Origin: an uncultured Gemmatimonadaceae bacterium
GTDB lineage: Bacteria; Gemmatimonadota; Gemmatimonadetes; Gemmatimonadales; GWC2-71-9
DNA: 64,000 nt
NCBI GenBank assembly: GCA_964642475.1
Contig: CAZXRC010000003.1
Location: forward strand, 46,393-110,392
Reading direction: 5' to 3'
Part shown: positions 1 through 64,000 of the stretch, in pieces
Layout: every line of letters begins with the position of its first letter
How positions within the stretch are numbered: the first letter of the stretch is position 1
Position numbers and translations under genes: made by a program
The notes under the pieces: generated by a model
The model's input: only the letters and a program-made list of their open reading frames with translations
What the model was told of the DNA's origin: nothing
Database searches by the model: none

Positions 1-312
1 GCCGCGATCCGCATGGTCGCAGTCCACACCGGCCTCGCAGAGGCTGGCCGCGAGGCCGCCGGCATTGGCGGCTTCGACCTCGGCGCGGACCTCTCCCTGA
101 GGGAGAGGCACCCAGGCGGAGAGCCGGAGATATGGCATCCGGGCCTCCCCGGTGAGGGCCGAGTCGCTGAGCAGCACCGTCGTGGCGGCGCCGTCCCAGG
201 GTGCGCAGTCGGCCCGGGCCTCGGCGTAGCGCCAGCTCCGGCCGGGATCCTCCGCGGTCTCGGCGGCACAACCGCCGAGACCGACCAGACACGCGACGAT
301 CGCCAGTCTCAT
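1..312 (-). CDS. Hypothetical lipoprotein (C-terminal part runs off the window edge)
   Basis: Hand translation from ATG 312..310 gives MRLAIVACLVGLGGCAAE... (signal peptide plus lipobox Cys). The frame stays open to position 1. There is an ATGA overlap with the stop of the upstream VIT/VWA gene. It is absent from the ORF track because no stop codon lies in the window. Confidence 0.6.
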   Translation of the reverse strand, partial: MRLAIVACLVGLGGCAAETAEDPGRSWRYAEARADCAPWDGAATTVLLSDSALTGEARMPYLRLSAWVPLPQGEVRAEVEAANAGGLAASLCEAGVDCDHADRG

Positions 313-2507
313 GAGATCCCCCGGAAGCGGCGGACGAACTCCCGCACCTCGGCGTCGCTCATCCGCTCGAGCCCGCCATCCTGAATCTTGAGGCTGGCCC
401 GCCTCCCCGCCACCAGCACGGCCCCATCCAACTGGAGGCTGCCGGCCAGTTCCGGCAGCGCGCGCGTGACCGCAAAGTAGGCGGGGCTGAAGGGCGCCAC
501 GGTGGTTACCCGCAGGGAGTCTTCGTGGGCGATATCGGTCCACACCCCGCTGGCGCGACGGAACACTCGCCCACCGGCACGTCGGAGTTCGCCCCCCACG
601 GCCCTCAAGGCGATGACCTTCGACTCGGCGACCGCGTCGGCTTCGCTCAGGGAGTTGGCCTGCGAGAGGCGGCCACTCTCCTTGGCGCGCTCGAAGGCGA
701 CCTGGCCGGTCTGGGCGGTCGGAGACACCGGTGCGGGGGCCATCAGGGCGCCACGGGTCGCTCCCAGACCGACGCGGTCTTCCATCGGCTGCTCCCGCCG
801 CATGGCCAGCGAGGGCTCCTGTACCAGGTAGGAGGTGTACTCGGTCAGGACGCCATAGCGCAGACCCAGATCCCGCACCTCCCGGATCAGGGCCTCGTTC
901 TGGCCTTCGAGCCGGATCTGGCGGGTGAGATCGCCGATGCGACGCGAGGCCCAGAGCTTGGGAATGAACTCGTTGGCCGAGCTGACTTCCGGGAAGTTTG
1001 CCTCGGCGCTGAAGCGCTCCCGCCGGCCGTTCCGCTCCCCCTCGATGACGACCTGGCCCCGGCCGGTGCCATGGTAGCGGCCGAAGGCGACCAGCTCCTC
1101 GCCATAGAAAAGGTCCGGCAGGGTGCCTGGGGTCAGGACCCGGAACTCCACCGGGCTTTCGACCACGCGCAGGTTGACCAGCGCGGGACGACGGAGCTTG
1201 GCGACCAGGTTGCCCACCGCCACCTCGACGCTGGCCTCGGGCGCGACGTACTCGGTAGAGCCGCGCCCCTCGCGGGCCAGGCGGTCGAGCAGATAGGTGT
1301 TCACGTCGTGACCCACCCCGATGGTGAACACGCGGGCCCGCCCGATCCGTCCGGCGGCCTGGGCGGCGATCCGGTCGGGATTCTGTTCGCCCACGCTGGG
1401 CACGCCGTCAGTGAGGAAAATGACCAGCTGAAGCCGTTCGTTCGCCACCGAGCTGCCGAGCACGGCATCGAGCGCGCCGCTGATGTTGGTTCCGCCATCG
1501 GCGGCCAGGGCCTCGACGAATTCGCGTGCCTCCGAGAGGTTGGCCGCTGTCGCGGGGGTGAACCCGTCGCGGAAGCTGCGCACCCCGGAGCTGAAGGCGA
1601 TGAGGCGGAAGCGGTCCTCCGCGCGGAGCGTGCCGAGAGCCTGCCGGAGGGCGGCCTTGGCCTGCTCCAGTTTCTGCCCGGACATCGAGCCGGAGACGTC
1701 GACCACCAGGGACAGGTCGCGCGGAACCACGGGACCCTCCTCCCGGTCAGAGGGGGCCAGAAGCAGCATCACGTAACCGTCCTCGCCGCCGGGTGCGTGG
1801 GTCAGGACCGAGGTGCCGACCAGGCCGCGACGCAGAGGCAGGAGCAGCTCGATGTCCCCCCCCTCGCGGGTATCGATGCTGATCTCCATCCGGCCGTTGT
1901 CGCGACTGGTGGTGAGCCGGTGGGTGGGCGAATAGGGGGTGCCGTAGGCGGACTCGTTCGGCAGGGTCAGGCGCCAGACGCCGGCATCACCTCCACGGCG
2001 GCCCAGGGAGTAGCGGAGGCGCAGCGCGTCGCCCGCCCGGTCCAGGAGCTGGGTGTAGCGGAGCATCACCTTGCGGGTCTCTCCCGGCTGGATCGGGAAG
2101 ACCTGGGCCCGGACCAGGCCGTGGCCCGCCAGGGTGAGCAGCGCCGGGTCCTTCTGCCGACGGACGATCTCCTCGTAGATGCCGCGGGCCTGCTCGGCGT
2201 TCATCATCTCCCCGCGGAGCTCCTGGTCGCCCATCCAGAGCGAGAAATTCTGGAACACCGCCTCGCCCGGCAGCGGGTAGAGATAGCTTCCCTCCGCGAG
2301 CCCGCCGCCATTGTTGCGGAAGCGCTCTTCCACTTCCACCCGGGCGACCCGCCCGTCGATGGTTGTGCGCACCTCGGAGCTTACCCGGACGATGCTGGGG
2401 TTGACCGGCAGGGCAATCCGGGGACGTTCGAGTTCGATCCAGCCCTGGGCCCGCAGGGGGACCGCTGCCGGGGCCAGGAGTGCGAGGGCGAGCAGGGTAC
2501 GACGCAT
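309..2507 (-). CDS. Secreted VIT domain + von Willebrand factor A (VWA) domain protein
   Basis: This is the 832-aa ORF trimmed to the internal ATG at 2507, giving MRRTLLALALLAPAAVPLRAQG (signal peptide). The N-terminal region is VIT-like. The VWA MIDAS motif DVSGSMSG is present, with a later TDG. Confidence 0.85.
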   Translation of the reverse strand: MRRTLLALALLAPAAVPLRAQGWIELERPRIALPVNPSIVRVSSEVRTTIDGRVARVEVEERFRNNGGGLAEGSYLYPLPGEAVFQNFSLWMGDQELRGEMMNAEQARGIYEEIVRRQKDPALLTLAGHGLVRAQVFPIQPGETRKVMLRYTQLLDRAGDALRLRYSLGRRGGDAGVWRLTLPNESAYGTPYSPTHRLTTSRDNGRMEISIDTREGGDIELLLPLRRGLVGTSVLTHAPGGEDGYVMLLLAPSDREEGPVVPRDLSLVVDVSGSMSGQKLEQAKAALRQALGTLRAEDRFRLIAFSSGVRSFRDGFTPATAANLSEAREFVEALAADGGTNISGALDAVLGSSVANERLQLVIFLTDGVPSVGEQNPDRIAAQAAGRIGRARVFTIGVGHDVNTYLLDRLAREGRGSTEYVAPEASVEVAVGNLVAKLRRPALVNLRVVESPVEFRVLTPGTLPDLFYGEELVAFGRYHGTGRGQVVIEGERNGRRERFSAEANFPEVSSANEFIPKLWASRRIGDLTRQIRLEGQNEALIREVRDLGLRYGVLTEYTSYLVQEPSLAMRREQPMEDRVGLGATRGALMAPAPVSPTAQTGQVAFERAKESGRLSQANSLSEADAVAESKVIALRAVGGELRRAGGRVFRRASGVWTDIAHEDSLRVTTVAPFSPAYFAVTRALPELAGSLQLDGAVLVAGRRASLKIQDGGLERMSDAEVREFVRRFRGIS

Positions 2508-2645
2508 GGGTTCCTCGGTGTTCGGGGTCAGCCGGGGGATGCGTGTACCCAGGGGATTTGCACGGGCCCCGTGGCGGAGCCGGAACGGCGCGGGCATCTT
2601 CTGATGCGGCTTGTACTTGGCGACGCCACCCGGAGGTGCCCGATC

Positions 2646-3155
2646 ATGCCCGAAGTCAGCGTTACCCGGACCTACCTGGAAATGGGCTCCCCGTCCGATC
2701 TGGTGGCCGAAGGGAGTGCCGGGCCCGAGGTTCGGCTCGACGCGATGAGGCCGTGCCCCTGGCACCTCTACCGGTACCTGTATGTCGAGGTGGGGCGGGC
2801 GTACCACTGGAAGGACCGGCTGCCGTGGACCGAGGCGCAGTTCCGGGAATGGCTGTCAGGGCCGAGCCGGATCTGGCTGCTCTCGGTGGGGGGAGCCCCG
2901 GCGGGGTTCTTCGAGCTGCGGGGACATCCCGACCGGAGCCAGGAGATCGCCTACTTCGGACTGCTGCCGGAGTATCAGGGGCAAGGGCTCGGCAAGTTCC
3001 TGCTGACGCGGGCGGTGGAGGAGGCCTGGGCGCTGGGGCCGAGCCGGGTGTGGCTGCACACCTGTACGCTGGACCATCCGGGGGCACTGCCTAACTATCT
3101 CAAGCGGGGGTTCCGCAAAGTGGGCGAGGAGGTGTACGTCACGACGATTTCTTGA
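2646..3155 (+). CDS. GNAT family N-acetyltransferase
   Basis: This is the C-terminal 169 aa of the 876-aa ORF, starting at ATG 2646. It carries the acetyl-CoA motif QGQGLGKFLL and ends ...YLKRGF. The upstream 700 aa of that ORF is antisense to the VWA gene. Confidence 0.8.
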   Translation: MPEVSVTRTYLEMGSPSDLVAEGSAGPEVRLDAMRPCPWHLYRYLYVEVGRAYHWKDRLPWTEAQFREWLSGPSRIWLLSVGGAPAGFFELRGHPDRSQEIAYFGLLPEYQGQGLGKFLLTRAVEEAWALGPSRVWLHTCTLDHPGALPNYLKRGFRKVGEEVYVTTIS

Positions 3156-3166
3156 TTCTCTCTCAA

Positions 3167-3312
3167 CTGCTTTCCACGGATTCAGGGGACTGGAACGGAT
3201 CCCCGTTGGTTCTGCGGGATGGACCGCGGCTCAGGTGGACAGTCCGAGGCGAGTGTTACGCCTGACGAGGCAGCGTGAATCCGTTCCGATCTCCTGAATC
3301 CGCGGAAAGCAG
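3167..3312. repeat. Long imperfect inverted repeat filling a convergent intergenic region (REP/MITE-like stem-loop, possible bidirectional terminator)
   Basis: Arm 3167-3202 matches the reverse complement of 3277-3312 at 31 of 36 positions. The spacer is 74 nt. The element sits between the stop codons of the GNAT gene and nth. Confidence 0.7.
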
Positions 3313-3332
3313 TCTACCGGCTCCGCCCGGCA

Positions 3333-4046
3333 TCAAACCTCTGAGCTCGGGCACACATCGTTGAGCACACACCCCTCGCACTGGGGCCGCCGGGCGATGC
3401 AGACCTTCCGCCCATGCAGGATCAGCAGGTGCGAAATCAGGGTCCATTCCTCCCGCGGAATCAGCCGCATCAGGTCCTGCTCGATCTTGACCGGATCGGC
3501 ATGCTTGGTCAGGCCGAGCAGCCCGGAGAGCCGGGTCACGTGGGTATCGACGGTGACGCCTTCGTTGATGCCGAAGGCGTTGCCGAGGACCACGTTCGCC
3601 GTCTTACGCCCGACCCCGGGCAGGGCGTGCAGCTCCGCCATGGTGCGGGGGATCTCGCCCCGGTGTTCGGCCGCCACCGCCTGGGCCATCGCAATCAGAT
3701 TTTTCGCCTTGTTGCGGAAGAAGCCGGTGGACTGGATCAGCTTCTCCACATCGGGCTGGCGGGCCCGGGCGAGCGCGGCCGCATTGGGGTAGGCCGCGAA
3801 CACCGCGGGGGTCACCAGGTTGACCCGGGCGTCGGTGCACTGGGCCGAGAGGATCGTGGCGACGAGCAGCTGGTAGGCGTTGCCATGGTCCAGGGCGCAG
3901 CGGGCCGCGGGGTACTCCGAGCGAAGCCGGGCGAGGATTGCGAGGGCCCTGGCCGGCGTACCGGAGGCGGGGAAGCGGCGGGCGCGGCGCGGGGCGCCGG
4001 AGGCCTTCTTCGTTGCCGCGCGGGCGGGACGCCGGGTCCGCTTCAT
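3333..4046 (-). CDS. nth: Endonuclease III (DNA glycosylase/AP lyase)
   Basis: HhH-GPD motif LPGVGRKTANVVL. C-terminal 4Fe-4S cluster motif CIARRPQCEGCVLNDVC. ATGA overlap with the polX stop. Confidence 0.93.
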   Translation of the reverse strand: MKRTRRPARAATKKASGAPRRARRFPASGTPARALAILARLRSEYPAARCALDHGNAYQLLVATILSAQCTDARVNLVTPAVFAAYPNAAALARARQPDVEKLIQSTGFFRNKAKNLIAMAQAVAAEHRGEIPRTMAELHALPGVGRKTANVVLGNAFGINEGVTVDTHVTRLSGLLGLTKHADPVKIEQDLMRLIPREEWTLISHLLILHGRKVCIARRPQCEGCVLNDVCPSSEV

Positions 4047-5773
4047 GCCGGCCTCCGCTTCCGCACGAAGGCAAGGAACTCATCCAGGCTCCTGGCGTTC
4101 AGCACATCCTCCCGGGTCAGCCACCCTTTGCGGGCCATCGCTACGCCGTAGTCGACGTGCCGCAGGCCCGGGATGTTGTGGGCATCGGCACCGATGGATA
4201 TCGTCACCCCACCATCGCGCGCCTGGCGCAACAACCGCCAGTCGAGATCGAGTCGGTGCGGATCGCCATTGATCTCGATCGCGACGCCGGTTCGCGCCGC
4301 CTTCTCGAAGACCGCCTGGAGATCGAGCGGATAGGGGTCCCGGGAGAGGAGGAGCCGTCCGGTCGGGTGACCGATGATCGCGAGATAGGGGTTGTCCATC
4401 GCGGCGAGCATCCGACTGGTCATCTCGTCCCGGGTGAGCCCGAAGCGGCTGTGGATCGAGCCGATGACGAAGTCGAGCCGGCGCAGGATTGCGGTGTCAT
4501 AGTCGAGGGCGCCGTCGGCCAGGATGTCGGCCTCGACGCCCTTGAGCACCCGTATCCCGGTGAGCCGCTGGTTCACGGCGTCGATTTCGTCGGCCTGGCG
4601 CAGGAGGTCGTCGGGGGTGAGTCCACCGGCGTAGGCCGCGGCCTTGCTGTGGTCGGTGAGACCGACATAGCTGTAGCCGGCGTCGCGGCAGGCGCGGGCC
4701 AGCTCTTCGATCGACGTGGTGCCGTCGGAGTAGGTGGAGTGGCAGTGGAGAAAGCCGGCGAGGTCGCCACGCTCCAGGAGCCGCGGCAGCGTACCCGCCA
4801 AGGCCGCCTCGATCTCGCCCCGGCCCTCCCGCAGCTCGGGCGGGATGACCGGGAGGCCCAGGGCGGCGTAGAAGGCCGGTTCGTCGGCGGTGGCCACGAA
4901 CTCGCTTCCTTTCCAGAGCGCCGCCCCGTCGAGGCCGTAGCCCTTCTGGCGGGCGTGGGCGGCGAGCTGGGCGACATGGGCTTCACTGCCGGTAGCCTGC
5001 ACCAGCACCGCCCCGGCGTTGCGCGGGGTGGTGACGATGACCTCGGCCTGGGCGCCGCCGCTCACTCGGAGCGTCACCCGGCGTTCGTCCTTTCCCGAGA
5101 ACTCGTGCACCCCCGGCAGCTCCCCGATCACCCGGAAAATCTCGGCCGGGGCTACGTTGGCCACCAACACCACCACGATGTCCCGCACCACTTCCATCCG
5201 GCGACGGATATCGCCGGCAATCTCGGCCCGGAGGACCCCGGGGAGCGCGGCCAGCGCGTCGCGGAGGCCCTCCGCCTCTTCGGCGGCGTGATGGGCCAGC
5301 TTGAACGCGCTGGCCTGCCGCAGGAAGGCGATGCCCTTGAGGATGTTCTCGGCGGTCTTCGGGCCGAAGCGGGGGAGTTTGGCCAGCCGCCCGTCGCGGG
5401 CCGCGGCCTCGAGCTCGGGGAGCGAGTCGATGTCGAGCGACTCGTGGATCTGCCGGATCTTGGCCACGCCCAGTCCGCCGATCTGCAGCATCTCCACCAG
5501 GCCGGGGGGCACCTGCTCCCGCAGTTCCTCGAGAAGGCTAGAGCGGCCGGTGGCCACCAGCTCCTGCACGATCTGCAGGGTGGCCGGTCCCACGCCCTTT
5601 GTGCCCGCCAACGATCCGTCGGTCAGGGCCTCCGCCAGCTCGCCCGGCAGACTCGCGACCGCCCGGGCCGCGGTCCGGAAGGCGCGCACCCGGAAGGGGT
5701 TCTCGGCTTTGAGCTCGAGGAACGCGGCGATCTGTTCGAGGACGCCGGCGACGGCCTTCTGGTCCATGCTCAT
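4043..5773 (-). CDS. polX: DNA polymerase/3'-5' exonuclease PolX (Pol beta-like domain + PHP domain)
   Basis: N-terminal HhH/Pol-beta-like region. C-terminal PHP domain motif HCHSTYSDG...GLTDHS...SIGADAH. Length is 576 aa. Confidence 0.92.
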   Translation of the reverse strand: MSMDQKAVAGVLEQIAAFLELKAENPFRVRAFRTAARAVASLPGELAEALTDGSLAGTKGVGPATLQIVQELVATGRSSLLEELREQVPPGLVEMLQIGGLGVAKIRQIHESLDIDSLPELEAAARDGRLAKLPRFGPKTAENILKGIAFLRQASAFKLAHHAAEEAEGLRDALAALPGVLRAEIAGDIRRRMEVVRDIVVVLVANVAPAEIFRVIGELPGVHEFSGKDERRVTLRVSGGAQAEVIVTTPRNAGAVLVQATGSEAHVAQLAAHARQKGYGLDGAALWKGSEFVATADEPAFYAALGLPVIPPELREGRGEIEAALAGTLPRLLERGDLAGFLHCHSTYSDGTTSIEELARACRDAGYSYVGLTDHSKAAAYAGGLTPDDLLRQADEIDAVNQRLTGIRVLKGVEADILADGALDYDTAILRRLDFVIGSIHSRFGLTRDEMTSRMLAAMDNPYLAIIGHPTGRLLLSRDPYPLDLQAVFEKAARTGVAIEINGDPHRLDLDWRLLRQARDGGVTISIGADAHNIPGLRHVDYGVAMARKGWLTREDVLNARSLDEFLAFVRKRRPA

Positions 5774-6534
5774 CAGGGAAGGTCGACTGGGTGATGGGGC
5801 TGATGGGCGGCCCCGGCACAGCCGACGGCTTCGGCCAGCAGGGGCACCGCCCGCGCGGCAAGTTCCAGCAACTCGTCTCCTCCCACGATCGAAAACAGTC
5901 CCGCCTCGGCTCCCCCGGGGAGCACCGGTGCGAACAGCGCCGTTCCGTCCTCGCGTTCCGACCGGTCCACACGATAGCCGTCCACGTCCACCACCGCGAA
6001 CCCGTCCTGGCCGGGGTGCAGCCCGAACACCGCCAGCAGGAAGTACCCGTCTGTGGGCCAGGGGCGCAGGAACATCCCGTCGAGCGGCTGATGCGGCGCG
6101 TCCGGGGCCAGGGGGGCCCAGAGCAACCGTTCGGGAAACTGGATGTACCCGGCCCGGGGGAGCCCGACCCCGGGGGCCTCATGGCGGACCGGTGGCGCGG
6201 TGAGGAGCCGGCGGGTCCGCTCCCGGCCCGGCCGAACCAGCCAGGCGCCCTCGGCCCAGTAGAGGTAGGCGTGGTGCAGCAGGGCGAGGTGCTGCTCGAT
6301 CGCCTCGCCGACGCCTTCCTCCGGGACCAGCTCCCGCAGATACGTCACCACCTCGCGATCCAGCACGAACGCATCCAGGTCATGCGGATCCCGTCCCGAA
6401 CCGGTCAGCGACTCGCGCAGGCGGGCGAACCGCTCGCCGGCTCCGGGGCCGAAGGCGATATCGAAGGGAGTGGGGCGAGGAGCCATAGGGCCGGTAGCCG
6501 GGACGGTGAGGGGGGCTGCGTCGGAGACGACCAT
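5773..6534 (-). CDS. Hypothetical protein, translationally coupled to polX
   Basis: 253-aa ORF with GC3-rich codon usage. Its stop overlaps the polX ATG by 1 nt. I recognise no domain. Confidence 0.6.
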   Translation of the reverse strand: MVVSDAAPLTVPATGPMAPRPTPFDIAFGPGAGERFARLRESLTGSGRDPHDLDAFVLDREVVTYLRELVPEEGVGEAIEQHLALLHHAYLYWAEGAWLVRPGRERTRRLLTAPPVRHEAPGVGLPRAGYIQFPERLLWAPLAPDAPHQPLDGMFLRPWPTDGYFLLAVFGLHPGQDGFAVVDVDGYRVDRSEREDGTALFAPVLPGGAEAGLFSIVGGDELLELAARAVPLLAEAVGCAGAAHQPHHPVDLP

Positions 6535-6562
6535 GTGACCGCGCGCTGCTCAAGCTAACGGC

Positions 6563-7390
6563 TTACGGCTCGTGGCCCGGGGCCAGAAACCCGCCGATCA
6601 CCCTCACGAAATCGCTCGACGCCTCCACATACGGCACATGGCCGCAATTCCTGACCAGGTGGAACTCGGCCCGCAGGCACTGGGCGGTTTCGCGGGCGGC
6701 CTCCCACGGGATCGGGTCCTCTTCCCCGTGCAGCACCAGGGCCGGAATCGTGAGGCGCCGAAGAGCCGGTCGCAGGTCGTAGTCTCCCAGACTCTGCCAG
6801 ACTTCCGCTCGGGTCCGCTCGGTGACCCGGAAAGGTGTGAGCGACACCGCACGGGCCGGGTCGCGAAAGTAGCCCGCTACCGCCAACTCGAAGAGCCGGG
6901 CCGCGTGCGCCGCCGGGTCGCGCTCGCGAAGGCCGCTCTCCCGGAGCGCCTGCCGGGCTGCCTGGAGCTCCGGTGTCATGGTGCGGGCCTGGAAGCGGCG
7001 CTCGAACTCGTCCCGCGCGGGGCGCCAGGCCGGTGCGGGTGAGATCAGGGCCATCCGCTCCACCCGATCCGGGTGCTCCAGGGCGTAGAGCTCCGCCAGC
7101 AGCCCTCCCCAGCTGTACCCGGCGAGGGTCAGGCGTTCGAGCTGCCACCGCTGCCGCAGCGCCTCGAGATCGGCCACGTGCTCCCGCCAGCCGACCGGGA
7201 CTTCACGCCCGACGGGGGACTGTCCGCCTCCCCGCTGGTCGTAGTAGATCAGCTCGTGGCCGTCCGCCAGGGCATCGAACCCGGGCCGCAGATAGTCGTG
7301 ATGCGCACCGGGACCGCCGTGCAACACCACTACCGGCGGGCCTGCCCCGATCCGCCGCTCGAACAGCTCGACCCCGTTCACGCCGGTCAT
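6563..7390 (-). CDS. Alpha/beta hydrolase (proline iminopeptidase-like)
   Basis: HGGPG oxyanion motif, nucleophile elbow GYSWGG, and C-terminal catalytic His (NCGHVP). Confidence 0.88.
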   Translation of the reverse strand: MTGVNGVELFERRIGAGPPVVVLHGGPGAHHDYLRPGFDALADGHELIYYDQRGGGQSPVGREVPVGWREHVADLEALRQRWQLERLTLAGYSWGGLLAELYALEHPDRVERMALISPAPAWRPARDEFERRFQARTMTPELQAARQALRESGLRERDPAAHAARLFELAVAGYFRDPARAVSLTPFRVTERTRAEVWQSLGDYDLRPALRRLTIPALVLHGEEDPIPWEAARETAQCLRAEFHLVRNCGHVPYVEASSDFVRVIGGFLAPGHEP

Positions 7391-7444
7391 CCGCGAATAC
7401 GCGGAACGCCGCGGGTGGACGACGATGGGCTCACCGGCGGTGGG

Positions 7445-7903
7445 TCACAAGAGCGCCGCGAGGCCGTCGGCCACCTCGCGCACCGCCCGCTCTTCCTCGG
7501 GAGTGAACGGATCGGGGACGTCGCTGTCCACGTCGATCTGCCCCAGGATGGTGTTCCCCCGGCGGATCAGCACCACCAGCTCCGACCGGGTAAAGGTGTT
7601 GCAGGCGATGTAATTCTCGATGGCCCGGACATCGGGGACATTCTGGTCCCGACCGGTGGACACCGCGGTGCCGCAGACGCCGTGGCCCACCCGAATGTTG
7701 GTGTGCTCGGTCTCGCGGCCGCTGTAAGCCTCGAGGATCAGCTCGTCGCCGTGCAGCATGTAGAGGTAGACCGAGGTGTAGGGGGGGCCCGCGGCGCGGA
7801 TCCGCTCCGCCGCGTAGGTAAGCAGCTGCGCCCGCCCCGCGTCCTTCGCAAACAGCCCGCGCAGCCCCGCCACGATCGGGAGGGCATTGAGCACTGTCGC
7901 CAT
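7445..7903 (-). CDS. GAF domain protein (free methionine-R-sulfoxide reductase-like)
   Basis: 152 aa with the GAF-type pattern ...GHGVCGTAV...ACNTFTRSELVVLI...GQIDVDS. It starts directly after the stop of the upstream peptidase gene. Confidence 0.8.
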   Translation of the reverse strand: MATVLNALPIVAGLRGLFAKDAGRAQLLTYAAERIRAAGPPYTSVYLYMLHGDELILEAYSGRETEHTNIRVGHGVCGTAVSTGRDQNVPDVRAIENYIACNTFTRSELVVLIRRGNTILGQIDVDSDVPDPFTPEEERAVREVADGLAALL

Positions 7904-9211
7904 TCAGCTGCCTCTCGTTCCGAGGGTCACCTGCACCCGCTGCTCCACCCCGTCGCGGAGGATCCGGATCTCCACCACGTCGCCCGGCCGGTGCCCCCGC
8001 AGGGCGCTGGTCATGCCCTGCAGATCGGGTACCCGGGTCTCGCCGATCTGGACGATGATATCGTTGCCTTTGAGGCCCGCCTTCTCGGCGGGGCTCCCGG
8101 CGCGGACCCCGGTCAGCCGCACCCCGCCGGGACTGTCCGACATGTCGGGCACGGTGCCGAGGTACGCTCCATAGCCCGACGCCGACGAAGCAGACGAGGC
8201 GGAAAGCGCCGGCGGGGGCACGTTGACGAAGGTGAGGGCCTCGCGTCGGCTCCCCAGGGCCCGCACGATCGAGGCGGTGAAGTCCGCCACCTTGGCCAGG
8301 CCGTCGGCGTTGACCTTCTCCCAGTCGTCGGTGGTCCGGTGATAGTCCTCGTGCAGGTCGGTAAAGAGGTGCAGGACCGGGAGTCCCGCGCCGTAGAACG
8401 AGGACTGATCGCTCCGGCCCCACCCGTCGCCCGAGGCCTTGAGGTCGAAATGCGCCTCGACGTTGAGCGAATCGAGGATGCCTCCCAGTTCCTTGCCGGT
8501 GGCGACCCCGTAGATGAGCAGCCGATCGTTCCGGAGCCGCCCCACCATGTCCATGTTGATCATGGCGTAGGTGCGGGACAGCGGGAAGACCGGATTCTTG
8601 ACGTAATAGTCGGACCCCAGGAGCCCCGATTCCTCGCCGCTGAAGGCGATGAACACGACCGTTCGGCCCGGCGGGGTCTGGCGCAGCTTCTTGGCGATGT
8701 GGATCAGGGCGCTCACGCCCGAGGCGTTGTCATCGGCGCCGTTGTGAATCTGCCCGGTGCTGTCGGGATCGAGCGAGCCGAAGGCTCCGGTGCCCAGGTG
8801 ATCGTAGTGCGCTCCCACGATCACGATCTCGTTGCGGAGGTTGGGGTCCTTCCCGGGGAGTACCCCGATCACATTCTTGCCGATCACGCCGCCGATCCCG
8901 GCATGTACCGCCGCCGGCGCGGTGGCCGAGACGGTGAAGGGCTGGAACCAGCCCTGGGGCGCGGGCCGGAGGCCCACCTGCTTGAAGCGCCGGGCCAGAT
9001 AGGCCGCGGCACTGTCTGCTCCCGGCGAACCGATCAGGCGGCCCCGGAGGCTGTCACTGGAGAGGAAGCGGACATCGCCCAGCAGGGAGACCGGGTCGAC
9101 CACGGTCTGCGCCTGGGCCGGCGGGGCCAGGGCGGCCCAGACCAGCATCAGGGGGGCACAACGACGGTACGAGGGGTGCATATGGGGCAGAAGCTTAAGG
9201 GCGGACCCCAT
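7904..9211 (-). CDS. M28 family metallopeptidase with C-terminal PDZ domain
   Basis: M28 metal-ligand context (GAHYDHLG, GADDNASG, FSGEESGLLGS) and a PDZ-like C-terminus (GVRLTGVRAGSPAEKAGLKGNDIIVQIG). An alternative ATG at 9181 gives a cleaner signal peptide, MHPSYRRCAPLMLVWAALAPPAQA. Confidence 0.88.
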   Translation of the reverse strand: MGSALKLLPHMHPSYRRCAPLMLVWAALAPPAQAQTVVDPVSLLGDVRFLSSDSLRGRLIGSPGADSAAAYLARRFKQVGLRPAPQGWFQPFTVSATAPAAVHAGIGGVIGKNVIGVLPGKDPNLRNEIVIVGAHYDHLGTGAFGSLDPDSTGQIHNGADDNASGVSALIHIAKKLRQTPPGRTVVFIAFSGEESGLLGSDYYVKNPVFPLSRTYAMINMDMVGRLRNDRLLIYGVATGKELGGILDSLNVEAHFDLKASGDGWGRSDQSSFYGAGLPVLHLFTDLHEDYHRTTDDWEKVNADGLAKVADFTASIVRALGSRREALTFVNVPPPALSASSASSASGYGAYLGTVPDMSDSPGGVRLTGVRAGSPAEKAGLKGNDIIVQIGETRVPDLQGMTSALRGHRPGDVVEIRILRDGVEQRVQVTLGTRGS

Positions 9212-9341
9212 CAGGGTCCAAGCGTGCTCGGGGCTGTTTTCGGCCTGGGGGCCGTTGCTAACACATTGCTGTGCTTGAGAATAGACACTATCTTGGACTT
9301 TATGACCTCAGCCCCCGGCCGGCTGTGATTCGAGGGGAACC

Positions 9342-10862
9342 ATGACGACCCCCGCCGGCATCGTCACCGAATTCGCTCACCTGTTGCTTCTGCTCCGCGA
9401 TCGGCCGGAGCAGAAGGACGAGCAGCGGGAGGCCTTCAAGCGCTTTGCGTCCCTCCTGTCCGAGGAGGACCACCAGCTCCGGCTGACCCCTTCCGGGTTC
9501 ATCTGGGACCATGCCTCGGTCGCCGCCGCGCCGGGAGAATTGGAGGGATTGTACTCCCATCTCCGGGGCCATGGCATCGGCGAGCTCCGTCTGCCCGTGG
9601 GCCTGATGAGCTCGACCTTGATCTCACTCGTGCGTTTGCTCTCCGCCCCCATCGGGACGTACGGCAATTTCGACCACTTGGTCGCCCGGCTCGACGCGGC
9701 CGGCTGCGGCGTGGTGCAGGTGCATCCGATTCCGCCGGCGGAGATCGCCCCGCAGCTCGATCCCCGCATGCGGCCCACCGCCGGCGCCGATAAGGATGGC
9801 CGGCTGACGGCGCTCGGCCCCGGTGCGCTCACCGAGGCCCAGGTCGGGATGATGCACTTCGTCTCGCTCCAGAGCTCGGCGGTGAACCCGACGATGGAGG
9901 TCATGAATCGGCTGGCCCACGCCGATACCTCCGCCGCCACGTCGGAGGCCCTGACCCAGCTGCTGGCCGCGGGCGAAATGGCCTCGCGCCAGGGGGAGTG
10001 GCGGGAAGTCTGTCAGGCGGCCTACGGACTCCTCGAGCTGGAGAAGAAGGCGCCCCCGGAGGAGAACCGCGGCTACGGGATCGCGCTCCGCCGGATGCTG
10101 CCCCGCTCCAACCTCGAGAAGCTGGCCCGGCTCACGGCCCATGGGAACATGAAGTCGGAGGCCACCGCGGTGCTCCGCCGTATGGGCGCGGATGGGACCG
10201 AGGTCCTGCTCAACCTGATGGTCAATTCGGAGGAGATGAACGAGCGCCGGCACTACTTCAGCGCGCTCAAGGAGATGTCCGAGGGCGGCAAGCTCCTGGT
10301 CCACATGCTGAGCCACGACCAGTGGTACGTGGTGCGCAACGTGGCCGATCTCTGCGGGGAGCTCCGGGAAGAACGGTCGGTGCATTCGCTGGCCAAGCAC
10401 ATGCACCATGAGGACGAGCGGGTCCGTCGCGCGGTGGCGGGGGCGCTGGCCAAGATCGGCGGGCCGGGGGCGGTGGAACCGCTGCGTCGGGCCCTTCGGG
10501 ACCCCTCCGCCGCCGTCCGACTGGAAGCGGCCCAGGACCTCGACGGCCGACGGAACAAGGGCCTGGCCATGAGCCTGGCGGTGGCGGCCGACGACGAGTC
10601 ACGCCCGGACGTGCAGCGGCAGATGCACCTGGCCTTGGGCCGGATCGGATCGGCCGAGGCGATCCAGGCGCTGGCCAAGGCGGCGGAGCCGGGGAAGCGG
10701 AGCTTTCTCCGGCGGAAGCCCGTGGCGGTCCGACTCAGCGCCATCGAGGGACTGCACGTCGCCGGTCCCAGCGGAGCCAACGCCCTCAAAGACCTGCTCA
10801 ACGATGAGGAGCCGGCGGTACGCGAGGCGGTGCAGCGGGCCCTCACGACCCTCTGGGAGTAG
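9342..10862 (+). CDS. HEAT-repeat protein (PBS-lyase-type repeats in the C-terminal half; N-terminal half unassigned)
   Basis: Repeated ...VR..A..AL..IG...A...L motifs from about aa 320 onward. Length is 506 aa. Confidence 0.8.
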   Translation: MTTPAGIVTEFAHLLLLLRDRPEQKDEQREAFKRFASLLSEEDHQLRLTPSGFIWDHASVAAAPGELEGLYSHLRGHGIGELRLPVGLMSSTLISLVRLLSAPIGTYGNFDHLVARLDAAGCGVVQVHPIPPAEIAPQLDPRMRPTAGADKDGRLTALGPGALTEAQVGMMHFVSLQSSAVNPTMEVMNRLAHADTSAATSEALTQLLAAGEMASRQGEWREVCQAAYGLLELEKKAPPEENRGYGIALRRMLPRSNLEKLARLTAHGNMKSEATAVLRRMGADGTEVLLNLMVNSEEMNERRHYFSALKEMSEGGKLLVHMLSHDQWYVVRNVADLCGELREERSVHSLAKHMHHEDERVRRAVAGALAKIGGPGAVEPLRRALRDPSAAVRLEAAQDLDGRRNKGLAMSLAVAADDESRPDVQRQMHLALGRIGSAEAIQALAKAAEPGKRSFLRRKPVAVRLSAIEGLHVAGPSGANALKDLLNDEEPAVREAVQRALTTLWE

Positions 10863-10866
10863 TTCC

Positions 10867-11934
10867 CTACCGCGGGACCAGGTCGGTTTCCTTCGTCAGG
10901 CGCCGGGCCAGCGCCGCCAGCAGCCGGGCCGTGCGATCGAGGTCCTCCAGCACCACCATTTCGTTGGGGCTGTGCATGTAGCGCAAGGGCACCGATACCA
11001 GGGCGGTGGCCACCCCTTTGAGCGCGCTGAAGATGTTGTCGGCGTCGGTGCTGGTTCCCCGCGGCGCGGCTTCCAGGGTGCAGGGAATGTGCTCGGCCCT
11101 GGCGGCGTCGAGCAGCAGCTCTACCAATACCGGGTTGATCGAGGCCCCGCGCGAGATCACCGGGCCTCCCCCCAGCTTGTAGTCGCCGTGCTTGCGCTTC
11201 TCGACCCCGGGATAGTCCGTCGCATGGGTCACGTCCACGACAACGGCGACGTCGGCTTCGATGACCCGGGCGCCGGTCCGGGCGCCGCCGCCGGTGTAGC
11301 CGATCTCCTCCCGGGTGGTGGCGGCGGCGGTGACCCGCACGCTGGGTCGATCCTGGGCGAGGTAGCGCAGGGCCTCGAGCACCACGAAGGCACCGACCCG
11401 ATTGTCCAGCGAGCGACTCACCAGGCGCCCGTTGGGGAACTCGAGGACCGAGGACGCCAGGACACCGGGATCCCCCACCCGGACCCGGGCTATCGCCTCT
11501 GCCCGGCTGGTGGCGCCGATGTCGATCCAGAGATCGCCCGCCTTCGAGACCTTCTCCCGGTCCTCCTTCTCCATCAGGTGGATGGCCTTCTTCCCGATCA
11601 CGCCGGGCACGGTGCCGCCCTGTCCCAGCAACTGCACCCGCTGGCCCACGAACACCTGATGATCCCACCCGCCGATCGTGTCGAAACTGAGGTACCCCTC
11701 GTCGTCGATGTAGGTGACCATCACGCCGATCTCGTCGATATGGCCGGCGAACATCAGCCGCGGGGTGGCGGCGGGGTTGATCGTCGCGAAGCTGTTCCCG
11801 CTCACGTCGGCCTCGACCCGCTCGGCGAAACTCTGCGCCTCGCTTCTCCAGACGCGCGCCGGGAGGGTCTCATAGGACGATGGGCCCGGGGAATCGAGCA
11901 GCTGGCGCAGGAAGACGTGGGATTTCTGGTCCAT
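10867..11934 (-). CDS. M42 family aminopeptidase (FrvX/CelM-like)
   Basis: 355 aa with M42-type motifs (GHIDEIG, DNRVG, TTREEIG, ...HSPNE). Confidence 0.88.
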   Translation of the reverse strand: MDQKSHVFLRQLLDSPGPSSYETLPARVWRSEAQSFAERVEADVSGNSFATINPAATPRLMFAGHIDEIGVMVTYIDDEGYLSFDTIGGWDHQVFVGQRVQLLGQGGTVPGVIGKKAIHLMEKEDREKVSKAGDLWIDIGATSRAEAIARVRVGDPGVLASSVLEFPNGRLVSRSLDNRVGAFVVLEALRYLAQDRPSVRVTAAATTREEIGYTGGGARTGARVIEADVAVVVDVTHATDYPGVEKRKHGDYKLGGGPVISRGASINPVLVELLLDAARAEHIPCTLEAAPRGTSTDADNIFSALKGVATALVSVPLRYMHSPNEMVVLEDLDRTARLLAALARRLTKETDLVPR

Positions 11935-12048
11935 GAGCTTTCGGGGTGAGTGTCAGGGGCACGAGAATCTGACCGCTGAGGGCCGATTGTCCAGTGCAGG
12001 GGGAGTGGCCGCCCGGGAAGCCTCCCGACCGCGCCGTCCTCCTGTCGT

Positions 12049-13296
12049 TTGGTGCCCCGGCGCCCCATCTTCCCCGGACGCCCGACATTCCGACTCCCCG
12101 AGACCTTCGATCACTCCGTGCCCCACACCGCTCTCCGCACCCGGTCGTTTCGCGAGTCGGTCATACGCGGCATGTCCCGCGTCGCCGCCCAGCACGGCGC
12201 CATCAATCTGGCCCAGGGGTTCCCCAACTTCGCGGCGCCCGACATCCTGAAGGAAGCCGCCATCCAGGCCATTCGGGACAATCTCAACCAGTACGCCATT
12301 ACCTGGGGCTCGCGACGACTGCGGGAGGCGGTGGCCCGCAAGTATGCCGCCTGGTACGACATGCAGGTCGATCCCGACGCCGAGGTGACGGTCACCTGCG
12401 GGGCAACCGAGGCGATGGTCGCGACGATGCTCGCGCTGGTCGATCCGGGCGAGGAGGTGATCGTCTTCGAGCCGTTCTACGAGAACTACGGACCCGATGC
12501 GATCCTGTGCGACGCGAGGCCGGTCTACGTGCCGCTCTTTCCGGGGCAGCCACTCGATCTCGACCAGCTGGCCCGGGCGTTCACGTCGCGGACCCGGGCC
12601 ATCATCGTGAATACGCCGGCCAACCCCAGCGGGCGGGTCCTCACCCGGGCCGAACTCGAGGCCATCGCCGGACTCTGCCAGCGCTACGATGCCTACGCGG
12701 TGACCGACGAGATCTACGAGCACATCCGCTACAGCGGCGAGCACATTCCCCTGGCCACCCTGCCGGGGATGCGGGAGCGGACCGTCACGATCAGCGGGGC
12801 CTCGAAGACCTTCAGCATCACCGGGTGGCGGATCGGGACGATCGTTTCGCCGGTGGCGATTACCGAGGCCATCCGGAAGGTGCACGACTTCCTGACGGTG
12901 GGAGCCCCGGCCCCGCTGCAGGAGGGGCTGGCGACGGTGATGGATTCGGTCGGCCCGGCGTTTTACGCCGGCATGGCGGAGGAGTACCTCCGGCGCCGCG
13001 ACCTGCTGTACGCCGCGCTTTGTCGAGCCGGCTTCAAGTGCACCGCGCCCGACGGCGCGTACTATATCCTGGCCGACTTCTCCGCATTGTCCGACCTCCC
13101 GGATACCGAGTTCGCCCTGTGGCTGGCTCGGGAGCGGGGCGTTGCACCGGTGCCGGGTTCCAGCTTCTTCAGTCGCCCCGAGTTGGGCCGCCACTACGTC
13201 CGGTTCGTGTTCTGCAAGACCGACGACCTCCTGACCGAAGCCGCGGCCCGGCTGACGGGCGGCGGGAGCCGGGGAGCGGCGGATGTTCAACGCTGA
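12049..13296 (+). CDS. Class I/II PLP-dependent aminotransferase (YbdL/methionine aminotransferase-like)
   Basis: AINLAQGFPNF motif and the PLP lysine context SGASKTFSITGWRIG. The start is uncertain: TTG at 12049 from the ORF track, while GTG at 12118 fits homolog N-termini better. Confidence 0.88.
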   Translation: MVPRRPIFPGRPTFRLPETFDHSVPHTALRTRSFRESVIRGMSRVAAQHGAINLAQGFPNFAAPDILKEAAIQAIRDNLNQYAITWGSRRLREAVARKYAAWYDMQVDPDAEVTVTCGATEAMVATMLALVDPGEEVIVFEPFYENYGPDAILCDARPVYVPLFPGQPLDLDQLARAFTSRTRAIIVNTPANPSGRVLTRAELEAIAGLCQRYDAYAVTDEIYEHIRYSGEHIPLATLPGMRERTVTISGASKTFSITGWRIGTIVSPVAITEAIRKVHDFLTVGAPAPLQEGLATVMDSVGPAFYAGMAEEYLRRRDLLYAALCRAGFKCTAPDGAYYILADFSALSDLPDTEFALWLARERGVAPVPGSSFFSRPELGRHYVRFVFCKTDDLLTEAAARLTGGGSRGAADVQR

Positions 13297-13341
13297 GACC
13301 TGCCTTTCCCGTGGCAGGAAGTCGGCTTAGAGTTCAGGCCC

Positions 13342-13722
13342 ATGAAGCCCGGCTCACTCCGCCTTCTCCTGGGAACGGCCCAGCTGGTCGTGCTGCTCGG
13401 CATCCAGCTGGCCGAGGGGACCGGCGTGCACCGTTGCCCGGAGCACGACGCCGGCATCGGGGCGGTCTCGGGCGACGAGATGAACGGCCATCAGGGGTTG
13501 GGCCAGGCGGGCCACCACCCCGGCCACGGCCAGCCGGCCCACGCCGCCTGCCACTGCGTCGGTCCCTGTTCCACGGTCACGGCCATGCACCGGGCGGCCG
13601 ATGCTCCCGCCATCGCCCTCGGCCCTCGCCGCTACGCCCAGCCGGGCTCCTACGACGTGGTGGCTCTCCGAGACACCGTCCGCCTCCTTCCCTTCGCCCT
13701 CGGTCCCCCTCCCACCGCCTGA
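13342..13722 (+). CDS. Small secreted His/Cys-rich protein (reminiscent of DUF2946-type proteins found upstream of TonB-dependent metal receptors)
   Basis: N-terminal signal-like segment, then an HHPGHGQPAHAACHCVGPC cluster. It lies 68 nt upstream of the TonB-dependent receptor on the same strand. Confidence 0.55.
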   Translation: MKPGSLRLLLGTAQLVVLLGIQLAEGTGVHRCPEHDAGIGAVSGDEMNGHQGLGQAGHHPGHGQPAHAACHCVGPCSTVTAMHRAADAPAIALGPRRYAQPGSYDVVALRDTVRLLPFALGPPPTA

Positions 13723-13790
13723 TTCGTGACCGCTGACGGTCCGGCCCCATCGGCCGGGCGTCGCCGCGTTCCTCCAACATCAGGCTGATC

Positions 13791-15869
13791 ATGCCACGCC
13801 AGCGCCGTGCGGCGCACGCCCTCGCGCGTGCGACCGTGCTGCTGGGCCTGGGCGGCGCTTCCGCCGTCCAGGCCCAGCAACCAACTCGCGATACCTCGGC
13901 CGTGGAGCTGGAGACCATCACGGTCACGGCCCCCGGTCCCCGCGCTACCCCGCCGGTCGAGCTGTCGGTCGACGTGCCGGCGAAGGTGGTGGCGCGGCAG
14001 CAGAGTGCCAACGCCTACGACCTGATCCGGCGCGCCGCCGGCATCGAAGTGCACGAGCAGGGGCAGGGGCCCGGCTGGGCCTCGGACGTGGTGATCCGGG
14101 GCTTCACCTCGGATCACTCGTCCGATGTCCTGCTGCTGCTCGACGGCGTGCCGATCAACCTGCCGATCCACGGACACGTCGAGGGCTATTCCGACTGGAC
14201 CATCCTCTCGCCGGCAGCGGTACAGGGTATCCGGGTCATTCACGGGCCGGCGAGCCCGCTCTACGGCAATTTCGCCGTCGGAGGCGCGGTGGAGGTGAAC
14301 ACCGCCCAGGATGCCGGTGGGATCGCCGGCTCGGTGGGTGGATCGAGCGACGGCGACGCCTCGGGGTGGGTCCGGGGCGGCCGACGGCACGAACGCTCGG
14401 GTTACCTCTTCGCGGTCCAGGGCGAGCGGGGCGAGGGCTGGCGTGACAACAGCAGCAGCGGGTTGGGCCACGTCGCGCTGCGGGGCTGGCGGCGGCTCGA
14501 CGATCGGACTCGGATCGAGGGGGGACTGACCGGATACGGCTCGGGGTGGGACTCGCCCGGCTTTCTCTCGGTCGCCGACTACAACGCGGGACATCTCGAA
14601 CGCGCGGCCGACCCGACCGACGGTGGGTCGAGCGGGCGCGGGATCCTGCATGGCCGGGTGGCGCGGAGCCTTGCCGCCGGTCGCTCGCTGGATCTGCTGG
14701 GCTGGGTCCAGGTGGCCCGCTCCACCGTGTTCCTGACCGTGCCGGAGGACGGGGCGGCGGAGCAGCAGGAGGAGCGCGACCGGCGATCGGCGGTGGGGTT
14801 CAGCGGCTACTGGCGGGTGCCGGCGGGAAGTGGCGAAACCTGGGCCGGAGTAGGAGGTCGGGCCGATTGGGACACCTACGACCTGTACCATACGGTCGGC
14901 CGCGAACGGGTGGCCACCACCCAACGTACCGACGGCCGCTACCAGGAGGCCAACGCCTACATCCGCAATCGCGGCCTCGCCTGGTCACGGCTCCAGTACG
15001 ACTTCTCCCTCCGGGCCGACCTTGTCCGCTACGCCGCCCGGGACCGGACCGTTCCCGACTCGAGGTTGCGCGATAACGTCACCGCGGTCCTGAGCCCCAA
15101 GTTCGGGGCCCGCTACCTCCTCGGGGGGGGCTGGAGCGCGGTCACGTCGATCAACCGCGGGTTCCGCGGGCCGGTCGGCGTCATCGAGGATGTCCACCAG
15201 CCGCTGGTAACCGCCTGGGCCAAGGAGCTCGGCATCGAGCTCGAAACCGATCGAATCTCGGCCCAGCTTTCGGCGTTCCAGACCGACGTCCGGAACGAGA
15301 AGATCCTGGATCCGGTCACTCTCGAGATCTCCGACGCCGGCCAGAGCCGGCGCCGGGGGTTCTCGGGACAGATCGGTGTCGCGTTGACGCCCCGGTTGCG
15401 GATCTCGGCCGAGGGGACGTTCAACGATGCGAAAATCACGGGCAGCGGTCGCGGATCGTCCGTCGGGCTCCGAGCCAGTCTGGCCACCGACTCCGTCGTC
15501 GGCTTTCCCGTTCCCCCGCTGGCCTATCATGTCGAGCCGTTGAGTCCGGGGTCGCACATCCCGGGGGTGTCCCGCTACCTCGGCCGGGTCGAGGCGGAGT
15601 ACCGGGTCACGGAGCGGGTCGAGCCCCGGGTGTCGGTCCGTTTCGCGGGGCCGTTCACCCCCATCGGGGAAGATGGGGTTCGAACCAAAGCCTACGTGGT
15701 CGCCGATGTCGGCGCGTCGATCGGCCTCACGCCGCGCACCACGCTCGATATCGAACTGCAGAACCTGCTTGACACGAAGTACCCGGAGATCCGCGCTTCC
15801 GGGTTCCTCAATCCGGGCACGCCGCGCACCCTGCGCGCCGCGGTCCGCTTTTCTCCCGCAACTCTCTGA
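13791..15869 (+). CDS. TonB-dependent outer-membrane receptor
   Basis: Signal peptide ending AVQAQQ, plug-domain motifs (ITVTA..., RGF.S...VLLLLDGVPIN), and a beta-barrel C-terminus ending ...RAAVRFSPATL. Confidence 0.9.
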   Translation: MPRQRRAAHALARATVLLGLGGASAVQAQQPTRDTSAVELETITVTAPGPRATPPVELSVDVPAKVVARQQSANAYDLIRRAAGIEVHEQGQGPGWASDVVIRGFTSDHSSDVLLLLDGVPINLPIHGHVEGYSDWTILSPAAVQGIRVIHGPASPLYGNFAVGGAVEVNTAQDAGGIAGSVGGSSDGDASGWVRGGRRHERSGYLFAVQGERGEGWRDNSSSGLGHVALRGWRRLDDRTRIEGGLTGYGSGWDSPGFLSVADYNAGHLERAADPTDGGSSGRGILHGRVARSLAAGRSLDLLGWVQVARSTVFLTVPEDGAAEQQEERDRRSAVGFSGYWRVPAGSGETWAGVGGRADWDTYDLYHTVGRERVATTQRTDGRYQEANAYIRNRGLAWSRLQYDFSLRADLVRYAARDRTVPDSRLRDNVTAVLSPKFGARYLLGGGWSAVTSINRGFRGPVGVIEDVHQPLVTAWAKELGIELETDRISAQLSAFQTDVRNEKILDPVTLEISDAGQSRRRGFSGQIGVALTPRLRISAEGTFNDAKITGSGRGSSVGLRASLATDSVVGFPVPPLAYHVEPLSPGSHIPGVSRYLGRVEAEYRVTERVEPRVSVRFAGPFTPIGEDGVRTKAYVVADVGASIGLTPRTTLDIELQNLLDTKYPEIRASGFLNPGTPRTLRAAVRFSPATL

Positions 15870-15898
15870 CCAAGACCATACTCGAGGACTTCCGAGCC

Positions 15899-16321
15899 AT
15901 GAACCGCTTCGCGCTTCCGCTGATCGGCCTGGGGGCCGCATTGACCGTCGGGGCCTGCAACAGCGACGAGGCCACCGCCAGCGAGGACCATACGCCGGTG
16001 CGGGTGGTGCTGATCGTCGGGACCGACACCATGACCACCGACACCCTGTTCCTCCCCGCCGGCCAGACCGTCACCGTGCGGGGTACCTTCTACACCGCCG
16101 GCGATGACAACCTGGACGACGAGGAGCTGCATCACTGGTCCAAGCTCACCTTCAACCCCGGATCGCTGGCCACCGCCGCGGTCGACGTCTCGCACCACTA
16201 CTCGCATCAGGTGACCGTGCAGGGTGCCGCCGGCGCCACCGGGACGGTGGACGTGGGCTACGGGCATGACGATCTGGCCGACGAGAATACCCTCAGCGCC
16301 AAAGTGAAGATCGTCCCGTAA
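15899..16321 (+). CDS. His-rich lipoprotein, unknown function
   Basis: Lipoprotein signal MNRFALPLIGLGAALTVGAC. The mature part carries HH, HHYSH and GHDD clusters. It immediately follows the TonB-dependent receptor. Confidence 0.7.
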   Translation: MNRFALPLIGLGAALTVGACNSDEATASEDHTPVRVVLIVGTDTMTTDTLFLPAGQTVTVRGTFYTAGDDNLDDEELHHWSKLTFNPGSLATAAVDVSHHYSHQVTVQGAAGATGTVDVGYGHDDLADENTLSAKVKIVP

Positions 16322-16344
16322 CCCGCCGTCGGGCGGTGTCTGCC

Positions 16345-16380
16345 GGGCCGGGCCTTCGGGCCCGGCCCCTTCCGTTTGTC
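16345..16380 (+). terminator. Intrinsic terminator-like hairpin after the receptor/lipoprotein unit
   Basis: A 10-bp GC stem (16345-16354 pairs with 16359-16368), a TTCG loop, then CTTCCGTTTGTC. Confidence 0.55.
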
Positions 16381-16383
16381 ACC

Positions 16384-16411
16384 GGAGAACCGGTCGTCGC
16401 GATCGGGCGTT
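16384..16411 (+). promoter_or_regulatory. ECF-type promoter candidate (GGAGAAC-N17-CGTT) upstream of the ECF sigma gene
   Basis: An AAC-containing -35 at 16384-16390 and CGTT at 16408-16411. It lies about 43 nt upstream of the ATG at 16454. ECF sigma genes are commonly autoregulated from AAC/CGT promoters. Confidence 0.4.
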
Positions 16412-16453
16412 GATCCTGGTGACAGGCGGTGCTCTTATCCTTCGTCCAGGCCC

Positions 16454-17083
16454 ATGAACGATTCCGTCCCCCGCTCCCGCGCCACCGGATCCGCCGAGGG
16501 TCGTCTGCTGAGTCTGGCGCGGGAAGCGTCGCTGCAGCAGCGACTGCTCGCGCGTGACGAGCGGGCCCTGGCGGAACTGGTCGAGACCATGACCCCCTGG
16601 CTGTTGGGCCTGGCGCAGGGGATGCTCTCCGATCGGGACGAGGCGGAAGAGGTGGTGCAGGAGGCCTTCACCATCGTCTGGCGCCGGGTCGATCTCTTCG
16701 ACCGGGAAAGCGGACGCCTGGTGCCCTGGCTCCTCCGGATCACCCGCAATCGCGCCATCGACCGGCTACGGGCCCGCCGCCGGCACCGACGCAAGGCCGA
16801 GCGGGTGTTGCGGGAATCGACCGGCAACACCACCGTCGCGCCGGTGGAGCCCAACGAGGCGGCCCACCCCGGCTGGCAGGTGCACGAACAGGTCCACCAG
16901 GCACTCCGGTCCCTGCCGGCCGACCAGGGCCAGGTGGTGCAGCTGGCCTACTTCGAAGGACTGACTCACTCGGAAATCGCCGGGAAGCTCGGGATTCCGC
17001 TCGGAACGGTGAAGACCCGCCTGCGCCTGGCGCTCGAGAAGATGCGTATCGGACTGGCTTCGATCAGGGACTGGGTTCTATGA
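16454..17083 (+). CDS. ECF (sigma-70 family) RNA polymerase sigma factor
   Basis: Region 2 (EEVVQEAFTIVWRR) and region 4 (QVVQLAYFEGLTHSEIAGKLGIPLGTVKTRL). ATG 16454 is preferred over the TTG at 16376 in the ORF track. Confidence 0.88.
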   Translation: MNDSVPRSRATGSAEGRLLSLAREASLQQRLLARDERALAELVETMTPWLLGLAQGMLSDRDEAEEVVQEAFTIVWRRVDLFDRESGRLVPWLLRITRNRAIDRLRARRRHRRKAERVLRESTGNTTVAPVEPNEAAHPGWQVHEQVHQALRSLPADQGQVVQLAYFEGLTHSEIAGKLGIPLGTVKTRLRLALEKMRIGLASIRDWVL

Positions 17084-17799
17084 CGGCACATGAGTGGTTC
17101 ATCGAACATCGCAGCGCACTCGTCGCCCGCGCGCTTGACCCGGACGAGGAGCGGCTCTTCCGCGAGCATCTCCCCGGTTGCGCCGAGTGCCGCACCGAGG
17201 TGGACCGGCTGGAGCGGGACCTGGCCTGGCTTCCGATGGGGGCCGCCCCGGTGACCGTGCGGCCGGGACTCACCCGCCGCCTGGTGGAAGGCGCCATCGG
17301 ACGGCGGGCCGGGAGCCGGCGAGTGGGGCTCCTGCCGGCCGCGCTCGCGGCCTCCCTGGTGCTGGTGGCCGGCGGATGGCTCCGGGAGCGGAGGCAGTTC
17401 CGTGCCGAGCGGGAGGCGCTCCGTCAGGAGGTCGCGATGGTGCGCGATACCCTGGGGATTATTCAGAGCGCCGCGAAGGTCCGCTACGCCAGCATCACCC
17501 GCGGCGGGCACCAGGGCGGCCTGGTCATCTTCGCGGACGAACGGACCCATCGATGGAACGTGGTGGTCTATGGCCTCCCCGCGCCGGCCCCCGGCGAGGT
17601 CTGCCAGTTCTGGTTCATCACCGACGAGGGAATGGTACGCGGCGTCGAGGTCCGGACGACGCCGCAGGGACCGGCTTTCCTGACCCTTCCGATGCCGCCG
17701 CGGGGTGGCACGGTAATGGGCGCGGCCCTGACGATCGAGCCGGCCGGCTCCAGCGGCGATCGCCCCCAGGGGACCGAGCTGGCCCACCTGATGCTGTGA
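17080..17799 (+). CDS. Anti-sigma factor (zf-HC2 N-terminus, RskA-like extracytoplasmic C-terminus)
   Basis: ATGA overlap with the sigma gene. HLPGCAECRTEV zinc-finger motif, a central transmembrane segment, and a C-terminal GAALTIEP motif. Confidence 0.8.
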   Translation: MTAHEWFIEHRSALVARALDPDEERLFREHLPGCAECRTEVDRLERDLAWLPMGAAPVTVRPGLTRRLVEGAIGRRAGSRRVGLLPAALAASLVLVAGGWLRERRQFRAEREALRQEVAMVRDTLGIIQSAAKVRYASITRGGHQGGLVIFADERTHRWNVVVYGLPAPAPGEVCQFWFITDEGMVRGVEVRTTPQGPAFLTLPMPPRGGTVMGAALTIEPAGSSGDRPQGTELAHLML

Positions 17800-17802
17800 G
17801 GT

Positions 17803-19200
17803 TCAGGCTGACGGGAGCGTGAGCAGGAACTCGGCCCCGGGGGTCGTATCGGTGAGGGTCAGGGTCCCGCCATGGGCCACCGCGATGGCCCGGGCGATCG
17901 CGAGGCCCAGACCCGCGCCGGCCGAGCCCCGATCCAGCCGGGAAAACCGCTCGAAGATGCGGTCACGCGCCTCGGTGGGGATGCCGGTCCCCTCGTCCCG
18001 GACCGTCAGGCAGCACCACGCCCGTCCCCCTTCCATCCGAATGCCGGCGCTCAGCCGGACCGTGCCGGCGCCGTGCACCAGGGCGTTGTGCACCAGCGCC
18101 AGGATGGCCCGCTCCAGCAGCACCGGGTCGCCCAGGACCGGGGCTTCTTCGAAACGCTCGCCCAGGATCTGACGCCCCGCCGCCTGGGGAAGGCGGGCCG
18201 CCCGGCTCATGACCGCGCTGGCCAGGTCGTCGAGGTACACTTTCTCCCGCCGGGCGGTGAGCGCGCCGGCGTCGCTCCTGGCCATCAGCAGCAGGTCTCC
18301 CACCAGCTGGGTCAGCGACACCGCCTCCGCCGCGATTCGCTGGAGCGCCTCGCGGGCGTCGGTGTCGCGGCCGGTCGTGAGCGCCACCTCGGCTTCGCTT
18401 CGCAGGATGGCCACCGGGGTCCGGAGTTCGTGCGCGGCGTCAGCCAGGAACTGTCGCTGTTGCTCCGCCACTTTCCGTTCCTCGGCCAGGGCGCCGGCGA
18501 GGCGGGCGATGAGGAGGTTGAGCGATTCGGTGAGCAGGGTGAGTTCGTCGCCGGCCGTGCGTGGCGCCAACCGGGTAAAGCCCTGGCTCCCGCTCGCGAC
18601 CTCCTGGCCGACGAGTTCGGCCGCGCGGGCGACCTCGACCACCGGGCGGAGGACCAGGCCCGAGGCCCAGGCCCCGAACACCCCCCCCACGATCAGGATG
18701 AACGGCAGCCCGGTGAAGAGCGCCAGGCGGAGGCGCGCCATCTGGTGCTGGAGGGCGCTGGTGTCGAGCGCCATGATGAGATCGATGCCCTCGGTAAGCG
18801 GCGCCCGCAGCGCCCGGGCCTCGCCTTCGCGCAGCTCGAGGGTCGTGGGCCGGTCGGGGGGAAGGGTGAGCCGGACGTCGTCGAAGTGCGGATGGTCGGG
18901 AATCCGCCGGCTCACCGCCAGGACGCTGCGGTCGGGCCGGAACGCGACGATCGTGCGATCGCCATAGATCAGTTCGCCGACCGTGTGCACCACCGCCTCC
19001 TCCCGGGTGCGGAACTCGGGGCGATCGAGCGACAACACCGATCGCGCCGCCCGCACCCCGTCGCGCAGCTCGTCGTCGAAGTCGCGCTCGTAGCCGCGCC
19101 TCAGCAGGCCAAACAGCAGCGCTCCCCCCAGCACCAGGAGGAGCGCGAAGGCCCCGGCGAACACCAGGCCAAGCCGGGCCCGGAGAGTCAGGGGGCTCAC
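17803..19200 (-). CDS. Sensor histidine kinase (two TM segments, HAMP, HisKA, HATPase_c)
   Basis: H-box FLADAAHELRTP, N-box LVHNALVH, G-boxes RDEGTGIP and GLGLAIA. A GTG start at 19200 gives a GTGA overlap with the response regulator stop. The longer ORF to 19353 would overlap the regulator by more than 150 nt. Confidence 0.88.
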   Translation of the reverse strand: MSPLTLRARLGLVFAGAFALLLVLGGALLFGLLRRGYERDFDDELRDGVRAARSVLSLDRPEFRTREEAVVHTVGELIYGDRTIVAFRPDRSVLAVSRRIPDHPHFDDVRLTLPPDRPTTLELREGEARALRAPLTEGIDLIMALDTSALQHQMARLRLALFTGLPFILIVGGVFGAWASGLVLRPVVEVARAAELVGQEVASGSQGFTRLAPRTAGDELTLLTESLNLLIARLAGALAEERKVAEQQRQFLADAAHELRTPVAILRSEAEVALTTGRDTDAREALQRIAAEAVSLTQLVGDLLLMARSDAGALTARREKVYLDDLASAVMSRAARLPQAAGRQILGERFEEAPVLGDPVLLERAILALVHNALVHGAGTVRLSAGIRMEGGRAWCCLTVRDEGTGIPTEARDRIFERFSRLDRGSAGAGLGLAIARAIAVAHGGTLTLTDTTPGAEFLLTLPSA

Positions 19201-19886
19201 GGGACCTTGCGTCCCCGGGCCGGATCGAGGGTGTAGCCGGCGCCACGCACCGTGTGAATCAGGGGGACCAGGCCGGGCCGGTCGATCTTCCGCCGGAGCC
19301 GGGAGACGTAGACGTCGATGATGTTGGAGAACGGATCGTAATTCTCGTCCCACACCGCCGCGCTGATGGTCGCCCGGCCGCAGACCCGGCCGGGGTGCCG
19401 GATGAGGTACTCGAGCAGGGCGTACTCGGTGGTGGTCAGCTCGATGGGCCTGCCGGCCCGGGTGGCGCTCCGGCTGGCGGGGTCGACCACGAGGTCCTCC
19501 GCCGTCAGCACCACCGGCTGGGCGCCCGGCTGTCGGCGCTGGAGGGCCCGCAGGCGCGCCAGCAGCTCGTCGAACGCGAACGGCTTCACCAGGTAGTCGT
19601 CGGCCCCGCTGTCGAGGCCCTTCACACGGTCTTCCACCGAGTCCCGCGCGGTCAGCATCAGGATGGGTGTCGGGATCCGCCGCCGGCGCAGCTCGTCGGC
19701 CAGGGTGAACCCCGAGCCGTCCGGCAGGTTCACGTCGAGAATCACGGCGTCATAGTCGTCCAGCGCCAGTTTCTCCCGCGCCACCGAGAGGCGGTCCGCC
19801 TGGTCCACCGCGTGCGCGGCCAGTCGGAGCCCACGGGCGATGGAGTCGGCCAGGCGGGCCTCGTCTTCTACCAGGAGCAGGCGCAC
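19197..19886 (-). CDS. OmpR/PhoB-family response regulator
   Basis: REC domain (MRLLLVEDE...DAVILDVNLPDGSG...KPF) plus a winged-helix output domain (...IDVYVSRLRRKID...IHTVRGAGY). Confidence 0.92.
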   Translation of the reverse strand: MRLLLVEDEARLADSIARGLRLAAHAVDQADRLSVAREKLALDDYDAVILDVNLPDGSGFTLADELRRRRIPTPILMLTARDSVEDRVKGLDSGADDYLVKPFAFDELLARLRALQRRQPGAQPVVLTAEDLVVDPASRSATRAGRPIELTTTEYALLEYLIRHPGRVCGRATISAAVWDENYDPFSNIIDVYVSRLRRKIDRPGLVPLIHTVRGAGYTLDPARGRKVP

Positions 19887-19898
19887 GATCGCTCCCGG

Positions 19899-20390
19899 TC
19901 AGTCGTCGTCATCCCGCCCTGGTTCGGCGGGAGGCGCGACGGCGGTGGCTTCGGAACGGATCTCGTCGTGCCGGATCGGGCCACCCAGCAGCGCGGTCCA
20001 GCCCAGGAGCCCGGCGCTCAGGACCAGCCCGGCCAGGGTGACGCCGCCGACGGCGAACCCGGGCTTCCGATCGCCCCGCGTCTGCCAGAGTCCGAAGGCC
20101 GCCAGCCCGCCGGTGACCAGCACCGCGATCAGGGCCGCCTCGGCCCGCTCCTCGTGCTGGTGGATCAGGCGCTCGCGGGCCCAGCCGGTGTCCTCAACGC
20201 TCTCCTCCGCCGGCTCGCCGGTGAGGAAGACAGGATAGGTCAGCGCCGCCAGGACGACGGCGCCGCCCAGCGCCGCACGGTAGATCTCCCGCGAACGGCG
20301 GAGAAGGGCCCACCCCAGCAGCGCGGCCACCAGGGGCACCCCCACGACGGGGAGGTGGTTGAGCATGAGGTGCAGATGGGCGGGATTCAT
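19899..20390 (-). CDS. Small integral membrane protein (DUF2231-like N-terminal HxxLxHLPV motif)
   Basis: 163 aa with four predicted hydrophobic helices. It is the first gene of the membrane protein/RR/HK unit. Confidence 0.7.
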   Translation of the reverse strand: MNPAHLHLMLNHLPVVGVPLVAALLGWALLRRSREIYRAALGGAVVLAALTYPVFLTGEPAEESVEDTGWARERLIHQHEERAEAALIAVLVTGGLAAFGLWQTRGDRKPGFAVGGVTLAGLVLSAGLLGWTALLGGPIRHDEIRSEATAVAPPAEPGRDDDD

Positions 20391-20434
20391 CGCCGGGCTC
20401 CGGGTTCAGGATGGGGCCCAAGCTATGGAGCGGT

Positions 20435-20452
20435 GATGAACTGGCGATGAAC
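20435..20452 (-). promoter_or_regulatory. Direct repeat GTTCATC-N4-GTTCATC (11-bp period), candidate OmpR-family binding site
   Basis: The minus strand reads TGTTCATCGCCAGTTCATCAC, 45-62 nt upstream of the ATG at 20390. The downstream operon encodes an OmpR-type regulator. Confidence 0.35.
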
Positions 20453-20464
20453 AACGGGGAGGGG

Positions 20465-20498
20465 CAAACGAAAGCGGGGGCTCACGTCGAGCCCCCGC
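20465..20498 (-). terminator. Intrinsic terminator downstream of the PBP4 gene
   Basis: The minus strand reads GCGGGGGCTC-GACGT-GAGCCCCCGC followed by TTTCGTTTG. That is a 10-bp perfect stem with a T-rich tail. Confidence 0.7.
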
Positions 20499-20519
20499 AG
20501 GTTCATGCCGGATCAGGTA

Positions 20520-22052
20520 TCAGTTGCCGACCGGATCACCGCCCAGGGGCGTTTCCGGAACCTCGGGCTCTCCCGGCTCCTCGCCGGCATCGGGGGTGTC
20601 TTCGGTGGGGATGGTGACTCCCTCGGCGCCGAGCAGCCGGAACACCTGCCACTGGTGCCGCTTGGCGGACTTGGAGCGCGGGCCGTTATACATCAGACTG
20701 ACCAGGAACATCCCGTCCCTGCGACCCAGATAGCCCACCAGCGTGGAAACCCCGCTCAGGGTGCCGGTCTTCGCGCGTACCACGCCCAGGTCGGGGAGGC
20801 CGGAGGCGAGACGAGCCAGGGTGCCCTGCCCGTTGGCCGGCAGCAGGTAGGGGAAGTTCTTCCCGGCGGGAGTCAACTGCACGTTGGCCATGTAGGAGAT
20901 GAAGGTCGCGGGGGTCACCCGATCCTCGTGCGACATCCCGCTGCCGTCCACCAGCTTTACGCCCCCGGCGACGCCCGCCACCTGCTGCACGTGCTCGGTC
21001 AGGAGCTCGGGGCCGCGATCGCTGCCGGCGGCCCAGCGGAGCAGCAGCTCGGCGCCGATGTTCAGGCTCCGGCGATTGATCTCGAGCGCCACGGAGTCGA
21101 ACGGCGCCGACTCGATCTCGGCCAGCACCTCGGTGGCGTCGTTCTCGACCGTGATGGCGGGCGGGGTACGGTCCCAGGCAATGCCCTGCTGCTGCAGGGC
21201 GCGGGCCCAGGCCGCCGCCAGCACCGCCTTGGTATCGGAGGCGGTGGAGACCAGCCGCCGGGTGCCGGCGTTCACGCCCACCGATCCGGTGACCAGGTAG
21301 CCGCCGTCCGCCATGCGGCGGATCCGCAGCGCCGAGCGGCGGCCGCCCACGGTGGTGGCGTGCACGTTGACCAGGGCGTCGAGCCCATCCGGCGAGGTCG
21401 ACACCAGCCGGGCCCGGGCGCCTGGACGCTGGCCCGGCTGGACGTAAAGCATGATCAGGTTCTCGTGCAGCGTCAGCGACCCGATCAGCGGGGCGTAGAT
21501 GCTGCCACGGTTGCCGGCGCGCCACACATCGGGGAAGCTGGCTTCCGCGGGCAGGCCGTCGGCGGTCACCACGGTGAGCGGGCCATGCAGGCGCCGGACA
21601 CCCTTGTCGTAGAGCTGGAGAGCCAGATCGGCCAGCCGAGGCCCGCGTCCATCGGGGGACTCGAGCGTCGGATCGCCATTGAGCTCGAGTGCCCACTTGC
21701 CGTTCCAGTCGCCCGTGCCCTCGTCGACCATGCCAAAACCGACCACCCGGGTGGTGCGGCGGGCCTCGCCGCCCACGATGGAGCGGGCAAAGCCGGTGGT
21801 AAGCAGCTTGACGGTGGAGGCGGGGATCAGCTCGCGATCGGGATTGATGCTCCACAGCATCTGGCCGTTCTGATCGGCGACGGCGATGCCCCAGGTGCCA
21901 TTGGCGCTGCGCCGGGCGGTGCGATACCAACGATCGAGCTTGAGCTTGAGGTCTTTCGGGAGTTCCTGCCCAGCAAGACGCGCCGGACGGCCCCCGCCGA
22001 GCGAAGCGGCGACGAGGAAGCCGAAGAGGACGCGGTTGGTGACGTGGCGCAC
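20520..22052 (-). CDS. dacB: D-alanyl-D-alanine carboxypeptidase/endopeptidase (PBP4, peptidase S13)
   Basis: SxxK motif (ASTVK) and KTG motif (AKTGTL). The proposed GTG start at 22052 gives the signal peptide VRHVTNRVLFGFLVAASLGG. The start is uncertain; the ORF extends to 22160. Confidence 0.85.
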   Translation of the reverse strand: MRHVTNRVLFGFLVAASLGGGRPARLAGQELPKDLKLKLDRWYRTARRSANGTWGIAVADQNGQMLWSINPDRELIPASTVKLLTTGFARSIVGGEARRTTRVVGFGMVDEGTGDWNGKWALELNGDPTLESPDGRGPRLADLALQLYDKGVRRLHGPLTVVTADGLPAEASFPDVWRAGNRGSIYAPLIGSLTLHENLIMLYVQPGQRPGARARLVSTSPDGLDALVNVHATTVGGRRSALRIRRMADGGYLVTGSVGVNAGTRRLVSTASDTKAVLAAAWARALQQQGIAWDRTPPAITVENDATEVLAEIESAPFDSVALEINRRSLNIGAELLLRWAAGSDRGPELLTEHVQQVAGVAGGVKLVDGSGMSHEDRVTPATFISYMANVQLTPAGKNFPYLLPANGQGTLARLASGLPDLGVVRAKTGTLSGVSTLVGYLGRRDGMFLVSLMYNGPRSKSAKRHQWQVFRLLGAEGVTIPTEDTPDAGEEPGEPEVPETPLGGDPVGN

Positions 22053-22226
22053 AATCGCTCCAGACGACGGAGGTGAAACCAGGGATCCGGGCGACTTGCC
22101 CAATCGGCCGGGCTTGCCGCATGGACCGAGAAGCAACCAGCGGCCCGGGGTCTCGGTCAAGTAACGACTTTGCTTGCGGTTACCCCGTAATACGCCGCTG
22201 CGGGGCCGGGATTCTCACGGGAGTAG

Positions 22227-22242
22227 TGCAACCGGCGTTCCA
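22227..22242 (-). promoter_or_regulatory. Sigma-54-type -24/-12 promoter candidate (TGGAAC-N5-TTGCA)
   Basis: The minus strand reads TGGAACGCCGGTTGCA with canonical GG/GC spacing. It is intergenic, about 175 nt upstream of the PBP4 start. Confidence 0.3.
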
Positions 22243-22339
22243 AGGGTACGGGGACAAGGGCTGGTCGGTAAGATGGCGTTCCGACCTGCAACGGAGTCCG
22301 GGCGCCCGCGTCTCGAGTCGAGAGATCGAGCGTCGACCC

Positions 22340-23500
22340 CTACTTCAGCAGGTTCTTGGCGATGGTCGAGAGCTGCATGTTGCTGGTGCCCTCGTAGATC
22401 GTGCCGATCTTGGCGTCGCGATAGAACTTCTCCGCCGGGTACTCCTTGGAATAGCCGTAGCCGCCGAACAGCTCCAGGCATCGGCTGGTGGTGCGATCGG
22501 CCATCTGCGAGCTGTAGAGCTTGGCCATCGCCGCCTCACGGGAGAACGGCAGGCCGCTGTCCTTGAGCCGGGCGGTGTTGTAGACCAGCAGCCGGGCGGC
22601 CTCGAGTTCGGTCGCCATCTGGGCCAGCTGGAACTGCACCCCCTGGAAATCGGCGATCGGCTTGCCGAACTGCTTCCGCTCCTTCACGTAGCTCACCGCC
22701 GCCTCGAGGGCCCCGGTCGCGACGCCCAGCATCTGGGCCCCGATCCCGATCCGCCCCTCGTTGAGCGTCTCGATCGCGATCTTGTAGCCCTGGCCCACCG
22801 GGCCGAGGACGTTGGCCTTCGGGACCTTGCAGCTTTCGAGGATCAGCTCGGTGGTGCTCGACGCCCGGATGCCCAGTTTGTTCTCCTTCTTGCCGACGCT
22901 GAAACCGGGGAAATCGCGCTCCACCAGGAAGGCGGTGATGCCCTTGTAGCCCTTGCTGAAGTCGGCGTTGGCGAAAATCAGGAAGACGCCTGCCTCTCCG
23001 CCGTTGGTGATCCAGAACTTCCGCCCGGTCAGCTCCCAGTGTCCCCCCTTGTCCTCGGCCTTGGTCTCGAGGGCGAAGGCATCGCTGCCGCTGGCCGGCT
23101 CCGACAGGGCGAACGCGCCCAGTAGCCCGGCGGTCATGCGGGGGAACAGCGCGGCCTTCTGCTCGGGGCTGCCCCAGCGGAGCAGGGCATTGTTGACCAG
23201 GGTGTTGTGGACGTCGACGTAGATCGCCGCCGAGGCGTCGACCCGGGCCAGCTCCTCGATGGCGAGAGTGGCGAGGAAGATCGTGCCGCCGGCCCCGCCA
23301 TACTGCTCCGGCACCTCGATGCCCATGAGCCCCAGGTCAAAGAACTTCTGGATCAGCTCCGGCTTGAACCGGGCCGCCTCGTCCATCTCGTGGACATGGG
23401 GCTTGATCTCGGTTTCGGCGAACTCACGCACCGTGGCGCGGAAGAGCTCTTCCTCTTCGGAGAGCTGAGTGAGCGGCACGGGGGTCAGGGTCTCGGGCAT
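22340..23500 (-). CDS. Acyl-CoA dehydrogenase (short/branched-chain type)
   Basis: 386 aa with typical ACAD motifs (ALSEPASGSD, KFWITNG, GGYGYSKEYPAEKFYRDAKI..IYEGT). Confidence 0.92.
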   Translation of the reverse strand: MPETLTPVPLTQLSEEEELFRATVREFAETEIKPHVHEMDEAARFKPELIQKFFDLGLMGIEVPEQYGGAGGTIFLATLAIEELARVDASAAIYVDVHNTLVNNALLRWGSPEQKAALFPRMTAGLLGAFALSEPASGSDAFALETKAEDKGGHWELTGRKFWITNGGEAGVFLIFANADFSKGYKGITAFLVERDFPGFSVGKKENKLGIRASSTTELILESCKVPKANVLGPVGQGYKIAIETLNEGRIGIGAQMLGVATGALEAAVSYVKERKQFGKPIADFQGVQFQLAQMATELEAARLLVYNTARLKDSGLPFSREAAMAKLYSSQMADRTTSRCLELFGGYGYSKEYPAEKFYRDAKIGTIYEGTSNMQLSTIAKNLLK

Positions 23501-23595
23501 AAGCTCCTCGGGTCGAGCCGAGAAGTTAACCCAGCCGCGCGCCGACGGTACAGCCTCCCGGCGGGCGCTTGGGGGCGGACATCAGGCATGGGGCC

Positions 23596-25446
23596 CTACG
23601 TCGAGGGAGGTGTCACCACCGCGCGAATCACGTCCAGCGCCACGCTGGCCCGCCCCATGGGGGCGGCGACCTGCACACCCCGGACCCTGGTCTTCACCGC
23701 GGTGACCATCTCGCGGGCGATCCGCACCCCCTCCGCCAGCCCCTCCTCCTTGCCTCTGGCCGAGGCGGCGCGCATCCGGTCAAGGATCGCCTGCGGTACC
23801 GTCACGCCCGGCACTTCGTTGGCCAGGAACTCGGCGTTGCGCAGGGACACCAGTGGCCAGATCCCGGCAATGATCGGCAGCTTGAGATGGGCGGTCCGCT
23901 CCAGGAACCGGTCCAGCTGATCCAGGTCGAACACCGGCTGGGTCATGGCGAACTCGGCCCCGGCTTCCACCTTCCAGGTGAAGCGGCGAAGCTCCCGGTC
24001 CGGATCGGGTGAGGCCGGGTTCACTCCCACGCCGAGCACGAAGCTGGTCTTGCCGCCGAGCGCGTTGCCGCCGGGGTCGAGACCGCGATTGAGGCGGTGC
24101 ACCAGGTTGGTCAGCCCGATGCTGTCGATGTCGAACACCGCGGTCGCGTCGGGATAGGGCCCCATCTTGGGCGGATCGCCCGTGACGATCAGCAGGTTCC
24201 GGATCCCGCTGGCCGCCGCGCCCAGGAGGTCGGACAGCATGCCAAGGAGATTCCGGTCGCGGCAGGCATAGTGCACCACCGGCTCGAGACCGACCTCCCG
24301 CTGGATCAAGAGCCCGGAGAGCAGCGCGCCCATCCGGCTCTGGGCCCGGGGGCCGTCGGGGACGTTCACCGCGTCCACCCCGGCTGCCTTGAGCTCCCGC
24401 ACCTGGTCGAACATCGGGCGGGGGTCCACGCCCTTGGGCGGCACGATCTCGACCGAGGTCACGAATTCGCCCCGCGCCAGCTTGGCCCCGAAGTGGGAGC
24501 GCTCCGCCAGCGGCACCGGGTCGGCCATGGTCACCAGCGACGGCACCGCGGTATAGCTCGCGCCGTGGCGCGGCGCCACGCTCTTCACGAACCCGGTGAG
24601 CGCCTTGATGTGCTCGGGAGTGGTGCCGCAGCACCCGCCGATGAACCGGGCCCCAGCCTCCACGATCCGGCGGCCGAACTCCGCCATGTACTCGGGGCTC
24701 GCCATGTAGATCTTGCGGTCGCCCACGTCGCGGGGCAGACCGGCGTTGGGCTGGGCCGAGATCGGGACCGTCACGACCCGGGCCAGCTGCTCCACCACCT
24801 CGAGCACTCCGTGCGGTCCGACGGAGCAGTTCACGCCCACCACGTCGGCGCCCATGAGTTGCAGCGCCGGGCCGAAGGTCGCGGGCTCGGTGCCGTAGTA
24901 GGTCTTGCCGTCGGTGCCGACGGTCATCTGCGCGATGATGGGAAGGTCGCTGCGGCTGCGCACCGCGTCGATCGCCGCGTGGATCTCCTCGACGTCGCTG
25001 AAGGTCTCGAGGATGAACCCGTCGACACCGCCCTCGAGGAGGCCGTCGACCTGGCGGGCGAAGGCGGCGCAGGCTTCCTCCCGTGAGGTCTCGCCGAAGG
25101 GCTCGATCCGGATGCCGAGCGGACCGATGGCGCCCGCCACCGCCGCCTTGCCGGTCGCCGCCTCGCGGGCGAGACGGGCCGCCGCGGCGTTGATCTTCTC
25201 GGTGTCCCCCGCCAGGCCGTGGGTGGCGAGCTTCACCGGGTTGGCCCCGAAGGTATTGGTCTCCAGCAGCTCCGCGCCCGCCTTCACATACTCGCGGTGG
25301 ATGTCGCGAATGAGGTCGGGCTGCTTGAGAGCCAGCTCGTCGTAGCAGACGTTGAGGAACACGCCCCGGGCGTAGAGCATGGTGCCCATGGCGCCGTCGA
25401 AGACGTGGGTCCGGCCATCCTTGATGAGTTCGCTGAGTGTCGGCAT
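23596..25446 (-). CDS. yitJ: Bifunctional homocysteine S-methyltransferase / 5,10-methylenetetrahydrofolate reductase (YitJ-like fusion)
   Basis: N-terminal Hcy-binding domain (FDGAMGTMLY, zinc site [10 protein letters not shown]) fused to a C-terminal MTHFR domain. At 616 aa it has the same architecture as B. subtilis YitJ. Confidence 0.88.
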   Translation of the reverse strand: MPTLSELIKDGRTHVFDGAMGTMLYARGVFLNVCYDELALKQPDLIRDIHREYVKAGAELLETNTFGANPVKLATHGLAGDTEKINAAAARLAREAATGKAAVAGAIGPLGIRIEPFGETSREEACAAFARQVDGLLEGGVDGFILETFSDVEEIHAAIDAVRSRSDLPIIAQMTVGTDGKTYYGTEPATFGPALQLMGADVVGVNCSVGPHGVLEVVEQLARVVTVPISAQPNAGLPRDVGDRKIYMASPEYMAEFGRRIVEAGARFIGGCCGTTPEHIKALTGFVKSVAPRHGASYTAVPSLVTMADPVPLAERSHFGAKLARGEFVTSVEIVPPKGVDPRPMFDQVRELKAAGVDAVNVPDGPRAQSRMGALLSGLLIQREVGLEPVVHYACRDRNLLGMLSDLLGAAASGIRNLLIVTGDPPKMGPYPDATAVFDIDSIGLTNLVHRLNRGLDPGGNALGGKTSFVLGVGVNPASPDPDRELRRFTWKVEAGAEFAMTQPVFDLDQLDRFLERTAHLKLPIIAGIWPLVSLRNAEFLANEVPGVTVPQAILDRMRAASARGKEEGLAEGVRIAREMVTAVKTRVRGVQVAAPMGRASVALDVIRAVVTPPST

Positions 25447-25448
25447 TC

Positions 25449-25555
25449 AGTTCCGCGTTCCGAGTGCCGAGTGCCGAGTGGTCGCGAGGCGAACGGGGGT
25501 ATGCCGAGGTCCACCGGCACGCCAGCCCCGCTCGGAACGCGGAACCCGGAACTCG
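25449..25555. repeat. Inverted arrays of tandem heptamers (GTTCCGN/GTGCCGA) forming a long stem-loop between metH and the yitJ-like gene
   Basis: 25450-25480 reads gttccgc gttccga gtgccga gtgccga gtgg. 25531-25555 carries three GTTCCGN units on the opposite strand. There is perfect 15-bp complementarity between 25450-25464 and 25531-25545, with a 66-nt spacer. Confidence 0.8.
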
Positions 25556-25559
25556 CAGC

Positions 25560-29258
<3,699 letters not shown>

Positions 29259-29263
29259 GTTCA

Positions 29264-29386
29264 GGCCGTTGGCCGTTGGCCGTTGGCCATCGGTGTTTCG
29301 GTACAGGTTTGCGCGATCCAACTCCTGGTCGAACCCATCATCGCATCCTCTTCGCCGTCAGCTCCAACGGCCAACGGCCAATGGCC
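29264..29386. repeat. Inverted arrays of tandem GGCCGTT heptamers forming a long stem-loop in the metH leader
   Basis: (GGCCGTT)x3 at 29264-29284. The reverse complement of 29364-29386 is ggccatt ggccgtt ggccgtt gg, which matches at 22 of 23 positions. The spacer is 77 nt. The proximal arm ends 5 nt before the metH ATG. Confidence 0.8.
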
Positions 29387-29389
29387 AGT

Positions 29390-29424
29390 AAGAAACCCCC
29401 GGTTGCGCGACGGCACCCGGGGGG
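29390..29424 (-). terminator. Terminator-like hairpin downstream of the yggT/DUF167 genes
   Basis: The minus strand reads CCCCCGG-(14 nt)-CCGGGGG followed by TTTCTT. It lies about 75 nt after the DUF167 stop. Confidence 0.4.
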
Positions 29425-29499
29425 ATCGGCCGTTTTAGCACTTGTTTAACGTGGCTGCAATAGGCGCAAAGCACCACGACGTCCGTTGTGCCGCGAAAC

Positions 29500-29814
29500 C
29501 TACACCCGCACCGGACCCTCGCCAAGGCCGAACCGCCGACAGATCTCCGCCGGGCTCAGACCCGCCACCTCCACTGTCTTGCGTCTGGAGGTGGCGCCGC
29601 TGGTGATCGCGAGGGCCGATCGCGCGCAGCGCAGGGTGTCGGCCAGGAACCGGATCAGGGCCTCGTTGGCGGCGCCGTCCACCGGCGGTGCGGTGAGCCG
29701 GACCCGGAGTGCCTCCCCATGCAGTCCCTCGATCGCGTTGCGGGAGCCGCGGGGCTGGATGTGAAGCGTGAGCCGGGCTCCCCCGGCGACCGGCACCAGC
29801 CAGGCGCCCGACAT
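29500..29814 (-). CDS. DUF167 (YggU) family protein
   Basis: The C-terminal 104 aa of the 188-aa ORF, from ATG 29814. Typical pattern: L.V...PGA..N.I......L.V.L.APPVDG.AN. It overlaps the yggT stop by 1 nt. Confidence 0.8.
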   Translation of the reverse strand: MSGAWLVPVAGGARLTLHIQPRGSRNAIEGLHGEALRVRLTAPPVDGAANEALIRFLADTLRCARSALAITSGATSRRKTVEVAGLSPAEICRRFGLGEGPVRV

Positions 29815-30389
29815 CAGATCGCGCTGAGCAGGAACCAGCGGGCCAGGGACAGCATGAGGTAGGCCACGAGCGGGCTGAAATCGAAGGGACCGATCGGAGG
29901 CAGGACCTTCCGGAGGGGCTCGATGATCCAGTCGGTGAGCCCGTAGACGATCCGCATCGGCCGGGAGTAGGGCGAGATGCCGAACCAGGAGGCGATGAAC
30001 CGCACGAAGAGCGACAGGATCATCAGCGAAAAGACGCCGTTGATCGCGAAGGCGATGATGCCCCATGGCCCGGCCGCCGCGCTGGCGCCGAGGTTGACGA
30101 TGACGCCGATCAGCCAGTCGGCAAGCGCGATGAGGGCCAGCCCGCCCAGCACCGCGACCCAGAAGAAGTAGTACGGGGCTCGGGAGGGGTTGGCACCGGA
30201 GCGGAGCGCTCGCCGCTCGAGCGGTCGGACGAAGGGCTCGCCCAGCCGGCGGGCGAAGCGGGGGAGAAGGCCGAAGGGGGGCAACTTGCCGTTCTGGACC
30301 AGCCAGTGGGTGCCCGCCACCACGGCCGCCACGGCGAACAGCCCGAAGACCACCACCCGGATGGCCAGGGTCAGGTAGACCAGGATCAT
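29814..30389 (-). CDS. YggT family membrane protein
   Basis: 191 aa with multiple transmembrane helices and a YggT-type repeat organisation. It is followed by DUF167, as in many genomes. Confidence 0.8.
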   Translation of the reverse strand: MILVYLTLAIRVVVFGLFAVAAVVAGTHWLVQNGKLPPFGLLPRFARRLGEPFVRPLERRALRSGANPSRAPYYFFWVAVLGGLALIALADWLIGVIVNLGASAAAGPWGIIAFAINGVFSLMILSLFVRFIASWFGISPYSRPMRIVYGLTDWIIEPLRKVLPPIGPFDFSPLVAYLMLSLARWFLLSAI

Positions 30390-30431
30390 GAGGGAAATAT
30401 GGCGCCGCCGAGGGCGCCGTGCTGGGCGGGG

Positions 30432-30908
30432 CTAGTCGTCGTCCTTCTTGGGGGGCGGCGGCGGGACGATGGTGAAGCTCTCGGTTGCGCCGGAGGTCCG
30501 TTCGCAGGTGACGTCGAAGCGGCCCTCGTGCAGCATGGCATCCTCCAGCACCTGGCTGGTGCCACGGCAGGCCGCCACCGGGTGACCCGCGGTGTTGCGG
30601 AACCGGATGATGACCAGGGGCTCGCTCCCCTGGCGGCGGTATTCGCGGCTGAAGACCGGGGTGAGGCTGTCGATGCCCGCCTGGCGCAGGGACGCGGGGA
30701 GCTGACCCCGGTGGGAGCTGCGGTAGGCCATGATCCGGTCGATGATGTCGGAGAGCTCGCGGCCCAGGAGCTGGGCGCTCCCCTCGGGGGTTGCCTGCTC
30801 CGCGGTCGCGGCGGCCGGCTTGCGCTGCTCCCCGCCGCAGGCCAGCACCAGCAGGGTCAGGACGGCGTCGCGGGCCGCCCCGAGCCCCCTACTCCATCGC
30901 GAATTCAC
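30432..30908 (-). CDS. Hypothetical lipoprotein
   Basis: The C-terminal part of the 224-aa ORF. The proposed GTG start at 30908 gives (M)NSRWSRGLGAARDAVLTLLVLAC, a signal peptide plus lipobox. It overlaps the desaturase stop by about 20 nt. The start is uncertain. Confidence 0.5.
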   Translation of the reverse strand: MNSRWSRGLGAARDAVLTLLVLACGGEQRKPAAATAEQATPEGSAQLLGRELSDIIDRIMAYRSSHRGQLPASLRQAGIDSLTPVFSREYRRQGSEPLVIIRFRNTAGHPVAACRGTSQVLEDAMLHEGRFDVTCERTSGATESFTIVPPPPPKKDDD

Positions 30909-31863
30909 GGTTGAACACCACCTCGAAGCTGAAGGTCTTGGCCTTGCTCCGGGACTCGATGTGCTCCGCAATCCGCTGGAGCCGGGCGGGGATCTCCATG
31001 ATCTTCTCCTGCGCCTTGCGTCCCAGCTCGTTGAGCCCGTTGACGGCATCGATCCGCCAGTAGCGGATCTGCTCCTGCACGATGCGCAGGTAGTCCCGCG
31101 GGCCATAGATCCCGGACCGGCGGATCACGTCCGCGATCTCGCGGAAGCCGGGCATGGTGTGGCCGGGCATCTCGATGCTGGGGAGGATGTGGGCCGCCGA
31201 GATCAGGGCCTCGTTGGGATCCCGTTTGAGGATCTCCTCGAAGATGGTGCGGTAGAAGCTGAAGTGGCGCGCTTCCTCGGTGGCCACGTTCCCCAGCACC
31301 TCGGCCAGGAGCGGCTCGTATTCCCCGATGATGCGGCCGGTCTCGGAATGGGACTGCTGGGTGGCCCGCTCCTGGAGGGTGGTGTAGGCGAACACCCGGT
31401 AGGGGTCCTTGTCCCAGACCGGCTGGAACCCGCTCTTGAGATAGCTGAACTGCATCTGCTCCAGCCGGGTCTGATCGAGGATCCGGGTGTCGCGGATGTA
31501 ATCATGCAGGATCACGCCGTGTCGGTCCTCCTCGGCGGTCCAGAGGTTGTTCCAGGCCTGCCAGTGGCTCGCGTCGCCCAGGTACACCGCCAGCAGCCGG
31601 TGAAAGTGCGGTAATCCTTCCTCGGTCAGCATGTTGAGCGCGAGGGCCGCCCGGGCGGAGTCGGGAATCCCCGCGGCCCGCTTGCGCAGCGCCGCGACGT
31701 GGGCATCCGGGTCGTCACCGGGCCGGGGGCCCAGCACCTCGTTGGGCATCCAGAGCGGACGCTTCCGCTCGTGCTGCTCCATGAGGTCCAGGACCGTCTG
31801 TTCGAGGTCACGAAGGACCTCGACCTTGGTGAAGAACTGGCGTGCGGCTTCGGTCAACGTCAT
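30889..31863 (-). CDS. Soluble acyl-ACP desaturase (di-iron, stearoyl-ACP desaturase family)
   Basis: Two di-iron ExxH motifs in the expected context (WTAEEDRHG and ATEEARHFSFY). Length is 324 aa. Confidence 0.88.
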   Translation of the reverse strand: MTLTEAARQFFTKVEVLRDLEQTVLDLMEQHERKRPLWMPNEVLGPRPGDDPDAHVAALRKRAAGIPDSARAALALNMLTEEGLPHFHRLLAVYLGDASHWQAWNNLWTAEEDRHGVILHDYIRDTRILDQTRLEQMQFSYLKSGFQPVWDKDPYRVFAYTTLQERATQQSHSETGRIIGEYEPLLAEVLGNVATEEARHFSFYRTIFEEILKRDPNEALISAAHILPSIEMPGHTMPGFREIADVIRRSGIYGPRDYLRIVQEQIRYWRIDAVNGLNELGRKAQEKIMEIPARLQRIAEHIESRSKAKTFSFEVVFNREFAME

Positions 31864-31952
31864 CGCTCGTGCGTGTCCCTTCCAGCGAGATGCGGCCCGG
31901 TGCTGTGCCGGGCCGCGGAATCTGCAGCGATATGCAGGGGTGGAGCGGAAGG

Positions 31953-31980
31953 CGAAGAATACCGGTCCCGCCGGCGGGAC
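31953..31980 (-). terminator. Terminator-like hairpin after the GNAT gene
   Basis: The minus strand reads GTCCCGCCGGCGGGAC (a palindromic stem) followed by CGGTATTCTTCGCC. Confidence 0.45.
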
Positions 31981-31981
31981 G

Positions 31982-32413
31982 CTAGGTGGTTTCGCTGAGC
32001 CGCTTCTCCATCAGATACCAGGTCCGTCCGCCGATGTAGTGGTCCCGGCGCATGACCCGATTCCAGCCGAACGCGAGCAGCTCGCCCTCGCCGGCCAGGT
32101 CGTCGGTCCAGAACTCGAGCAGGTGGGCACCGCCCTCGAGTGCCCGCTCTTCCACCGCCTCCAGCAGCCGGTGGGCGTATCCCATGTGGCGCTCTTCCTG
32201 TCGGACCGCGATGTCGAGCACATGCGCCACCCCGCCCCGCATGTAATAGCGCAGGCCGCCGATCCAATCGCCGATGGCGTTGCTCAGGATCAGGTAGTGT
32301 TCCTCGAGGAACACCGGATCCCCGGTCGCCTCCTCCTCACGCTGGGTGAGGTCGGCAAACCAGTCGGCGAATTCCTCGCCGTTTTCCATTTCCCGAATCG
32401 TGAGTTCGCTCAT
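31982..32413 (-). CDS. GNAT family N-acetyltransferase
   Basis: GNAT core (VLDIAVRQEERHMGYAHRLLEAVEERA). ATG 32413 is preceded by AAGGAG at appropriate spacing. The ORF track starts two codons earlier at a GTG. Confidence 0.8.
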   Translation of the reverse strand: MSELTIREMENGEEFADWFADLTQREEEATGDPVFLEEHYLILSNAIGDWIGGLRYYMRGGVAHVLDIAVRQEERHMGYAHRLLEAVEERALEGGAHLLEFWTDDLAGEGELLAFGWNRVMRRDHYIGGRTWYLMEKRLSETT

Positions 32414-32471
32414 CCTCACTCCTTGGTATCGGACAGCGGCACGGATGCTCCACTGTTCCTAACGCGGGAGG

Positions 32472-32487
32472 TGCAACCTTGGTGCCA
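32472..32487 (-). promoter_or_regulatory. Sigma-54 promoter candidate (TGGCAC-N5-TTGCA, full consensus match)
   Basis: The minus strand reads TGGCACCAAGGTTGCA. It is intergenic, about 58 nt upstream of the GNAT ATG and correctly oriented. Confidence 0.55.
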
Positions 32488-32635
32488 GCCGCCCCGGCAG
32501 GTACCGGTGCGGTCAGGTAATCTAATCACTTCTCCGGCAAGCACTTGCCGGCTTGGCCCAGGGAAACCCTGGCGCGGGGGGCTAGACGGGGCTCAAAAAG
32601 GGGACAGGGGAGATCCGTTTCAGGATACTCCCCGG

Positions 32636-33979
32636 CTATCGGAGCCCTGTGGCGATCCCGGTCACCAGGCTCAGCACCGCCGCCCCCGCCAGGAAGAGCA
32701 GGAGCCGCCCCAGAAAGCGCATCCACTCCTCGTACCGGGTCCCGGTGGCCGCCAGCATCGCCATCAGCGCCCCGTTGGTCGGAGTCACCAGCTCGCACAA
32801 CCCCGCGCCGTACTGATAGGCCAGCACGACCACCTGACGGGTCAGCCCGAGGAGGTCGGACAACGGCACCAGCACCGGCATGGTCAGCACCGCCTGGCCG
32901 CTGGTGCTGGGCACCGGCACGTGGACCAGGGCCTGGACCAGCATCATGCCGACCGCGGAGAGCATCAGCGGCAGGTCGGCGATGGGGGTGAACGCCGCGT
33001 GCACGATGGTGTCGACGATCCGCCCCTGGTCGAGCACCACGAAGATTCCCCGGGCGAACCCGATGAGGAGCGCGGCGTAAGCCAGCGATCCGAACCCGGT
33101 GACGAAGGCGTCCGCGGTGCCGCCGATGCCCAGTCGCCCGATCAGCCCCACCGCGACTCCCATCAGGAAGAACAGGGCCGCGAACTGGTCGAAGTCCCAG
33201 CCCCAGCGCTGGGCCCCGACCACGAACAGCACGAACGTCGCCAGGACCACCGCCAGAATGACCCCGTCGCGGGCCAGCGAGTGCTCCTCTGCCCCGGCGG
33301 GCGGGTCGGCGGGAACGGCCCGGGCCCCCCGGGTGCGCCTGGCATAACGCAGGGTCCCCCAGATCCAGATCGTCATCGCCAGGGCCAGGAAGACCATTCG
33401 GAACCAGAGGCCGGACTGGGGCGGCAGTTCCGCCACTTTCTGGGCGATGACCACCTGAAAGGGGTTCACCGGACTGAAGGCAGCTCCCACGCCGGCGGCT
33501 CCGATGCTCACCGCGCACGCCACCACCGGTGTGAAGCCCAGACGGCCGGTGAGCAGGAGCAGCATCGGTACGAAGGCGATCAGCTCCTCCTGCATCTGGA
33601 TCAGGGCACCCCCCGCACCGAAGGCCAGACAGGTAATGGGAATGACCAGCGACTCCCGCCCTTCCAGCCGAGCCACAAGGCTCGCCACCAGCCGGGTCGA
33701 GGCGCCGGTCCGTTCGACCACGGCGAACGCCCCGCCCACCAGGAAGACGTAGAAGATCACGCCCGCCGCGTCGGCCATGCCGCGCGGAATCGCGGTGATC
33801 GCATCGAGGACCGGGACCGGCGCCGGCGGTACCTCATGGTAGGTGCCGGCCACGACGACGCGCCGTCCGGTGACGGGGTCATCCCGTCGCTCAAACTCTC
33901 CCGCCGGGAGGATCCAGCTGAGTGCCGCGGCCAGCAGAATGCAGCCCACCAGCAGCGGGAGGGGATGGGGAAAGCGCAT
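32636..33979 (-). CDS. YfcC/DcuC-like anaerobic C4-dicarboxylate or basic amino-acid transporter family membrane protein
   Basis: A polytopic membrane protein. The internal ATG at 33979 (MRFPHPLPLLVGCILLAAALSWILPAGEFERR...) matches typical YfcC N-termini. Confidence 0.78.
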   Translation of the reverse strand: MRFPHPLPLLVGCILLAAALSWILPAGEFERRDDPVTGRRVVVAGTYHEVPPAPVPVLDAITAIPRGMADAAGVIFYVFLVGGAFAVVERTGASTRLVASLVARLEGRESLVIPITCLAFGAGGALIQMQEELIAFVPMLLLLTGRLGFTPVVACAVSIGAAGVGAAFSPVNPFQVVIAQKVAELPPQSGLWFRMVFLALAMTIWIWGTLRYARRTRGARAVPADPPAGAEEHSLARDGVILAVVLATFVLFVVGAQRWGWDFDQFAALFFLMGVAVGLIGRLGIGGTADAFVTGFGSLAYAALLIGFARGIFVVLDQGRIVDTIVHAAFTPIADLPLMLSAVGMMLVQALVHVPVPSTSGQAVLTMPVLVPLSDLLGLTRQVVVLAYQYGAGLCELVTPTNGALMAMLAATGTRYEEWMRFLGRLLLFLAGAAVLSLVTGIATGLR

Positions 33980-34071
33980 GGATCCGGGTCGGGAGTAGGG
34001 GCGGTAAGCGGTGCGGCGTGGGCGTCGAGGAGGGGGAGGGCTCGCTCCTCGCATCCCTCACCCCCGATCGC

Positions 34072-34341
34072 TCACCGGGTCTTGCACTGGGCCGAAACCG
34101 GCGTAACGCGGCCGCAGGCGATAGCGTCGTTCATGCCATTCGTGAGGATGCCGCAGGCGGTGGTCTGGGCCGCCTGACGGGCGTCGCTTTCGTTCTCGTG
34201 GGAGGCCACGGCGCAGTTCCGCCTGCCGTTGTACTCGACGCACACCGCGCACTCCACCTTCTGGGCGCTCAACGTGTTGAACAGGAGCAGCGCGCCGAAC
34301 AGCACGATGGCAACGAGGGTGATGATGGTGCCGCGTTTCAT
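34072..34341 (-). CDS. Small secreted/membrane-anchored Cys-rich protein
   Basis: 89 aa. N-terminal hydrophobic segment MKRGTIITLVAIVLFGALLLF, six Cys in the roughly 60-aa mature part, and GC3-rich codons. Confidence 0.65.
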   Translation of the reverse strand: MKRGTIITLVAIVLFGALLLFNTLSAQKVECAVCVEYNGRRNCAVASHENESDARQAAQTTACGILTNGMNDAIACGRVTPVSAQCKTR

Positions 34342-34423
34342 GGGTCGATCGCGATAGGGTTGGGCGGGCCACGCTCGGGGGTCTCGGAGAGCTTAGTGGC
34401 CCGCGGTCACTTCGGCCAGAGCG

Positions 34424-35146
34424 CTACCCGCCGGAGCGGAGGGCGCCCACCACCCCCGGCAGGGACCCTGCCAGCCACATGAGGCCCGCGGCCAGGAAGG
34501 CCCGACCCCTGGGCATCCGCCCCATCACCGACATCCCGACGCCGAGCAGGAAGGTGACCCAGAGGGTGAAGACGTCCACCCGCCCCAGGAGGGCCAGCAG
34601 GAGGGAATTGGACGGATCGAGGAATCGGCCGACTCCCAGGGAAATGCTGTAACGCGACGTGATGGCGTCTTCCGGCAGCACCAGCAGCTGCACCGCTCCG
34701 AGGATCGCTTCGATCGCGCGGGGGAAAAAGGCATAGGTCGAGACCATCATGATCTGCCCGATCTCGGCCTTGCTCTCCAGCACCTTGCCGATCACCCAGT
34801 AGACCAGGCCGGCGAGGAGAGGAAGCACAAACCAGGTGCCCACGATGCCGGGCACCAGGAACTTCTGGGTCATCTGCTTCGCCGCGGCGACCCGCTCGGG
34901 GGTGAGTTGAGGGTTCTTCGCCGCGGCGAGCGCCATGTTGCGATTCCACTCGACGTCGAAGATCGGCTCCATGATCCCCCGAAACGCCAGCGTCAGCCCC
35001 GCCATAATGACCACCAGTACCACGAGGGCCAGCCCGAAAGCCGGTGTCTCCCGTCGGCGGGTGAACACGGCGGTCGGCGCGTAGAAGATCTCCAGCAGGT
35101 CTTCCCACAGCGACGGGGGCCGCTCGGCGGGAACGGATCCGGTCAT
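34424..35146 (-). CDS. Yip1-domain (DUF1282-like) membrane protein
   Basis: The 341-aa ORF trimmed to ATG 35146 (MTGSVPAERPPSLWEDLLEIFYAPTAVF...). Five predicted transmembrane helices. Confidence 0.75.
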   Translation of the reverse strand: MTGSVPAERPPSLWEDLLEIFYAPTAVFTRRRETPAFGLALVVLVVIMAGLTLAFRGIMEPIFDVEWNRNMALAAAKNPQLTPERVAAAKQMTQKFLVPGIVGTWFVLPLLAGLVYWVIGKVLESKAEIGQIMMVSTYAFFPRAIEAILGAVQLLVLPEDAITSRYSISLGVGRFLDPSNSLLLALLGRVDVFTLWVTFLLGVGMSVMGRMPRGRAFLAAGLMWLAGSLPGVVGALRSGG

Positions 35147-35385
35147 GGCGAGTCTCTCCTGAGAGGGTCCCACAATACTACCCGTCTCCGGGCACTTGTC
35201 AGCAGGGCCCGCGCTACTGCCCCCACCGTGCAACCCGCGGCCCCCGTCTTGGACTTCCGCGTTCCCCACCTGGGGGCCGGGAGGGCTCGTTGTTTCCCGG
35301 CCAGCCTCGCGTAAGTACAAACCCGAAAGTGGGTTGCGCCTGAGAGCCAGGATCAGGCAGCCCATTCCGAAGCCATGTTCAACGT

Positions 35386-35401
35386 TGGCCCCCTTCTTGC
35401 C
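35386..35401 (+). promoter_or_regulatory. Sigma-54-type promoter candidate (TGGCCC-N5-TTGCC) upstream of the che operon
   Basis: GG and GC elements are at canonical spacing, 47 nt upstream of the first cheY ATG, within a 300-nt divergent intergenic region. Confidence 0.35.
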
Positions 35402-35447
35402 GATTTCCGATAGCGATTCCCCCTGTTCCGAGCAGTTGGAGGTCGCC

Positions 35448-35825
35448 ATGCGGATTCTCGTGGTCGAGGACTCGCCGCTGGTCCAGAAGATGTATGGGCT
35501 CGCGTTTCCCCAGCGTCAGCACACGCTGGTTACCGCGGCGAATGGGCGCGTGGCCCTTTCGCTCCTCGACTCGGAGGGCGGCACCTTCGACCTGATCCTG
35601 CTCGATCTCCGGATGCCGGATATGAACGGGGTGGAGTTTCTGAGCGCGCTGCGGCGCCATACCGTCGCCCCCATTCCGGTGGTGCTGACGACGGCCGAGC
35701 CGCCAGGGTCGCCCATGGTGGAGCAGGCCAGGGCCCTGGGCGCTGCCGCGGTGGTCCACAAGCCCTGGCACCCGAACGAGCTTCGCGACCTGGTCCGGCA
35801 GGTGGTGCCGGAGGAGATCGCCTGA
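35448..35825 (+). CDS. cheY: Single-domain response regulator (CheY-like) 1
   Basis: MRILVVEDSP..., phospho-acceptor context LILLDLRMPDMNG, conserved Lys in VHKPW. ATG 35448 lies inside the longer ORF. Confidence 0.88.
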   Translation: MRILVVEDSPLVQKMYGLAFPQRQHTLVTAANGRVALSLLDSEGGTFDLILLDLRMPDMNGVEFLSALRRHTVAPIPVVLTTAEPPGSPMVEQARALGAAAVVHKPWHPNELRDLVRQVVPEEIA

Positions 35826-36226
35826 TGCACGGCACCTGTCTGGTCGTGGACGATTCGCGGCTGCATCACCAGATGTACCAGATGATTTTCCGCCGGCCCG
35901 AGCTGGCGGGCTGCACGCTGCTCCACGCCTTCGATGGACGCGAGGGTTACACCCTGCTTCGGGCCCACCCTGAGCTCCGCCTGGTCTTCCTCGACCTGAA
36001 CATGCCGGTGATGACCGGTCTCGAGTTCCTCCACCGGCGCCGGGAAGAGGATCTGCATCCGCATGTGCCGGTGGTGCTGGTCACGACCGAGTCCACCGCC
36101 GAAGACGAGGCCCGCGGGATCGAGGCCGGCGCCTGGGGATACCTCTGCAAGCCGTTCCAGCCGGAGCAGCTGCTGGCCCTGGTGGCCCGCGCCTCCCGCC
36201 TCTCGCAGCACGCGTCGCGACCATGA
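35825..36226 (+). CDS. cheY: Single-domain response regulator (CheY-like) 2
   Basis: CLVVDDS..., LVFLDLNMPVMTG, YLCKPF. Its start codon overlaps the stop of the upstream cheY-like gene by 1 nt (TGATG at 35823-35827), and its own stop overlaps the cheA start by 4 nt. Confidence 0.88.
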   Translation: MHGTCLVVDDSRLHHQMYQMIFRRPELAGCTLLHAFDGREGYTLLRAHPELRLVFLDLNMPVMTGLEFLHRRREEDLHPHVPVVLVTTESTAEDEARGIEAGAWGYLCKPFQPEQLLALVARASRLSQHASRP

Positions 36227-37917
36227 GCCCGCCGCAACACCCCTTCGCCGCCCTGCTGGCCGAGTATGTCGCCGAGTGCCTGCCGCTGGCCGAGGACGCC
36301 GCCGAACGAGCGGTCGCGCTCGAACGCGAATGGAGAGAGCAGGGGGACGACGAGGACCTGGCCCGGCCGCTCAAGGGAACGCTCCACACGATCAAGGGCA
36401 ACTCGGCCATGATGGGCCTCATCGGCCTCCAGACCCTGACCCACCGTCTGGAAGACCTCTGGAGTGCGCTGCTGGCCGATCGGGACAGCCGTTCCGCCGG
36501 CGGGTCGCTGCTGGTGCGGGGCACCGGTCTTCTGGCCGACCTGGTGCGCTCCACCGCCTCGGCCCCTCCGGCGGAGGACGCCGCGGCGGCCTTCCTCGAG
36601 GAGATCGAGGCCTTTCTGGCGGGGGACCCGGGAGCGCGCGAGGCGGCCCGCGCGGAGCGACGGGCGCCCGACCGACGCGCCAGCGAGCGTCGGCACACCC
36701 GGGCGGTCGGGGAGATCGGGGCGGATGGTGTCGTCACCACGGTCCGGGTCGAATCGCACCGGCTGGATGCGCTGCTCGAGACCTTCGGCGAGGTGATGAT
36801 CGCCCAGGCGGGCCTGCGCGACGCGGTGCGCCAGCGGCGTGGCCGTGCACCCGGGGATCCGGCGCATCTCGAGCGATCCATGCTGGGACTCGAGCGCACC
36901 CTCAAGCGACTGGAACACGATCTCATGGAGACCCGGTTGTTGCCGGTCTCGACCGTCTTCACCCGCTTTACCCGGCTGGTGCGCGACCTGGCTCATGGCG
37001 AAGGGAAGCTGGTGCGCCTCGCCGTCGCGGGGGGCGAGACCCGGCTCGACAAGACGATGATCGATCGGCTGGGCGAGCCGCTGGTGCACCTGCTCACCAA
37101 TGCGGTCATTCACGGGATCGAGCCTCCCGAGGAGCGCCTGGCCCGCGGCAAGCCGGCCGAGGCGGTGGTCACCCTGCGGGCGGTGCAGCGCTCCGATCGG
37201 GTGATCCTGACAGTGACCGACGACGGCCGCGGCCTCGACCCCGAGGCCATCCTTCGGAAGGCCCGGGCCCAGGGCCAGGCGCCGGCCACCGATACCCTGT
37301 CGCTCTCGGAGGTGTATGCCCTCGCCTTCCTCCCCGGGATCTCGACTGCGGACACGGTCTCCCACCTCTCGGGCCGGGGCGTGGGGCTGGACGTTGTCGC
37401 CAGCTCCATTCGGGCCCTGTCCGGGAACGTGGCGGTGGGGAGCGAGCCCGGGCGGGGCACCACCTTCTCGCTCCGGCTCCCGCTGACGGTGGCGGTGCTG
37501 CGCTCGCTGCTGGTGGAGGTCGATGGGGAGCGCTACGCCCTGCCCCTGGTCGACGTGGCCGAGACCGTCCGAGTCGAGGCCGGGATGATGCACCAGGTGG
37601 TGCGCCAGGGGATGATGAGCTGGCGCGGGGAAGTGATTCCCCTGCTCGACGGCGGGCAACTGCTGGGCCGGCCTTCCGACCGGCAGCGGACCTACTGTGT
37701 CGTGCTCCGGTCGTCGGGGACCCGGCATCGGGGCCTCATGGTGGACGCGCTCCTCGGACATCAGGACGTAGTGGTAAAGGCCCTGGATCCCGCATTGGGC
37801 CGGCCGCCGGCGGTGGCGGCGGCCACGATCCTGGGCGACGGACGCGTCGCCTGCATTCTCGATACCGGCCGGGTGGCCGACGGGTGGGTCGAGTCCCTTG
37901 CCACCCAGGCATCCTGA
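36223..37917 (+). CDS. cheA: Chemotaxis histidine kinase CheA (Hpt-dimerisation-HATPase-CheW-like; no obvious P2 domain)
   Basis: Hpt site LHTIKGNSAMMG, N-box HLLTNAVIHGIE, G1 DDGRGLD, G2 GRGVGLDVV, and a C-terminal CheW-like domain. Confidence 0.92.
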   Translation: MSPPQHPFAALLAEYVAECLPLAEDAAERAVALEREWREQGDDEDLARPLKGTLHTIKGNSAMMGLIGLQTLTHRLEDLWSALLADRDSRSAGGSLLVRGTGLLADLVRSTASAPPAEDAAAAFLEEIEAFLAGDPGAREAARAERRAPDRRASERRHTRAVGEIGADGVVTTVRVESHRLDALLETFGEVMIAQAGLRDAVRQRRGRAPGDPAHLERSMLGLERTLKRLEHDLMETRLLPVSTVFTRFTRLVRDLAHGEGKLVRLAVAGGETRLDKTMIDRLGEPLVHLLTNAVIHGIEPPEERLARGKPAEAVVTLRAVQRSDRVILTVTDDGRGLDPEAILRKARAQGQAPATDTLSLSEVYALAFLPGISTADTVSHLSGRGVGLDVVASSIRALSGNVAVGSEPGRGTTFSLRLPLTVAVLRSLLVEVDGERYALPLVDVAETVRVEAGMMHQVVRQGMMSWRGEVIPLLDGGQLLGRPSDRQRTYCVVLRSSGTRHRGLMVDALLGHQDVVVKALDPALGRPPAVAAATILGDGRVACILDTGRVADGWVESLATQAS

Positions 37918-37923
37918 GGGTTC

Positions 37924-38439
37924 ATGCCCGACAGCATCCTCGATTTTGCCGCGCACCTCGAGTCCCCTCCCGCCGCCCCCGCGGTGGTCGAGCGGGAGCT
38001 GCATCTGGTGGTGTTCCGGCTGGACCGGGAGGAGTACGGGATTCCGATCGACGCGGTGCGTGAGGTCGTCCGCGTGGCCGACGTGACCCGGGTGCCGCAT
38101 GCGCCGGCCGATATCCGCGGGGTCATGAATCTGCGCGGCCGGATTCTCCCGATCGTCGAAATCCGCTCGCGTCTCGGCCTGGCGCCCGCCGAGCTCACCC
38201 CCGCGGCCCGGGTGGTGGTGGTCGAAGTGGCGGGACGGGTGCTGGGTCTGCTGGTCGACGCGGTGGGCCAGGTGGTCCGGGTGGGCGAGGGTCAGCTGGC
38301 CCTCCCGCCCGACGAAGTCCGCGCCGCCGGCGCCGAGGCGGTGACCGGTGTGGCCCGATTGGGCCAGCGGCTCCTCATTCTCCTCGATCTGACTCGCGCC
38401 CTGTCGGCGTTCTCCCCTTCACCGGTGTCCGCGCCATGA
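37924..38439 (+). CDS. cheW: Chemotaxis coupling protein CheW
   Basis: 171 aa. Typical motifs: [22 protein letters not shown]... and [15 protein letters not shown]. Confidence 0.92.
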
Positions 38440-39914
38440 GCGACTCGATCCTCCAGACCATTCGGGACTGGAACATCCGCCGCAAGATCCTCTCGGGCTT
38501 TTCGGTCGTGCTGCTGGTGACCGCCGCCCTCGGCGCCGCGGCCATCGGGGCCCTCGACCGCATGCACGCCGTGGCGCAGAGCGGGGGCGTCGGGAGCGAG
38601 GCGATTTACCGGGACAGCCGGCTCCTGATCTTCGGGCTGCTGGTCACGGCGGTGGTGCTGGGCGTTCTCACCGCCCTCTTCCTCGCCCGGCTCATCGCCG
38701 ACCCGCTCACCCGTCTTGGCCTGGCGGCGGAGGAGGTCTCGAAGGGAGACCTGACCGTCGACATTCGGAGCGGGTCGCGCGACGAGATCGGCTGGCTCGA
38801 ACACCTCATGCGCCAGATGGTGAAGAACCTGCGGGGCATGGTTTCCCAGATCGCCACGTCGTCGCGCACCGTCGCCACCAGCGCCGAGGAGATCTCGGCC
38901 TCGAGCACCCAGATGGCGAAGGGGGCGGAGGCCCAGTCCAGCTCCAGCGAGGAGACCTCGAGCACCATGGTGGAAATGGCCGCCCAGATGCAGGCCCTCA
39001 CCAAGAGCGCCGAGTCCCTGGCGGCGAATGTGGACCAGACGTCGGCCGCCATTCAACAGATGAGCAGCGTCCTGGCCCAGACCGCCTCCAACGGCGAGCA
39101 GCTCCTGACCTCGGTCGAAGGGGTCACGGCGACGCTGACCGAGATGATCGAGACGGTGGGCTCGATCGCCAGCCGGGTCCACCAGGTCGACGAGGTCTCG
39201 CGCAAGTCGGTCTCGGAGGCCAAGAGCGGGGGTGAACGGCTGCACAGCTCCATCGCCGCCATCGACGAGCGTTCCCATGAGATCGGTAAGATCGTGCGGG
39301 TCATCGAGGACATCGCCGACCAGACCAACCTGCTGGCGCTCAATGCCACGATCGAGGCCGCCCGGGCGGGCGACGCCGGCAGGGGGTTCGCGGTGGTGGC
39401 CGACGAGGTCCGTCGTCTGGCCGAACGGTCGGTGCAGGCGACCGGCGAAATCGCCGAGGTGATCGGGAACGTGCAGAAGGAGACTCGCGCGGCGGTGAGC
39501 CTGATGGAACAGGTCCTCTCCGGCATCGTGGGCTCGGTCGACCAGACCTCGCGGCTGGTGACCGAGGCGGCCCACGCCACCGAGGAGCAGGCCGCCGGGG
39601 CCCGGCAGGTGCTCCAGATGGCGGCCAGCATGTCCACCCTGACCCGGCTCATCGCCAATTCGGTGCGGGAGAACGCCGCCGGCGCCCGGGAGATCACCCA
39701 GGCGGCCGAGAAGATGAACCGGCTGACTCACCAGATGTCGGACGCGGTCAACGAGCAGAAGCGGGGCGGGGACATGATCGTCAAGGCGATCGAGTCGATC
39801 GCGCTGGTGTCGCGCCAGAACCTGGTGGCGGTGGAGCAGATGAGCGGCGCGGCCAAGGGTCTGGCCGGCGAGTCGGAGTCGCTCCGCGAACGCATCGAGA
39901 TCTTCCGGACCTGA
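38436..39914 (+). CDS. Methyl-accepting chemotaxis protein with two TM helices separated by a loop of only about 22 aa, then HAMP and signalling domain
   Basis: HAMP domain after TM2. Highly conserved hairpin tip [40 protein letters not shown]. Confidence 0.92.
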
Positions 39915-39915
39915 C

Positions 39916-41931
39916 GTGACTGCCGCCCCGCGCCCGCTGGCGGCCCGGCTCGCCGGGCTCACGAGTCCCGCGGATCGCGAGGCCCGCGAGCGGCTGCTGC
40001 TCGAGAGCCTGGCCGACTTCTCGCCGCAGGTGCGGACCACGGCCGTCGCCCTGGCCGCCCGCGAGCTCGAGCCCGAGCGGCTGGTGTCGCTGGTGGCCGA
40101 GAGCGCCGATTCGGTGCTCCGCAACGCGGCGCTGGCGGCGCTCGAGCGGCAGGGGCCCTACGCCCGGAGCGCGGTGGAACAGGCGGTCTTTGCCGCCGAT
40201 CAGGATCTCGCGATGTTCGCCTGTCAGGTGTTGGGGAGCATCGGCGGCGCCTCCAGCGCCCCGGCCCTCCTCCAGGCTCTGGGCCGGACCGAGGTGAACG
40301 TGGTGCATGCCGCCTCCGAAGCCCTGGGCCGACTCCGTCGGCCGGAGGCGATCGAACCGCTGCTGTCGCTGCTCCAGGGAGAGCCGTGGCTCCAGCTGGC
40401 CGCGGCCGACGCCCTGGGTGCCATCGGCGACAGCAAGGCCGCCGAAGGGCTCCTCGCGCTGCTCCCCGACTCGATGGTCGCGGACGCGGCGCTGGACGCG
40501 CTGGCACGCATCGCGGCGCCGGCCGCGCTGCCGCGACTCCTCGAACTCCTCAGCCAGCCCCGCTCGCGGAATCTCTGGCCCGGCCTGCTCCGTGCCGCTG
40601 GCGCCGCTCTGCGGCGCTCCGACCCGCCAGCGGAGGCCACCGCCGAGGCCCTGGCCCGCTTCGGACGGAGCGTCGAGTCTGACCACGGACCGGCCAGCCT
40701 CTGGGGGTTCCTCGCCGAGCGGCTGGGGGGCGAGCAGGAGGACGACCGACCCACCCGGCCCGACGATCGGGCCCAGGCCCGGGGTACCGGGCCGAGTCTG
40801 CAGGCAACCGGCGCGCTGGTGCTCGCCTCCGGGATCACCAGCCTGCTGCCGCTGGTGCTCCGCTGGGGGGAGCTGCCCCCCTCCCGAGCCTGGCTCGCGC
40901 CGCTGGTGCAGCGGCATCTGGCCGGACTCCTTCCGCTCATCGGCTCGCTCCTGGCGCATCCCGACCCCGCCGTCCGGGCGGGTACGCTCGCGCTGGTTCC
41001 CGCCGATTCGGTGGGGGCCGCGGCGCTTTGCCGGGCGCTGGAGGACCCGGCGACCGGCGTGCGGATCGCGGCCTGCCAGTCGCTGGCTGAGGCCCCGGAG
41101 ACTGCCGCGACGATGGCGCTCACTTCGCTGCTGGATCAGGGGACGCCGGCCGAGCGGGCGGGGGCCGCCCAGGCGCTCATCCGGCTGCCCGAGTCCGCCT
41201 ATCTCCAGGTTCTGGGCTCGCGTCTCGCCGCGACCCGGGATGAGACGACCCTGATCGCGGTGTTGGCTGCGCTGGCCGAGGTCGATGCGCCAGGGCTGGA
41301 GGAGACGCTGCTCCGGATTGCCGTCCAGGTGAGCGGCTCCCTTCGCCGGGTGGCGCTGCGCGCGGTGGCGCGCGTTCCCGGCTCGCGGTCCGAGGCGCTG
41401 CTGCTCCGCGCCCTGGCGGAGGACGATCAGGGACACCAGGTCGAGGCCCTGGACCTCCTGGTGACGCGCGGCGGGGACCAGGTCCTCACCACGCTCGTGG
41501 CCCTGCTCGGCACGGGCAACTCGCTTCGATACCACGTCATTCGCGCGTTGGGGCGCCTGGGCCGCTCCGAGGCCACCACCCCGCTGATCGCGCTCTATTC
41601 CGAGGCGCCGCTGCACGAGCGGATCGAGATCCTCACCACCCTGAGCCGCCTGAGCGGTCGGGACGCAACCCCATTTTTGCTGGGGGCGCTGCAGGACCGC
41701 CAGCCCGAGATCCGCCGGGTGGCGGCCCAGGCGCTCGGGGCCCACGCCGGTTCGGGTGACCAGGCACTGCTGGCCCAGTTGGCGAACGACGAGGACTGGG
41801 TGGTCCGGGCCGAAGCGGCCCGGGCGCTGGGACGGCTCGGGGGGGCCGGCCGGGCCCTGCTGCTCGAGCTGGGGCGGGACCTCGAGCCCACGGTGGCGCG
41901 CACGGCACGAGCCGCGCTTGCGGGGCGATGA
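39916..41931 (+). CDS. HEAT-repeat (PBS-lyase-like) protein embedded in the che operon (Cpc7-like position)
   Basis: 671 aa of repeated ...VR..AA.ALG.....A...L motifs. The GTG start is 2 nt after the MCP stop. A 4-nt overlap joins it to cheR. Confidence 0.85.
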   Translation: MTAAPRPLAARLAGLTSPADREARERLLLESLADFSPQVRTTAVALAARELEPERLVSLVAESADSVLRNAALAALERQGPYARSAVEQAVFAADQDLAMFACQVLGSIGGASSAPALLQALGRTEVNVVHAASEALGRLRRPEAIEPLLSLLQGEPWLQLAAADALGAIGDSKAAEGLLALLPDSMVADAALDALARIAAPAALPRLLELLSQPRSRNLWPGLLRAAGAALRRSDPPAEATAEALARFGRSVESDHGPASLWGFLAERLGGEQEDDRPTRPDDRAQARGTGPSLQATGALVLASGITSLLPLVLRWGELPPSRAWLAPLVQRHLAGLLPLIGSLLAHPDPAVRAGTLALVPADSVGAAALCRALEDPATGVRIAACQSLAEAPETAATMALTSLLDQGTPAERAGAAQALIRLPESAYLQVLGSRLAATRDETTLIAVLAALAEVDAPGLEETLLRIAVQVSGSLRRVALRAVARVPGSRSEALLLRALAEDDQGHQVEALDLLVTRGGDQVLTTLVALLGTGNSLRYHVIRALGRLGRSEATTPLIALYSEAPLHERIEILTTLSRLSGRDATPFLLGALQDRQPEIRRVAAQALGAHAGSGDQALLAQLANDEDWVVRAEAARALGRLGGAGRALLLELGRDLEPTVARTARAALAGR

Positions 41932-42761
41932 AGGAGGCGACCGACACCGACTGGAAACTGGTGACCGACCTCCTGGCCGAGCGGTTCGGCCTGAACTTCG
42001 CCGGAGGTCGCGAGGAGATCCTCGAGGCCAGGCTCCGGCCCCGGCTCGAGGCGCTCGGCCTCGACGGACTCCGTGAGTACTACCACTATCTTTGCCTGCA
42101 CCCGGGCCGGGACGCGGAATTCGCCGAGTTGACCGCCCGGATCACCAACAACGAGACCTACTTCTTCCGGGAAGAAGCCCAGTTCGAGGTGATCGTCCAG
42201 CACCTCCTTCCCGAGTCCGCCATGCTGATGCGGGAGCGGCCACTGCGGATCCTCAGCGCGGCCTGTTCCTCCGGCGAGGAGCCCTATTCTCTCTCCATCC
42301 GCCTGGTGGACAGCGGCCATGAGCTCCTGGGCGGCCGCTGGGATATCGAAGCCTGCGATCTCAATCCCATCCGGCTGGAGACGGCCCGGCAGGCGGTCTA
42401 TGAAGGATTCGCCTTTCGCAACTGCGACGAGGACACCCGTCGCCGCTGCTTCCAGGAGGTCGAGCCGGGTCGCTACCGGCTGCGCGAACGCTACCGGCGG
42501 GCGGTGCGCTTCTTCCAACTCAACCTGGCCGCGCCGGTGATCGGACTCCCCTGGTCCGGCTATGACATCGTGCTCTGCCGCAATCTGCTCATTTACTTCA
42601 CACCCGAAGGTTTCGACCGACTGATCACCCGCTTTGCCCGGCTGATCCGTCCCGGCGGCTACCTCTTCCTGGGCCACTCCGAGTCGCTGACCGGCCGTCC
42701 GGAGTTCGAGCCGGTCTATTTCCAGCAGACCATGGGCTACCGCCGGACCGACACCCCATGA
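41928..42761 (+). CDS. cheR: Chemotaxis protein methyltransferase CheR
   Basis: SAM-binding motif ILSAACSSGEEPYSLSI, and DIVLCRNLLIYF. Confidence 0.92.
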   Translation: MKEATDTDWKLVTDLLAERFGLNFAGGREEILEARLRPRLEALGLDGLREYYHYLCLHPGRDAEFAELTARITNNETYFFREEAQFEVIVQHLLPESAMLMRERPLRILSAACSSGEEPYSLSIRLVDSGHELLGGRWDIEACDLNPIRLETARQAVYEGFAFRNCDEDTRRRCFQEVEPGRYRLRERYRRAVRFFQLNLAAPVIGLPWSGYDIVLCRNLLIYFTPEGFDRLITRFARLIRPGGYLFLGHSESLTGRPEFEPVYFQQTMGYRRTDTP

Positions 42762-43792
42762 TCCGGGTCTTCGTGGTGGACGACTCGCCCTTCGTGCGGA
42801 AGGCGCTTCGGCGGGTGCTGTCGGCCGACGCCGGGATCCAGGTCGTGGGCGAGGCGACCACCGGCGAGGAGGCCCTGGCCCTCATTCCCGATGCCGACCC
42901 GCACGTCGTCACGCTCGACGTCGAGATGCAGGGCATCAGCGGCCTCGACGTGCTCCGCCAGCTGCTCCTCTGGCGACCCGGGCTCCGGGTCCTGATGCTC
43001 TCCGCCCACACCCGTGACGGGGCGGCCGCCACGCTGGACGCCCTGGCCGCGGGCGCGGCCGACTTCATCGACAAACAGAGTCTCAACCTGATGGATCTCG
43101 AGCGACTGGGCCGGGAACTGGGCGAGCGACTCCGGGCCCTGGGGGGCGAGCGTGACACCCACACATCGAAAGCGGGGGCCGCGGCGGCGCCGGTCCGGCG
43201 GGACGCGGTCCATCTCCCCACCTCGGCCGACCTGCACCGGGCGGAGGTCTGCGTCATCGGGGCGAGCACCGGCGGTCCCGCCGCCCTGCAGACCCTGCTC
43301 GAAGGACTGCCGGCGCGGTTCCCCATCCCGGTGGCCATCGTGCAGCACATGCCGCTCGGCTTCACCCGGCCGTTCGCGGCGCGGCTCGACGGGCTCTGCC
43401 GTCTCCGGGTCAGGGAGGCGGAGGCGGGGCAGCGGCTGGTGGCCGGCGAGGTGGTGATCGCCCCGGCGGGAAGTCACCTCCGTCTCACGCCCAGCCTCAC
43501 CACCCTGCTCAGCACCGACGCGGGGGGCGCCCGCCACGTCCCCAGCGTCGACGTGCTCTTCCGGTCGGCTGCCCGGGCCCGGCCCGGTGCGGCCCTCGGC
43601 ATCCTGCTCACGGGGATGGGTGACGATGGCGCCGACGGGCTGAGTCAGATCCGGGCTCATGGCGGCACGACCATCGCGGAGAGCGAGGAGAGTTGCGCCG
43701 TCTACGGGATGCCCCGGGCGGCGGTGCAGCGCGGCGCGGCGCAGTTCATCCTGCCGGTGCGCGAGATCGGCAGGGTCCTGGCCGCGATGTAG
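42758..43792 (+). CDS. cheB: Chemotaxis response regulator protein-glutamate methylesterase CheB
   Basis: N-terminal REC domain (IRVFVVDDS...VVTLDVEMQGISG) and a methylesterase domain (GASTGGPAAL, QHMPLGFT, LTGMGDDG). Confidence 0.92.
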   Translation: MIRVFVVDDSPFVRKALRRVLSADAGIQVVGEATTGEEALALIPDADPHVVTLDVEMQGISGLDVLRQLLLWRPGLRVLMLSAHTRDGAAATLDALAAGAADFIDKQSLNLMDLERLGRELGERLRALGGERDTHTSKAGAAAAPVRRDAVHLPTSADLHRAEVCVIGASTGGPAALQTLLEGLPARFPIPVAIVQHMPLGFTRPFAARLDGLCRLRVREAEAGQRLVAGEVVIAPAGSHLRLTPSLTTLLSTDAGGARHVPSVDVLFRSAARARPGAALGILLTGMGDDGADGLSQIRAHGGTTIAESEESCAVYGMPRAAVQRGAAQFILPVREIGRVLAAM

Positions 43793-43823
43793 GAAGGTCC
43801 GCCCGCCGCTGCCGCGGGGCGCG

Positions 43824-45215
43824 TTACAGCAGCGTGCCCCGCAGGATCACGAAGGCGACGGTGAAGTAGATCACCAGGCCGGTGACGTCGACCAGGGTCG
43901 CCACGAACGGCGCCGAGGCGCTGGCCGGGTCGAACCCGATGCGCCGGAGGAGGAACGGCAGCATCGAGCCGGCCAGCGAGCCGAAGAGCACCACTCCCAC
44001 CAGCGCGGTCCCCACGGTGAAGGCCACCAGGAAGGCGTGATCGCCGTAGTCGTACCACCCCAGCTTCTGCCAGAGCAGGATCCGCAGGAGTCCGATGATC
44101 CCGAGGATCGTGCCCAGGGCCAGCCCGGTGGGAATCTCCCGGACCGCCACTCTCCACCAGTCGATCAGGGTGACCTCGCCCAGCGCCATCGCCCGGATGA
44201 TCAGCGAGGTGGCCTGGCTGCCGCTGTTGCCGCCGGAGCTGATGATGAGCGGGATGAACAGCGCCAGCACCACCGCGCGGCTGATCTCGTGCTCGAAGAA
44301 ACCCATGGCGGTGGCGGTGAGCATCTCGCCCAGGAAGAGCGCACAGAGCCACCCGGCCCGTTTGCGGATCATCCCCGCGAGACCGATCTCCATGTAGGGC
44401 TCATCCAGCGCCTGCATGCCACCCATCTTCTGCACGTCCTCGGTCTGCTCGCTGATCAGCGCGTCGATCACGTCGTCCACCGTGACGATACCGAGGACGT
44501 GGCCGGCGTCGTCCAGCACCGGAATGGCGAGGAGGTTGTACTTGCTGATGAGGCGGGCGACGTCCTCCCGGTCGACCAGCGGCCGGGTGGTCACCGGCTT
44601 CCGCCCTTCCCCGATATCCATCACCGAGACGTCCGACTCCGCCATGATCACTTCGCGGAGCGAGAGGACTCTGACGAGCCGCTGGGTCTTCTCCTCCAGG
44701 ACGTAAATGGCGTAGACGGTTTCCTTGGCCTCGCCCACCTGGGAGATGTGCCGTCGGACGTCGAGTGCGGTCCAGCCCGAGGGAACCCCCACGAACTCCG
44801 TCGTCATCAGCCCGCCGGCACTCTGGGGCGGGTAGGCCATCAGCATGCGGAGCTGGTCGCGGGGGACGGGATCGAGCACGTGCAGCAGCCGGGCCCGGTC
44901 GGCCTCCTTGAGATCGCGGAAGAGGCGAACCTGCTGGTCGGCCGACATCCCCTGGATAATCGGCGTCGCCACCGCATCGGGAAGCAGGGCAAACAGCTCG
45001 TCGCGGGCCTCGAGCGAAGGCTCGTCGAAGACCTCCACGGCGGTGTCGTGCGGCAGCACCGAAATGACCTTCGCCGCCGCCTCCCGGGGCAGATCGTTGA
45101 GACCGTCGGCGATGTCCGCCGGGAGCAGGCCGGCGCAGGTATCGGCGAAGTCCTGCTCGTCGGCCGCGAGCAGGTAGAGGAGCTCGCCGGGAGGCGGGGT
45201 CGGGCGCGTCGGCAT
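43824..45215 (-). CDS. mgtE: Magnesium transporter MgtE
   Basis: N-domain, tandem CBS domains and a C-terminal five-TM MgtE domain (GNSGSQ motif). Confidence 0.92.
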   Translation of the reverse strand: MPTRPTPPPGELLYLLAADEQDFADTCAGLLPADIADGLNDLPREAAAKVISVLPHDTAVEVFDEPSLEARDELFALLPDAVATPIIQGMSADQQVRLFRDLKEADRARLLHVLDPVPRDQLRMLMAYPPQSAGGLMTTEFVGVPSGWTALDVRRHISQVGEAKETVYAIYVLEEKTQRLVRVLSLREVIMAESDVSVMDIGEGRKPVTTRPLVDREDVARLISKYNLLAIPVLDDAGHVLGIVTVDDVIDALISEQTEDVQKMGGMQALDEPYMEIGLAGMIRKRAGWLCALFLGEMLTATAMGFFEHEISRAVVLALFIPLIISSGGNSGSQATSLIIRAMALGEVTLIDWWRVAVREIPTGLALGTILGIIGLLRILLWQKLGWYDYGDHAFLVAFTVGTALVGVVLFGSLAGSMLPFLLRRIGFDPASASAPFVATLVDVTGLVIYFTVAFVILRGTLL

Positions 45216-45308
45216 CAGGCACCTGCCGGGGAGTCGGGGGGAAGGACGAAAAGGCGCGAGCCGCGTCCGGCGCGGGTCAGGGTGTCCAGGTGTGGTGTGG
45301 CGAGAGGG

Positions 45309-45356
45309 GAGGCCCGCGGCGGGAGCGGTTTGCCTCCACTCCCACCGCGGGCCTCA
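45309..45356 (-). terminator. Strong GC hairpin overlapping the cutA stop codon (terminator or processing stem-loop)
   Basis: An 11-bp stem (45309-45319 pairs with 45346-45356) plus an inner GGGAG/CTCCC pairing. There is no clear T-tract. Confidence 0.35.
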
Positions 45357-45758
45357 CCTCTCGGCCACCTCGGCTCGCACCCAGGCGAGATAGGCCGGGT
45401 GGCCTCCGACCACGGGAGTCAGGACGATCTCGGGAACTTCGTAGGGATGCAGGGCCCTGATCCGTTCCACCAACGCGGGTCCCTGGCTGGCCGTGGTCTT
45501 GCAATGCACGTACCACTCGTCCGCCTGTTCGATCCGGCCCTGCCAGCGATAGCTGCTCCGGATCGGTCCCTGGCGCTGGGCACAGGCGGCCAGTCGGAGC
45601 TCCACGACCGTCCGCGCCACGCGGTCGGCCGCGGCCTCGGAGGGGAGGGTGGTGGTGACGATGACCGTGTCGGCGGGGCCCGAAAACGCCGAGGAGCCGG
45701 CCGGCGTTGCCCCGGAATCAGGGGCATCACCGGCCGGCTCCTCGGGAGTCCCCGCCAT
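45354..45758 (-). CDS. cutA: Divalent-cation tolerance protein CutA
   Basis: CutA1 core ...LAACAQ...I.S.YRWQG.I....E......KT...HPYEVPEI. The N-terminal ~30 aa is low complexity, so the start is uncertain. Confidence 0.85.
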   Translation of the reverse strand: MAGTPEEPAGDAPDSGATPAGSSAFSGPADTVIVTTTLPSEAAADRVARTVVELRLAACAQRQGPIRSSYRWQGRIEQADEWYVHCKTTASQGPALVERIRALHPYEVPEIVLTPVVGGHPAYLAWVRAEVAER

Positions 45759-45761
45759 GGC

Positions 45762-46139
45762 TCAGGAGGGAACTTTGGTGTCGTCTCCGGTCTTTCCATC
45801 CTTGATCGGGACCACCGCCGTCCGCCACCCGCTCTTGAAGGTGATGACGATGCGGTTGCTCTGGCCGTCGGCGGAGATATCGGTGATGTCGCCGCCGAAC
45901 TTGCTCCGGGCGTAGTTCACCGCCACATCGGCCTGGGTCTCGGCGCCGGAGTTGTAGGGGCGGGCGAATTCCCGGCCGACGGCCACGGCGATCGCCTGTT
46001 CCCGTCCGTAGCGGGCGAACTGGTCGGGCGGAATCAGCCCATCCTGATTCGCCACATGCTTGGCGGCCTGGTAGTCGCGGCAGGCCCCCAGCGGGGCCAC
46101 CGCCAGGCCGAGGAGCAGAGAGAGTCGAAGTGCACGCAT
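45762..46139 (-). CDS. Hypothetical lipoprotein
   Basis: MRALRLSLLLGLAVAPLGAC (signal peptide plus lipobox). 125 aa. The gene ends at 45762, 3 nt upstream of the cutA start at 45758. Confidence 0.7.
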   Translation of the reverse strand: MRALRLSLLLGLAVAPLGACRDYQAAKHVANQDGLIPPDQFARYGREQAIAVAVGREFARPYNSGAETQADVAVNYARSKFGGDITDISADGQSNRIVITFKSGWRTAVVPIKDGKTGDDTKVPS

Positions 46140-46184
46140 CAGGGTAGCCTCCGGGTCGCCCGAAGCTACTAGATTCCGGGGCCC

Positions 46185-47030
46185 ATGCGCAACCGACCAG
46201 CTGTGCGTATCTGTGCCGTGATCCTGCTGTTGTCCGGGCTGGGTTGGCCCGCACTCCTGGTGGGCCAGTACCAGCCCCGGCAGCTCTCCGCCCTCGCCGT
46301 CGGCGTCCAGCCAGTGGCGGGCTTCCAGCCTGCCCCGAATCCCACACTCCCATTCGCCCCGCTCCCGGCCACTCCCGCCTCACCGGCAGTGATCCGGTGG
46401 TACCACGGGGTGCTGTTCCTGGACGCCGTGGCGGCGTTGTCCCCGCTGGACGAACCGGTGCGGGACGAGGTCCAGCGCGAGCGGACCAATGGAAGCAACG
46501 ATGTGGCCCGGGTGGTCCGGCATGTGGGGCAGCCCGAAGTGTATGCCACGGTCGCGCTCGGGACGGTCGCGGCAGGGCTCCTCGCCGGCGACGCTCGCAT
46601 CACCCGGGCGGGAGCTCGTATCTCCTCCGGGATCGCGGTGGGAGGCCTGGTCAGCACCCTCATCAAGTTGAGCCTCGGCCGACGACGCCCGTTCTCGTCG
46701 GAGGATCAGTACACCTTCGGCCCGTTTACCAAGGCCGACGCCTCCTTCCCGAGCGGGCATACCATGACCGCGTTCGCCCTGGCCACCGGGGTCAGCGACG
46801 AGGTGCATTCGCTCCCGGTCACGATCGGTATGTACACCCTGGCGGCCGGAGTGGGGTGGTCCCGCATGAACGACAACAAACACTGGCTCACCGATGTCGT
46901 GACCGGGGCCGTCATCGGCATCGGCAGCGTCAAGCTGATGAACGGGCGCTGGCGGGTGTTCGGGATCTCGGCGCCGAAACCGCTGCTGGAGCCGGGGCAG
47001 GCAGGGGTGGCATGGAGTGGGGAGTTCTAG
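46185..47030 (+). CDS. PAP2 superfamily (type 2 phosphatidic acid phosphatase-like) membrane phosphatase
   Basis: The three PAP2 motifs: KLSLGRRRP, PSGHT, and SRMNDNKHWLTDV. Confidence 0.88.
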   Translation: MRNRPAVRICAVILLLSGLGWPALLVGQYQPRQLSALAVGVQPVAGFQPAPNPTLPFAPLPATPASPAVIRWYHGVLFLDAVAALSPLDEPVRDEVQRERTNGSNDVARVVRHVGQPEVYATVALGTVAAGLLAGDARITRAGARISSGIAVGGLVSTLIKLSLGRRRPFSSEDQYTFGPFTKADASFPSGHTMTAFALATGVSDEVHSLPVTIGMYTLAAGVGWSRMNDNKHWLTDVVTGAVIGIGSVKLMNGRWRVFGISAPKPLLEPGQAGVAWSGEF

Positions 47031-47044
47031 GACTGTGGGCCATA

Positions 47045-47160
47045 GGCAATGAGCCGTAAGCCGTAAGCCGTAAGCTCCTGCGGTGCACCTTGAGTCCGGG
47101 TCCGAATCGGCGGGACCTTCAGGTGACAACGTTACTGCTTAGGGCTTACGGCTCATCGCC
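47045..47160. repeat. Inverted arrays of tandem GCCGTAA heptamers forming a long stem-loop between convergent genes
   Basis: (GCCGTAA)x3 at 47053-47073. Arm 47045-47068 matches the reverse complement of 47137-47160 at 22 of 24 positions. The spacer is 68 nt. Confidence 0.8.
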
Positions 47161-47184
47161 TGCGGTTTCTGGCCGACCACCTCC

Positions 47185-48417
47185 TCACGCCGCCAGCGGC
47201 TCCTCCACCCAGATGTACTCCGGGTCGATGACGCCGGTCGTTTCGTCCCGGATGTGCCACGGCATCCCCGAGACATCCAGCAGCGACATGAAGGGATCGG
47301 GATCGAGTTGCTCGGGGGAGAACACCCCGTGACCCGACCAGGTGCCATTCGCCATCAGCCGCGCGGCGATGACCGGCGGTACCCCGGTCTGGTAGGCGGT
47401 GGCCTGGACGCCCAGCTCGCGCCAGGTCTGCTCATGGCTGGTGACATTGTAGATGTAGAACGACCGCTCGACCCCATCCCGGATTCCCCGGGCCAGCGTG
47501 CCGACGCAGGTCTTCCCCTGCATCCGCCCCGCCAGGGCGTGCGGCTCCGGCAGCAGCGAGACCACCAGGTCGCGCGGGGAGATCTCCACCCCGCCCACCC
47601 GCACCTTGTTCTTCCCGTGGAGGCCGAGGTCCTTGAGGACCTTGAGCGTCTGCCAGGTGGTGTCATCCATGCAGAGCTTGAAGTCCGCGACCCGGAGCCC
47701 CGGGAAGAACATCGGGAGGGTGCGAGCCTCTTCGTGGTCCACGTAGTAGGTGTTCAGCATCCCCAGCTCCGGGAAATTGAAGGGCTCGAACCCGGAGAGT
47801 GCCTCTTCCACATGGTGACGGCCATCCCGCCAGGAGATGGCGCCGCAGGTGCACTCGTCGATGAAGACCCAGGGGCTGAAGGTGGCGAGGAAGCCCGTGT
47901 GGCCCTGGCACACGGAGTTGTCCCCATCCCGGATCCGGAACTCGGTGACCTCGTCCAGCAGGTGCTTGGCCGCGTAGGCGGCGTAGATGTTCGAGGTGCC
48001 CGGATCGGCGCCCATTCCGAGCAGAGCCATGCGCCCCGCCGCGCGGAACCGGGCGTCGAGCGCGAACTGGTCCGGCAACTTGGGGGTGCCGTCGTTTTCC
48101 GCGCCTCCCGACGCCATGTCGATGTAGTCGCAACCCGCCTCGAGACAGGCTTGCATCACCACCAGGTTGGTGGCCGGGAGGGCGGCGTTGAGCAGAATGG
48201 TGGTCCGGGTTTCGGCGATCGCGCGCACCAGCGCCGGGCGATCGCTCGCGTCCAGCGTGAGGGCCCCTACGGCGGGGCTCCCGATCCGTCTGGCCAGGGC
48301 GTCCGCCCGGCCGGGAAGAGCATCAGCGACGACCAGCTGATCGACCTGCGGGTCTTCCGCGAATTTGAGTGCCGACACGGTCCCCACCGCGCCGCACCCC
48401 AACACCATGACTTTCAC
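47185..48417 (-). CDS. Saccharopine dehydrogenase family oxidoreductase (possibly carboxy(nor)spermidine dehydrogenase-like)
   Basis: N-terminal Rossmann motif MKVMVLGCGAVG. Length is 410 aa, with a family-typical C-terminal domain. AGGAG lies upstream of the ATG. Confidence 0.82.
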   Translation of the reverse strand: MKVMVLGCGAVGTVSALKFAEDPQVDQLVVADALPGRADALARRIGSPAVGALTLDASDRPALVRAIAETRTTILLNAALPATNLVVMQACLEAGCDYIDMASGGAENDGTPKLPDQFALDARFRAAGRMALLGMGADPGTSNIYAAYAAKHLLDEVTEFRIRDGDNSVCQGHTGFLATFSPWVFIDECTCGAISWRDGRHHVEEALSGFEPFNFPELGMLNTYYVDHEEARTLPMFFPGLRVADFKLCMDDTTWQTLKVLKDLGLHGKNKVRVGGVEISPRDLVVSLLPEPHALAGRMQGKTCVGTLARGIRDGVERSFYIYNVTSHEQTWRELGVQATAYQTGVPPVIAARLMANGTWSGHGVFSPEQLDPDPFMSLLDVSGMPWHIRDETTGVIDPEYIWVEEPLAA

Positions 48418-48896
48418 AAACTCCTCTTTTCATTGTGACGCGGGTCTCGGTCTGGTGTCCGTTCGGCCAAGAGAGGTACGCGCTACGTTGCGCGCCCATC
48501 TCACGGCCCCCAGGACGACCTCGCCCCCCCCGCATATAGGGGTCGCGACTCAAGGGTGATGTCAGTCGCGAGATCGGATCCTCCGAGTATCGGAGAATTC
48601 AAACACGGCCCCCCCGGCTGGCAGGGGGCCCGCAAGGCCAACCTAGCGCGCCCCCCCACCCCGCTGTCCAGCCTGCGTCGGTAGCGCCGACGGAATCGTG
48701 TTCGGGGGTTGACACCGCGAATCACCAGTGGACCGCTTACCTCCCAACCACTTACCCCTGACCCAGCGACCCGAAGAGAGACCGGCGCCAGGTGGCGATA
48801 ATGAGTCACTGTTTCCGTGGTTTCAGTGATCGAGTCGCCCCAGCCGATACTGAGGGCGGGAGCCCTCTGATCGTCACCGCCCAGGCACAGGACGCA

Positions 48897-49361
48897 ATGG
48901 AAGAGCAGGGGAAGGGCAGGCTTTCGCTCAAGTACGAGCTGGCGGGCACCAACCCGCAGCGGCTCACGCATGCCCCCCCGGCCGCCGGTCCCCGGGTGCT
49001 GATCGTGGACGACGACCCTGACATGACCCGCCTGCTCGGGGCCGCGCTCGCCGGCGCCGGGCTGCAGTGCCTCGCGGCGTACGACGCGCTGCAGGGCATG
49101 GTGGTGGCGACGCGCGAGGCCCCGGCGGTGATCGTGGTGGACCTCCACATGCCCGCGGGCGGGGGCCTCAAACTCCTCGAGAAGCTCCGAGCCAGCGTAA
49201 AGACGGCCAACACCCCGGTGCTGGTGGTCACGGCCGACACCGCCTCCGACCTGCCGTCCAGGGCGCTTGCCCTTGGCGCCCGCGGCTTCCTCACCAAGCC
49301 GCTCGATCCGGCCCGCCTGCTCGACGCCATCACTCCGCTACTTACCCCGGCCGCGCCGTAA
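48897..49361 (+). CDS. Single-domain response regulator (receiver only)
   Basis: REC domain RVLIVDDDPDM...VIVVDLHMPAGGG...FLTKPL. The start is uncertain: the ORF opens at GTG 48792, and ATG 48897 is chosen. Confidence 0.75.
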   Translation: MEEQGKGRLSLKYELAGTNPQRLTHAPPAAGPRVLIVDDDPDMTRLLGAALAGAGLQCLAAYDALQGMVVATREAPAVIVVDLHMPAGGGLKLLEKLRASVKTANTPVLVVTADTASDLPSRALALGARGFLTKPLDPARLLDAITPLLTPAAP

Positions 49362-49467
49362 CCTCTGTTGGCCGGCCGGGCAATCCTCCATCTTTGGCCG
49401 GCCTCCTCGAGTCTCCGCAACCGGACGGATGGCCTTCTTGGGTCACGTGAGGTCACATTAAGGACCC

Positions 49468-50253
49468 ATGCCGTTCCTCAGGGCTTTCCGTCTCCTCGTC
49501 CTCCTGCTGCTGCCAGGCTCCGCCGGCGAGGCGCAGCAGACCGTCACCGTCTTCGCCGCCGCCTCGCTTACCGAGGTGTTCACCAGCCTCGGCGCCCGTT
49601 TCGAGCGGGCCCACCCCGGGGTCTCGGTGCGCTTCAATTTCGCGGGGAGCCAGGTGCTCGCCACCCAGGTGGCCCAGGGTGCCAGGGCCGACGTCTTCGC
49701 CTCCGCCGACCAGCGCTGGATGACATACGCCGCCGACAAGGACCTCCTGGCCACCGCGCCGCGGGTCTTTGCCCGGAACCGATTGGTGGTGGTTCTGCCG
49801 AAGTCGAATCCGGGTGGGGTCGAGACGCTGGCCGACCTGGCCCGCCCCGGACTCAAACTGGTGCTCGCGGCCCGGCAGGTGCCGGCCGGGGAGTACAGCC
49901 GGGAAGCGCTTACGCGCCTGTCCGGGGCGACCGGCTTTCCGCCGCGGTACGCGCAACGGGTGCTCGCGAACCTGGCATCGGAAGAAGAGAATGTCCGCGC
50001 GGTGGTGGCCAAGGTGCGTCTGGGTGAGGCGGACGCGGGCATCGTGTACCGGACCGACGTGAGTCGATCGGAGCGCCTCCAGCTTCGCCTGCTCGACATC
50101 CCCGACCGGTACAACCCGATCGCCGAGTATCCCATCGCCAGCGTGAAGGGGGGCAATGCACTGGGTGCGGAGTTCATGACGCTGGTCCTGTCAGCGGAGG
50201 GGGAGGCGGTCCTGGCCGCCCGCGGCTTTCTGACACCGGGCACGTCACGGTGA
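49468..50253 (+). CDS. modA: Molybdate ABC transporter substrate-binding protein
   Basis: Signal peptide, then VTVFAAASLTEVF...GSQVLATQ...ADVFASAD, which are typical ModA motifs. Confidence 0.9.
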   Translation: MPFLRAFRLLVLLLLPGSAGEAQQTVTVFAAASLTEVFTSLGARFERAHPGVSVRFNFAGSQVLATQVAQGARADVFASADQRWMTYAADKDLLATAPRVFARNRLVVVLPKSNPGGVETLADLARPGLKLVLAARQVPAGEYSREALTRLSGATGFPPRYAQRVLANLASEEENVRAVVAKVRLGEADAGIVYRTDVSRSERLQLRLLDIPDRYNPIAEYPIASVKGGNALGAEFMTLVLSAEGEAVLAARGFLTPGTSR

Positions 50254-51086
50254 AGCCGGCGATGCTGGAGGCGGTGGGACGGGTCGGGGCGCTGCTGCTT
50301 GCGGCGCTGCTCGGCGGCCTCATCGCGCTCCCGCTGGCGGGGATCGTGTTCCACGTGAGTCCGGGCACCCTGGCGGGGCAGCTGGCGGAGCCATCGGTGC
50401 GCGAAGCGCTCCGGCTCAGTCTGGAGACCAGCCTCGCCGCTACGGTCCTCTCGCTCCTGCTCGGCCTTCCGATGGCCGCGCTGCTCGCGACGCGCGACTT
50501 TCCCGGCAAGCGGGTCGTGGAAGTGCTGATGGACCTGCCGATGGTGATCCCTCCCACCGTCGCCGGCTTCGCGCTCCTCATGGCCTTCGGGCGAGCGGGG
50601 CTCCTCGGTGGGACCCTGTCGGCGCTGGGGATCACGCTGCCGTTCTCCACCGCGGGGGTGGTGGTGGCCCAGGTGTTCATGTCGGTGCCGTTCCTGGTCG
50701 GCGCGGCCCGTGCCGGATTCGCGGCGGTGGAGCCGCGCTACCTCGATGCCGCCCGGACGCTCCGGGCGGGCGAGGTCCACACCTTCCTCAGGGTGCGCCT
50801 GCCGCTGGCGCTGCCCAGTGTCATCGCCGGCACCGGGATGTGCTGGGCCCGGGCGCTGGGTGAGTTCGGCGCCACGATTACCTTCGCCGGCAACCTGGCC
50901 GGCAGCACCCGCACCGTGCCGCTCGCGGTGTATCTCCAGCTGCAGGAGAACCTGGACGCGGCCGCCACGCTCTCGCTGATCCTTGTCGTCATGGCCGCCG
51001 TCCTGCTTGCCGGCATGCGGCAGGCCGGCCTCGGCCTCTTCGCCCCGCCCCGTGCTCCGCGCCACGCTCCAGCACCGACTCGGTGA
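50250..51086 (+). CDS. modB: Molybdate ABC transporter permease
   Basis: EAA loop region (DAARTLRAGEVHTFLRVRLPLALPSVIAG) and a 4-nt overlap with modA. Confidence 0.88.
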   Translation: MKPAMLEAVGRVGALLLAALLGGLIALPLAGIVFHVSPGTLAGQLAEPSVREALRLSLETSLAATVLSLLLGLPMAALLATRDFPGKRVVEVLMDLPMVIPPTVAGFALLMAFGRAGLLGGTLSALGITLPFSTAGVVVAQVFMSVPFLVGAARAGFAAVEPRYLDAARTLRAGEVHTFLRVRLPLALPSVIAGTGMCWARALGEFGATITFAGNLAGSTRTVPLAVYLQLQENLDAAATLSLILVVMAAVLLAGMRQAGLGLFAPPRAPRHAPAPTR

Positions 51087-52125
51087 GTTCGCGCTCGACT
51101 GCGCCCTCGAGGCCGCCCAGCATTCGACCCTCGTGGTGGTTGGGGAGAGCGGATCGGGCAAGACCTCCTTCCTGCGCTACCTGGCCGGGTTGCTGCGCCC
51201 CGAACGGGGGGAGCTCACCGTCGCCGGCGAAACCTGGTGTGACACCGGGCGCGCGATCTGGGTCCCGGCCCATGCGCGGCCGGTCGGCTTCGTGTCGCAG
51301 GACTACGCCCTGTTTCCGCATCTGAGCGCGGCGGACAACATCGGCTTCGGGCTCCGGGCCGTGGGCCTGGACCGGGGGGAGGTCCGGCGGCGCACCGGGG
51401 CGATGCTGGAGCGGTTCGACCTGGCCGCGCTTGCCGACCGGCGGCCGGCGCAGCTCTCCGGGGGGCAGCAGCAGCGCGTGGCGCTGGCGCGGGCGCTCGC
51501 CCTGGATCCGGCGCTCCTCCTCCTCGATGAGCCGCTCTCGGCCCTCGACGTGGAGGCCCGGCACGCGGTACGTACCGAGCTTAAGCGGACCCTCAAAGAC
51601 CTGCCCTGCATCACGGTCTTCGTGACCCACGCACCATTGGAGGCGCTCCTCTTCGGGGACCGGATCGCGGTCATGGAGCGGGGTCGGGTGGTGCAGGCGG
51701 GCGACCAGTTGGCGCTCCTCAAGGAACCGCGATCGCGCTACGTCGCCACCCTGCTGGGTCTCAATCTGCTGCCCGGCCGAGTGGCGTCCCGGGGGCCGGG
51801 CCAGGAAGTGGCGATCCAGACCGAACGGGGCCTGGTGCACGCCGTCACCGATGACCCAGCGGACCGGCTCTTCGTGGTCGTGAGTCCCGAGCAGGTGACC
51901 CTCTCGCTCGATCCACCTGGTGGATCGGCCCGGAATGTCCTGACCGGCACCGTCGCCGAGATCCTGCCCGAGCCGCCCTATGGGGAGCGGGTCCGGGTGG
52001 TCATCGGGCCGGCGCCGGTGTTCGTGGCGGAGGTTACAGCCCAGGCCGCGGGGCAGCTGGGGCTCGCGCCGGGCACGGGCGTGTTCGCCGCCTTCAAGGC
52101 CACCAGTGTCGTGGTCTATTCCTGA
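51052..52125 (+). CDS. modC: Molybdate ABC transporter ATP-binding protein with C-terminal TOBE/Mop domain
   Basis: Walker A GESGSGKTS, signature LSGGQQQRVALARAL, Walker B LLLLDEP. A GTG start at 51052 is proposed; the ORF opens at 50983. Confidence 0.88.
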   Translation: MLRATLQHRLGEFALDCALEAAQHSTLVVVGESGSGKTSFLRYLAGLLRPERGELTVAGETWCDTGRAIWVPAHARPVGFVSQDYALFPHLSAADNIGFGLRAVGLDRGEVRRRTGAMLERFDLAALADRRPAQLSGGQQQRVALARALALDPALLLLDEPLSALDVEARHAVRTELKRTLKDLPCITVFVTHAPLEALLFGDRIAVMERGRVVQAGDQLALLKEPRSRYVATLLGLNLLPGRVASRGPGQEVAIQTERGLVHAVTDDPADRLFVVVSPEQVTLSLDPPGGSARNVLTGTVAEILPEPPYGERVRVVIGPAPVFVAEVTAQAAGQLGLAPGTGVFAAFKATSVVVYS

Positions 52126-52259
52126 GGAGCGGGTGCCGACGATCGCATGAGCCCGCTGCTGACCCGGCGGAGGTCAGCTCCTGAGACCTTGAGCCCGCTC
52201 TTGCTGACCCACCGCAGGGCTCGCTAATCTCCCCCCCTCCTTCTCGCCCGGCGGGTCGC

Positions 52260-53888
52260 ATGAGTGGCAGCATCCTTCCTCCCCGTTGCTCCAACGAGCC
52301 GGTCCTGGCCTACGCTCCGGGCTCGCCCGAGCGGGCCACCCTCAAGGGCGCCCTGGCCCGGACCACCGGCGAGACCGTGGAGATCCCGGTCATCGTCGGG
52401 GGGAAGGAAATCCGTTCCGGTCACCTGATCGATGTGGTGAGTCCCCACGATCACCGGCGGGTGCTGGCGCGGGCCCACCTGGCCGATGCCGCCACCATCC
52501 AGGCGGCGATCGAGTCCTCCCGGGCGGCCTGGCGGGAGTGGTCGGCCACCCGCTTCGAGGATCGAGCGGCGGTGTTCCTCAAGGCGGCCGATCTGCTGGC
52601 GGGGCCGTGGCGGGCCACGGTTAACGCCGCCACCATGGCGGGGCAGAGCAAGACGGCATTCCAGGCGGAGATCGACAGTGCCTGCGAGCTGATCGACTTC
52701 TGGCGCTTCAACGTCCAGTTCGCCGAGCGGCTCTACCGGGAGCAGCCGGAGTCCTCGCCCGGGGTCTGGAACCGGATGGATCACCGGCCGCTGGAGGGCT
52801 TCGTCTACGCCATCACCCCGTTCAATTTCACCGCCATCGGCGGGAATCTCCCCACCGCCCCGGCGTTGATGGGGAACGTCTCCATCTGGAAGCCGTCCCA
52901 CACGGCGCTCCTCAGCAACTACTACGTCATCAGGCTGCTGGAAGCGGCGGGGCTTCCGCCCGGGGTGATCAACTTCCTTCCCGGCGAGTCGGTGCAGGTG
53001 AGCAACGCGCTGCTGGCCGACCGCCACCTGGCGGGCATTCACTTCACCGGGTCGACGGCGGTGTTCCAGACGCTGCAGCGCCAGGTGGCGGAGAACCTCC
53101 CCGGGTACGTCTCGTATCCCCGGATCGTCGGGGAGACCGGCGGCAAGGACTTCGTGCTGGCGCATCCGAGCGCCGATGCCGACGCCCTGGCGGTCGGCCT
53201 GGTGCGGGGCGCCTACGAATACCAGGGCCAGAAGTGCTCCGCCGCCTCCCGGGCCTACATCCCGGCCAGTCTTTGGCCCCGGGTTAAGGAGCGGATGGTT
53301 GCGATGCTCGCCGAGATCCGGATGGGCGATGTGGGCGACTTCCGGAACTTCATGGGAGCGGTGATCGACCAGCGGGCCTGGGACCGGCTGACGGGGTATC
53401 TCGCGCGGGCTCGGCAGGATGCCGGTGTCACCATCGTGGCGGGTGGCGGGGCCAGCGCCGAACGGGGCTACTTCGTCGAGCCGACCCTGATCCAGGTGGA
53501 AGACCCGCGGTACCGCACCATGTGCGAGGAGATGTTCGGCCCGGTGCTGACGGTGTATGTCTATCCCGATGCGCGCTGGGCCGAGACCCTGACGTTGGTG
53601 GATCAGACCGGGCCGTATGCGCTTACCGGGGCGGTCTTCGCGCAGGACCGCAGGGCCCTGGCCGAGGCCGAGCGTGCGCTCCGTTTCTCGGCGGGCAACT
53701 TCTACCTCAACGACAAGCCCACCGGCGCGGTCGTGGGGCAGCAGCCGTTCGGGGGCGCCCGGGCCAGCGGAACCAACGACAAGGCCGGCTCGGTCCTCAA
53801 CCTGATGCGGTGGACCTCGCCCCGGAGTATCAAGGAGACGTTCGTGCCGCCGCGCGACTTCCGGTATCCGTTCATGGGCGCGGAATGA
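52260..53888 (+). CDS. pruA: L-glutamate gamma-semialdehyde (1-pyrroline-5-carboxylate) dehydrogenase
   Basis: ALDH superfamily member with catalytic motifs (ETGGKD, GQKCSA). 542 aa with a PruA-type N-terminus. Confidence 0.9.
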   Translation: MSGSILPPRCSNEPVLAYAPGSPERATLKGALARTTGETVEIPVIVGGKEIRSGHLIDVVSPHDHRRVLARAHLADAATIQAAIESSRAAWREWSATRFEDRAAVFLKAADLLAGPWRATVNAATMAGQSKTAFQAEIDSACELIDFWRFNVQFAERLYREQPESSPGVWNRMDHRPLEGFVYAITPFNFTAIGGNLPTAPALMGNVSIWKPSHTALLSNYYVIRLLEAAGLPPGVINFLPGESVQVSNALLADRHLAGIHFTGSTAVFQTLQRQVAENLPGYVSYPRIVGETGGKDFVLAHPSADADALAVGLVRGAYEYQGQKCSAASRAYIPASLWPRVKERMVAMLAEIRMGDVGDFRNFMGAVIDQRAWDRLTGYLARARQDAGVTIVAGGGASAERGYFVEPTLIQVEDPRYRTMCEEMFGPVLTVYVYPDARWAETLTLVDQTGPYALTGAVFAQDRRALAEAERALRFSAGNFYLNDKPTGAVVGQQPFGGARASGTNDKAGSVLNLMRWTSPRSIKETFVPPRDFRYPFMGAE

Positions 53889-54155
53889 CCCTGGTGGAGG
53901 GGTGGGCTGTGATCGCGCTCACTCCTCCTCCCCCTGCCCGCTCCTGCTGTAGTCTCCCGTCCTACGATCGCCCTCCGGACCATCCGAGCCATCCATCAGC
54001 GGCTTCCCGATCGTAGCAGAGGGGGCCAAACCCTAGCTTGTCTCCCACGCTGGACGAGCGGCGTCGCAAGACGACCTCCGGCGCCATGACGACGCGGAGC
54101 GGGGATGGCGGGCGGGGGTCGCCCGCCGCCGACCGCCATATCGGGGAGCGGCAAG

Positions 54156-54944
54156 ATGGAGACGCAGCGGAATCGCACGGTGATGGGCGCGGTACTGATG
54201 ATGGCTGGGCTGGCCTCGGCCTGCGGCTACGACGACAATGGCGGCTATGGCGGGGGACCGACCCCGCCGGTCAATGCCCAGGTTGTCACCGCCAGCGGCG
54301 ATCTGGCGGCCGCGCTGGCGCAGTTCCGCGGGCTCCTCGGGGATTCGGCCAACCGGGTGGCGGGGCAGCAGCCCGGCGGCCGGCGGGAGGTCAACTGGGA
54401 CGGGGTGAACGGCGCCATTCTCAATGTCGACACATTCCCGGGCGACCAGTTCAACCGGGTGGTGCCTCGGGGACAGATCTTCACCACTCCCGGCACCGGA
54501 CTGCGGGTCAGCGACAACGCTTTTTTCGACCTGGACCCGAGCGACTCGACCCAGTTTGCTGCGTTCAGCCCCAAGAAGATCTTCGTGGCGGTGGGGAGCC
54601 CGGTCATCGACGTCACGTTCCGGGTAGCGGGGACGGACAGCCTGGCGAGCGTCACGGGGTTCGGTGTGGTGTTCGCGGATGTGGATCAGGCGGGGAGCAC
54701 GACGCTGGAGTACTTCGGGGCCAACGGCGCGTCACTGAAGAAGATCACGGCGCCGGCGCGGAGCGACGCGGCGGGGCACTCCTTCGCCGGGGCGGTGTTC
54801 GAATCGGCCCTGGTGGCGCGGGTGCGGATCACGGCCGGGACGGCCCCCATCGCGCCGGGGGCGAAGGACTTGAGCGCCGGGGGAGTTGCGGACCTGGTGG
54901 CCACGGACGACTTCATTGCCGGCGAGCCGCACCCGATCCAGTAG
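54156..54944 (+). CDS. Hypothetical lipoprotein
   Basis: The internal ATG 54156 gives METQRNRTVMGAVLMMAGLASAC (signal peptide plus lipobox). 262 aa, with no recognised domain. Confidence 0.7.
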   Translation: METQRNRTVMGAVLMMAGLASACGYDDNGGYGGGPTPPVNAQVVTASGDLAAALAQFRGLLGDSANRVAGQQPGGRREVNWDGVNGAILNVDTFPGDQFNRVVPRGQIFTTPGTGLRVSDNAFFDLDPSDSTQFAAFSPKKIFVAVGSPVIDVTFRVAGTDSLASVTGFGVVFADVDQAGSTTLEYFGANGASLKKITAPARSDAAGHSFAGAVFESALVARVRITAGTAPIAPGAKDLSAGGVADLVATDDFIAGEPHPIQ

Positions 54945-54978
54945 AGTCGCGCGAGCTGACCTCGCACTATGGGGACTA

Positions 54979-54999
54979 GCGGGGAGCGGGGAGCGGGGC
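54979..54999. repeat. Tandem heptamer (GCGGGGA)x3, followed by a small GC hairpin
   Basis: gcgggga gcgggga gcggggc at 54979-54999. A hairpin GGGCCGG-GAGG-CCGGCCC follows at 55000-55017. Confidence 0.75.
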
Positions 55000-55126
55000 G
55001 GGCCGGGAGGCCGGCCCCGTGCCTCGCAGGCGGGCTGGTGGTGATTCGGACGCGATCAGCGTAATGTGGGAATGCCGGCCGGCCGCAGCAGTCCGGACCG
55101 GCGGGCGGTCTACCCTGGAGGATGCA

Positions 55127-55717
55127 ATGCGGTCAGCTGTGCGGCTGTGGCTGGGACTGGCGGCGGGGCTGGTGGCGACCCCGCTGGCGGGCCAGGCGCC
55201 GATCGCCTCGGGATCGGTGGTGGCGGGAACATTGAGCTTCGACGGTCACGCGACGGTCGGCGATTTCGTGGGGACCACCAGCACGGTCTCGGGCGAGCTG
55301 ACCGGTGCGCCGACCCTCGCCGGCGTGCGGGGATGGGTCGAGGCCCCGGTGAAGACCCTGGTGACCGGGAAGGGCAAACGGGACGCCGACCTCAACAAGT
55401 CGATGGAATCGGACCGGTATCCGGCGATCCGCTTCGAGTTGGACAGCCTCACCCCCGGCGCCGCCACCGCGGACAGCATCGCGGTCACGCTCCACGGCCG
55501 GTTCACCATCCACGGGGTGACCCGCCCCACGGATCTCCCGGGGCGGGTCGTGCTGGGAGCGGAACAGTCGCGGGTCTGGGCCGACACGCCGCTCAATCTC
55601 AAGGACTACAAGATCGGCGGGTTGAGCAAGGCGCTGGGGCTCCTCAAGATGCATGAGAATATCGAAGTCCACGTGGACGTGACCTTCAGCCACGCACCCC
55701 CGCCGGCACCCAACTGA
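55127..55717 (+). CDS. YceI family periplasmic protein
   Basis: The internal ATG 55127 gives the signal peptide MRSAVRLWLGLAAGLVATPLAGQ. YceI-like motifs are present (F.G.T..V.G.....................KTL.TG...RD..L). Confidence 0.82.
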   Translation: MRSAVRLWLGLAAGLVATPLAGQAPIASGSVVAGTLSFDGHATVGDFVGTTSTVSGELTGAPTLAGVRGWVEAPVKTLVTGKGKRDADLNKSMESDRYPAIRFELDSLTPGAATADSIAVTLHGRFTIHGVTRPTDLPGRVVLGAEQSRVWADTPLNLKDYKIGGLSKALGLLKMHENIEVHVDVTFSHAPPPAPN

Positions 55718-57669
55718 TGCTCTGGCTGGTCCTGGGGCTGTCGCTGGCGCTGGTCGCCGCGCTGGTCGCGCTGGCCCGGGCCCGGCAGTCGCCCGCCGAG
55801 CGCATCGACCGTAACGCCCAGCTGGAGCAGTTGTTCGAGACCTTCCCACATGCCCTGACGCTGCGGGACCTCGACGGCCGGCTGCTGCGGGCCAACGCGG
55901 AGTTCACCCGGCTGTTCCAGTACTCGGTGGCGGAGGTGGTGGGGATCAATATCGACAAGCTGCTGGGCGCGCCGGGGGGCGAGCGGGGCGGCGTGGAGCG
56001 GATGCTCACCTCCGCCAGCAAGGTCTGGCGGCAGACCCGGCGGCGACGGCGGGACGGGTCGGTGGTGGAGGTGTCGCACACCGGCGCCCCGCTTACTCAG
56101 GCCGGCGCGCCGGTCGCGCTCTACGAGGTGTATCACGACCTCACCCCGCAGCTGCGGGCCGAGGCGACCATCACGGGACAGGAACGGCTGCTGGAAGCCT
56201 TCTTCACCCAGTCGCTGGACGGCTTCTTTTTCATGATGCTGGACCGGCCGATCCGGTGGGACGACGAGGCCGACAAGGACGCGCTGATCGAGTACGCGTT
56301 CGGGCATCATCGGATCACGCGGGTCAACGATGCGATACTGGCCCAGTACGGCTTCACCCGGGACCAGATGGTGGGGCTGACTCCCGCCGATCTCTATGCC
56401 CACGATCCGATGGAAGGTCGGGCCGCCTGGCGGCGCTTCTTCGATGCCGGACGGACCCACACCGTCACCCACGAGCGGCGGGCCGACGGTACCCCGATCC
56501 TGATCGAAGGCGACTACGTCTGCCTGTACGACGACGAGGGGCGCCTCACCGGGCATTTCGGCATCCAACGCGACATCACCGAGCGCACCCGGCAGGAGGC
56601 GGCGCTACGCGAGTCGGAGGAGAAGTTCGCCAAGGCCTTCCGCTCGTCCCCGTTCCCGATCACCATCGCCACCCTCTCCGAGGGCCGCTTCCTGGAAGTG
56701 AATGAGGCCTTTCTCCGCGACGTGGGCTTTACCCGCGAGGAAGTGCTGGGGAGGACCGCCGGCGAGCTGGGTCTCTGGCGCGATCCGGCGGCGCGGGCCG
56801 AGCTGGTCCGGCGACTGGAGCGCGACGGGATGGTCCGAGAGTACGAATTCGTGGCCCGGACCCGGCACCGCGAACGGCAGGTCAATCACATCTGGGCCGA
56901 GCGGATCACGCTCAAGGGCGAGGAGTGTCTGCTCGACATCGTGTGGGATGTGACCGAGTGGCGGGCCAATGAGGAAGCGCTGCGGCGGTCGCGCCAGGAA
57001 CTGCGGGACCTGGCGGCCCGGATCCAGACCGTGCGCGAAGAGGAGCGCGCCCGGATTGCCCGGGAGCTGCACGACGAGCTGGGCCAGGCGCTCACCGGAC
57101 TCAAGCTGGACCTCTCCTGGGTCCGGGGCCGGCTCTCGAAGCACCAGGGCGATCTCAGCGACCGGATGCAGGCGCTCGCCTCGCGGGTCGACGGGACCGT
57201 CGATGCCGTGCGGCGGATCGCCACCGAGCTCCGCCCCGGGGTCCTCGACCTCCTGGGGCTGGTGGCCGCGATCGAATGGCAGGCGCAGGAGTTCACCCAG
57301 CGCACCGGGGTCGCGGCCGACCTCGAGATTCGCTCGGACCACTCGCCGGTGGACGATGTGCGCGCCACCACGGTGTTCCGGATTCTGCAGGAGGCCCTCA
57401 CCAACGTGACCCGGCATGCCGCGGCCAGTCGGGTGCGCATCACCTTCACCCAGGCGCGGGATCAACTGGAGCTTGAGGTGGCCGACAACGGTCGCGGGAT
57501 CGCGGCCGACCAGCTGGCCGGGGGACGCTCGCTGGGGTTGGTCGGCATCCGGGAGCGGGCGATCGCCTGCGGCGGCGAGCTCGAGATCCGGGGCGAGGTG
57601 GGGCGGGGCACGCTGGTGAAGGTGCGGATCCCGATCGGGCAGACCGGCGAACACGAGGTCGCGCGATGA
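55717..57669 (+). CDS. Membrane-anchored multi-PAS sensor histidine kinase (HisKA_3/NarX-type)
   Basis: N-terminal transmembrane segment and about three PAS repeats. HisKA_3 H-box RIARELHDELGQ. HATPase motifs (LTNVTRHA, DNGRGI, GLVGIRER). Confidence 0.9.
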   Translation: MLWLVLGLSLALVAALVALARARQSPAERIDRNAQLEQLFETFPHALTLRDLDGRLLRANAEFTRLFQYSVAEVVGINIDKLLGAPGGERGGVERMLTSASKVWRQTRRRRRDGSVVEVSHTGAPLTQAGAPVALYEVYHDLTPQLRAEATITGQERLLEAFFTQSLDGFFFMMLDRPIRWDDEADKDALIEYAFGHHRITRVNDAILAQYGFTRDQMVGLTPADLYAHDPMEGRAAWRRFFDAGRTHTVTHERRADGTPILIEGDYVCLYDDEGRLTGHFGIQRDITERTRQEAALRESEEKFAKAFRSSPFPITIATLSEGRFLEVNEAFLRDVGFTREEVLGRTAGELGLWRDPAARAELVRRLERDGMVREYEFVARTRHRERQVNHIWAERITLKGEECLLDIVWDVTEWRANEEALRRSRQELRDLAARIQTVREEERARIARELHDELGQALTGLKLDLSWVRGRLSKHQGDLSDRMQALASRVDGTVDAVRRIATELRPGVLDLLGLVAAIEWQAQEFTQRTGVAADLEIRSDHSPVDDVRATTVFRILQEALTNVTRHAAASRVRITFTQARDQLELEVADNGRGIAADQLAGGRSLGLVGIRERAIACGGELEIRGEVGRGTLVKVRIPIGQTGEHEVAR

Positions 57670-58292
57670 TCCGGGTCCTCATCGCCGACGACCACCCCAT
57701 CGTGCGGGAGGGGTTGCGCCGGATCGCGGGCGACCAACCCGGCATCACGGTGGTGGCGGAGGCGGCCTCGGCCACCGAGGCGCTGGCCCGGGTGGCGGAT
57801 ACCGCGTTCGACGTCCTGCTGCTCGACGTCTCGATGCCCGGTCCCACGTTCATCGAGGTGCTGCAGCAGGTGCGCAAGGAGCACCCGACGGTCAAGGTCC
57901 TGGTGCTGAGCGTGCATCCGGAGGACCAGTGGGCGGTGCGGGCGCTCCGGGCCGGTGCGGCCGGCTATCTCACCAAGGATCACTCCCCGGAGCAGCTGAT
58001 CGAGGCCATCCGGCGGGTCTATCGGGGCGGGAAGTACGTGACGGCGGCCCTGGCGGAAAAGCTGGCCACGGGCCTCGAATCGGGTGGCTCGGCCACACCC
58101 CACGAGGCCCTCTCCGATCGGGAGTACGAGGTGTTGCGGGCCCTCGGCGCCGGCCTCAGCGTCAAGGAGGTGGCGGCCCGCCTCAGCCTCAGCCCCAAGA
58201 CGGTGAGCACCTACCGCACCCGGATCCTGGAGAAGATGCGGCTCTCGACGAATGCGGATCTGGTGCGGTACGTGCGCGATCACGGACTCTGA
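57666..58292 (+). CDS. NarL/FixJ (LuxR-type HTH) response regulator
   Basis: REC domain (IRVLIADDHP...VLLLDVSMPG) and a LuxR HTH (LSDREYEVLRALGAGLSVKEVAARLSLSPKTVSTYR). A 4-nt overlap joins it to the kinase gene. Confidence 0.92.
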   Translation: MIRVLIADDHPIVREGLRRIAGDQPGITVVAEAASATEALARVADTAFDVLLLDVSMPGPTFIEVLQQVRKEHPTVKVLVLSVHPEDQWAVRALRAGAAGYLTKDHSPEQLIEAIRRVYRGGKYVTAALAEKLATGLESGGSATPHEALSDREYEVLRALGAGLSVKEVAARLSLSPKTVSTYRTRILEKMRLSTNADLVRYVRDHGL

Positions 58293-58309
58293 GGTCCGCC
58301 GGCCAACGG

Positions 58310-59632
58310 CTAGCGGCCCGGTCCCTTGTACACTACCCCACCCTTCATCACGAACGTCACCCGCTGCAGCTCGGTGATGTCCGCCAGCGGATCGCCGCCG
58401 GTGGCAATGAGGTCGGCAAAGTGGCCCGGGCGCACCGCCCCCAGATTGGCCTGTTGCTCCAGCAGCCGGGCCGCGGTGGTGGTGGCGCTCTGGATCGCCT
58501 GCATCGGGGTCATGCCGTACTTGACCATGTAGTCCAGCTCCTGGGCCTGGTTCTCGGTCCAGGCGTAGCCACCGGCATCGGTGCCGTAGGAGATCCAGGG
58601 CAAGAGCCCCCGCTTCACCGCCTCGCCGAAGGCGATCCGCTCGAGGTCGACCATCCTGGGCCAGATGCCGCCCCGTCCCTCGGCCACGTAGGCGCCGACG
58701 AAGATGGTGGGACACCAGTAGACCTTCTGCCGCACCATCCGCTCGATGAGATCCGGGGTCAGCCCGTCCCCATGCTCCACGCTGTTGAACCCGGCCCGGA
58801 GGGCGGCGTCGATGCCGTCCCAGCCGATGGCGTGCCCAGCGATCTTCCGTCCCAGGCGGTGGGTCTCTTCCACGAAGGCCCGGAGCTCCTCATCGGTGAA
58901 GTTGACCCAGCTCCGGAGCCGCCCATCGGGCGCGAGGTAGTAGCGACGGTCGACGTACACCTTGATCCAATCGGCGCCGTACTTCACCTGCTCGCGCACC
59001 GCCTTCCGGATGGCGTCCACTCCATCGACGATCTGGACCCCGTCCGGCACCGCGAGCTCCCAGGAGTACCCGGAGAGGGGATACATCCCGGTGGCGCTGA
59101 AGGCGCGGGTGGCCACGAACAGGCGGGGGCCGGGAATCACCCCCCGGTCGATGGCCTTCCGGACGTCCACGTCGGCGTACATCGCGCCCTCGGTCTCCAG
59201 GTCGCGCATGGTGGTGAATCCGTTCATCAGGGCGGTGCGCACCGCCATCGTCGCCCGGATGGTGCGGTAGGGAATCGATTCCTTGAGCAGCTGCTGGTCG
59301 TAGTCCTCGGCGGTGATATCGCCCTGCAGCAGGATGTGGGTATGGTTGTCGATGAGCCCGGGAAGGACGGTCATGCCGCCGAGATCGATGATCCTGGCGT
59401 CCCCGGCGGCGCCCCGCACCTCGGCCCACGGCCCCACCCGACTGATCCGGTCCGCCTCGATGAGAATGCCCTGGTCGGTGCGGGGCCGGTCCGACTCGCC
59501 GTCGATGAGGCGGCCGGCATGAATCAGGATGCGCGGTGCCGGCACGGCGGTCGGGGTCTGCGCCGTGGCGGTGCCGGGTGCCAGGGTCAGGGCCGCGACC
59601 ACCACGTGGCATACCAGGGGACGACGGGACAT
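58310..59632 (-). CDS. Metal-dependent amidohydrolase (secreted)
   Basis: Signal peptide. Amidohydrolase motifs: GLIDNHTH near the N-terminus, a later HA.G, and ...GTDAG. Confidence 0.88.
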   Translation of the reverse strand: MSRRPLVCHVVVAALTLAPGTATAQTPTAVPAPRILIHAGRLIDGESDRPRTDQGILIEADRISRVGPWAEVRGAAGDARIIDLGGMTVLPGLIDNHTHILLQGDITAEDYDQQLLKESIPYRTIRATMAVRTALMNGFTTMRDLETEGAMYADVDVRKAIDRGVIPGPRLFVATRAFSATGMYPLSGYSWELAVPDGVQIVDGVDAIRKAVREQVKYGADWIKVYVDRRYYLAPDGRLRSWVNFTDEELRAFVEETHRLGRKIAGHAIGWDGIDAALRAGFNSVEHGDGLTPDLIERMVRQKVYWCPTIFVGAYVAEGRGGIWPRMVDLERIAFGEAVKRGLLPWISYGTDAGGYAWTENQAQELDYMVKYGMTPMQAIQSATTTAARLLEQQANLGAVRPGHFADLIATGGDPLADITELQRVTFVMKGGVVYKGPGR

Positions 59633-59661
59633 GTTGCGGGGGCCTTTGCGAAGGAGGGTCG

Positions 59662-60507
59662 ATGAGCCGGGTCATCAGTTCCGGGCCGGAGAGTAATGTC
59701 GCGGGTCGGCGCGAAAGGCAAGGCTGGCTCGCCGGTGCGCGGTGGCTCCTGGCGGGATGCCTCCTGGCGGGTTCAGTCGACGAGCCGCCCGCCTACCGGC
59801 CGCTGATGCTCGACTGTGCCCGCTACCGGGTGGTGGTGAACACCCGGGTGACCATCCAGTCGGGACGCGACCGCACCCGGGAGCGGATCGGCCGGGACGG
59901 TGTCCTGGTTCTCCGGGCCAGCGCCGCGGACAGCCTCATCCGCCTCGAAGCGTGGTTCGATACGCTCTCGCTCTGGCGGGAGAGCTCGGGCGATCGCCTG
60001 GTGCCCGATACCGACGGGCTCATCGGTGGCCGCTATCGCGGAACCCTGAACCGGGTCGGCGGATTCACCGCGACGGATGCCCCGTTCATTCCCGACGAGG
60101 TGGCCGAGGTGGCGGACCTGCGAGGCGCCCTGGGGGACCTGCTCCCGCCGCTGGCGCCGGTGGCCCTGAAACTGGGCGCCGCGTGGCGGGACGACTTCGG
60201 GACGGTGATCAGCCGGGCCGAGGACGGACGGGTCGACGGCCGGCGGGTGCAACGTTACCGGCTGATCCGGAAGCTGACCCGGGAAGAGTCCCGGGTCCTG
60301 CCCGACTCAAGCAGGGTGAGTGCCACGCGGACCGAGAGCGAGTCGGGGATTTACAGCTGGACTGATGACCTGGGGGTGGTCCGCTGGGAGCGGGACCTGT
60401 CGGACCAGGTCCAGGTGCCGGCGGGGGGGCTGGTGAGCCAGCCATTCACGACCGGGATCGCACAGAAGGTGACGGTCACCCGCGTGGGTGGGAGCTGCGG
60501 ATCATAG
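59662..60507 (+). CDS. Hypothetical protein, probable lipoprotein
   Basis: ATG 59662 is preceded by AAGGAGGG. LLAGC is a lipobox candidate. The 3' end overlaps the convergent pqqD/E stop by 6 nt. Confidence 0.6.
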   Translation: MSRVISSGPESNVAGRRERQGWLAGARWLLAGCLLAGSVDEPPAYRPLMLDCARYRVVVNTRVTIQSGRDRTRERIGRDGVLVLRASAADSLIRLEAWFDTLSLWRESSGDRLVPDTDGLIGGRYRGTLNRVGGFTATDAPFIPDEVAEVADLRGALGDLLPPLAPVALKLGAAWRDDFGTVISRAEDGRVDGRRVQRYRLIRKLTREESRVLPDSSRVSATRTESESGIYSWTDDLGVVRWERDLSDQVQVPAGGLVSQPFTTGIAQKVTVTRVGGSCGS

Positions 60508-61953
60508 GGGAGAACCCTCGGCCGGCACCGCGCGGTAGACGTAGTCCGGCAGGGTGTCCGGCTCGCGCTGGGCCGCGAGGATGAGATCGTGCCGGGGGGA
60601 GAGGCTGCACACCGGGTCGGTGTTGGCGGCGTCGCCGGTGAGCGCAAAGGCCTGGCAGCGACAACCGCCGAAATCCTGCGCCTTCCGAGGGCAGCTGCGG
60701 CAGGGCTCCTTCATCCAACTCTCGCCCCGGAAGGCATTGAAGATGGGCGACGCCTCCCAGATCCAGCCGAGGGGATGCTGGTTCACGTGGACCATCTCGA
60801 GCCCCGGGATCTGGGTGGCGCCGTGGCAGGGCAGGGCCCGCCCGTCGGGCGTCACCAGCACATAGACACTGCCCCATCCGCCGTAGCAGGGCTTGGGGTA
60901 CTGCTCGTAATAGTCCGGCAGTACGTAGATCACCTGCATCTGTCCCTTGTACTTGCGGATCGCCGCCTCGGCCACAGGGCGGGATCGTTCGACCTGCTCC
61001 CGGGTCGGCATGAGGGCATCGCGGTTCTTGAGGGCCCAGCCGTAGTACTGAGTGTTGGCCAGCTCCACCCGGTCGGCGCCGAGACTCGCCGCCAGGTCGA
61101 TGATCTGGCCGAGGTGATCGAGGTTGGCCCGGTGCAGCACCACATTCACCGAGAAGGCGAGGTCCAGCGCCTTCACCAGCGCCGCCGCCTCGTACTTCTG
61201 GCGACCCAGCTTGATCCCCGCGATCCGGTCGGCGATGGCCGGGTCGATGTCCTGAAACGAGATCTGCACGTGATCGATCCCGGCAGACTTGAGTCGCTCG
61301 GCCCGGGCGCGGGTGAGCCCCAGGGCGGAGGTGACCAGCGTGGTGTAGAGCCCGATCTCGCGGGCGTGGGCGATCAGCTCCTCCAGGTCCTTCCGCACCA
61401 GCGGCTCGCCACCGGAGAGGCCGAGCTGCATCACGCCCAGGTCGCGCGCTTCGGAAAAGACCCGCTTCCAGTCGGCGGTCGACAGTTCCGCCTCGGCCCG
61501 GGTCATCTCGAGCGGGTTGGAGCAGTAGGGGCAATGCAGCGGGCAGCGGTAGGTGAGCTCGGCCAGCAGGGTCGTGGGGGTCCGGTGCGGCACCGGGGTC
61601 CGCGAGGCCGTCGCGACCGGCGCCGGGGCCACCGTCGGCCCGATGCCGCTGGTCACCCGGACCTCGCCGGTCACCGCGCCGGGGGTGGCCCCGGGCCAGG
61701 TCACCATATCGCGGCGTACCATCAGCGCCAGGTACTCGGCCACATCGGCGCGCACGTCGATGCGGTAGCGGCGGCTCAGCTCGGCGCTGATCTGCTCCAG
61801 GGAGCGGGTCCCGTCGCACAGTTCCAGGATGGCTTTGCCGCTGTCATTGAGGAACATGGCGCCCTCGGGATAGAGCAGCACCGGGCGCTGTCGCACCCGG
61901 TCGAACCCGATGCGGGCGAGGCGCCACAGACGGGGGTTGGTCGCGGCGCTCAT
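60502..61953 (-). CDS. pqqE: PqqD-PqqE fusion (peptide chaperone + radical SAM/SPASM enzyme)
   Basis: The N-terminal ~90 aa are PqqD-like (VLLYPEGAMFLNDSGKAILELCDG). A linker follows, then the radical SAM motif CPLHCPYCSNP and a C-terminal SPASM Cys cluster. ATGA overlap with the pqqC stop. Confidence 0.9.
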   Translation of the reverse strand: MSAATNPRLWRLARIGFDRVRQRPVLLYPEGAMFLNDSGKAILELCDGTRSLEQISAELSRRYRIDVRADVAEYLALMVRRDMVTWPGATPGAVTGEVRVTSGIGPTVAPAPVATASRTPVPHRTPTTLLAELTYRCPLHCPYCSNPLEMTRAEAELSTADWKRVFSEARDLGVMQLGLSGGEPLVRKDLEELIAHAREIGLYTTLVTSALGLTRARAERLKSAGIDHVQISFQDIDPAIADRIAGIKLGRQKYEAAALVKALDLAFSVNVVLHRANLDHLGQIIDLAASLGADRVELANTQYYGWALKNRDALMPTREQVERSRPVAEAAIRKYKGQMQVIYVLPDYYEQYPKPCYGGWGSVYVLVTPDGRALPCHGATQIPGLEMVHVNQHPLGWIWEASPIFNAFRGESWMKEPCRSCPRKAQDFGGCRCQAFALTGDAANTDPVCSLSPRHDLILAAQREPDTLPDYVYRAVPAEGSPL

Positions 61954-62714
61954 TCCCGGTAGGCGTTGTGGATCGTGTCGATCATGGACCAGAGCATCTC
62001 CAGCTTGAACGCCAGCGCCTCGAATGCCTGCCGTTGGGTCTCCACGGTGGTGCAGTGGTTGCGCACGATGGCCAGGCCGTGGCGCACATCGCGGGGGGCC
62101 TGCACCAGCCGGCTCTTGAAGTAGTCCAGCCCTTCGGGCGGAATCCACGGGTAGTGGCGCGGGAAGGATTCGATCCGCTGGGCGTGGATCCCGGGGGCGA
62201 ACAACTCGGTGAGCGAGGAGGCGCAGGCCTGCACCCACGGCCGGGACTTGCAGAACCAGACGTACGACTCGCAGATGAGACGCACCGCCGGGAGCACGTG
62301 GCGCTCGTCTTCCATCTCCTCCCGCGGTACTCCCAGCGCGATGCCGAGGCGGGTCCACAACTCGATCCCACCTTCGCCCTCGCGAGTACCGTCGTGGTCC
62401 ACGATGCGCTGGATCCACTCGCGACGCACCGCCGGATCGGGGCAGTTGGAGAGGATGGCGCCATCCTTCCGCGGAACCACCCGTTGATAGGCCAGCCGGT
62501 TGGCCACCCATCCCTGGAACTGCCGGCGGGTGAGCTTGCCCTCGTACATGAGCTTGTGAAACGGGTGTTCGACGTAGTAGAGACCGTGGAAGGAGCGGAG
62601 AGCGGTCTCCAGCTCCTCGGGGCTGAGGGGGTGCTCCAGCGTCGGCAACTCGATCCGGTAGTTCCGAGTTCCGAGTTCCGAGTTCCCCGTTTCGACTGTT
62701 GCGCTCATCTCCAC
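61950..62714 (-). CDS. pqqC: Pyrroloquinoline-quinone synthase PqqC
   Basis: YYVEHPFHKLMYEGKLTRRQFQGWVANRLAYQ and the rest of the PqqC fold. The 5' end is uncertain because the first ~20 codons contain the GTTCCGA tandem repeat. A TTG or CTG start near 62650 is possible. Confidence 0.9.
   Translation of the reverse strand: MEMSATVETGNSELGTRNYRIELPTLEHPLSPEELETALRSFHGLYYVEHPFHKLMYEGKLTRRQFQGWVANRLAYQRVVPRKDGAILSNCPDPAVRREWIQRIVDHDGTREGEGGIELWTRLGIALGVPREEMEDERHVLPAVRLICESYVWFCKSRPWVQACASSLTELFAPGIHAQRIESFPRHYPWIPPEGLDYFKSRLVQAPRDVRHGLAIVRNHCTTVETQRQAFEALAFKLEMLWSMIDTIHNAYRE
62661..62686. repeat. Tandem heptamer (GTTCCGA)x3 plus a partial unit at the pqqB-pqqC junction
   Basis: gttccga gttccga gttccga gttcc at 62661-62686. 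This is the same unit as in the 25450 element. No inverted partner was found nearby. Confidence 0.8.
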
Positions 62715-62744
62715 CTCACCAGGTCGTCCCGACAGCCCTCGGCT

Positions 62745-63647
62745 CTACAGCGTAAACCGCATCCCATCGTCCCCCACCACCAGTCCGGCCGACTCCACCG
62801 CCCGCCGCTCGGGGGAATCCTCCAGCAGAATCGGGTTGGAGTTGTTGATGTGGGTGTACACCCGCTGGCGGCAAGGAAGCTGCCGCAGCGCGGCGAGACT
62901 GCCATCGTCGCCTGAAATCGGCAGGTGATCCATCTGGCGGGCGGTCCGCTCGCTGACGCCAAGGTCGAGCAGCTCCCGGTCACTCCAGAAGGTCCCGTCG
63001 AAGAGCAGGAGATCGGCCCGGGCCAGGCGCGCGAGCAGGCCGGCACTCAGAGCGCCGCATCCCGGCACGAACGCGGCGGCGCCGCCCGGGCCTTCGATCA
63101 TGAGCCCGACGGTGTGGCCCGGTACTTCGCGCCGCGCGAAGCGGGGCGGATCGCCCTGGACGGCGAACGGGGTGACCCGGAGGCCGGCATCGGTGCCGTC
63201 ACGGTACCGGAGCGCCACGGTCCGGTCCAGGGGAAGCTCCGTTACGCTCACCTTCGCGAAGGCCCGGGTGACCGGCAGCAGCCGGGAATCGTCCTGCAGC
63301 ACCTCCAGCACCGCCTGGCTGGCGTAGAGCTGAAGTTCGCGCGCTTCCCGGAGCAAGGCGATCCCCAGGGTGTGATCCAGCTCGGCATCGGTGGCAACGA
63401 TCCCTTCGACCGGGACGTGGCGCACCCCCGCCGGAGCGACCCCGTCGAGCAGCATGAGCTGGCGATGGACATCGGGCGAGGCGTTGAGCAGGAACCAGCG
63501 GCGCCCATCGCTGGAAACGGCCACCGACGACTGAGTGCGGGAGTGCGCGCGGAGGGGATCGGCCCGGGCCACCCGACAGGTGGGGCACCAGCAATTCCAT
63601 TGCGGGAATCCACCGCCGGCCGCGGTGCCGAGCAGGATCAGGTCCAT
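62745..63647 (-). CDS. pqqB: PQQ biosynthesis protein PqqB (metallo-beta-lactamase fold)
   Basis: Hallmark N-terminus LLGTAAGGGFPQWNCWCPTC. Length is 300 aa. Confidence 0.92.
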   Translation of the reverse strand: MDLILLGTAAGGGFPQWNCWCPTCRVARADPLRAHSRTQSSVAVSSDGRRWFLLNASPDVHRQLMLLDGVAPAGVRHVPVEGIVATDAELDHTLGIALLREARELQLYASQAVLEVLQDDSRLLPVTRAFAKVSVTELPLDRTVALRYRDGTDAGLRVTPFAVQGDPPRFARREVPGHTVGLMIEGPGGAAAFVPGCGALSAGLLARLARADLLLFDGTFWSDRELLDLGVSERTARQMDHLPISGDDGSLAALRQLPCRQRVYTHINNSNPILLEDSPERRAVESAGLVVGDDGMRFTL

Positions 63648-63657
63648 ACAAAGCGAA

Positions 63658-63682
63658 ACGGGGCCCGCAACGCGAGCCCCGT
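63658..63682 (-). terminator. pqqA-pqqB intergenic stem-loop (attenuator/terminator-like)
   Basis: The minus strand reads ACGGGGC-(11 nt)-GCCCCGT followed by TTCGCTTTGT, between the pqqA stop and the pqqB ATG. Confidence 0.45.
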
Positions 63683-63697
63683 CCGGTCCGCTACGAA

Positions 63698-63772
63698 CTA
63701 CAGGGTCGCGACGTAGGCGGTGACTTCCATCGTGACCGCGACGACTTCAGCCTCGGGCTTGGTCCAGGACAT
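63698..63772 (-). CDS. pqqA: PQQ precursor peptide PqqA (24 aa)
   Basis: Hand translation gives MSWTKPEAEVVAVTMEVTAYVATL*. It contains the invariant E-x-x-x-Y cross-link motif (EVTAY). AAGGA lies 7 nt upstream of the ATG. It sits directly upstream of pqqB and is too short for the ORF track. Confidence 0.85.
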   Translation of the reverse strand: MSWTKPEAEVVAVTMEVTAYVATL

Positions 63773-63854
63773 GGGGTATCCTTGCGCGAAAGTAGGCAAC
63801 AGGGGTTTGGGCGTCTACACCCAGTCGGGGAAGGGAATTCCCGACGACGCCCCC

Positions 63855-63870
63855 TACAATGCACGTGCCA
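63855..63870 (-). promoter_or_regulatory. Sigma-54-like promoter candidate (TGGCAC-N5-TTGTA) upstream of pqqA
   Basis: The minus strand reads TGGCACGTGCATTGTA, about 83 nt upstream of the pqqA ATG. The -24 element is perfect, but the -12 element is GT rather than GC. Confidence 0.25.
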
Positions 63871-64000
63871 TGCCGACCTGGGCGATCACCTATCGATCGC
63901 CCCCAAGTGATTGGTCTGCAAGCCCATACCCTGCGAGCCCCGACCGGCTCCCCGCCCGCGACCAGCTGGGGCAGAGTCCCCACCTGGGGGAAATCACCCA

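Follow-up and report, generated by a model that had tools for sequence, protein, structure and literature searches.

The 113-nt spacer between metH and a yitJ-like gene of a Gemmatimonadales bacterium holds a palindrome (element 1) whose arms are inverted arrays of tandem heptamers. It is very likely one copy of a family of intergenic palindromes with tandem-heptamer, sometimes octamer, stems; members of the family abound in Gemmatimonadota and neighbouring phyla. Relatives show that element 1 was inserted at this junction and that its arrays were turned over afterwards. As judged from sequence comparison, its stems were kept while the loop drifted, and element 1, a REP/REPIN-like palindrome, therefore looks functional and maintained by selection. 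We assign a probability of roughly 45% to the full explanation, in which a family copy was inserted and then selected as an intercistronic hairpin.

The window analysed here is the whole stretch of 64 kb from this genome. Its metH-yitJ junction consists of the following features:

23596-25446, minus strand: yitJ-like gene, 616 aa, bifunctional homocysteine S-methyltransferase / methylenetetrahydrofolate reductase (PF02574 and PF02219)
25450-25482, minus strand: 3' arm of element 1 on the mRNA, CCA CTCGGCA CTCGGCA CTCGGAA CGCGGAA C, about 4.6 units
25483-25530, minus strand: loop or spacer between the full arrays of element 1 (66 nt when the 15-bp perfect arms alone are counted)
25531-25555, minus strand: 5' arm of element 1 on the mRNA, CGAGTTCCGG GTTCCGC GTTCCGAG, three GTTCCGN units
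25560-29258, minus strand: metH, cobalamin-dependent methionine synthase, its start at 29258 set by homology onset

Tandem Repeats Finder placed the arrays at 25449-25480 (period 7, 4.6 copies) and 25533-25552 (period 7, 2.9 copies), in keeping with long simple-sequence repeats, i.e. at least three head-to-tail copies of a 5-11 nt unit. The segments 25450-25464 and 25531-25545 are complementary at 15 of 15 positions around the 66-nt spacer. Both the metH stop codon (25560-25562) and the yitJ ATG (25446-25444) lie on the minus strand; the 5' arm begins 5-7 nt past the former and 3 nt separate the array end from the latter, where the yitJ start (MPTL...) agrees with orthologues. None of the motifs GGAG, GAGG and AGGA occurs in the 20 nt upstream of this ATG. 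A preliminary description of the window had already reported the coordinates, unit counts, perfect pairing, spacer length and missing Shine-Dalgarno sequence, all of which were verified, and its picture of a stem-loop filling the spacer and abutting the start codon is supported. The stem-loop is stable, its folding energies being -62.0 (sense) and -62.9 (antisense) and its z scores against dinucleotide shuffles -2.3 and -3.4, respectively. The loop holds a decayed GTGCCGG unit pairing with CTCGGCAC units, and GTGCCGG opposite CTCGGCAC is the one two-sided change within the element. There is no T-run past either arm and a terminator scan makes no call of an intrinsic terminator, while Rfam 15 including its riboswitches, also at relaxed thresholds, gave no match to this element or its sister elements, just generic miRNA-model hairpins with E values of about 2-3. 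An assembly artefact is excluded by the presence of element 1 in independent NCBI, JGI, ENA and Logan assemblies. The junction also has a start codon that overlaps the stop of metH, and next to the yitJ ATG there is a stop codon. A conserved relay ORF through element 1 was considered and rejected, as chance alone would give an open frame of about 38 codons in roughly every second case at 70% GC, and the frames vary by lineage.

Genome and metagenome scans reached just 84% and 78% identity, an exact-protein look-up of the window yitJ returned no record, and nearer relatives were obtained via protein search. In more distant relatives metH and yitJ overlap (ATGA or GTGA) and there is no element; below about 85% identity the two genes overlap, abut, or are separated by unstructured, unrelated spacers (z of about 0). 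Because the more distant relatives have overlapping genes, element 1 is an insertion. It was kept at the junction by a clade with 86-93% yitJ identity and is seen in about eight lineages, being present at the junction in L162, L167, L168, L169-171, L163-165, L166 and L189; it was lost in the nested close relative L161. Element presence differs among relatives at three junctions, and L162 and L168 carry further conserved elements upstream of dcuC and between yggT and DUF167.

Within this clade, unit positions 1-6 are conserved at 251 of 258 sites (97%; 43 units) and position 7 is free, and the GTTCCGN unit family of the 5' arm has been kept. The loops share about 60% identity and are barely alignable, homology of the window loop being just detectable (z = 3.3 versus L162), and fourfold sites in yitJ reach an identity of 0.55-0.63, with saturation lying at 0.44; both loops and fourfold sites are near neutral. 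An inversion of the loop between the window and L162, suspected by eye, was dismissed since the inverted alignment scored z = 0.9 and the same-orientation alignment z = 3.3. Conservation of the pairing in relatives was borne out by a consensus fold of 30 pairs across five lineages, mostly invariant, and by z scores for the individual folds of -3.9 to -5.3. Two-sided changes occur in just 3 of the 30 pairs, so that covariation support for an RNA structure is weak; the pairing is kept mainly through sequence conservation. Units were turned over nonetheless, with two to four per arm (counts from short-read metagenome assemblies, which may be imprecise) and, depending on the lineage, either CGCGGAA or CTCGGAA as the unit to which the 3' arms were homogenised. 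The 5' arm begins 0 nt past the metH TGA in five lineages, the gap between the 3' arm and the yitJ ATG ranges from 3 to about 17 nt, and a Shine-Dalgarno sequence upstream of that ATG was found in none of the lineages compared. The ancestral state was an overlap of metH and yitJ (ATGA or GTGA), into which the ancestor of a small Gemmatimonadales clade gained about 110 nt. The arrays were later turned over via slippage and homogenisation, leaving unit number and the free seventh position to vary by lineage, with the GTTCCG six-base core and the arm-arm pairing retained and the loop drifting neutrally.

Element 1 has company in the window, where the other arrays and the regulatory features upstream of metH are:

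6553-6571, minus strand: mini-array AGCCGTA AGCCGTT AGC, of the family of elements 2 and 3
29262-29389, minus strand: sister element 2, arms GGCCRTT x3.5 (29363-29389) and AACGGCC x3 (29262-29293), 69-nt loop
29390-29424, minus strand: terminator-like hairpin CCCCCCGG-N14-CCGGGGG followed by TTTCTT, read from the sequence as the riboswitch expression platform
29414-29487, minus strand: aptamer of a SAM-II riboswitch (SAM_alpha, RF00521) ahead of metH, scoring 42.8 bits against a gathering score of 36
47040-47165, no strand assigned: sister element 3, AGCCGTA x3.4 (47049-47077), 54-nt loop, TTACGGC-type units (47132-47153)
54976-55002, plus strand: lone array AGCGGGG x3, 32 nt past the stop of gene 54090-54944, continuing into a GC-rich hairpin
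62658-62691, no strand assigned: lone array AGTTCCG x4, the element 1 unit with no inverted partner

The two similar elements that the preliminary description had placed at 29264-29386 and 47045-47160 are real, at 29262-29389 and 47049-47153, as is the recurrence of the element 1 heptamer it had noted at 62661-62686. Element 2 follows the riboswitch terminator and ends 3-5 nt before the metH ATG; both the element and its particular unit family are kept in L162 and L168, and outgroups lack it. Element 3, whose inverted repeat reaches about 10 nt past the arrays, sits between convergent genes for a PAP2 protein (phosphatase; 46173-47030, plus strand) and a saccharopine dehydrogenase (47185-48429, minus strand). 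Both fold with z scores of -4.9 to -6.4 against dinucleotide shuffles, the energies of element 2 being -62.8 sense versus -67.3 antisense. The lone AGTTCCG array is flanked on one side by the stop of a Lactamase_B_2 gene (62745) and on the other by the conserved portion of a gene of the TenA family, in which the TenA domain begins at residue 43 of the longest ORF. The mini-array overlaps the TAA stop of an alpha/beta-hydrolase gene (6563-7390). All array loci of the window lie outside conserved coding sequence. Within these 64 kb, GTTCCGN occurs at two loci and RGCCGTW at three, and no motif common to the spacers of the three elements was found, there or elsewhere. None of the three has a target-site duplication, and the metH TGA as an insertion target was also rejected, elements 2 and 3 having nothing comparable. 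A simple terminator scan misses the hairpin at 29390-29424 because its loop exceeds 8 nt; an equivalent hairpin with a U-tract is present in the metH leader of all relatives, and both the aptamer and the terminator have been retained throughout the order.

The preference for seven nucleotides is pronounced. Exact arrays of at least three units number five in the window at period 7 and zero at periods 5, 6 and 8-12, and across 1.56 Mb (the window and related loci) there were 73 period-7 and 22 period-8 arrays, compared with one and none in a mononucleotide shuffle. The arrays are intergenic and not randomly placed. About 40% stand in inverted pairs (28 paired elements, 47 lone arrays), and the purine- or G-rich arm is almost always the 5' arm (22 versus 3), a polarity independent of gene orientation. 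In L105, an 80-nt element is present three times within 8.7 kb, its copies having homologous spacers, L043 has repeated octamer hairpins, and GTTCCGN arrays are also found in unrelated viral contigs. A viral vector was considered: phage-like contigs of other taxa do carry arrays, mostly unpaired, and no vector was identified. Contig breaks at arrays were discarded as a sign of multi-copy dispersal, a perfect tandem array longer than the assembler k-mer sufficing to break the de Bruijn graph.

In the strict sense, element 1 is not a REP/BIME, nor is it an ERIC or a CRISPR (its 7-nt units run head to tail without spacers, where CRISPR repeats of 23-50 nt alternate with unique spacers of similar length), as the preliminary description had concluded. 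Its further statement that the class cannot be named does not hold, since over-represented heptamer simple-sequence repeats with convergent inverted pairs have been described in Xanthomonas. Rehm et al. 2015 (PMC4692102) reported pairs of GGGAATC heptamer arrays in X. campestris and X. axonopodis, of unknown function, typically with 3-4 units, strongly intergenic, no more than about 50 bp from ORF ends and transcribed; about 40% form convergent opposite-strand pairs, G-rich arm first and stem-loop capable, position 7 is variable, and array length and sequence at a site vary between related species. The Gemmatimonadota elements correspond to these pairs in that the two strands carry arrays of one heptamer, close together and convergent, in intergenic regions near ORF ends. 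They differ in phylum and in their units: one G-tract unit dominates the Xanthomonas genome and was read as G-quadruplex-forming (GGGNATC, with four units), whereas several families coexist in Gemmatimonadota (GTTCCGN, RGCCGTY, AAGTGAG), without G-runs, and GTTCCGN, GGCCGTT and AGCCGTA lack any G3 run. Conservation of arms against neutral loops was shown for the Gemmatimonadota element, unlike those of Xanthomonas. Likewise, the STRR-type heptamers of cyanobacteria (GGGGAYT in Nostoc) and the TAACTGA repeats of Beggiatoaceae (PMC4679880) share the period, the genome-specific unit families and the intergenic position, often ending a few nt before start codons, but are mostly lone direct arrays, inverted pairs being rare (one in the orange Guaymas Beggiatoaceae, BOGUAY, and few in Nostoc).

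A second point of comparison is offered by REPINs, REP doublets that form hairpins and are associated with RAYT transposases (Bertels & Rainey 2011; PMC3337134, PMC3116915). They possess inverted conserved arms and unique spacers that still form hairpins, occur in several groups per genome and persist vertically (PMC3337134). The heptamer elements resemble them in size (about 90-130 bp), in a pair of conserved inverted arms that flank a more variable spacer, in hairpin fold, in several arm groups per genome with both arms drawn from one group, and in intergenic location with long vertical persistence. On the other hand, REP arms are 16-25 nt imperfect palindromes while the arms here are direct tandem repeats that are not self-complementary, and REPINs depend on a single-copy RAYT (Y1 transposase) gene that is usually repeat-flanked. 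Near-identical REP arms number in the tens to hundreds in a genome; the 64 kb of the window show GTTCCGN at two loci and RGCCGTW at three, and the 8.7 kb of L105 three copies. Compared with MITEs, the flanks of the three window elements lack target-site duplications and the window spacers lack shared internal sequence, which is present for another element in L105.

In E. coli, REP/BIME hairpins located between cistrons or at 3' ends can shield upstream mRNA from exonucleases and shift the expression of neighbouring cistrons. They are a functional analogue only, differing in sequence family and origin, and it is by this analogy that a role for element 1 may be proposed. A hairpin of roughly -60 kcal/mol (about -55 to -67) would form in the metH-yitJ transcript and act as a REP-type intercistronic stem-loop, either as a barrier to 3'-to-5' decay or as a processing site, setting the relative stability of the two cistrons. 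Its stem would also juxtapose the metH stop codon, at the start of the 5' arm, and the yitJ AUG, at the end of the 3' arm. Given this arrangement and the lack of a Shine-Dalgarno sequence, yitJ initiation might require ribosomes that complete metH translation and unwind the stem at its base, which would preserve the ancestral translational coupling of the two genes. Methionine or SAM control of the operon would come from the upstream SAM-II riboswitch and its terminator. The idea that the stem occludes the ribosome site is thus plausible as far as occlusion goes, a regulated switch seeming less likely than enforced coupling to metH translation. That selection acts on a long hairpin of the metH-yitJ transcript, through stability or processing and through coupling, is a tentative proposal with somewhat less than an even chance of being right. 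Against it, the seventh position varies freely even though it is part of the stem, contrary to what selection on pairing alone would predict, and L161 lost the element without obvious harm. The coupling argument is not general, because element 2 adjoins a start codon without any upstream translation to melt its stem.

Several other explanations have to be weighed against this selected intercistronic hairpin. It is unlikely that the arrays are neutral by-products of replication slippage, with lengths around 7 nt being slippage-prone, inverted partners arising by hairpin-templated strand switching and functionless copies kept where harmless. In many bacteria no long simple-sequence repeat is as over-represented as the heptamer, for which slippage is the published explanation (cited in PMC4692102 and PMC4679880), and slippage would suit the variable unit numbers and variants, the 3' arms homogenised per genome, the patchy presence at three junctions and the arrays in viral contigs. 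It does not suit arms conserved to 97% at six of seven positions next to loops and fourfold sites near saturation, as neutral concerted evolution does not slow consensus change; one unit has been retained in both arms, families of units reappear both at several loci and at orthologous sites, and the polarity bias is strong. Rather improbable, too, is a selfish non-autonomous mobile element (REPIN- or MITE-like), copied by a transposase encoded elsewhere and with arms conserved for recognition by that enzyme. The REPIN architecture (PMC3337134), the copies in L105 and L043, the several unit families per genome and the origin of about 110 nt at a formerly spacer-less junction favour mobility. 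Yet target-site duplications are missing, no second copy of any window spacer occurs in the window or the related loci, the arms are not palindromes themselves as REPs are, and each orthologous site has long retained its own unit family, which indicates vertical inheritance and not re-insertion. A tblastn search for RayT and IS200 TnpA in 1.79 Mb, a weak test with a tiny sample per genome, yielded nothing credible.

The preliminary description had suggested a locus-specific translational regulator, in which the stem would hide the ribosome site of yitJ in response to methionine, SAM or B12; this we regard as highly improbable. A 3' arm ending 3 nt before an ATG without a Shine-Dalgarno sequence and a junction hairpin conserved in a clade are what such a regulator would require, but the loop, the sole room for a ligand or partner site, is unconserved, Rfam offers no match and the arm-to-ATG distance is not fixed. 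Control linked to methionine at this locus is further contradicted by the same architecture at unrelated genes, both between convergent genes and at other junctions in relatives, and a methionine-specific switch by the overlap of metH and yitJ, without the element, in most relatives and by its loss in L161. The operon, moreover, already has its SAM-II riboswitch. Element 1 is not a metabolite-sensing device. Also very unlikely is a DNA-level element, whose duplex or cruciform would bind a nucleoid, topology or replication protein (like BIMEs with gyrase and IHF) or whose heptamers would be read, one per domain, by a single-strand-binding protein. Elements 1 and 2 show no sense-strand advantage in folding energy, so that a role at the DNA level is equally compatible with the folding; the six-base core with a free seventh resembles a spaced recognition motif, the polarity does not follow gene orientation and one element lies between convergent genes. 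However, units differ by site and would demand several readers or a sequence-independent one, a period of 7 bp is out of step with the helical repeat of DNA, and no candidate protein was found. An asymmetry of G-U versus A-C mismatches proved of no use in separating the RNA from the DNA level, given no sense-strand advantage and too few mismatches. Finally, these palindromes might be distinct cis-elements maintained by selection independently of RAYT-type mobilisation, with the 7-nt periodicity itself functional, which we consider doubtful. A factor could read one unit per heptamer on single-stranded nucleic acid before the hairpin closes, and this would account for the conserved core of six bases, the variable seventh and the purine-first polarity; alternatively, periodic arms could provide a register-tolerant hairpin. 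In both versions the elements would insulate or couple neighbouring cistrons in lineages with many junctions that lack a Shine-Dalgarno sequence.

Heptamer repeats have been known since 2007 as the most over-represented long microsatellites in many bacteria, and in Xanthomonas hundreds of them stand in convergent pairs. Since the units described here are unable to form G-quadruplexes, the interpretation given for Xanthomonas is unlikely as a general explanation. In practical terms, start-site calling and operon modelling must reckon with elements inserted between a riboswitch terminator and a start codon and between formerly overlapping cistrons, and metagenome assembly is affected because contigs break at the arrays. 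The metH-yitJ locus provides a clean natural experiment, with about eight lineages in which neutral sites are near-saturated, the arms have been held and the loop has drifted; this retention of the arms is evidence of constraint beyond slippage noise.

The 113-nt gap between the metH stop and the yitJ-like ATG consists of an array, a central stretch and an inverted array (element 1), with the 5' arm at the metH end.
25560-25562, minus strand: metH stop codon
25531-25555: reverse-complement array, 2.9 units
25449-25482: GTTCCGN/GTGCCGA array, 4.6 units
25446-25444, minus strand: ATG of the yitJ-like gene
Positions 25450-25464 pair perfectly with 25531-25545, the 3' arm on the mRNA ends 3 nt short of the yitJ AUG, no GGAG-like sequence occurs upstream of this AUG, and the start codons of both genes are supported by homology. 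The preliminary description, made from the sequence alone, had the geometry, the 3-nt distance and the missing Shine-Dalgarno sequence right, and its hairpin folds at about -62 kcal/mol on either strand, better than dinucleotide shuffles (z = -2.3 and -3.4). A reading frame runs through the element from a start codon that overlaps the metH stop (GTGA in the window; ATGA in L162, L167, L168 and L169, L numbers denoting fetched related loci and contigs). In the window this frame (25444-25565, minus strand) closes at a UGA with the AUG directly after it, and in every lineage a stop codon lies 0-6 nt ahead of the yitJ ATG (TGA or TAA; TAG in L189). The frame may be a reinitiation relay or a product of chance, the latter being possible because frames vary among lineages.

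Element 1 is non-random. Exact arrays of at least three units occur five times with period 7 in the window and never with periods 5, 6 or 8-12. No array locus overlaps conserved coding sequence; the two that are covered by the longest possible ORFs lie upstream of the onset of homology or the Pfam domain start. With at most 24% of the window non-coding, the chance of five independent loci all being non-coding is about 8e-4 or less (our own arithmetic, based on a crude gene map). Two elements of the same architecture, first placed at 29264-29386 and 47045-47160, are present at 29262-29389 (element 2) and 47049-47153 (element 3) and fold with z = -4.9 to -6.4. Element 2 (GGCCRTT/AACGGCC) sits between a riboswitch U-tract and the metH ATG, ending 3-5 nt before the latter, and element 3 is flanked by convergent genes for a PAP2 protein and a saccharopine dehydrogenase. 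The heptamer recurrence reported around 62661-62686 is real as an AGTTCCG x4 array (62658-62691), but it has no inverted partner. No Rfam family matches elements 1-3. Other features of the window are as follows.
6553-6571: AGCCGTA/AGCCGTT mini-array, 2.4 units, overlapping a stop codon
29424-29390, minus strand: hairpin and U-tract, terminator-type expression platform after the SAM-II aptamer
29487-29414, minus strand: SAM-II (SAM_alpha) aptamer upstream of metH
51348-51435: tRNA-Pro (GGG), the sole tRNA of the window
54976-55002: AGCGGGG x3 array
The SAM-II aptamer-terminator leader abuts the metH start across the order and is conserved across Gemmatimonadota; in L024, L025, L029, L030 and L039-L041 it lies directly upstream of yitJ instead.

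The yitJ orthologues assign the window to Gemmatimonadales. Most relatives, among them L001-L016, L190 (84% yitJ identity) and many others, have a metH stop that overlaps or adjoins the yitJ start (ATGA, GTGA, TAGCGTG), and three relatives at 82% identity carry unrelated spacers of 75-90 nt whose folding is no better than that of shuffles. Closer relatives (86-93% identity) were found by protein search and their contigs fetched. Element 1 occupies the same junction in L162, L167, L168 and L169-171, with GTTCCGN/NCGGAAC units in both arms, and is also present in L163-165 and L166, whose contigs end inside the 3' array, while in L189, whose contig begins 45 nt ahead of the yitJ ATG, two weakened 3'-arm units remain. 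L161 (92% identity), which fourfold identity places with the window and L163, is without the element and has an ATGA overlap; its state is most simply explained by a secondary deletion re-using the ATG in CGATGA, which is present upstream of the element in other lineages. Comparison of these junctions shows that element 1 was inserted, in one clade, between genes that formerly overlapped. Contigs of independent assemblies begin in or next to heptamer arrays (L163, L164 and, at position 1, L165, L166, L168 and L189), and in three Logan assemblies from different runs the break falls on one and the same base, 30 nt ahead of the yitJ ATG. The graph is probably broken by perfect arrays that exceed the assembler k-mer in length, so that short-read metagenome-assembled genomes would show too few of these elements and miscount them.

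Unit positions 1-6 are conserved in 251 of 258 cases (43 units, seven lineages), and position 7 is C, A or G. The 3' arms are uniform within genomes (CGCGGAA x4 in four lineages, CTCGGAA x3-4 in two), a homogenisation that points to slippage-type turnover. The loops (42-52 nt) have barely recognisable homology (window versus L162, z = 3.3; L168 versus L169, z = 4.8), with no significant homology in the remaining loop pairs among element 1 lineages, and yitJ fourfold degenerate sites are 0.55-0.63 identical to the window, saturation being 0.44. The arms were therefore held while neighbouring neutral sequence was almost randomised. The arms of element 1 are constrained and its loop is unconstrained, and the arrays turn over via unit gain, loss and homogenisation. 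Pairing across relatives, a test proposed in the preliminary description, is recovered by RNAalifold as 30 consensus pairs, but most are invariant and three show two-sided changes, one being the GTGCCGG/CTCGGCAC pair of the window.

Element 2 recurs at the same site in L162 and L168 with related units (GGCCGTY and AGCCGTY) and is absent from outgroups such as L190. Just after it in L162 (6166-6189), a GCTGATG x2.4 mini-array covers the annotated metH start codon; start codons can therefore fall inside such arrays. The yggT-DUF167 junction holds a GTTCC-family element in both L162 (5553-5640) and L168 (4300-4412) but is a TGATG overlap in the window (29795-29805), which makes a second presence/absence case between close relatives. 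An AAGTGAG-family pair lies upstream of a presumed dcuC homologue in L162, and the L168 contig begins in an array of this family, apparently at the corresponding position. Each orthologous site retains its own unit family, and the class extends beyond methionine genes.

Heptamer-array palindromes form a widespread class. We pooled the window with 160 related loci (1.56 Mb from genomes and metagenomes, Gemmatimonadota plus some Acidobacteriota), and arrays with three or more units and no more than one mismatch numbered 73 for period 7 and 22 for period 8, against 1 and 0 in a mononucleotide shuffle; period-5 arrays were at chance level. The proposed tandem 7-mer scan, run on the window and these loci, shows the arrays to be non-random, and those of the window lie outside conserved coding sequence. 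Merged arrays comprised 28 inverted pairs (arms 10-340 nt apart) and 47 lone arrays. Repeat units vary from genome to genome yet recur inside one genome, such as GACGGTCG at three sites in L008, ACACAGAG in L043 and GGGGAGT in L105. Polarity is pronounced: 22 elements have the G-rich version of the unit as their 5' arm, 3 have it as their 3' arm and 3 are tied (two-sided binomial p ~1.6e-4 by our arithmetic, optimistic since some elements are related).

Individual loci are diverse. L008 (1519-1617 and 11427-11899) has very long octamer arrays, with GACGGTCG in 12 perfect units, and a 470-nt composite of many degenerate units either side of a central region. In L043 (7861-8124), two hairpins with ACACAGAG octamer arms and an identical loop (AAAACCATCTTTT) bracket 180 nt made up of four short GC-rich hairpins, immediately downstream of yitJ, and a third, lone ACACAGAG array lies at 1335. 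Octamer arms TAAGGCGG / TACCGCCC in L022 (10891-11031) surround a terminator-like hairpin (AACGGGGATCC...GGATCCCCGTT) followed by T's; arrays are therefore able to flank an ordinary terminator. In L105, one 80-nt palindrome, including its spacer, occurs three times in 8.7 kb (516-594, 1529-1652, 4757-4835), with GGGGAGT x2 arms and a homologous inner stem and loop, the 5' half being tandemly duplicated in one copy. GTTCCGN x4 arrays occur in 15 IMG/VR viral contigs (L172-L186, GC 0.47-0.66), most of them unpaired and often adjoining arrays of other heptamers (e.g. L176, L180, L183, L184).

The repeat class, which the preliminary description could not name, is of a known kind: heptamer microsatellites with convergent pairs, functionally unexplained. 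Two Xanthomonas genomes contain 186 and 183 GGGAATC-type arrays, intergenic and mostly <50 bp from ORF ends, with 70-75 convergent pairs as potential stem-loops; position 7 is variable, length and sequence differ between species at one intergenic site, and the arrays are transcribed, with no function found (Rehm et al. 2015, PMC4692102). A 2007 finding, as cited in that paper, has heptamers as the most over-represented long microsatellites and ascribes them to polymerase slippage. TAACTGA arrays of Beggiatoaceae end a few nt before start codons (MacGregor 2015, PMC4679880). As in REPINs (PMC3337134), there are two conserved inverted arms, several groups per genome, unique but hairpin-forming spacers and vertical persistence. 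Our literature search found no paper linking Gemmatimonadota to such heptamer repeats. The novel points are the phylum, units that are not of the G-quadruplex kind, the coexistence of several unit families, the polarity statistic and direct evidence of arm constraint against neutral loops.

We infer that selection acts on the hairpin, because neutral concerted evolution would not slow consensus change. If one arm changed, many pairs would be weakened together and the other arm would have to undergo a corresponding sweep. Pure slippage noise is at odds with the conserved arms. A single sequence-specific reader would be insufficient because different sites keep different units, and structure appears to be the simplest common denominator of the sites; the free seventh position and the purine-first polarity are unaccounted for by selection on the hairpin. 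A selfish REPIN- or MITE-like element fits the architecture, and the L105 trio, which looks like a dispersed REP- or MITE-like family, supports dispersal, but target duplications are absent from the three window elements, the arms are not palindromic and units are stable per site. A DNA-level role, through protein binding or a cruciform, may apply, as neither strand folds better than the other. The distribution of the elements and the unconserved loop do not support the dedicated yitJ switch first envisaged; at the yitJ start, occlusion or coupling is nevertheless plausible.

In the metH-yitJ transcript the hairpin between the cistrons would be very stable, its base bringing together the metH stop and a yitJ AUG without Shine-Dalgarno sequence, and free 30S binding at this AUG should be poor. 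Given the footprint of the ribosomal helicase, a terminating ribosome would open roughly the first ten base pairs of the stem. A ribosome ending metH would then melt the stem base and free the segment just upstream of the yitJ AUG. Metabolite regulation appears to be left to the upstream riboswitch, with no sign of it in element 1 itself. Another likely consequence is that decay or processing of the upstream cistron is affected in a REP-like manner. Given stem melting by metH ribosomes, the ancestral metH-yitJ coupling was plausibly retained and made obligatory by the hairpin.

Follow-up and report, generated by a model that had tools for sequence, protein, structure and literature searches.

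A candidate SAM-II riboswitch and a probable inserted tandem-array hairpin in the metH leader of a Gemmatimonadales bacterium

SAM-II riboswitches (SAM_alpha, RF00521) reside in the leaders of metA, metX and metZ genes of Alphaproteobacteria. Among repetitive elements, the REP, BIME and REPIN sequences of Proteobacteria are abundant extragenic palindromes that lie within operons or between convergent genes and can stabilize the upstream mRNA. RAYT transposases copy the REPs, whose family sequence is conserved; REPINs, which consist of two inverted repeats and a spacer, replicate as a whole. Heterocystous cyanobacteria carry the STRR heptanucleotide repeats, 7-nt units amplified in tandem in noncoding DNA; these draw on few fixed units and, to our knowledge, are not defined by a hairpin architecture of inverted pairs.

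The SAM-II riboswitch of Sinorhizobium meliloti exerts both termination and translation control across a terminator, with a start codon 74 nt downstream of the SD (PMC9373788). In the 5'-UTR of hmw1A from Haemophilus influenzae, RNase III cuts a heptamer-repeat hairpin and thereby raises expression, and the hairpin is also needed for changes in repeat number; its left arm alone is a repeat (ATCTTTC, at least 10 copies), its right arm is G-rich, and it belongs to a single phase-variable adhesin locus of a pathogen (PMC12721329). The TAACTGA heptamer repeats of Beggiatoaceae, cyanobacteria and Bacteroidetes are intergenic, mostly lie a few nt upstream of start codons without an SD, show strain indels in 7-nt steps, and have been proposed to act post-transcriptionally; a single unit is used genome-wide in direct orientation, with 1 inverted set among 170 (PMC4679880).

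The metH leader described here lies in a 64,000-nt stretch of DNA (the window) from an uncultured Gemmatimonadaceae bacterium. Like known SAM-II leaders, it conserves the core UUGCAGCCACGUUAAACAAGUGCUAAAA, precedes a methionine-pathway gene, and carries a terminator-like hairpin after the aptamer. Unlike them, it belongs to a host from the Gemmatimonadota rather than the Proteobacteria, the controlled gene is metH, the U-run is weak, and in one subclade a 123-nt repeat hairpin parts the platform from the start codon. This hairpin shares with hmw1A a tandem 7-nt repeat that serves as an arm of a long 5'-UTR hairpin just upstream of a gene, but here both arms are arrays of 3-4 units and such hairpins occur at many loci with different units. 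As with the TAACTGA repeats, short 7-nt arrays end a few nt before start codons that lack an SD (5 nt at metH, 2-4 nt at the next gene), whereas several units are used here, almost always as inverted hairpin pairs, and also at the 3' ends of genes. Extragenic imperfect palindromes between genes, similar in total size to REPINs, recall the REP elements, but their arms consist of tandem arrays around loops that are each unique, and no single conserved sequence was seen in many copies across the ~265 kb sampled. MITEs also have inverted arms, but the internal sequence is not shared among the elements seen here and no duplication consistently distinguishes filled from empty sites. STRR repeats differ in belonging to another phylum and in their few fixed units.

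The metH gene and its candidate riboswitch

The leader and the genes around it comprise the following features.

29500 to 29814, minus strand: DUF167 (YggU) gene, whose stop lies 12 nt ahead of the aptamer and whose ATG overlaps the yggT stop (TGATG)
29414 to 29487, minus strand: predicted SAM-II (SAM_alpha, RF00521) aptamer of the metH leader, containing TTGCAG...TAAAAC (Rfam cmscan)
29390 to 29424, minus strand: G+C-rich hairpin (CCCCCGG...CCGGGGG) followed by UUUCUU, a probable terminator-type expression platform (sequence and MFE fold)
29364 to 29387, minus strand: array hairpin, 5' arm, with the mRNA sequence UGGCCAUUGGCCGUUGGCCGUUGG (repeat search and fold)
29287 to 29363, minus strand: hairpin loop, 77 nt of unique sequence without a second copy in the ~2 Mb of DNA compared
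29264 to 29286, minus strand: array hairpin, 3' arm, reading (CCAACGG)n in the mRNA, 5 nt ahead of the metH ATG (repeat search)
29261 to 29350, minus strand: candidate upstream ORF, with GAGGA at 29350-29346, ATG at 29341 (or 29338), 26 codons, and TGA at 29263-29261 (sequence reading)
25560 to 29258, minus strand: metH, cobalamin-dependent methionine synthase, 1232 aa (homologue match and Pfam of homologues)
23596 to 25446, minus strand: fused homocysteine S-methyltransferase/MTHFR gene downstream of metH (Pfam PF02574 and PF02219)

The metH start at 29258, which the original prediction had preferred over a longer reading frame, agrees with the homologues: a database protein with 100% identity over the best local alignment is also 1232 aa long, and close homologues have 1232-1234 aa. 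That protein and its relatives carry Pfam PF02574, PF00809, PF02607, PF02310 and PF02965, and the MetH of the closest relative compared is 88-89% identical. The longer frame from 29321 does read through the array in frame, as had been stated, but it starts with TTG and not with the ATG that had been given.

The methionine-related control element of metH appears to be a SAM-II riboswitch located just upstream of the hairpin. RF00521, whose model does not include the H-type pseudoknot with a SAM-binding base triplex, scores 42.8 bits in the window, above its gathering threshold of 36 (E = 2.7e-6 for a scan of the whole window; full model, 1-79). It also exceeds the threshold in 13 of 14 related Gemmatimonadota loci (40-54 bits in those 13), and the earlier statement that no SAM-II signature is present must be withdrawn. 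The window and 12 relatives have the aptamer just ahead of metH, locus L003 has it ahead of metF-metH, and in a leader alignment (A1) the aptamer and the G+C hairpin are nearly invariant while all downstream sequence diverges. No description of SAM-II in Gemmatimonadota was found in the searchable literature, so the assignment is one by covariance-model score and genomic context only. The hexamers TTGCAG-N17-TAAAAC (29432-29460), previously read as a sigma-70 promoter, fall inside the aptamer core, and a promoter scan found no sigma-70-like site; this promoter was therefore rejected.

The terminator-like hairpin predicted at 29390-29424 exists, but it most likely serves as the riboswitch's expression platform instead of closing the upstream gene. 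Its stem (29424-29396, then UUUCUU) also appears in the MFE fold, and every relative keeps it, usually with 5-8 U and then the metH start behind it. A simple terminator scan did not call this hairpin because its loop is longer than 8 nt and its U-run is weak. The U-run is degenerate in precisely the leaders that bear the array hairpin (UUUCUU, AUUUCGCGUUU, CUGUCUGUU), and control in these leaders may have moved off simple termination.

When SAM is bound, the 3' tail GCUAAAACGG would be held in the aptamer, the downstream G+C hairpin would form, and metH would be off. Without SAM, the tail would pair with a downstream complementary stretch, as suggested by the SAM-II family and by complementary segments in relatives. 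Such tail and anti-tail complementarity takes the form of GCUAAAACG and CGUUUUAGC in L005 and L087 and of AAAACGGC and GCCGUUUU in L088; the window has just 5 bp (ACGGC/GCCGU) on offer for this pairing.

The array hairpin in front of metH

The predicted (GGCCGTT)x3 array that pairs at 22 of 23 positions with an inverted array across a 77-nt spacer was recovered both by repeat search and by folding. Tandem Repeats Finder reports (GGCCGTT)x3.6 at 29264-29288 (period 7, 100% match, unit GGCCGTT) and the inverted array at 29364-29387 (period 7, 3.4 copies, 94%, unit CCAACGG), and an inverted-repeat search yields 23-nt arms at 29264-29286 and 29364-29386 that are 96% complementary and 77 nt apart. 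With up to two mismatches, the 14-mer GGCCGTTGGCCGTT has 6 matches in the window, 5 of them within the hairpin element; shuffles gave a mean of 1.1, and 0 of 100 reached 6. The 132-nt sense RNA has an MFE of -62.8 kcal/mol versus -42.1 +/- 3.6 when shuffled (z = -5.76; 0 of 200 as stable), and z values range from -4.7 to -6.6 for the metH hairpins of the window, L082, L085 and L086. A long RNA duplex is predicted in the metH 5'-UTR, which would be transcribed with metH given its location between the riboswitch and the ATG. As had been claimed, the proximal arm ends (29264) 5 nt upstream of the metH ATG (29258-29256), with UGAAC between, and the element is a tandem 7-nt intergenic array finishing 5 nt before a start codon that lacks an SD. 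No known RNA family, such as cobalamin, S-box or another riboswitch, matched the hairpin in Rfam at E values up to 10; SAM-II is the sole match in the leader.

A separate observation concerns the units themselves. The 3' arm unit AACGGCC is a 7-mer that occurs within the invariant aptamer tail GCUAAAACGGCC, and the 5' arm unit GGCCGUU is similar to the anti-tail GCCGUUUU of relatives.

Overall, it is fairly probable that the metH leader is two-layered, with an ancient, conserved SAM-II riboswitch and a younger, inserted array hairpin that belongs to a Gemmatimonadales-specific family unrelated to methionine. The hairpin corresponds to an insertion of ~123 nt between the terminator U-run and the start codon, and deletion of 29264-29386 in silico leaves GGGGGUUUCUUAC directly abutting UGAACAUG, which is the compact terminator-then-ATG layout of the outgroups. 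In the comparison of related leaders proposed earlier as a check, the hairpin is present in the window and four of the six close relatives (L082, L084, L085 and L086), where the arms are kept with diverged loops, but it is absent or lost in the other two (L083 and L081) and in all outgroups. In the hairpin-less L001, L002, L004, L005, L021, L053, L088, L118 and L168, the start codon follows the terminator by ~5-60 nt.

L083 no longer has the metH copy, and the copies of L081 and L084 (z = 0.18) have decayed, with metH itself kept in each case; the MetH tree places the gain of the hairpin at the base of the subclade, with two losses or decays after it. The metH copy has been kept in five lineages, with MetH identities of 84-91% across two subclades. 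The arms and an SD-ATG motif in the loop persist across lineages in A1, the loops being otherwise unalignable, and this retention could reflect selection for a metH-specific function rather than neutral persistence. The metH elements of L085 and L086 are 96% identical over 139 nt, yet the element in front of the next gene (element B, below) differs between them in its loop and 3' arm. Array units and copy numbers vary among relatives, these being species-level and not strain-level differences. A metagenome scan with the MetH N-terminus revealed no hairpin-bearing leaders among the matches listed, which reached a best identity of 76% and came mostly from distant taxa.

Array hairpins at other loci

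Three further places in the window carry arrays of this type.

25447 to 25557, minus strand: element B, an array hairpin (GNGTTCC)n ... (CTCGGNA / CGGAACN)n that takes up the space from the metH stop (25562-25560) to the next ATG (25446) (repeat search and fold)
47044 to 47161, unstranded: element C, (AGCCGTA)x3.4 / (TTACGGC)x3.1, between convergent PAP2 and saccharopine-dehydrogenase-like genes (repeat search and fold)
62660 to 62686, minus strand: direct array only, (GGAACTC)x3.9 on the sense strand, in the N-terminal extension of a PqqC-family ORF (unit family of element B)

The analogous hairpin predicted ahead of the next methionine-cycle gene is real. Element B has an MFE of -58.7 kcal/mol (z = -2.9), and its 3' arm ends 2-4 nt before the next ATG without an SD-like motif. 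Orthologues with other units are present in L082-L086, where the 3' arms of L085 and L086 are (CTCGGAA)3 and (CGCGGAA)4 facing a nearly identical 5' arm, and none exist in L081 and L168, where stop and start overlap. Element C folds to -68.4 kcal/mol on the plus strand and -67.2 kcal/mol on the minus strand (z about -6). In relatives, array hairpins also lie between yggT and DUF167, after kdpD, and elsewhere. The yggT/DUF167 TGATG overlap in the window is the empty site of this third array hairpin, and empty sites are likewise seen as TGATG overlaps in L081 and L168. Arrays can also extend into coding N-termini, as with pqqC in the window and DUF167 in L086.

The window holds 7.8 perfect period-7 arrays of at least three copies per 100 kb; across 1.18 Mb of loci from other phyla the density is 0.08 per 100 kb. 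With the two arms of a hairpin counted singly, the window and L082-L086 together have about 25 array segments of period 7, and most of these have an inverted partner at a distance of 40-80 nt; the family census covers ~265 kb around one locus in 15 genomes, not a whole genome. Octamer arrays occur with inverted partners in L003 and as direct arrays only in L004 and L005. Metagenome control loci (563 kb, among the matches listed) held two arrays only, both in loci with the SAM-II core. At least five different array units are present within the 64 kb, including GGCCGTT, NGTTCCG, AGCCGTA and AGCGGGG, and further ones appear in relatives, mostly as inverted pairs. The GTTCCGN arm family recurs in at least eight places, and GGCCAAC is also found at 10714-10755 of L085.

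Likeness between copies is limited to the array arms. When 11 loops were compared by BLAST with all the DNA available, they matched only themselves and one orthologue, and an origin of the loops from MITEs or filler DNA was rejected on this basis. Placement is regular: the 5' arm begins at the upstream stop or no more than ~14 nt from it, and 0-20 nt separate the end of the 3' arm from the next start. Just 6 of 20 elements are more stable as the sense RNA than as the opposite strand; RNA-level selection revealed by strand asymmetry was thus dismissed, the sense strand having no advantage. Integron attC sites, which are inverted core sites around a variable center between co-directional genes, were considered and discarded because the elements do not match their core motifs and are flanked by syntenic housekeeping genes. 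CsrA-type GGA sites were discarded as well, since they match element B in its CGGAAC arms but do not match the arms at metH.

From these comparisons, the elements would constitute a Gemmatimonadales family of intergenic palindromes, built from tandem arrays of 7-nt units (8-nt units in more distant Gemmatimonadales), that is indifferent to gene function. No description of array palindromes of 7- or 8-nt units as a repeat class was found in the literature. The original prediction had named two options, generic REP-like elements or structural translational control of methionine genes, and the evidence favors the former over a methionine-specific switch. Element C and the copies at unrelated genes in relatives, the differing units, the unique loops, and the loss or decay of the metH copy all fit the generic option, whereas a dedicated structural switch for methionine genes lacks support, as the elements are not confined to such genes.

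At the DNA level, the arrays would most likely grow and homogenize by slippage and by template switching within the palindrome, and self-closure of the stem, which rejoins the flanks, is probably what makes the palindromes tolerable. At the RNA level, duplexes of 20-30 bp in the mRNA would most likely lead to REP-like or RNase III-type processing or stabilization of the transcript, for which the hmw1A hairpin offers an experimental precedent, and the duplex most likely would also occlude the region just upstream of the start codon. In the metH copy, the SD-like motif and ATG kept in the loop may allow ribosomes to read a short ORF across the 3' arm and then restart at the metH ATG, which has no SD.

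Competing explanations and biological meaning

Several other explanations for the hairpin must be weighed against that of an old riboswitch joined by a younger insertion. It is possible, though on balance unlikely, that the element has no RNA-level role and is a selfish or neutral by-product of slippage and quasi-palindrome template switching that survives in harmless intergenic gaps. Arrays of 7-8 nt units are a lineage trait, units turn over within arms, and the two arms of element B have been homogenized separately in L085 and L086, all of which would be expected of a by-product, as would the fast-changing loops, the occurrence of losses, the symmetric stability of both strands, and the reach of arrays into the pqqC and DUF167 N-termini. 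However, the strikingly regular placement from upstream stop to next start and the retention of the metH copy in five lineages at 84-91% MetH identity argue against this explanation, and a 23-bp duplex beside a start codon is unlikely to be without effect.

Somewhat more doubtful is the proposal that metH translation is coupled to an upstream ORF of 14-29 codons encoded in the loop. Translation of such an ORF is suggested by the arrangement of signals: ribosomes may read the short ORF through the 3' arm, melting it, stop at or next to the metH ATG, and then reinitiate at this ATG, which lacks an SD. All five hairpin leaders (window, L082, L084, L085 and L086) have, in the 5' part of the loop, an ATG with an SD-like motif 4-6 nt ahead of it, and the stops lie from 19 nt before the metH ATG to 1 nt overlapping it. 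In the window, the candidate ORF passes through the 3' arm and its TGA ends two nt before the ATG; L085 and L086 have an overlapping TGATG, and the stops of L082 and L084 are 6 nt and 19 nt before, respectively. This SD-ATG-stop arrangement arises by chance in 4-7% of shuffled loops per lineage, which gives a product of ~7e-6 if the lineages are independent, but they are not, and the joint probability is therefore overstated. Furthermore, the SD-ATG is the sole recognizable motif in the otherwise diverged loops, and the hairpin-less L083 and L081 carry an SD-like motif at the normal distance from the metH start.

On the other side, the peptides of the upstream ORFs are not conserved, and units such as CTAACGG place a stop in each of the three frames by themselves. 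The motif may be left over from the ancestral metH SD-ATG, and nothing comparable to the upstream ORF is present in element B. Of 62 neighboring genes, 29 have an SD-like motif, and because about half do without one, the missing metH SD is weak evidence for the upstream ORF. If coupling did occur, a 7-nt slip would shift the frame relative to the stop, and metH output could therefore vary with array copy number. Leader-peptide attenuation on methionine codons was rejected, as the candidate upstream ORFs are not Met-rich and their peptides are not conserved.

A broader joint proposal, which we regard as improbable, is that array hairpins are a lineage-wide organizer of operon mRNAs in Gemmatimonadales and that the metH copy adds a second, translational layer of SAM control. 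The hairpin would run from the upstream stop to the downstream start in place of an ancestral TGATG overlap and, once folded, would hold stop and start adjacent, keep the coupling, and offer RNase III a long duplex. The metH arms might then be amplified copies of the riboswitch's own switching sequences, and the aptamer, the hairpin and the loop upstream ORF might together replace the weakened terminator U-run.

Dedicated translational control of metH, with an analogue at the next gene, is very unlikely. Here, the 23-bp stem would mask the ribosome site until a ligand, temperature or a protein opened it. Such control would suit a very stable stem whose 3' arm lies 5 nt from the ATG of a gene without its own SD and whose arms are kept in five lineages despite diverging loops, and element B likewise stops 2-4 nt before the next ATG. 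Nevertheless, like architecture is found at unrelated and convergent genes, metH has been retained where its copy was lost (L083) or decayed (L081 and L084, z = 0.18), no conserved ligand-binding loop or Rfam match is present in the hairpin, the sense strand has no stability bias, and the candidate riboswitch would already supply methionine/SAM sensing. Least likely of all is a mobile, nonautonomous MITE or REPIN moved by a transposase such as RAYT: a total length of 105-135 nt with two inverted arms and a spacer is REPIN-like, arms recur at several loci (GTTCCGN in at least eight places, GGCCAAC also in L085), and TGATG overlaps mark empty sites in the window, L081 and L168, but the unique loops imply that the elements are not copied as a unit, target-site duplications are not clear and none is consistent between filled and empty sites, and at least five units occur within 64 kb.

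For the favored combination of a conserved SAM-II riboswitch and a later array hairpin, the consequences extend beyond this leader. The array palindromes fill intergenic gaps, turn over fast, break metagenome assemblies, and can enter coding N-termini. If they do not act on RNA, they would provide a clean case of repeat-driven, nonadaptive leader evolution that can be mistaken for regulatory structure. If they do, they would be a Gemmatimonadota counterpart of REP elements or of phage T7-style RNase III sites, and they would offer a natural series for learning how long duplexes beside start codons are tolerated. The riboswitch assignment has annotation value of its own, as it would place metH in a Gemmatimonadales lineage behind a riboswitch class described mainly from Proteobacteria.

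The metH leader and its riboswitch

The intergenic region upstream of metH carries the following elements, given from 5' to 3'.

Elements of the metH leader (window numbering)
29502-29500 (-): stop codon TAG of the DUF167 gene, followed by a 12-nt spacer
29487-29414 (-): 74-nt segment matching SAM-II
29424-29396 (-): G+C-rich hairpin CCCCCGG...CCGGGGG, followed by UUUCUU
29387-29364 (-): 5' arm of the array hairpin, UGGCCAUUGGCCGUUGGCCGUUGG
between the arms (-): loop of 77 nt
29286-29264 (-): 3' arm of the array hairpin, CCAACGGCCAACGGCCAACGGCC, followed by UGAAC
29258 (-): metH ATG, after UGAAC

Both arrays were detected by Tandem Repeats Finder with a period of 7 (3.6 and 3.4 copies; 100% and 94% match), and an inverted-repeat search returned 23-nt arms with 96% complementarity and a separation of 77 nt. 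The folding energy of the RNA is -62.8 kcal/mol versus -42.1 +/- 3.6 for shuffles (z = -5.8). These results therefore confirm the predicted heptamer hairpin, which is a real structure far from chance. The preferred start codon at 29258 likewise agrees with homologues of 1232-1234 aa, one of which is 100% identical over the best local alignment and of equal length. A longer ORF had been given an ATG at 29321, where the codon is TTG.

The original prediction also reported no SAM-II signature. When the window was compared with Rfam at gathering thresholds, the single match was SAM_alpha (SAM-II, RF00521) at 29414-29487 (-), just upstream of metH (42.8 bits versus a threshold of 36), and the conserved core UUGCAGCCACGUUAAACAAGUGCUAAAA is visible in the RF00521 alignment. 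The hexamers TTGCAG-N17-TAAAAC, formerly assigned to a sigma-70 promoter, are the SAM-II core, and a promoter scan found nothing promoter-like there. The hairpin described as terminator-like does exist with its UUUCUU. It comes immediately after the aptamer, and its most plausible role is that of the riboswitch expression platform.

Of 14 Gemmatimonadota loci, 13 have an RF00521 match above threshold. The match lies directly in front of metH in every case except one related locus (L003), where it precedes metF-metH. A seven-way leader alignment has the aptamer and following hairpin almost invariant, while all downstream sequence diverges. Thus, the SAM-II riboswitch at metH is old and constrained. 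In more distant relatives, a sequence downstream of the aptamer tail is clearly complementary to it and overlaps the terminator (GCUAAAACG / CGUUUUAGC in loci L005 and L087; AAAACGGC / GCCGUUUU in L088); such pairing would follow the usual OFF-switch logic. A literature search found no paper mentioning SAM-II and Gemmatimonadota together.

A family of tandem-array palindromes

Related arrays occur elsewhere in the window.

Other arrays in the window
25447-25557: element B, an array hairpin in the gap from the metH stop to the following ATG
47044-47161: element C, an array hairpin, (AGCCGTA)/(TTACGGC), between convergent PAP2 and saccharopine-dehydrogenase-like genes
54978-55000: (AGCGGGG)x3, followed by a G+C-rich palindrome, without an inverted array partner
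62660-62686 (-): direct array (GGAACTC)x3.9 in the N-terminal extension of the PqqC-family ORF 61950-62714, N-terminal to the Pfam domain (residues 43-246)

In the PqqC-family array, adding or deleting a single 7-nt unit would shift the frame, so this array could switch the gene on or off or force use of another start. Perfect period-7 arrays of at least three copies number 7.8 per 100 kb in the window; loci from other phyla (1.18 Mb) have 0.08 per 100 kb, and within the range of 5 to 12 no further period was enriched in this comparison. Close relatives contain about 20 further period-7 segments, mostly arms of inverted pairs 40-80 nt apart, which sit at yggT/DUF167, at metH/next gene, after kdpD, and elsewhere. 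More distant Gemmatimonadales have arrays of 8-nt units (L003 8739-8850, 13702-13840, and 17248-17352; L004 7588-7670; L005 13707-13760), with the units GGGCGGAC, GGGAGCTA (10 copies), and GGGAAGTC (6.75 copies) found across these three loci. L003 has the array-loop-inverted-array layout of the window, e.g. (GGGCGGAC)n; the arrays of L004 and L005 are direct only, with no inverted partner detected. An octamer array lies at the metH/next-gene junction in L003 and L005. Among 563 kb of mostly unrelated metagenome loci there were only two arrays of this kind, both in loci with the SAM-II core.

The idea of a methionine-specific regulatory hairpin is not supported, because family copies also lie between unrelated genes and the methionine/SAM sensor at metH is the SAM-II riboswitch adjoining the hairpin. 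The metH hairpin belongs to a non-specific family that is not about methionine, the Gemmatimonadales tandem-array palindromes, which represent a variant within the known classes of intergenic repeats and palindromes. We found no published description of this family.

Metagenome contigs tend to end in or beside arrays (L084 1-59; L085 10576-10755; L168 1-23), which suggests that the repeats break assemblies and are under-counted. At the L085 end, four heptamer arrays that differ from one another lie side by side, (GGCCAAC)x6 among them. The window's longest inverted repeat (3166-3208 / 3271-3313; arms of 43 nt, 84% complementary, spacer of 62 nt) closely follows an ORF that ends at 3155. It lacks a clear 7-nt period and could be either a decayed family member or a different element. 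Two near-perfect palindromes sit close together at 45301-45363 and 45689-45745 (28-nt arms, 89% complementary; loops of 7 and 1 nt).

Gain, loss, and turnover

The best matches to the MetH N-terminus in a species-representative collection are Gemmatimonadales metagenome-assembled genomes (up to 81% identity), and a protein database contains closer relatives (83-88% identity). Contigs of six of these (L081-L086) were compared with the window, whose G+C content is ~0.69. All share the gene order yggT, DUF167, metH, and fused homocysteine methyltransferase/MTHFR, with assignments confirmed by Pfam in the window.

State of the metH-leader array hairpin
Window: present, z = -5.8
L082, L085, L086: present, z = -4.7 to -6.6
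L084: present in decayed form, z = 0.18
L083: no hairpin; the leader is short and has a good Shine-Dalgarno (SD) sequence
L081: leader of ~100 nt without arrays

A MetH neighbor-joining tree has two subclades (L082, L084, L085, and L086; the window, L081, and L083), with hairpin-less outgroups outside both. The hairpin was therefore gained at the base of the clade and lost or eroded twice. In other related loci (L001, L002, L004, L005, L021, L053, L088, L118, and L168), metH starts ~5-60 nt after the terminator without an array, and removal of 29264-29386 from the window yields GGGGGUUUCUUAC|UGAACAUG, the outgroup-type arrangement. Thus, the metH array hairpin is a younger, lineage-specific insertion of a repeat palindrome.

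Filled and empty sites coincide with stop/start overlaps. The yggT stop and DUF167 start overlap as TGATG in the window (29812-29816, -), exactly where four relatives carry an array hairpin (L082 9320-9435; L084 4295-4415; L085 3510-3640; L086 565-685), whose 3' arm in L086 forms the first ~12 codons of DUF167. Similarly, the metH stop and next-gene start overlap in L081 and L168, where the window and five relatives have element B. The 5' arm typically starts at or no more than ~14 nt from the upstream stop codon, often as TGAGTTCC, and 0-20 nt separate the end of the 3' arm from the next ATG.

Similarity among copies is confined to the arms, and none of 11 loops tested had a second copy in ~2 Mb, one close orthologue excepted. 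It follows that an element is not copied as a whole, and this speaks against mobility of the MITE or REPIN kind. Between L085 and L086, the metH element (139 nt) is 96% identical, and element B has unrelated loops and differently homogenized 3' arms, (CTCGGAA)3 versus (CGCGGAA)4. Array turnover is homogenization rather than strict compensatory change. Of 20 elements, only 6 are more stable as the sense RNA than as the opposite strand, which gives no indication of selection on the sense-strand fold. Array growth probably involves slippage together with template switching inside the palindrome, and insertions are probably tolerated because the closed stem re-juxtaposes its flanks.

The 3' arm unit AACGGCC also occurs as a 7-mer in the aptamer tail, a sequence that does not vary among the seven aligned leaders, hairpin-less ones included. 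By rough estimate, chance would give this identity with a probability of a few per cent, a possible hint that the repeat arose locally. The tail GCUAAAACGGCC can pair at 10 of 12 positions with the 5' arm end GGCCGUUGGAGC (window 29428-29439 vs 29361-29372, -).

Possible consequences for metH expression

All five hairpin-bearing metH leaders have an ATG in the 5' part of the loop, and an SD-like motif (GGAGG, GAGGA, or GGAGA) precedes it by 4-6 nt. The ORF that starts there has 14-29 codons, extends across the 3' arm, and ends near the metH ATG: at a TGA 2 nt before it in the window, in an overlapping TGATG in L085 and L086, and 6 and 19 nt before it in L082 and L084, respectively. Shuffled loops produce this arrangement in 4-7% of trials per lineage; since these lineages have common ancestors, their joint probability is overstated. 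The encoded peptides are not conserved. Furthermore, an SD-like tetramer lies 4-20 nt upstream of the start codon in only 29 of 62 called genes (L081-L084), and SD-independent initiation therefore seems common in the clade. Given the shared ancestry, the unconserved peptides, and the many SD-less local genes, coupling of metH translation to this candidate upstream ORF is put forward as a hypothesis and not as a result.

The primary control of metH would be SAM-dependent termination. The U-runs after the riboswitch hairpin are degenerate in hairpin-bearing leaders. In Sinorhizobium meliloti, a SAM-II riboswitch is documented to control a distant start codon across a terminator (PMC9373788). Among described repeats, the closest parallel is the TAACTGA heptamers, which lie immediately 5' of start codons lacking an SD (PMC4679880). 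Among experimentally studied cases, the closest is the hmw1A 5'-UTR of Haemophilus influenzae: one arm of a long hairpin there consists of a heptamer repeat, and cleavage of the hairpin by RNase III raises expression (PMC12721329). On the metH mRNA, the ~23-bp duplex abutting the start codon would hinder direct initiation, which the upstream ORF could possibly bypass, and would serve as a processing or stability element.

Follow-up and report, generated by a model that had tools for sequence, protein, structure and literature searches.

A conserved HEAT-repeat protein embedded in a complete chemosensory operon of an uncultured Gemmatimonadaceae bacterium

The 64,000-nucleotide stretch analysed here (the window) contains an operon of eight plus-strand genes, 35448 to 43792, in the order cheYa, cheYb, cheA, cheW, mcp, a gene for a HEAT-repeat protein, cheR and cheB. 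The successive gene junctions are -1, -4, +6, -4, +1, -4 and -4 nt, and the tight packing described in an earlier note on this DNA is thus borne out (-4 to +6 nt). A convergent mgtE gene follows cheB. The entire operon, including the HEAT gene, is found again in dozens of related genomes, and the eight-gene order is identical in one related locus (L001) and in many Gemmatimonadales loci.

Position 35386, given earlier as the start, holds no start codon; it lies 62 nt 5' of the cheYa ATG and is not in the cheYa reading frame. A sigma-54-like TGGCCCCCTTCTTGC element begins at this base. This -24/-12 promoter-like element of the form GG-N10-GC, TGGCCCCCTTCTTGCC (35386 to 35401, plus strand), is located 48-62 nt upstream of cheYa; it has the GG at -24, the (T)GC at -12 and the GG-N10-GC spacing, and it is conserved among orthologues. 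In 15 of 18 Gemmatimonadales operons the pattern GG-N6-YYTTGC precedes the first cheY by 53-161 nt; the background in the window is 7 matches in 128 kb, or 0.013 expected per 230 nt. By these sequence features the operon is probably sigma-54-dependent. A scan of the operon region also returned a single match to a sigma-70-like consensus, which lies upstream of the operon on the opposite strand, and three terminator-like matches, where shuffled sequences give 1.5.

The first two genes encode single-domain receivers, which share 38% identity. CheYa (35448 to 35825, 125 aa, Pfam REC E=1.6e-22) begins with an ATG preceded by a GGAGG Shine-Dalgarno sequence; its phospho-acceptor residues are present, and position 106 is a Val, leaving it with no aromatic switch residue. 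CheYb (35825 to 36226, 133 aa, Pfam REC E=4e-21) carries D12, D13, D57, T87, Y106 and K109 in E. coli CheY numbering. Among the matches listed, CheYa is confined to a subclade of the Gemmatimonadales, and an aromatic residue at 106 is absent from 12 of 13 receivers of its type. CheYb is 40-53% identical to the receivers that adjoin HEAT clusters in Acidobacteriota, Nitrospirota and Myxococcota, and Y106 is retained in 41 of the 42 CheYb-type receivers found beside such clusters. Sequence comparison thus identifies CheYb as the putative phylum-spanning cognate CheY, the receiver that travels with the HEAT family.

CheA (36223 to 37917) is a histidine kinase of 564 aa with the Pfam domain order P1-P3-P4-P5. 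It contains the Hpt, dimerisation, HATPase and CheW-like domains and the phosphorylatable histidine that define a Che pathway, His55 in an HTIKG motif, and no C-terminal REC domain. Only about 45 low-complexity residues link P1 to P3, which leaves no room for a P2 domain, as the earlier note had noticed. The missing P2 is not distinctive, since 52% of CheAs are without it (PMC10782961), and its absence is uninformative on function. CheW (37924 to 38439, 171 aa) is a coupling protein with a Pfam CheW match of E=5e-36.

The chemoreceptor (mcp, 38436 to 39914, 492 aa) shows Pfam HAMP and MCPsignal domains (E=6e-42). Its hydrophobic segments, at about 17-43 and 60-92, are separated by around 22 residues, in agreement with the earlier description of a receptor with two transmembrane helices and no periplasmic domain. 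The tip of the signalling hairpin is at D313, between an N-arm of 180 aa and a C-arm of 179 aa, giving about 51-52 heptads as assigned by length, and its sequence aligns to those of Tsr and PcaY; such a signalling domain with a conserved hairpin tip, together with CheW, is a further defining part of a Che pathway. Methylation-type EE sites are present and a C-terminal pentapeptide is not. The C-arm measures 179 aa in nearly all Gemmatimonadales orthologues and 182 aa in four.

The adaptation enzymes close the operon. The methyltransferase CheR (41928 to 42761, 277 aa) has CheR and CheR_N matches (Pfam CheR E=1e-44) and no TPR, and the methylesterase CheB (42758 to 43792, 344 aa) combines an N-terminal REC with a Pfam CheB_methylest domain, contains the motifs GASTGG, H197 and GMGDDG, and scores 354 bits with the NCBIfam CheB model, above its cutoff. 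With CheR and CheB and a CheY having the acidic pocket, T87 and K109, the core components are all present and their catalytic or phospho-acceptor residues are intact.

Between mcp and cheR lies the gene for the HEAT-repeat solenoid protein (39916 to 41931), which has a GTG start and encodes 671 aa (Pfam HEAT_2 E=5e-43). The AlphaFold2 model (pLDDT 89, pTM 0.77) contains 42 helices arranged in two all-alpha arms, residues 1-270 and 293-671, with a disordered linker between them. A PDB fold search with the protein returned only generic HEAT scaffolds (CAND1, SF3B1, karyopherins, PP2A-A), all protein-binding scaffolds, and the model describes it as an enzyme-less alpha-solenoid. Its Pfam matches include HEAT_PBS repeats, a type of repeat it has in common with the phycobilin lyase-type proteins CpcE, CpcF and NblB, and in NCBIfam it scores weakly with NblB (60 bits) and CpcE (56 bits), which could suggest that the gene has no part in chemosensing and encodes a bilin-lyase-type protein or is an unrelated passenger. 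The curated cutoffs, 300 and 330 bits respectively, are far higher; CpcE, CpcF and NblB are far shorter (about 210-270 aa) and occur in an unrelated genomic context, and there are no phycobiliprotein genes. Nor is the gene a passenger, because it is conserved inside che operons across phyla and overlaps the start and stop codons of its neighbours. A bilin-lyase or passenger role is extremely improbable and effectively refuted.

The HEAT family can be recognised by the signature NVxH-x6-G-x19-W[LIV]Q, found at residues 128-170 of the window protein. The full motif, N-[VIL]-x-[HQ]-x6-G-x19-W-[LIV]-Q-[LYF]-x-[AT]-x2-[AG]-L, is accompanied by RNAAL, LRYHxIRALGR and DW..R motifs, and the window protein carries the whole set. 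There are about 109 full-length homologue clusters among the matches listed; the strict motif recognises 96 of 109 close homologues and is absent from the giant HEAT proteins. The latter dominate a profile search of 1.84 billion representatives, which gave 202,319 matches, from which the limits of the family are not definable, and which revealed a sister family of about 790-800 aa. Among the odd-length matches checked there was no fusion of REC, MCP or CheR to HEAT.

Genomes were scanned with a hand-built degenerate DNA form of the signature, which matched once each in the window and in loci L001-L004 and gave no false positives. At least 120 genome loci were found, in Gemmatimonadales, Acidobacteriota, Nitrospirota, Geobacteraceae and Myxococcota, and in 105 of 120 among the matches listed core che genes stand in the same 8-kb block as the HEAT gene. 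The earlier note had staked its reading on conservation of the HEAT gene within orthologous che clusters, and at this operon position the gene is kept in the Gemmatimonadales (28 of 28 loci) and in other phyla. In at least five phyla the HEAT family is, by sequence, a fixed part of che operons, and the window operon is therefore a further example of a known, little-studied Che7-like kind. A paper on the che systems of Geobacter mentions no HEAT or PBS proteins.

The immediate neighbours of the HEAT gene bear on its role. Among the matches listed, mcp and cheR, and not cheY, are the commonest: they flank the HEAT gene directly on either side in all 28 Gemmatimonadales loci with both flanks visible, in the order MCP, HEAT, CheR, and in 14 Acidobacteriota loci, and in several Nitrospirota and Geobacteraceae loci cheR is present on both sides of it. 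Moreover, the size classes of the HEAT protein track those of the receptor arms, HEATs of about 640-680 aa pairing with C-arms of 167-180 aa and those of about 787-790 aa with a C-arm of 253 aa, and the receptors associated with HEAT are all long, roughly 48H or more by length. These observations would fit a HEAT protein that serves the receptor array as a structural or adaptational accessory and binds the long receptor bundle and/or CheR and CheB, instead of being a target of CheY~P. However, in Myxococcota the HEAT gene stands apart from mcp and cheR and has REC genes at its flanks. The size relation is based on just 2-4 independent lineages and is not strict, as in one locus (L044) the HEAT has 797 aa and the arm 197 aa; as a simple rule, the notion of HEAT as a receptor "ruler" is rejected on this pair. 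The experimental precedents are of binding between HEAT and CheY. An accessory of the array is accordingly a rather unlikely reading.

The closest described system is Che7 of Myxococcus xanthus, whose operon is CheY7-CheA7-CheW7-Mcp7-(MXAN_6961)-CheR7-CheB7, MXAN_6965-6958 (PMC3945109; PMC4320627). The likeness to Che7 proposed earlier is upheld by gene order, as the window order cheY-cheA-cheW-mcp-HEAT-cheR-cheB is that of MXAN_6965-6959 with an extra 5' cheY. The two operons have eight genes each, and in both a HEAT-repeat gene is enclosed by mcp and cheR. They also agree in the length of the single-domain CheY (about 125 aa) and of CheB (about 345 aa), in the absence of REC from CheA, and in a short CheR that has no TPR, with 273 aa in Che7 and 277 aa in the window (PMC3945109; PMC4320627). 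The HEAT protein of Che7, Cpc7, binds the single-domain regulator CheY7 according to later papers on Darnell 2014 (PMC11514114; PMC9040617), which agree with the earlier note, and the HEAT protein is a proposed partner of CheY~P in both systems.

The two systems also differ. The second CheY is found only in the window, CheA is 564 aa long as opposed to 683 aa, and the sigma-54-type promoter-like element sets the window operon apart from Che7. Mcp7 is a cytoplasmic receptor of 821 aa, without HAMP and reported as 40H (PMC3945109), while the window receptor, with 492 aa, a two-TM hairpin, HAMP and about 52 heptads by length, is not of the Mcp7 type. The hosts are a member of the Gemmatimonadales and one of the Myxococcota, respectively. 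Myxococcus proteins were absent from the best 120 matches of the search with the window HEAT protein, and likewise from the best 120 found with a profile centred on Myxococcota, where scores reached down to 567 bits.

The eighth gene of the che7 operon, MXAN_6958, is one that we take to be a desaturase. The gene in the corresponding place in the window, after cheB, is mgtE, and the window operon neither contains a desaturase nor has one next to it. The acyl-ACP desaturase gene to which the earlier note had drawn attention does exist (30889-31863, minus strand; FA_desaturase_2 E=3e-95), but its link to the operon is not supported: it lies 3.6 kb away on the opposite strand, with four unrelated genes between. 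A counterpart is present in none of the 125 related loci among the matches listed, including L001, where 5.5 kb of upstream sequence is visible. For want of synteny the desaturase is rejected as a part of the system.

The label "ACF-like", also applied earlier, is unsupported. The NCBIfam matches carry no information on chemosensory class. The complete ACF list (PMC10782961 Table S2) does not contain CheA7 of M. xanthus: the five M. xanthus CheAs that it does contain (Berry/Zhulin 2023) are all CheA-REC hybrids, of 714, 726, 777, 798 and 848 aa (PMC10782961), so that CheA7, with 683 aa, is not ACF. The sole ACF CheA of G. aurantiaca is similarly a CheA-REC hybrid, of 742 aa (PMC10782961). ACF systems, such as Wsp of P. 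aeruginosa, Che3 of R. centenum, and Che3-6 and Frz of M. xanthus, have non-flagellar targets and resemble the window system in adaptation by CheR and CheB. However, nearly every ACF CheA listed for Myxococcota, Geobacterales, Nitrospirota and Gemmatimonas is a CheA-REC hybrid, unlike the window CheA, and the outputs of ACF systems are enzyme or DNA-binding response regulators, with no HEAT partner.

The position of CheA7 outside the ACF list, the window CheA without REC and the classical, Y106-containing CheYb would be compatible with a pathway that controls a flagellum or type IV pili encoded elsewhere, with the HEAT protein linking CheY~P to the motor as an adaptor. The precedent is OE2401F of Halobacterium salinarum, a HEAT_PBS protein encoded among che genes, which physically interacts with CheY and also binds Fla proteins (PMC2666748). 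OE2401F is required for motor switching; it is archaeal and is tied to the archaellum via DUF439/CheF proteins, and no reliable orthologues of it were found outside the haloarchaea (PMC2666748). As the earlier note had stated, there are no flagellar or pilus genes in the window: a Pfam sweep of all called ORFs of the 64 kb detected no flagellar, pilus or gliding genes, a result that is valid for these 64 kb, the part of the genome in view. Motility genes are absent likewise from the loci of about 20 kb L001-L004 and L125. In addition, M. xanthus keeps Che7 though it is without flagella, the window receptor has no ligand-binding domain, and no cultured Gemmatimonas species is named among the matches listed. 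Control of a motility organelle is unlikely, and a non-motility output is more likely than flagellar control.

The explanation that we favour, at somewhat better than even confidence, is a full chemosensory pathway with a dedicated HEAT scaffold that is bound by CheYb~P. The two-TM hairpin receptor would report a membrane or cytoplasmic state through CheW to CheA, with receptor adaptation by CheR and CheB, and CheA-P1 would then phosphorylate CheYb. By analogy with CheY7 and Cpc7 in M. xanthus, CheYb~P may bind the HEAT scaffold via its alpha4-beta5-alpha5 face, which would shift the interaction of the scaffold with an effector encoded outside the operon; no effector gene is evident within it. 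CheYa, phosphorylatable and without the Tyr106 switch, could serve as a phosphate sink or modulator. That the HEAT protein would be the output of the pathway we infer from M. xanthus and Halobacterium.

Two cultured bacteria, Anaeromyxobacter paludicola (AP025592.1) and Geomonas sp. Red32, possess the HEAT signature and, as in the window, a REC-less CheA (about 570 aa) and receivers of the CheYb type. Their gene orders are different: REC-GAF/PatA_N-HEAT-REC-GAF-CheD-CheA-MCP-CheR-CheB-CheW in A. paludicola, where HEAT stands between two REC genes, and Y-A-W-MCP-CheR-HEAT in Geomonas. The receptors of both carry sensor domains, which the window receptor lacks. Tentatively, the HEAT proteins with the signature might not be orthologues of Cpc7 but might instead mark a distinct, ancient chemosensory class shared by Gemmatimonadota, Acidobacteriota, Nitrospirota, Desulfobacterota and Myxococcota. 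Such a class would combine unusually long receptors, with a fixed distance of 179 or 253 aa from tip to end, a P1-P3-P4-P5 CheA of about 565-571 aa and a Tyr106-containing CheY, and the solenoid would belong to the signalling array as a stoichiometric part and would bridge the receptor, CheR and CheY~P.

The chemosensory pathway of the window is thus complete and has a conserved HEAT-repeat protein built into it; it is an intact and ordinary example of its type. To our knowledge, genomes commonly encode chemosensory pathways whose outputs are non-flagellar or unknown, and the output is known for very few of them, HEAT-repeat partners of CheY are documented in two organisms only, and MiST and similar current classifications do not list a HEAT component. 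The family signature provides an annotation handle for genes that are now labelled just "HEAT repeat domain-containing protein"; the two cultured carriers, A. paludicola and Geomonas sp. Red32, offer an experimental route to the function of the scaffold.

The operon lies on the forward strand between 35448 and 43792, in a window of about 70% G+C, and a Pfam search assigned domains to all eight of its genes: cheYa (35448–35825, 125 aa, REC), cheYb (35825–36226, 133 aa, REC), cheA (36223–37917, 564 aa), cheW (37924–38439, 171 aa, CheW), mcp (38436–39914, 492 aa, HAMP and MCPsignal), the HEAT gene (39916–41931, 671 aa, GTG start, HEAT_2 with E=5e-43), cheR (41928–42761, 277 aa, CheR_N and CheR) and cheB (42758–43792, 344 aa, REC and CheB_methylest). 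The junctions measure, in order, -1, -4, +6, -4, +1, -4 and -4 nt, which fits one translationally coupled operon and bears out the earlier note, where eight tightly packed genes with an embedded 671-aa HEAT protein were described. The start it gave, 35386, is not in the reading frame of cheYa; the true ATG, preceded by a GGAGG Shine-Dalgarno sequence, follows 62 nt downstream.

The operon is complete, intact and conserved; it has a HEAT scaffold of its own and a CheY partner of a conserved type. His55 of CheA is intact within HTIKG, as are GASTGG, H197 and GMGDDG of CheB; the MCP contains EE methylation-type pairs, and both CheYs possess the acidic pocket, T87 and K109. CheA indeed has no P2 domain, only about 45 low-complexity residues separating P1 from P3, although this is not diagnostic because more than half of all CheAs also lack P2 (PMC10782961).

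An alignment of near and distant homologues of the HEAT protein revealed a family signature at residues 128–170, N-V-x-[HQ]-x6-G-x19-W-[LIV]-Q-[LYF]-x-[AT]-x2-[AG]-L, and the further conserved motifs RNAALAALERQGPYA, SLRYHVIRALGRLG and DW..R.EAARALGRL. Applied to 267 fetched proteins, the signature picked out family members only, leaving giant generic HEAT proteins unmatched, and its degenerate DNA form has exactly one match each in the window and in the related loci L001, L002, L003 and L004. Scanning this form over one genome per GTDB species gave at least 120 loci, labelled Gemmatimonadales or Gemmatimonadota (at least 51), Acidobacteriota (at least 31), Nitrospirota (at least 11), Myxococcota (at least 8), Geobacteraceae (at least 6) and others (at least 13).

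The HEAT gene is an integral component of the che operon. Among the loci listed, tblastn with the window Che proteins placed core che genes within the same 8-kb block as the HEAT gene in 105 of 120, and wherever both flanks were visible the order was MCP, HEAT, CheR in 28/28 Gemmatimonadales loci; the position, whose conservation the earlier note had left to a comparison of neighbourhoods, is thus conserved within that order. The same order occurs in 14 Acidobacteriota loci with both flanks visible, while HEAT between two CheR genes is frequent in Nitrospirota and Geobacteraceae, and between CheW and CheR in Polyangia-type loci. With such neighbours the HEAT protein might be an accessory of the receptor array or of adaptation, a reading that we consider rather unlikely. 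Blocks from Myxococcales MAGs, apparently without che genes, contain TPR, REC and DUF4388/GAF genes followed by HEAT; in the complete genome of the cultured Anaeromyxobacter paludicola this module runs on into a che cluster (REC-GAF/PatA_N-HEAT-REC-GAF-CheD-CheA(571 aa)-MCP-CheR-CheB-CheW).

DUF4388/PatA_N proteins fused with GAF or REC often accompany the family (L102 969–6226, L125 7330–12978, L003 14325–15929, L004 14325–15928), directly upstream of HEAT in Myxococcota and downstream of cheB in the Acidobacteriota-like type. Clusters with a HEAT protein of about 787 aa have an AAA_22 ATPase gene between cheA and cheW (L003 6043–6858; L004 6042–6857), and in L004 a DDE transposase replaces cheY-cheA.

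The AlphaFold2 model of the HEAT protein (pLDDT 89, pTM 0.77, 42 helices) consists of two solenoid arms, residues 1–270 and 293–671, joined by a disordered acidic/basic linker. Foldseek against the PDB matched solely protein-binding HEAT scaffolds (CAND1, SF3B1, karyopherins, PP2A-A), and no enzymatic domain was found in the protein. Its NblB and CpcE matches fall far below the family cutoffs. That the gene is a passenger or encodes a lyase is hardly credible.

Full-length homologues of the HEAT protein form about 109 clusters (39–72% identity), and those with a named source are nearly all Gemmatimonadales or Gemmatimonadota MAGs. The L001 locus has the identical eight-gene order (HEAT 53–54% identical by two measures, MCP 79%) and the same flanking Yip1, MgtE, PAP2 and saccharopine-dehydrogenase genes. 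The downstream MgtE, CutA and PAP2 synteny recurs in several Gemmatimonadales loci, which indicates that the operon is part of the chromosome in that order and has been passed on vertically. CheAs of HEAT-type clusters from other phyla are 36–50% identical to the window CheA, as against 31% for the CheA paralogue that a second che cluster encodes in L002, a Gemmatimonadales relative; these identities suggest that the system has been inherited as a unit. In L002 the second cluster is complete and stands, with a GGDEF-PilZ gene, directly upstream of the HEAT cluster, which has neither cheY and whose cheA and cheB survive as a remnant of 182 aa and as two separate ORFs, respectively (L002 7436–7984 and 12820–13922); the HEAT-type pathway there looks to be in decay. 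Short contigs labelled Solirubrobacterales, Ca. Limnocylindria and Hyphomicrobium (HEAT homologue P0004 and loci L059 and L073; 2.5–4 kb for the close Solirubrobacterales match and the Limnocylindria locus) bear the che cluster in a near-Gemmatimonadales or an Acidobacteriota-type form, and their labels are probably MAG binning errors.

As the earlier note stated, the MCP lacks a periplasmic domain, about 22 residues separating its two hydrophobic segments. Its hairpin tip is D313, with an N-arm of 180 aa from the HAMP end and a C-arm of 179 aa, and the offsets in its alignments to Tsr (36H) fit arms that are each longer by about eight heptads, so that by length, as distinct from HMM classification, it would belong roughly to a 52H class. 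Nearly all Gemmatimonadales orthologues have a C-arm of 179 aa (182 aa in L045, L082, L100 and L110), and its length is an invariant 252–253 aa in the sister type of Acidobacteriota, Nitrospirota and Geobacteraceae, where HEAT proteins have about 787–790 aa. HEAT size follows receptor type, about 640–680 aa accompanying the 179-aa arm and 787–790 aa the longer one; judged by length, the 253-aa arm is longer than would be expected even of 64H, the longest class with a name.

The two CheYs are 38% identical. RECs beside HEAT clusters of other phyla are closer to CheYb (40–53% identical) than to CheYa, which is confined to a Gemmatimonadales subclade (both CheYs in 13 fetched loci, CheYb alone in at least 7). 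In E. coli CheY numbering, CheYb has D12, D13, D57, T87, Y106 and K109; 41/42 CheYb-type RECs retain Tyr106, and position 106 is V, I or T in 12 of 13 CheYa-type RECs. CheYb would be the ancestral signalling CheY and CheYa a later addition, phosphorylatable and without the aromatic switch, whose simplest role would be that of a phosphate sink or modulator. In the pathway that we propose, with slightly better than even confidence, the hairpin receptor would control CheA, which would phosphorylate CheYb; CheYb~P would bind the HEAT scaffold, and the scaffold would relay the signal to an effector, with CheYa serving as the sink.

The operon is flanked by a divergent Yip1-family gene at its 5' side and a convergent mgtE gene 3' of cheB, among housekeeping genes (MetH, peptidases, transporters). 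When all plausible ORFs of the 64-kb window were screened with Pfam, no motility genes turned up, in agreement with the earlier note on flagella and pili. In a haloarchaeon, motor switching needs a HEAT_PBS protein that binds CheY (PMC2666748); that the HEAT protein of the operon likewise serves as adaptor to some motility organelle whose genes lie elsewhere is quite improbable, and a non-motility function of the operon is plausible.

The window also contains three further modules of two-component or ECF type, an orphan REC, and a second HEAT_2 protein unrelated to that of the operon. This second HEAT_2 protein (9306–10862, forward strand, up to about 518 aa, HEAT_2/HEAT_PBS) has no che genes nearby and lacks the family signature. 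The orphan single-domain regulator (48762–49361, forward strand, REC at residues 79–190 of the open frame), 5 kb downstream of the operon, is merely 24–38% identical to HEAT-cluster RECs and is missing at that position in L001.

The sequence TGGCCCCCTTCTTGCC at 35386–35401 (forward strand), whose first base is the start given in the earlier note, is spaced as sigma-54 promoters are (GG-N10-GC), a match that at two mismatches is not significant by itself. The element GG-N6-YYTTGC precedes the first cheY by 53–161 nt in 15/18 Gemmatimonadales operons (window, L001, L113, L095, L040, L008, L047, L099, L119, L005, L046, L084, L103, L110 and L117) and in 0/7 operons from other phyla. Set against a background of 7 matches in 128 kb, this makes the operon probably RpoN- and activator-dependent in Gemmatimonadales.

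The Myxococcus xanthus che7 operon (MXAN_6965-6958) encodes CheY7 (125 aa), CheA7 (683 aa, no REC), CheW7, Mcp7, MXAN_6961 (the HEAT-repeat protein Cpc7), CheR7 (273 aa), CheB7 (348 aa) and MXAN_6958 (PMC3945109, PMC4320627), and its receptor Mcp7, cytoplasmic and 821 aa long, is reported to be of the 40H class (PMC3945109). As later papers cite Darnell 2014, CheY7 interacts directly with Cpc7, and Che7 acts in development and temperature-stress resistance (PMC11514114, PMC9040617). An effect of Che7 on membrane composition is reported as well. The window operon shares the gene content and order of Che7; it differs in its extra CheY, its two-segment HAMP receptor, its shorter CheA (564 aa) and its sigma-54-type promoter, and in having no desaturase. 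The soluble acyl-ACP desaturase at 30889–31863 to which the earlier note drew attention is real, but it lies on the opposite strand beyond four genes (GNAT, DcuC, a small ORF and Yip1), and L001 has none despite the common flanks. Orthology to Cpc7 stays unproven because no Myxococcus protein is among the best 120 of either HEAT search.

The ACF half of the label "Che7/ACF-like" is unsupported. The complete ACF list (PMC10782961 Table S2, 1,503 rows) has no more than five CheAs from M. xanthus, each a CheA-REC hybrid, so CheA7 is not ACF in the Zhulin-lab classification; four of the five lengths match CheA3-6 (PMC3945109), and the remaining CheA, of 777 aa, is presumably FrzE. The sole ACF CheA of G. 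aurantiaca is also a hybrid, of 742 aa (PMC10782961).

The core idea of the earlier note, a Che7-like system, is reasonable, and the window operon is a new member of a known, little-studied kind. The most useful outcome concerns the HEAT family, which forms a constant part of che operons across at least five phyla and has two carriers in culture, A. paludicola (AP025592.1) and Geomonas sp. Red32.
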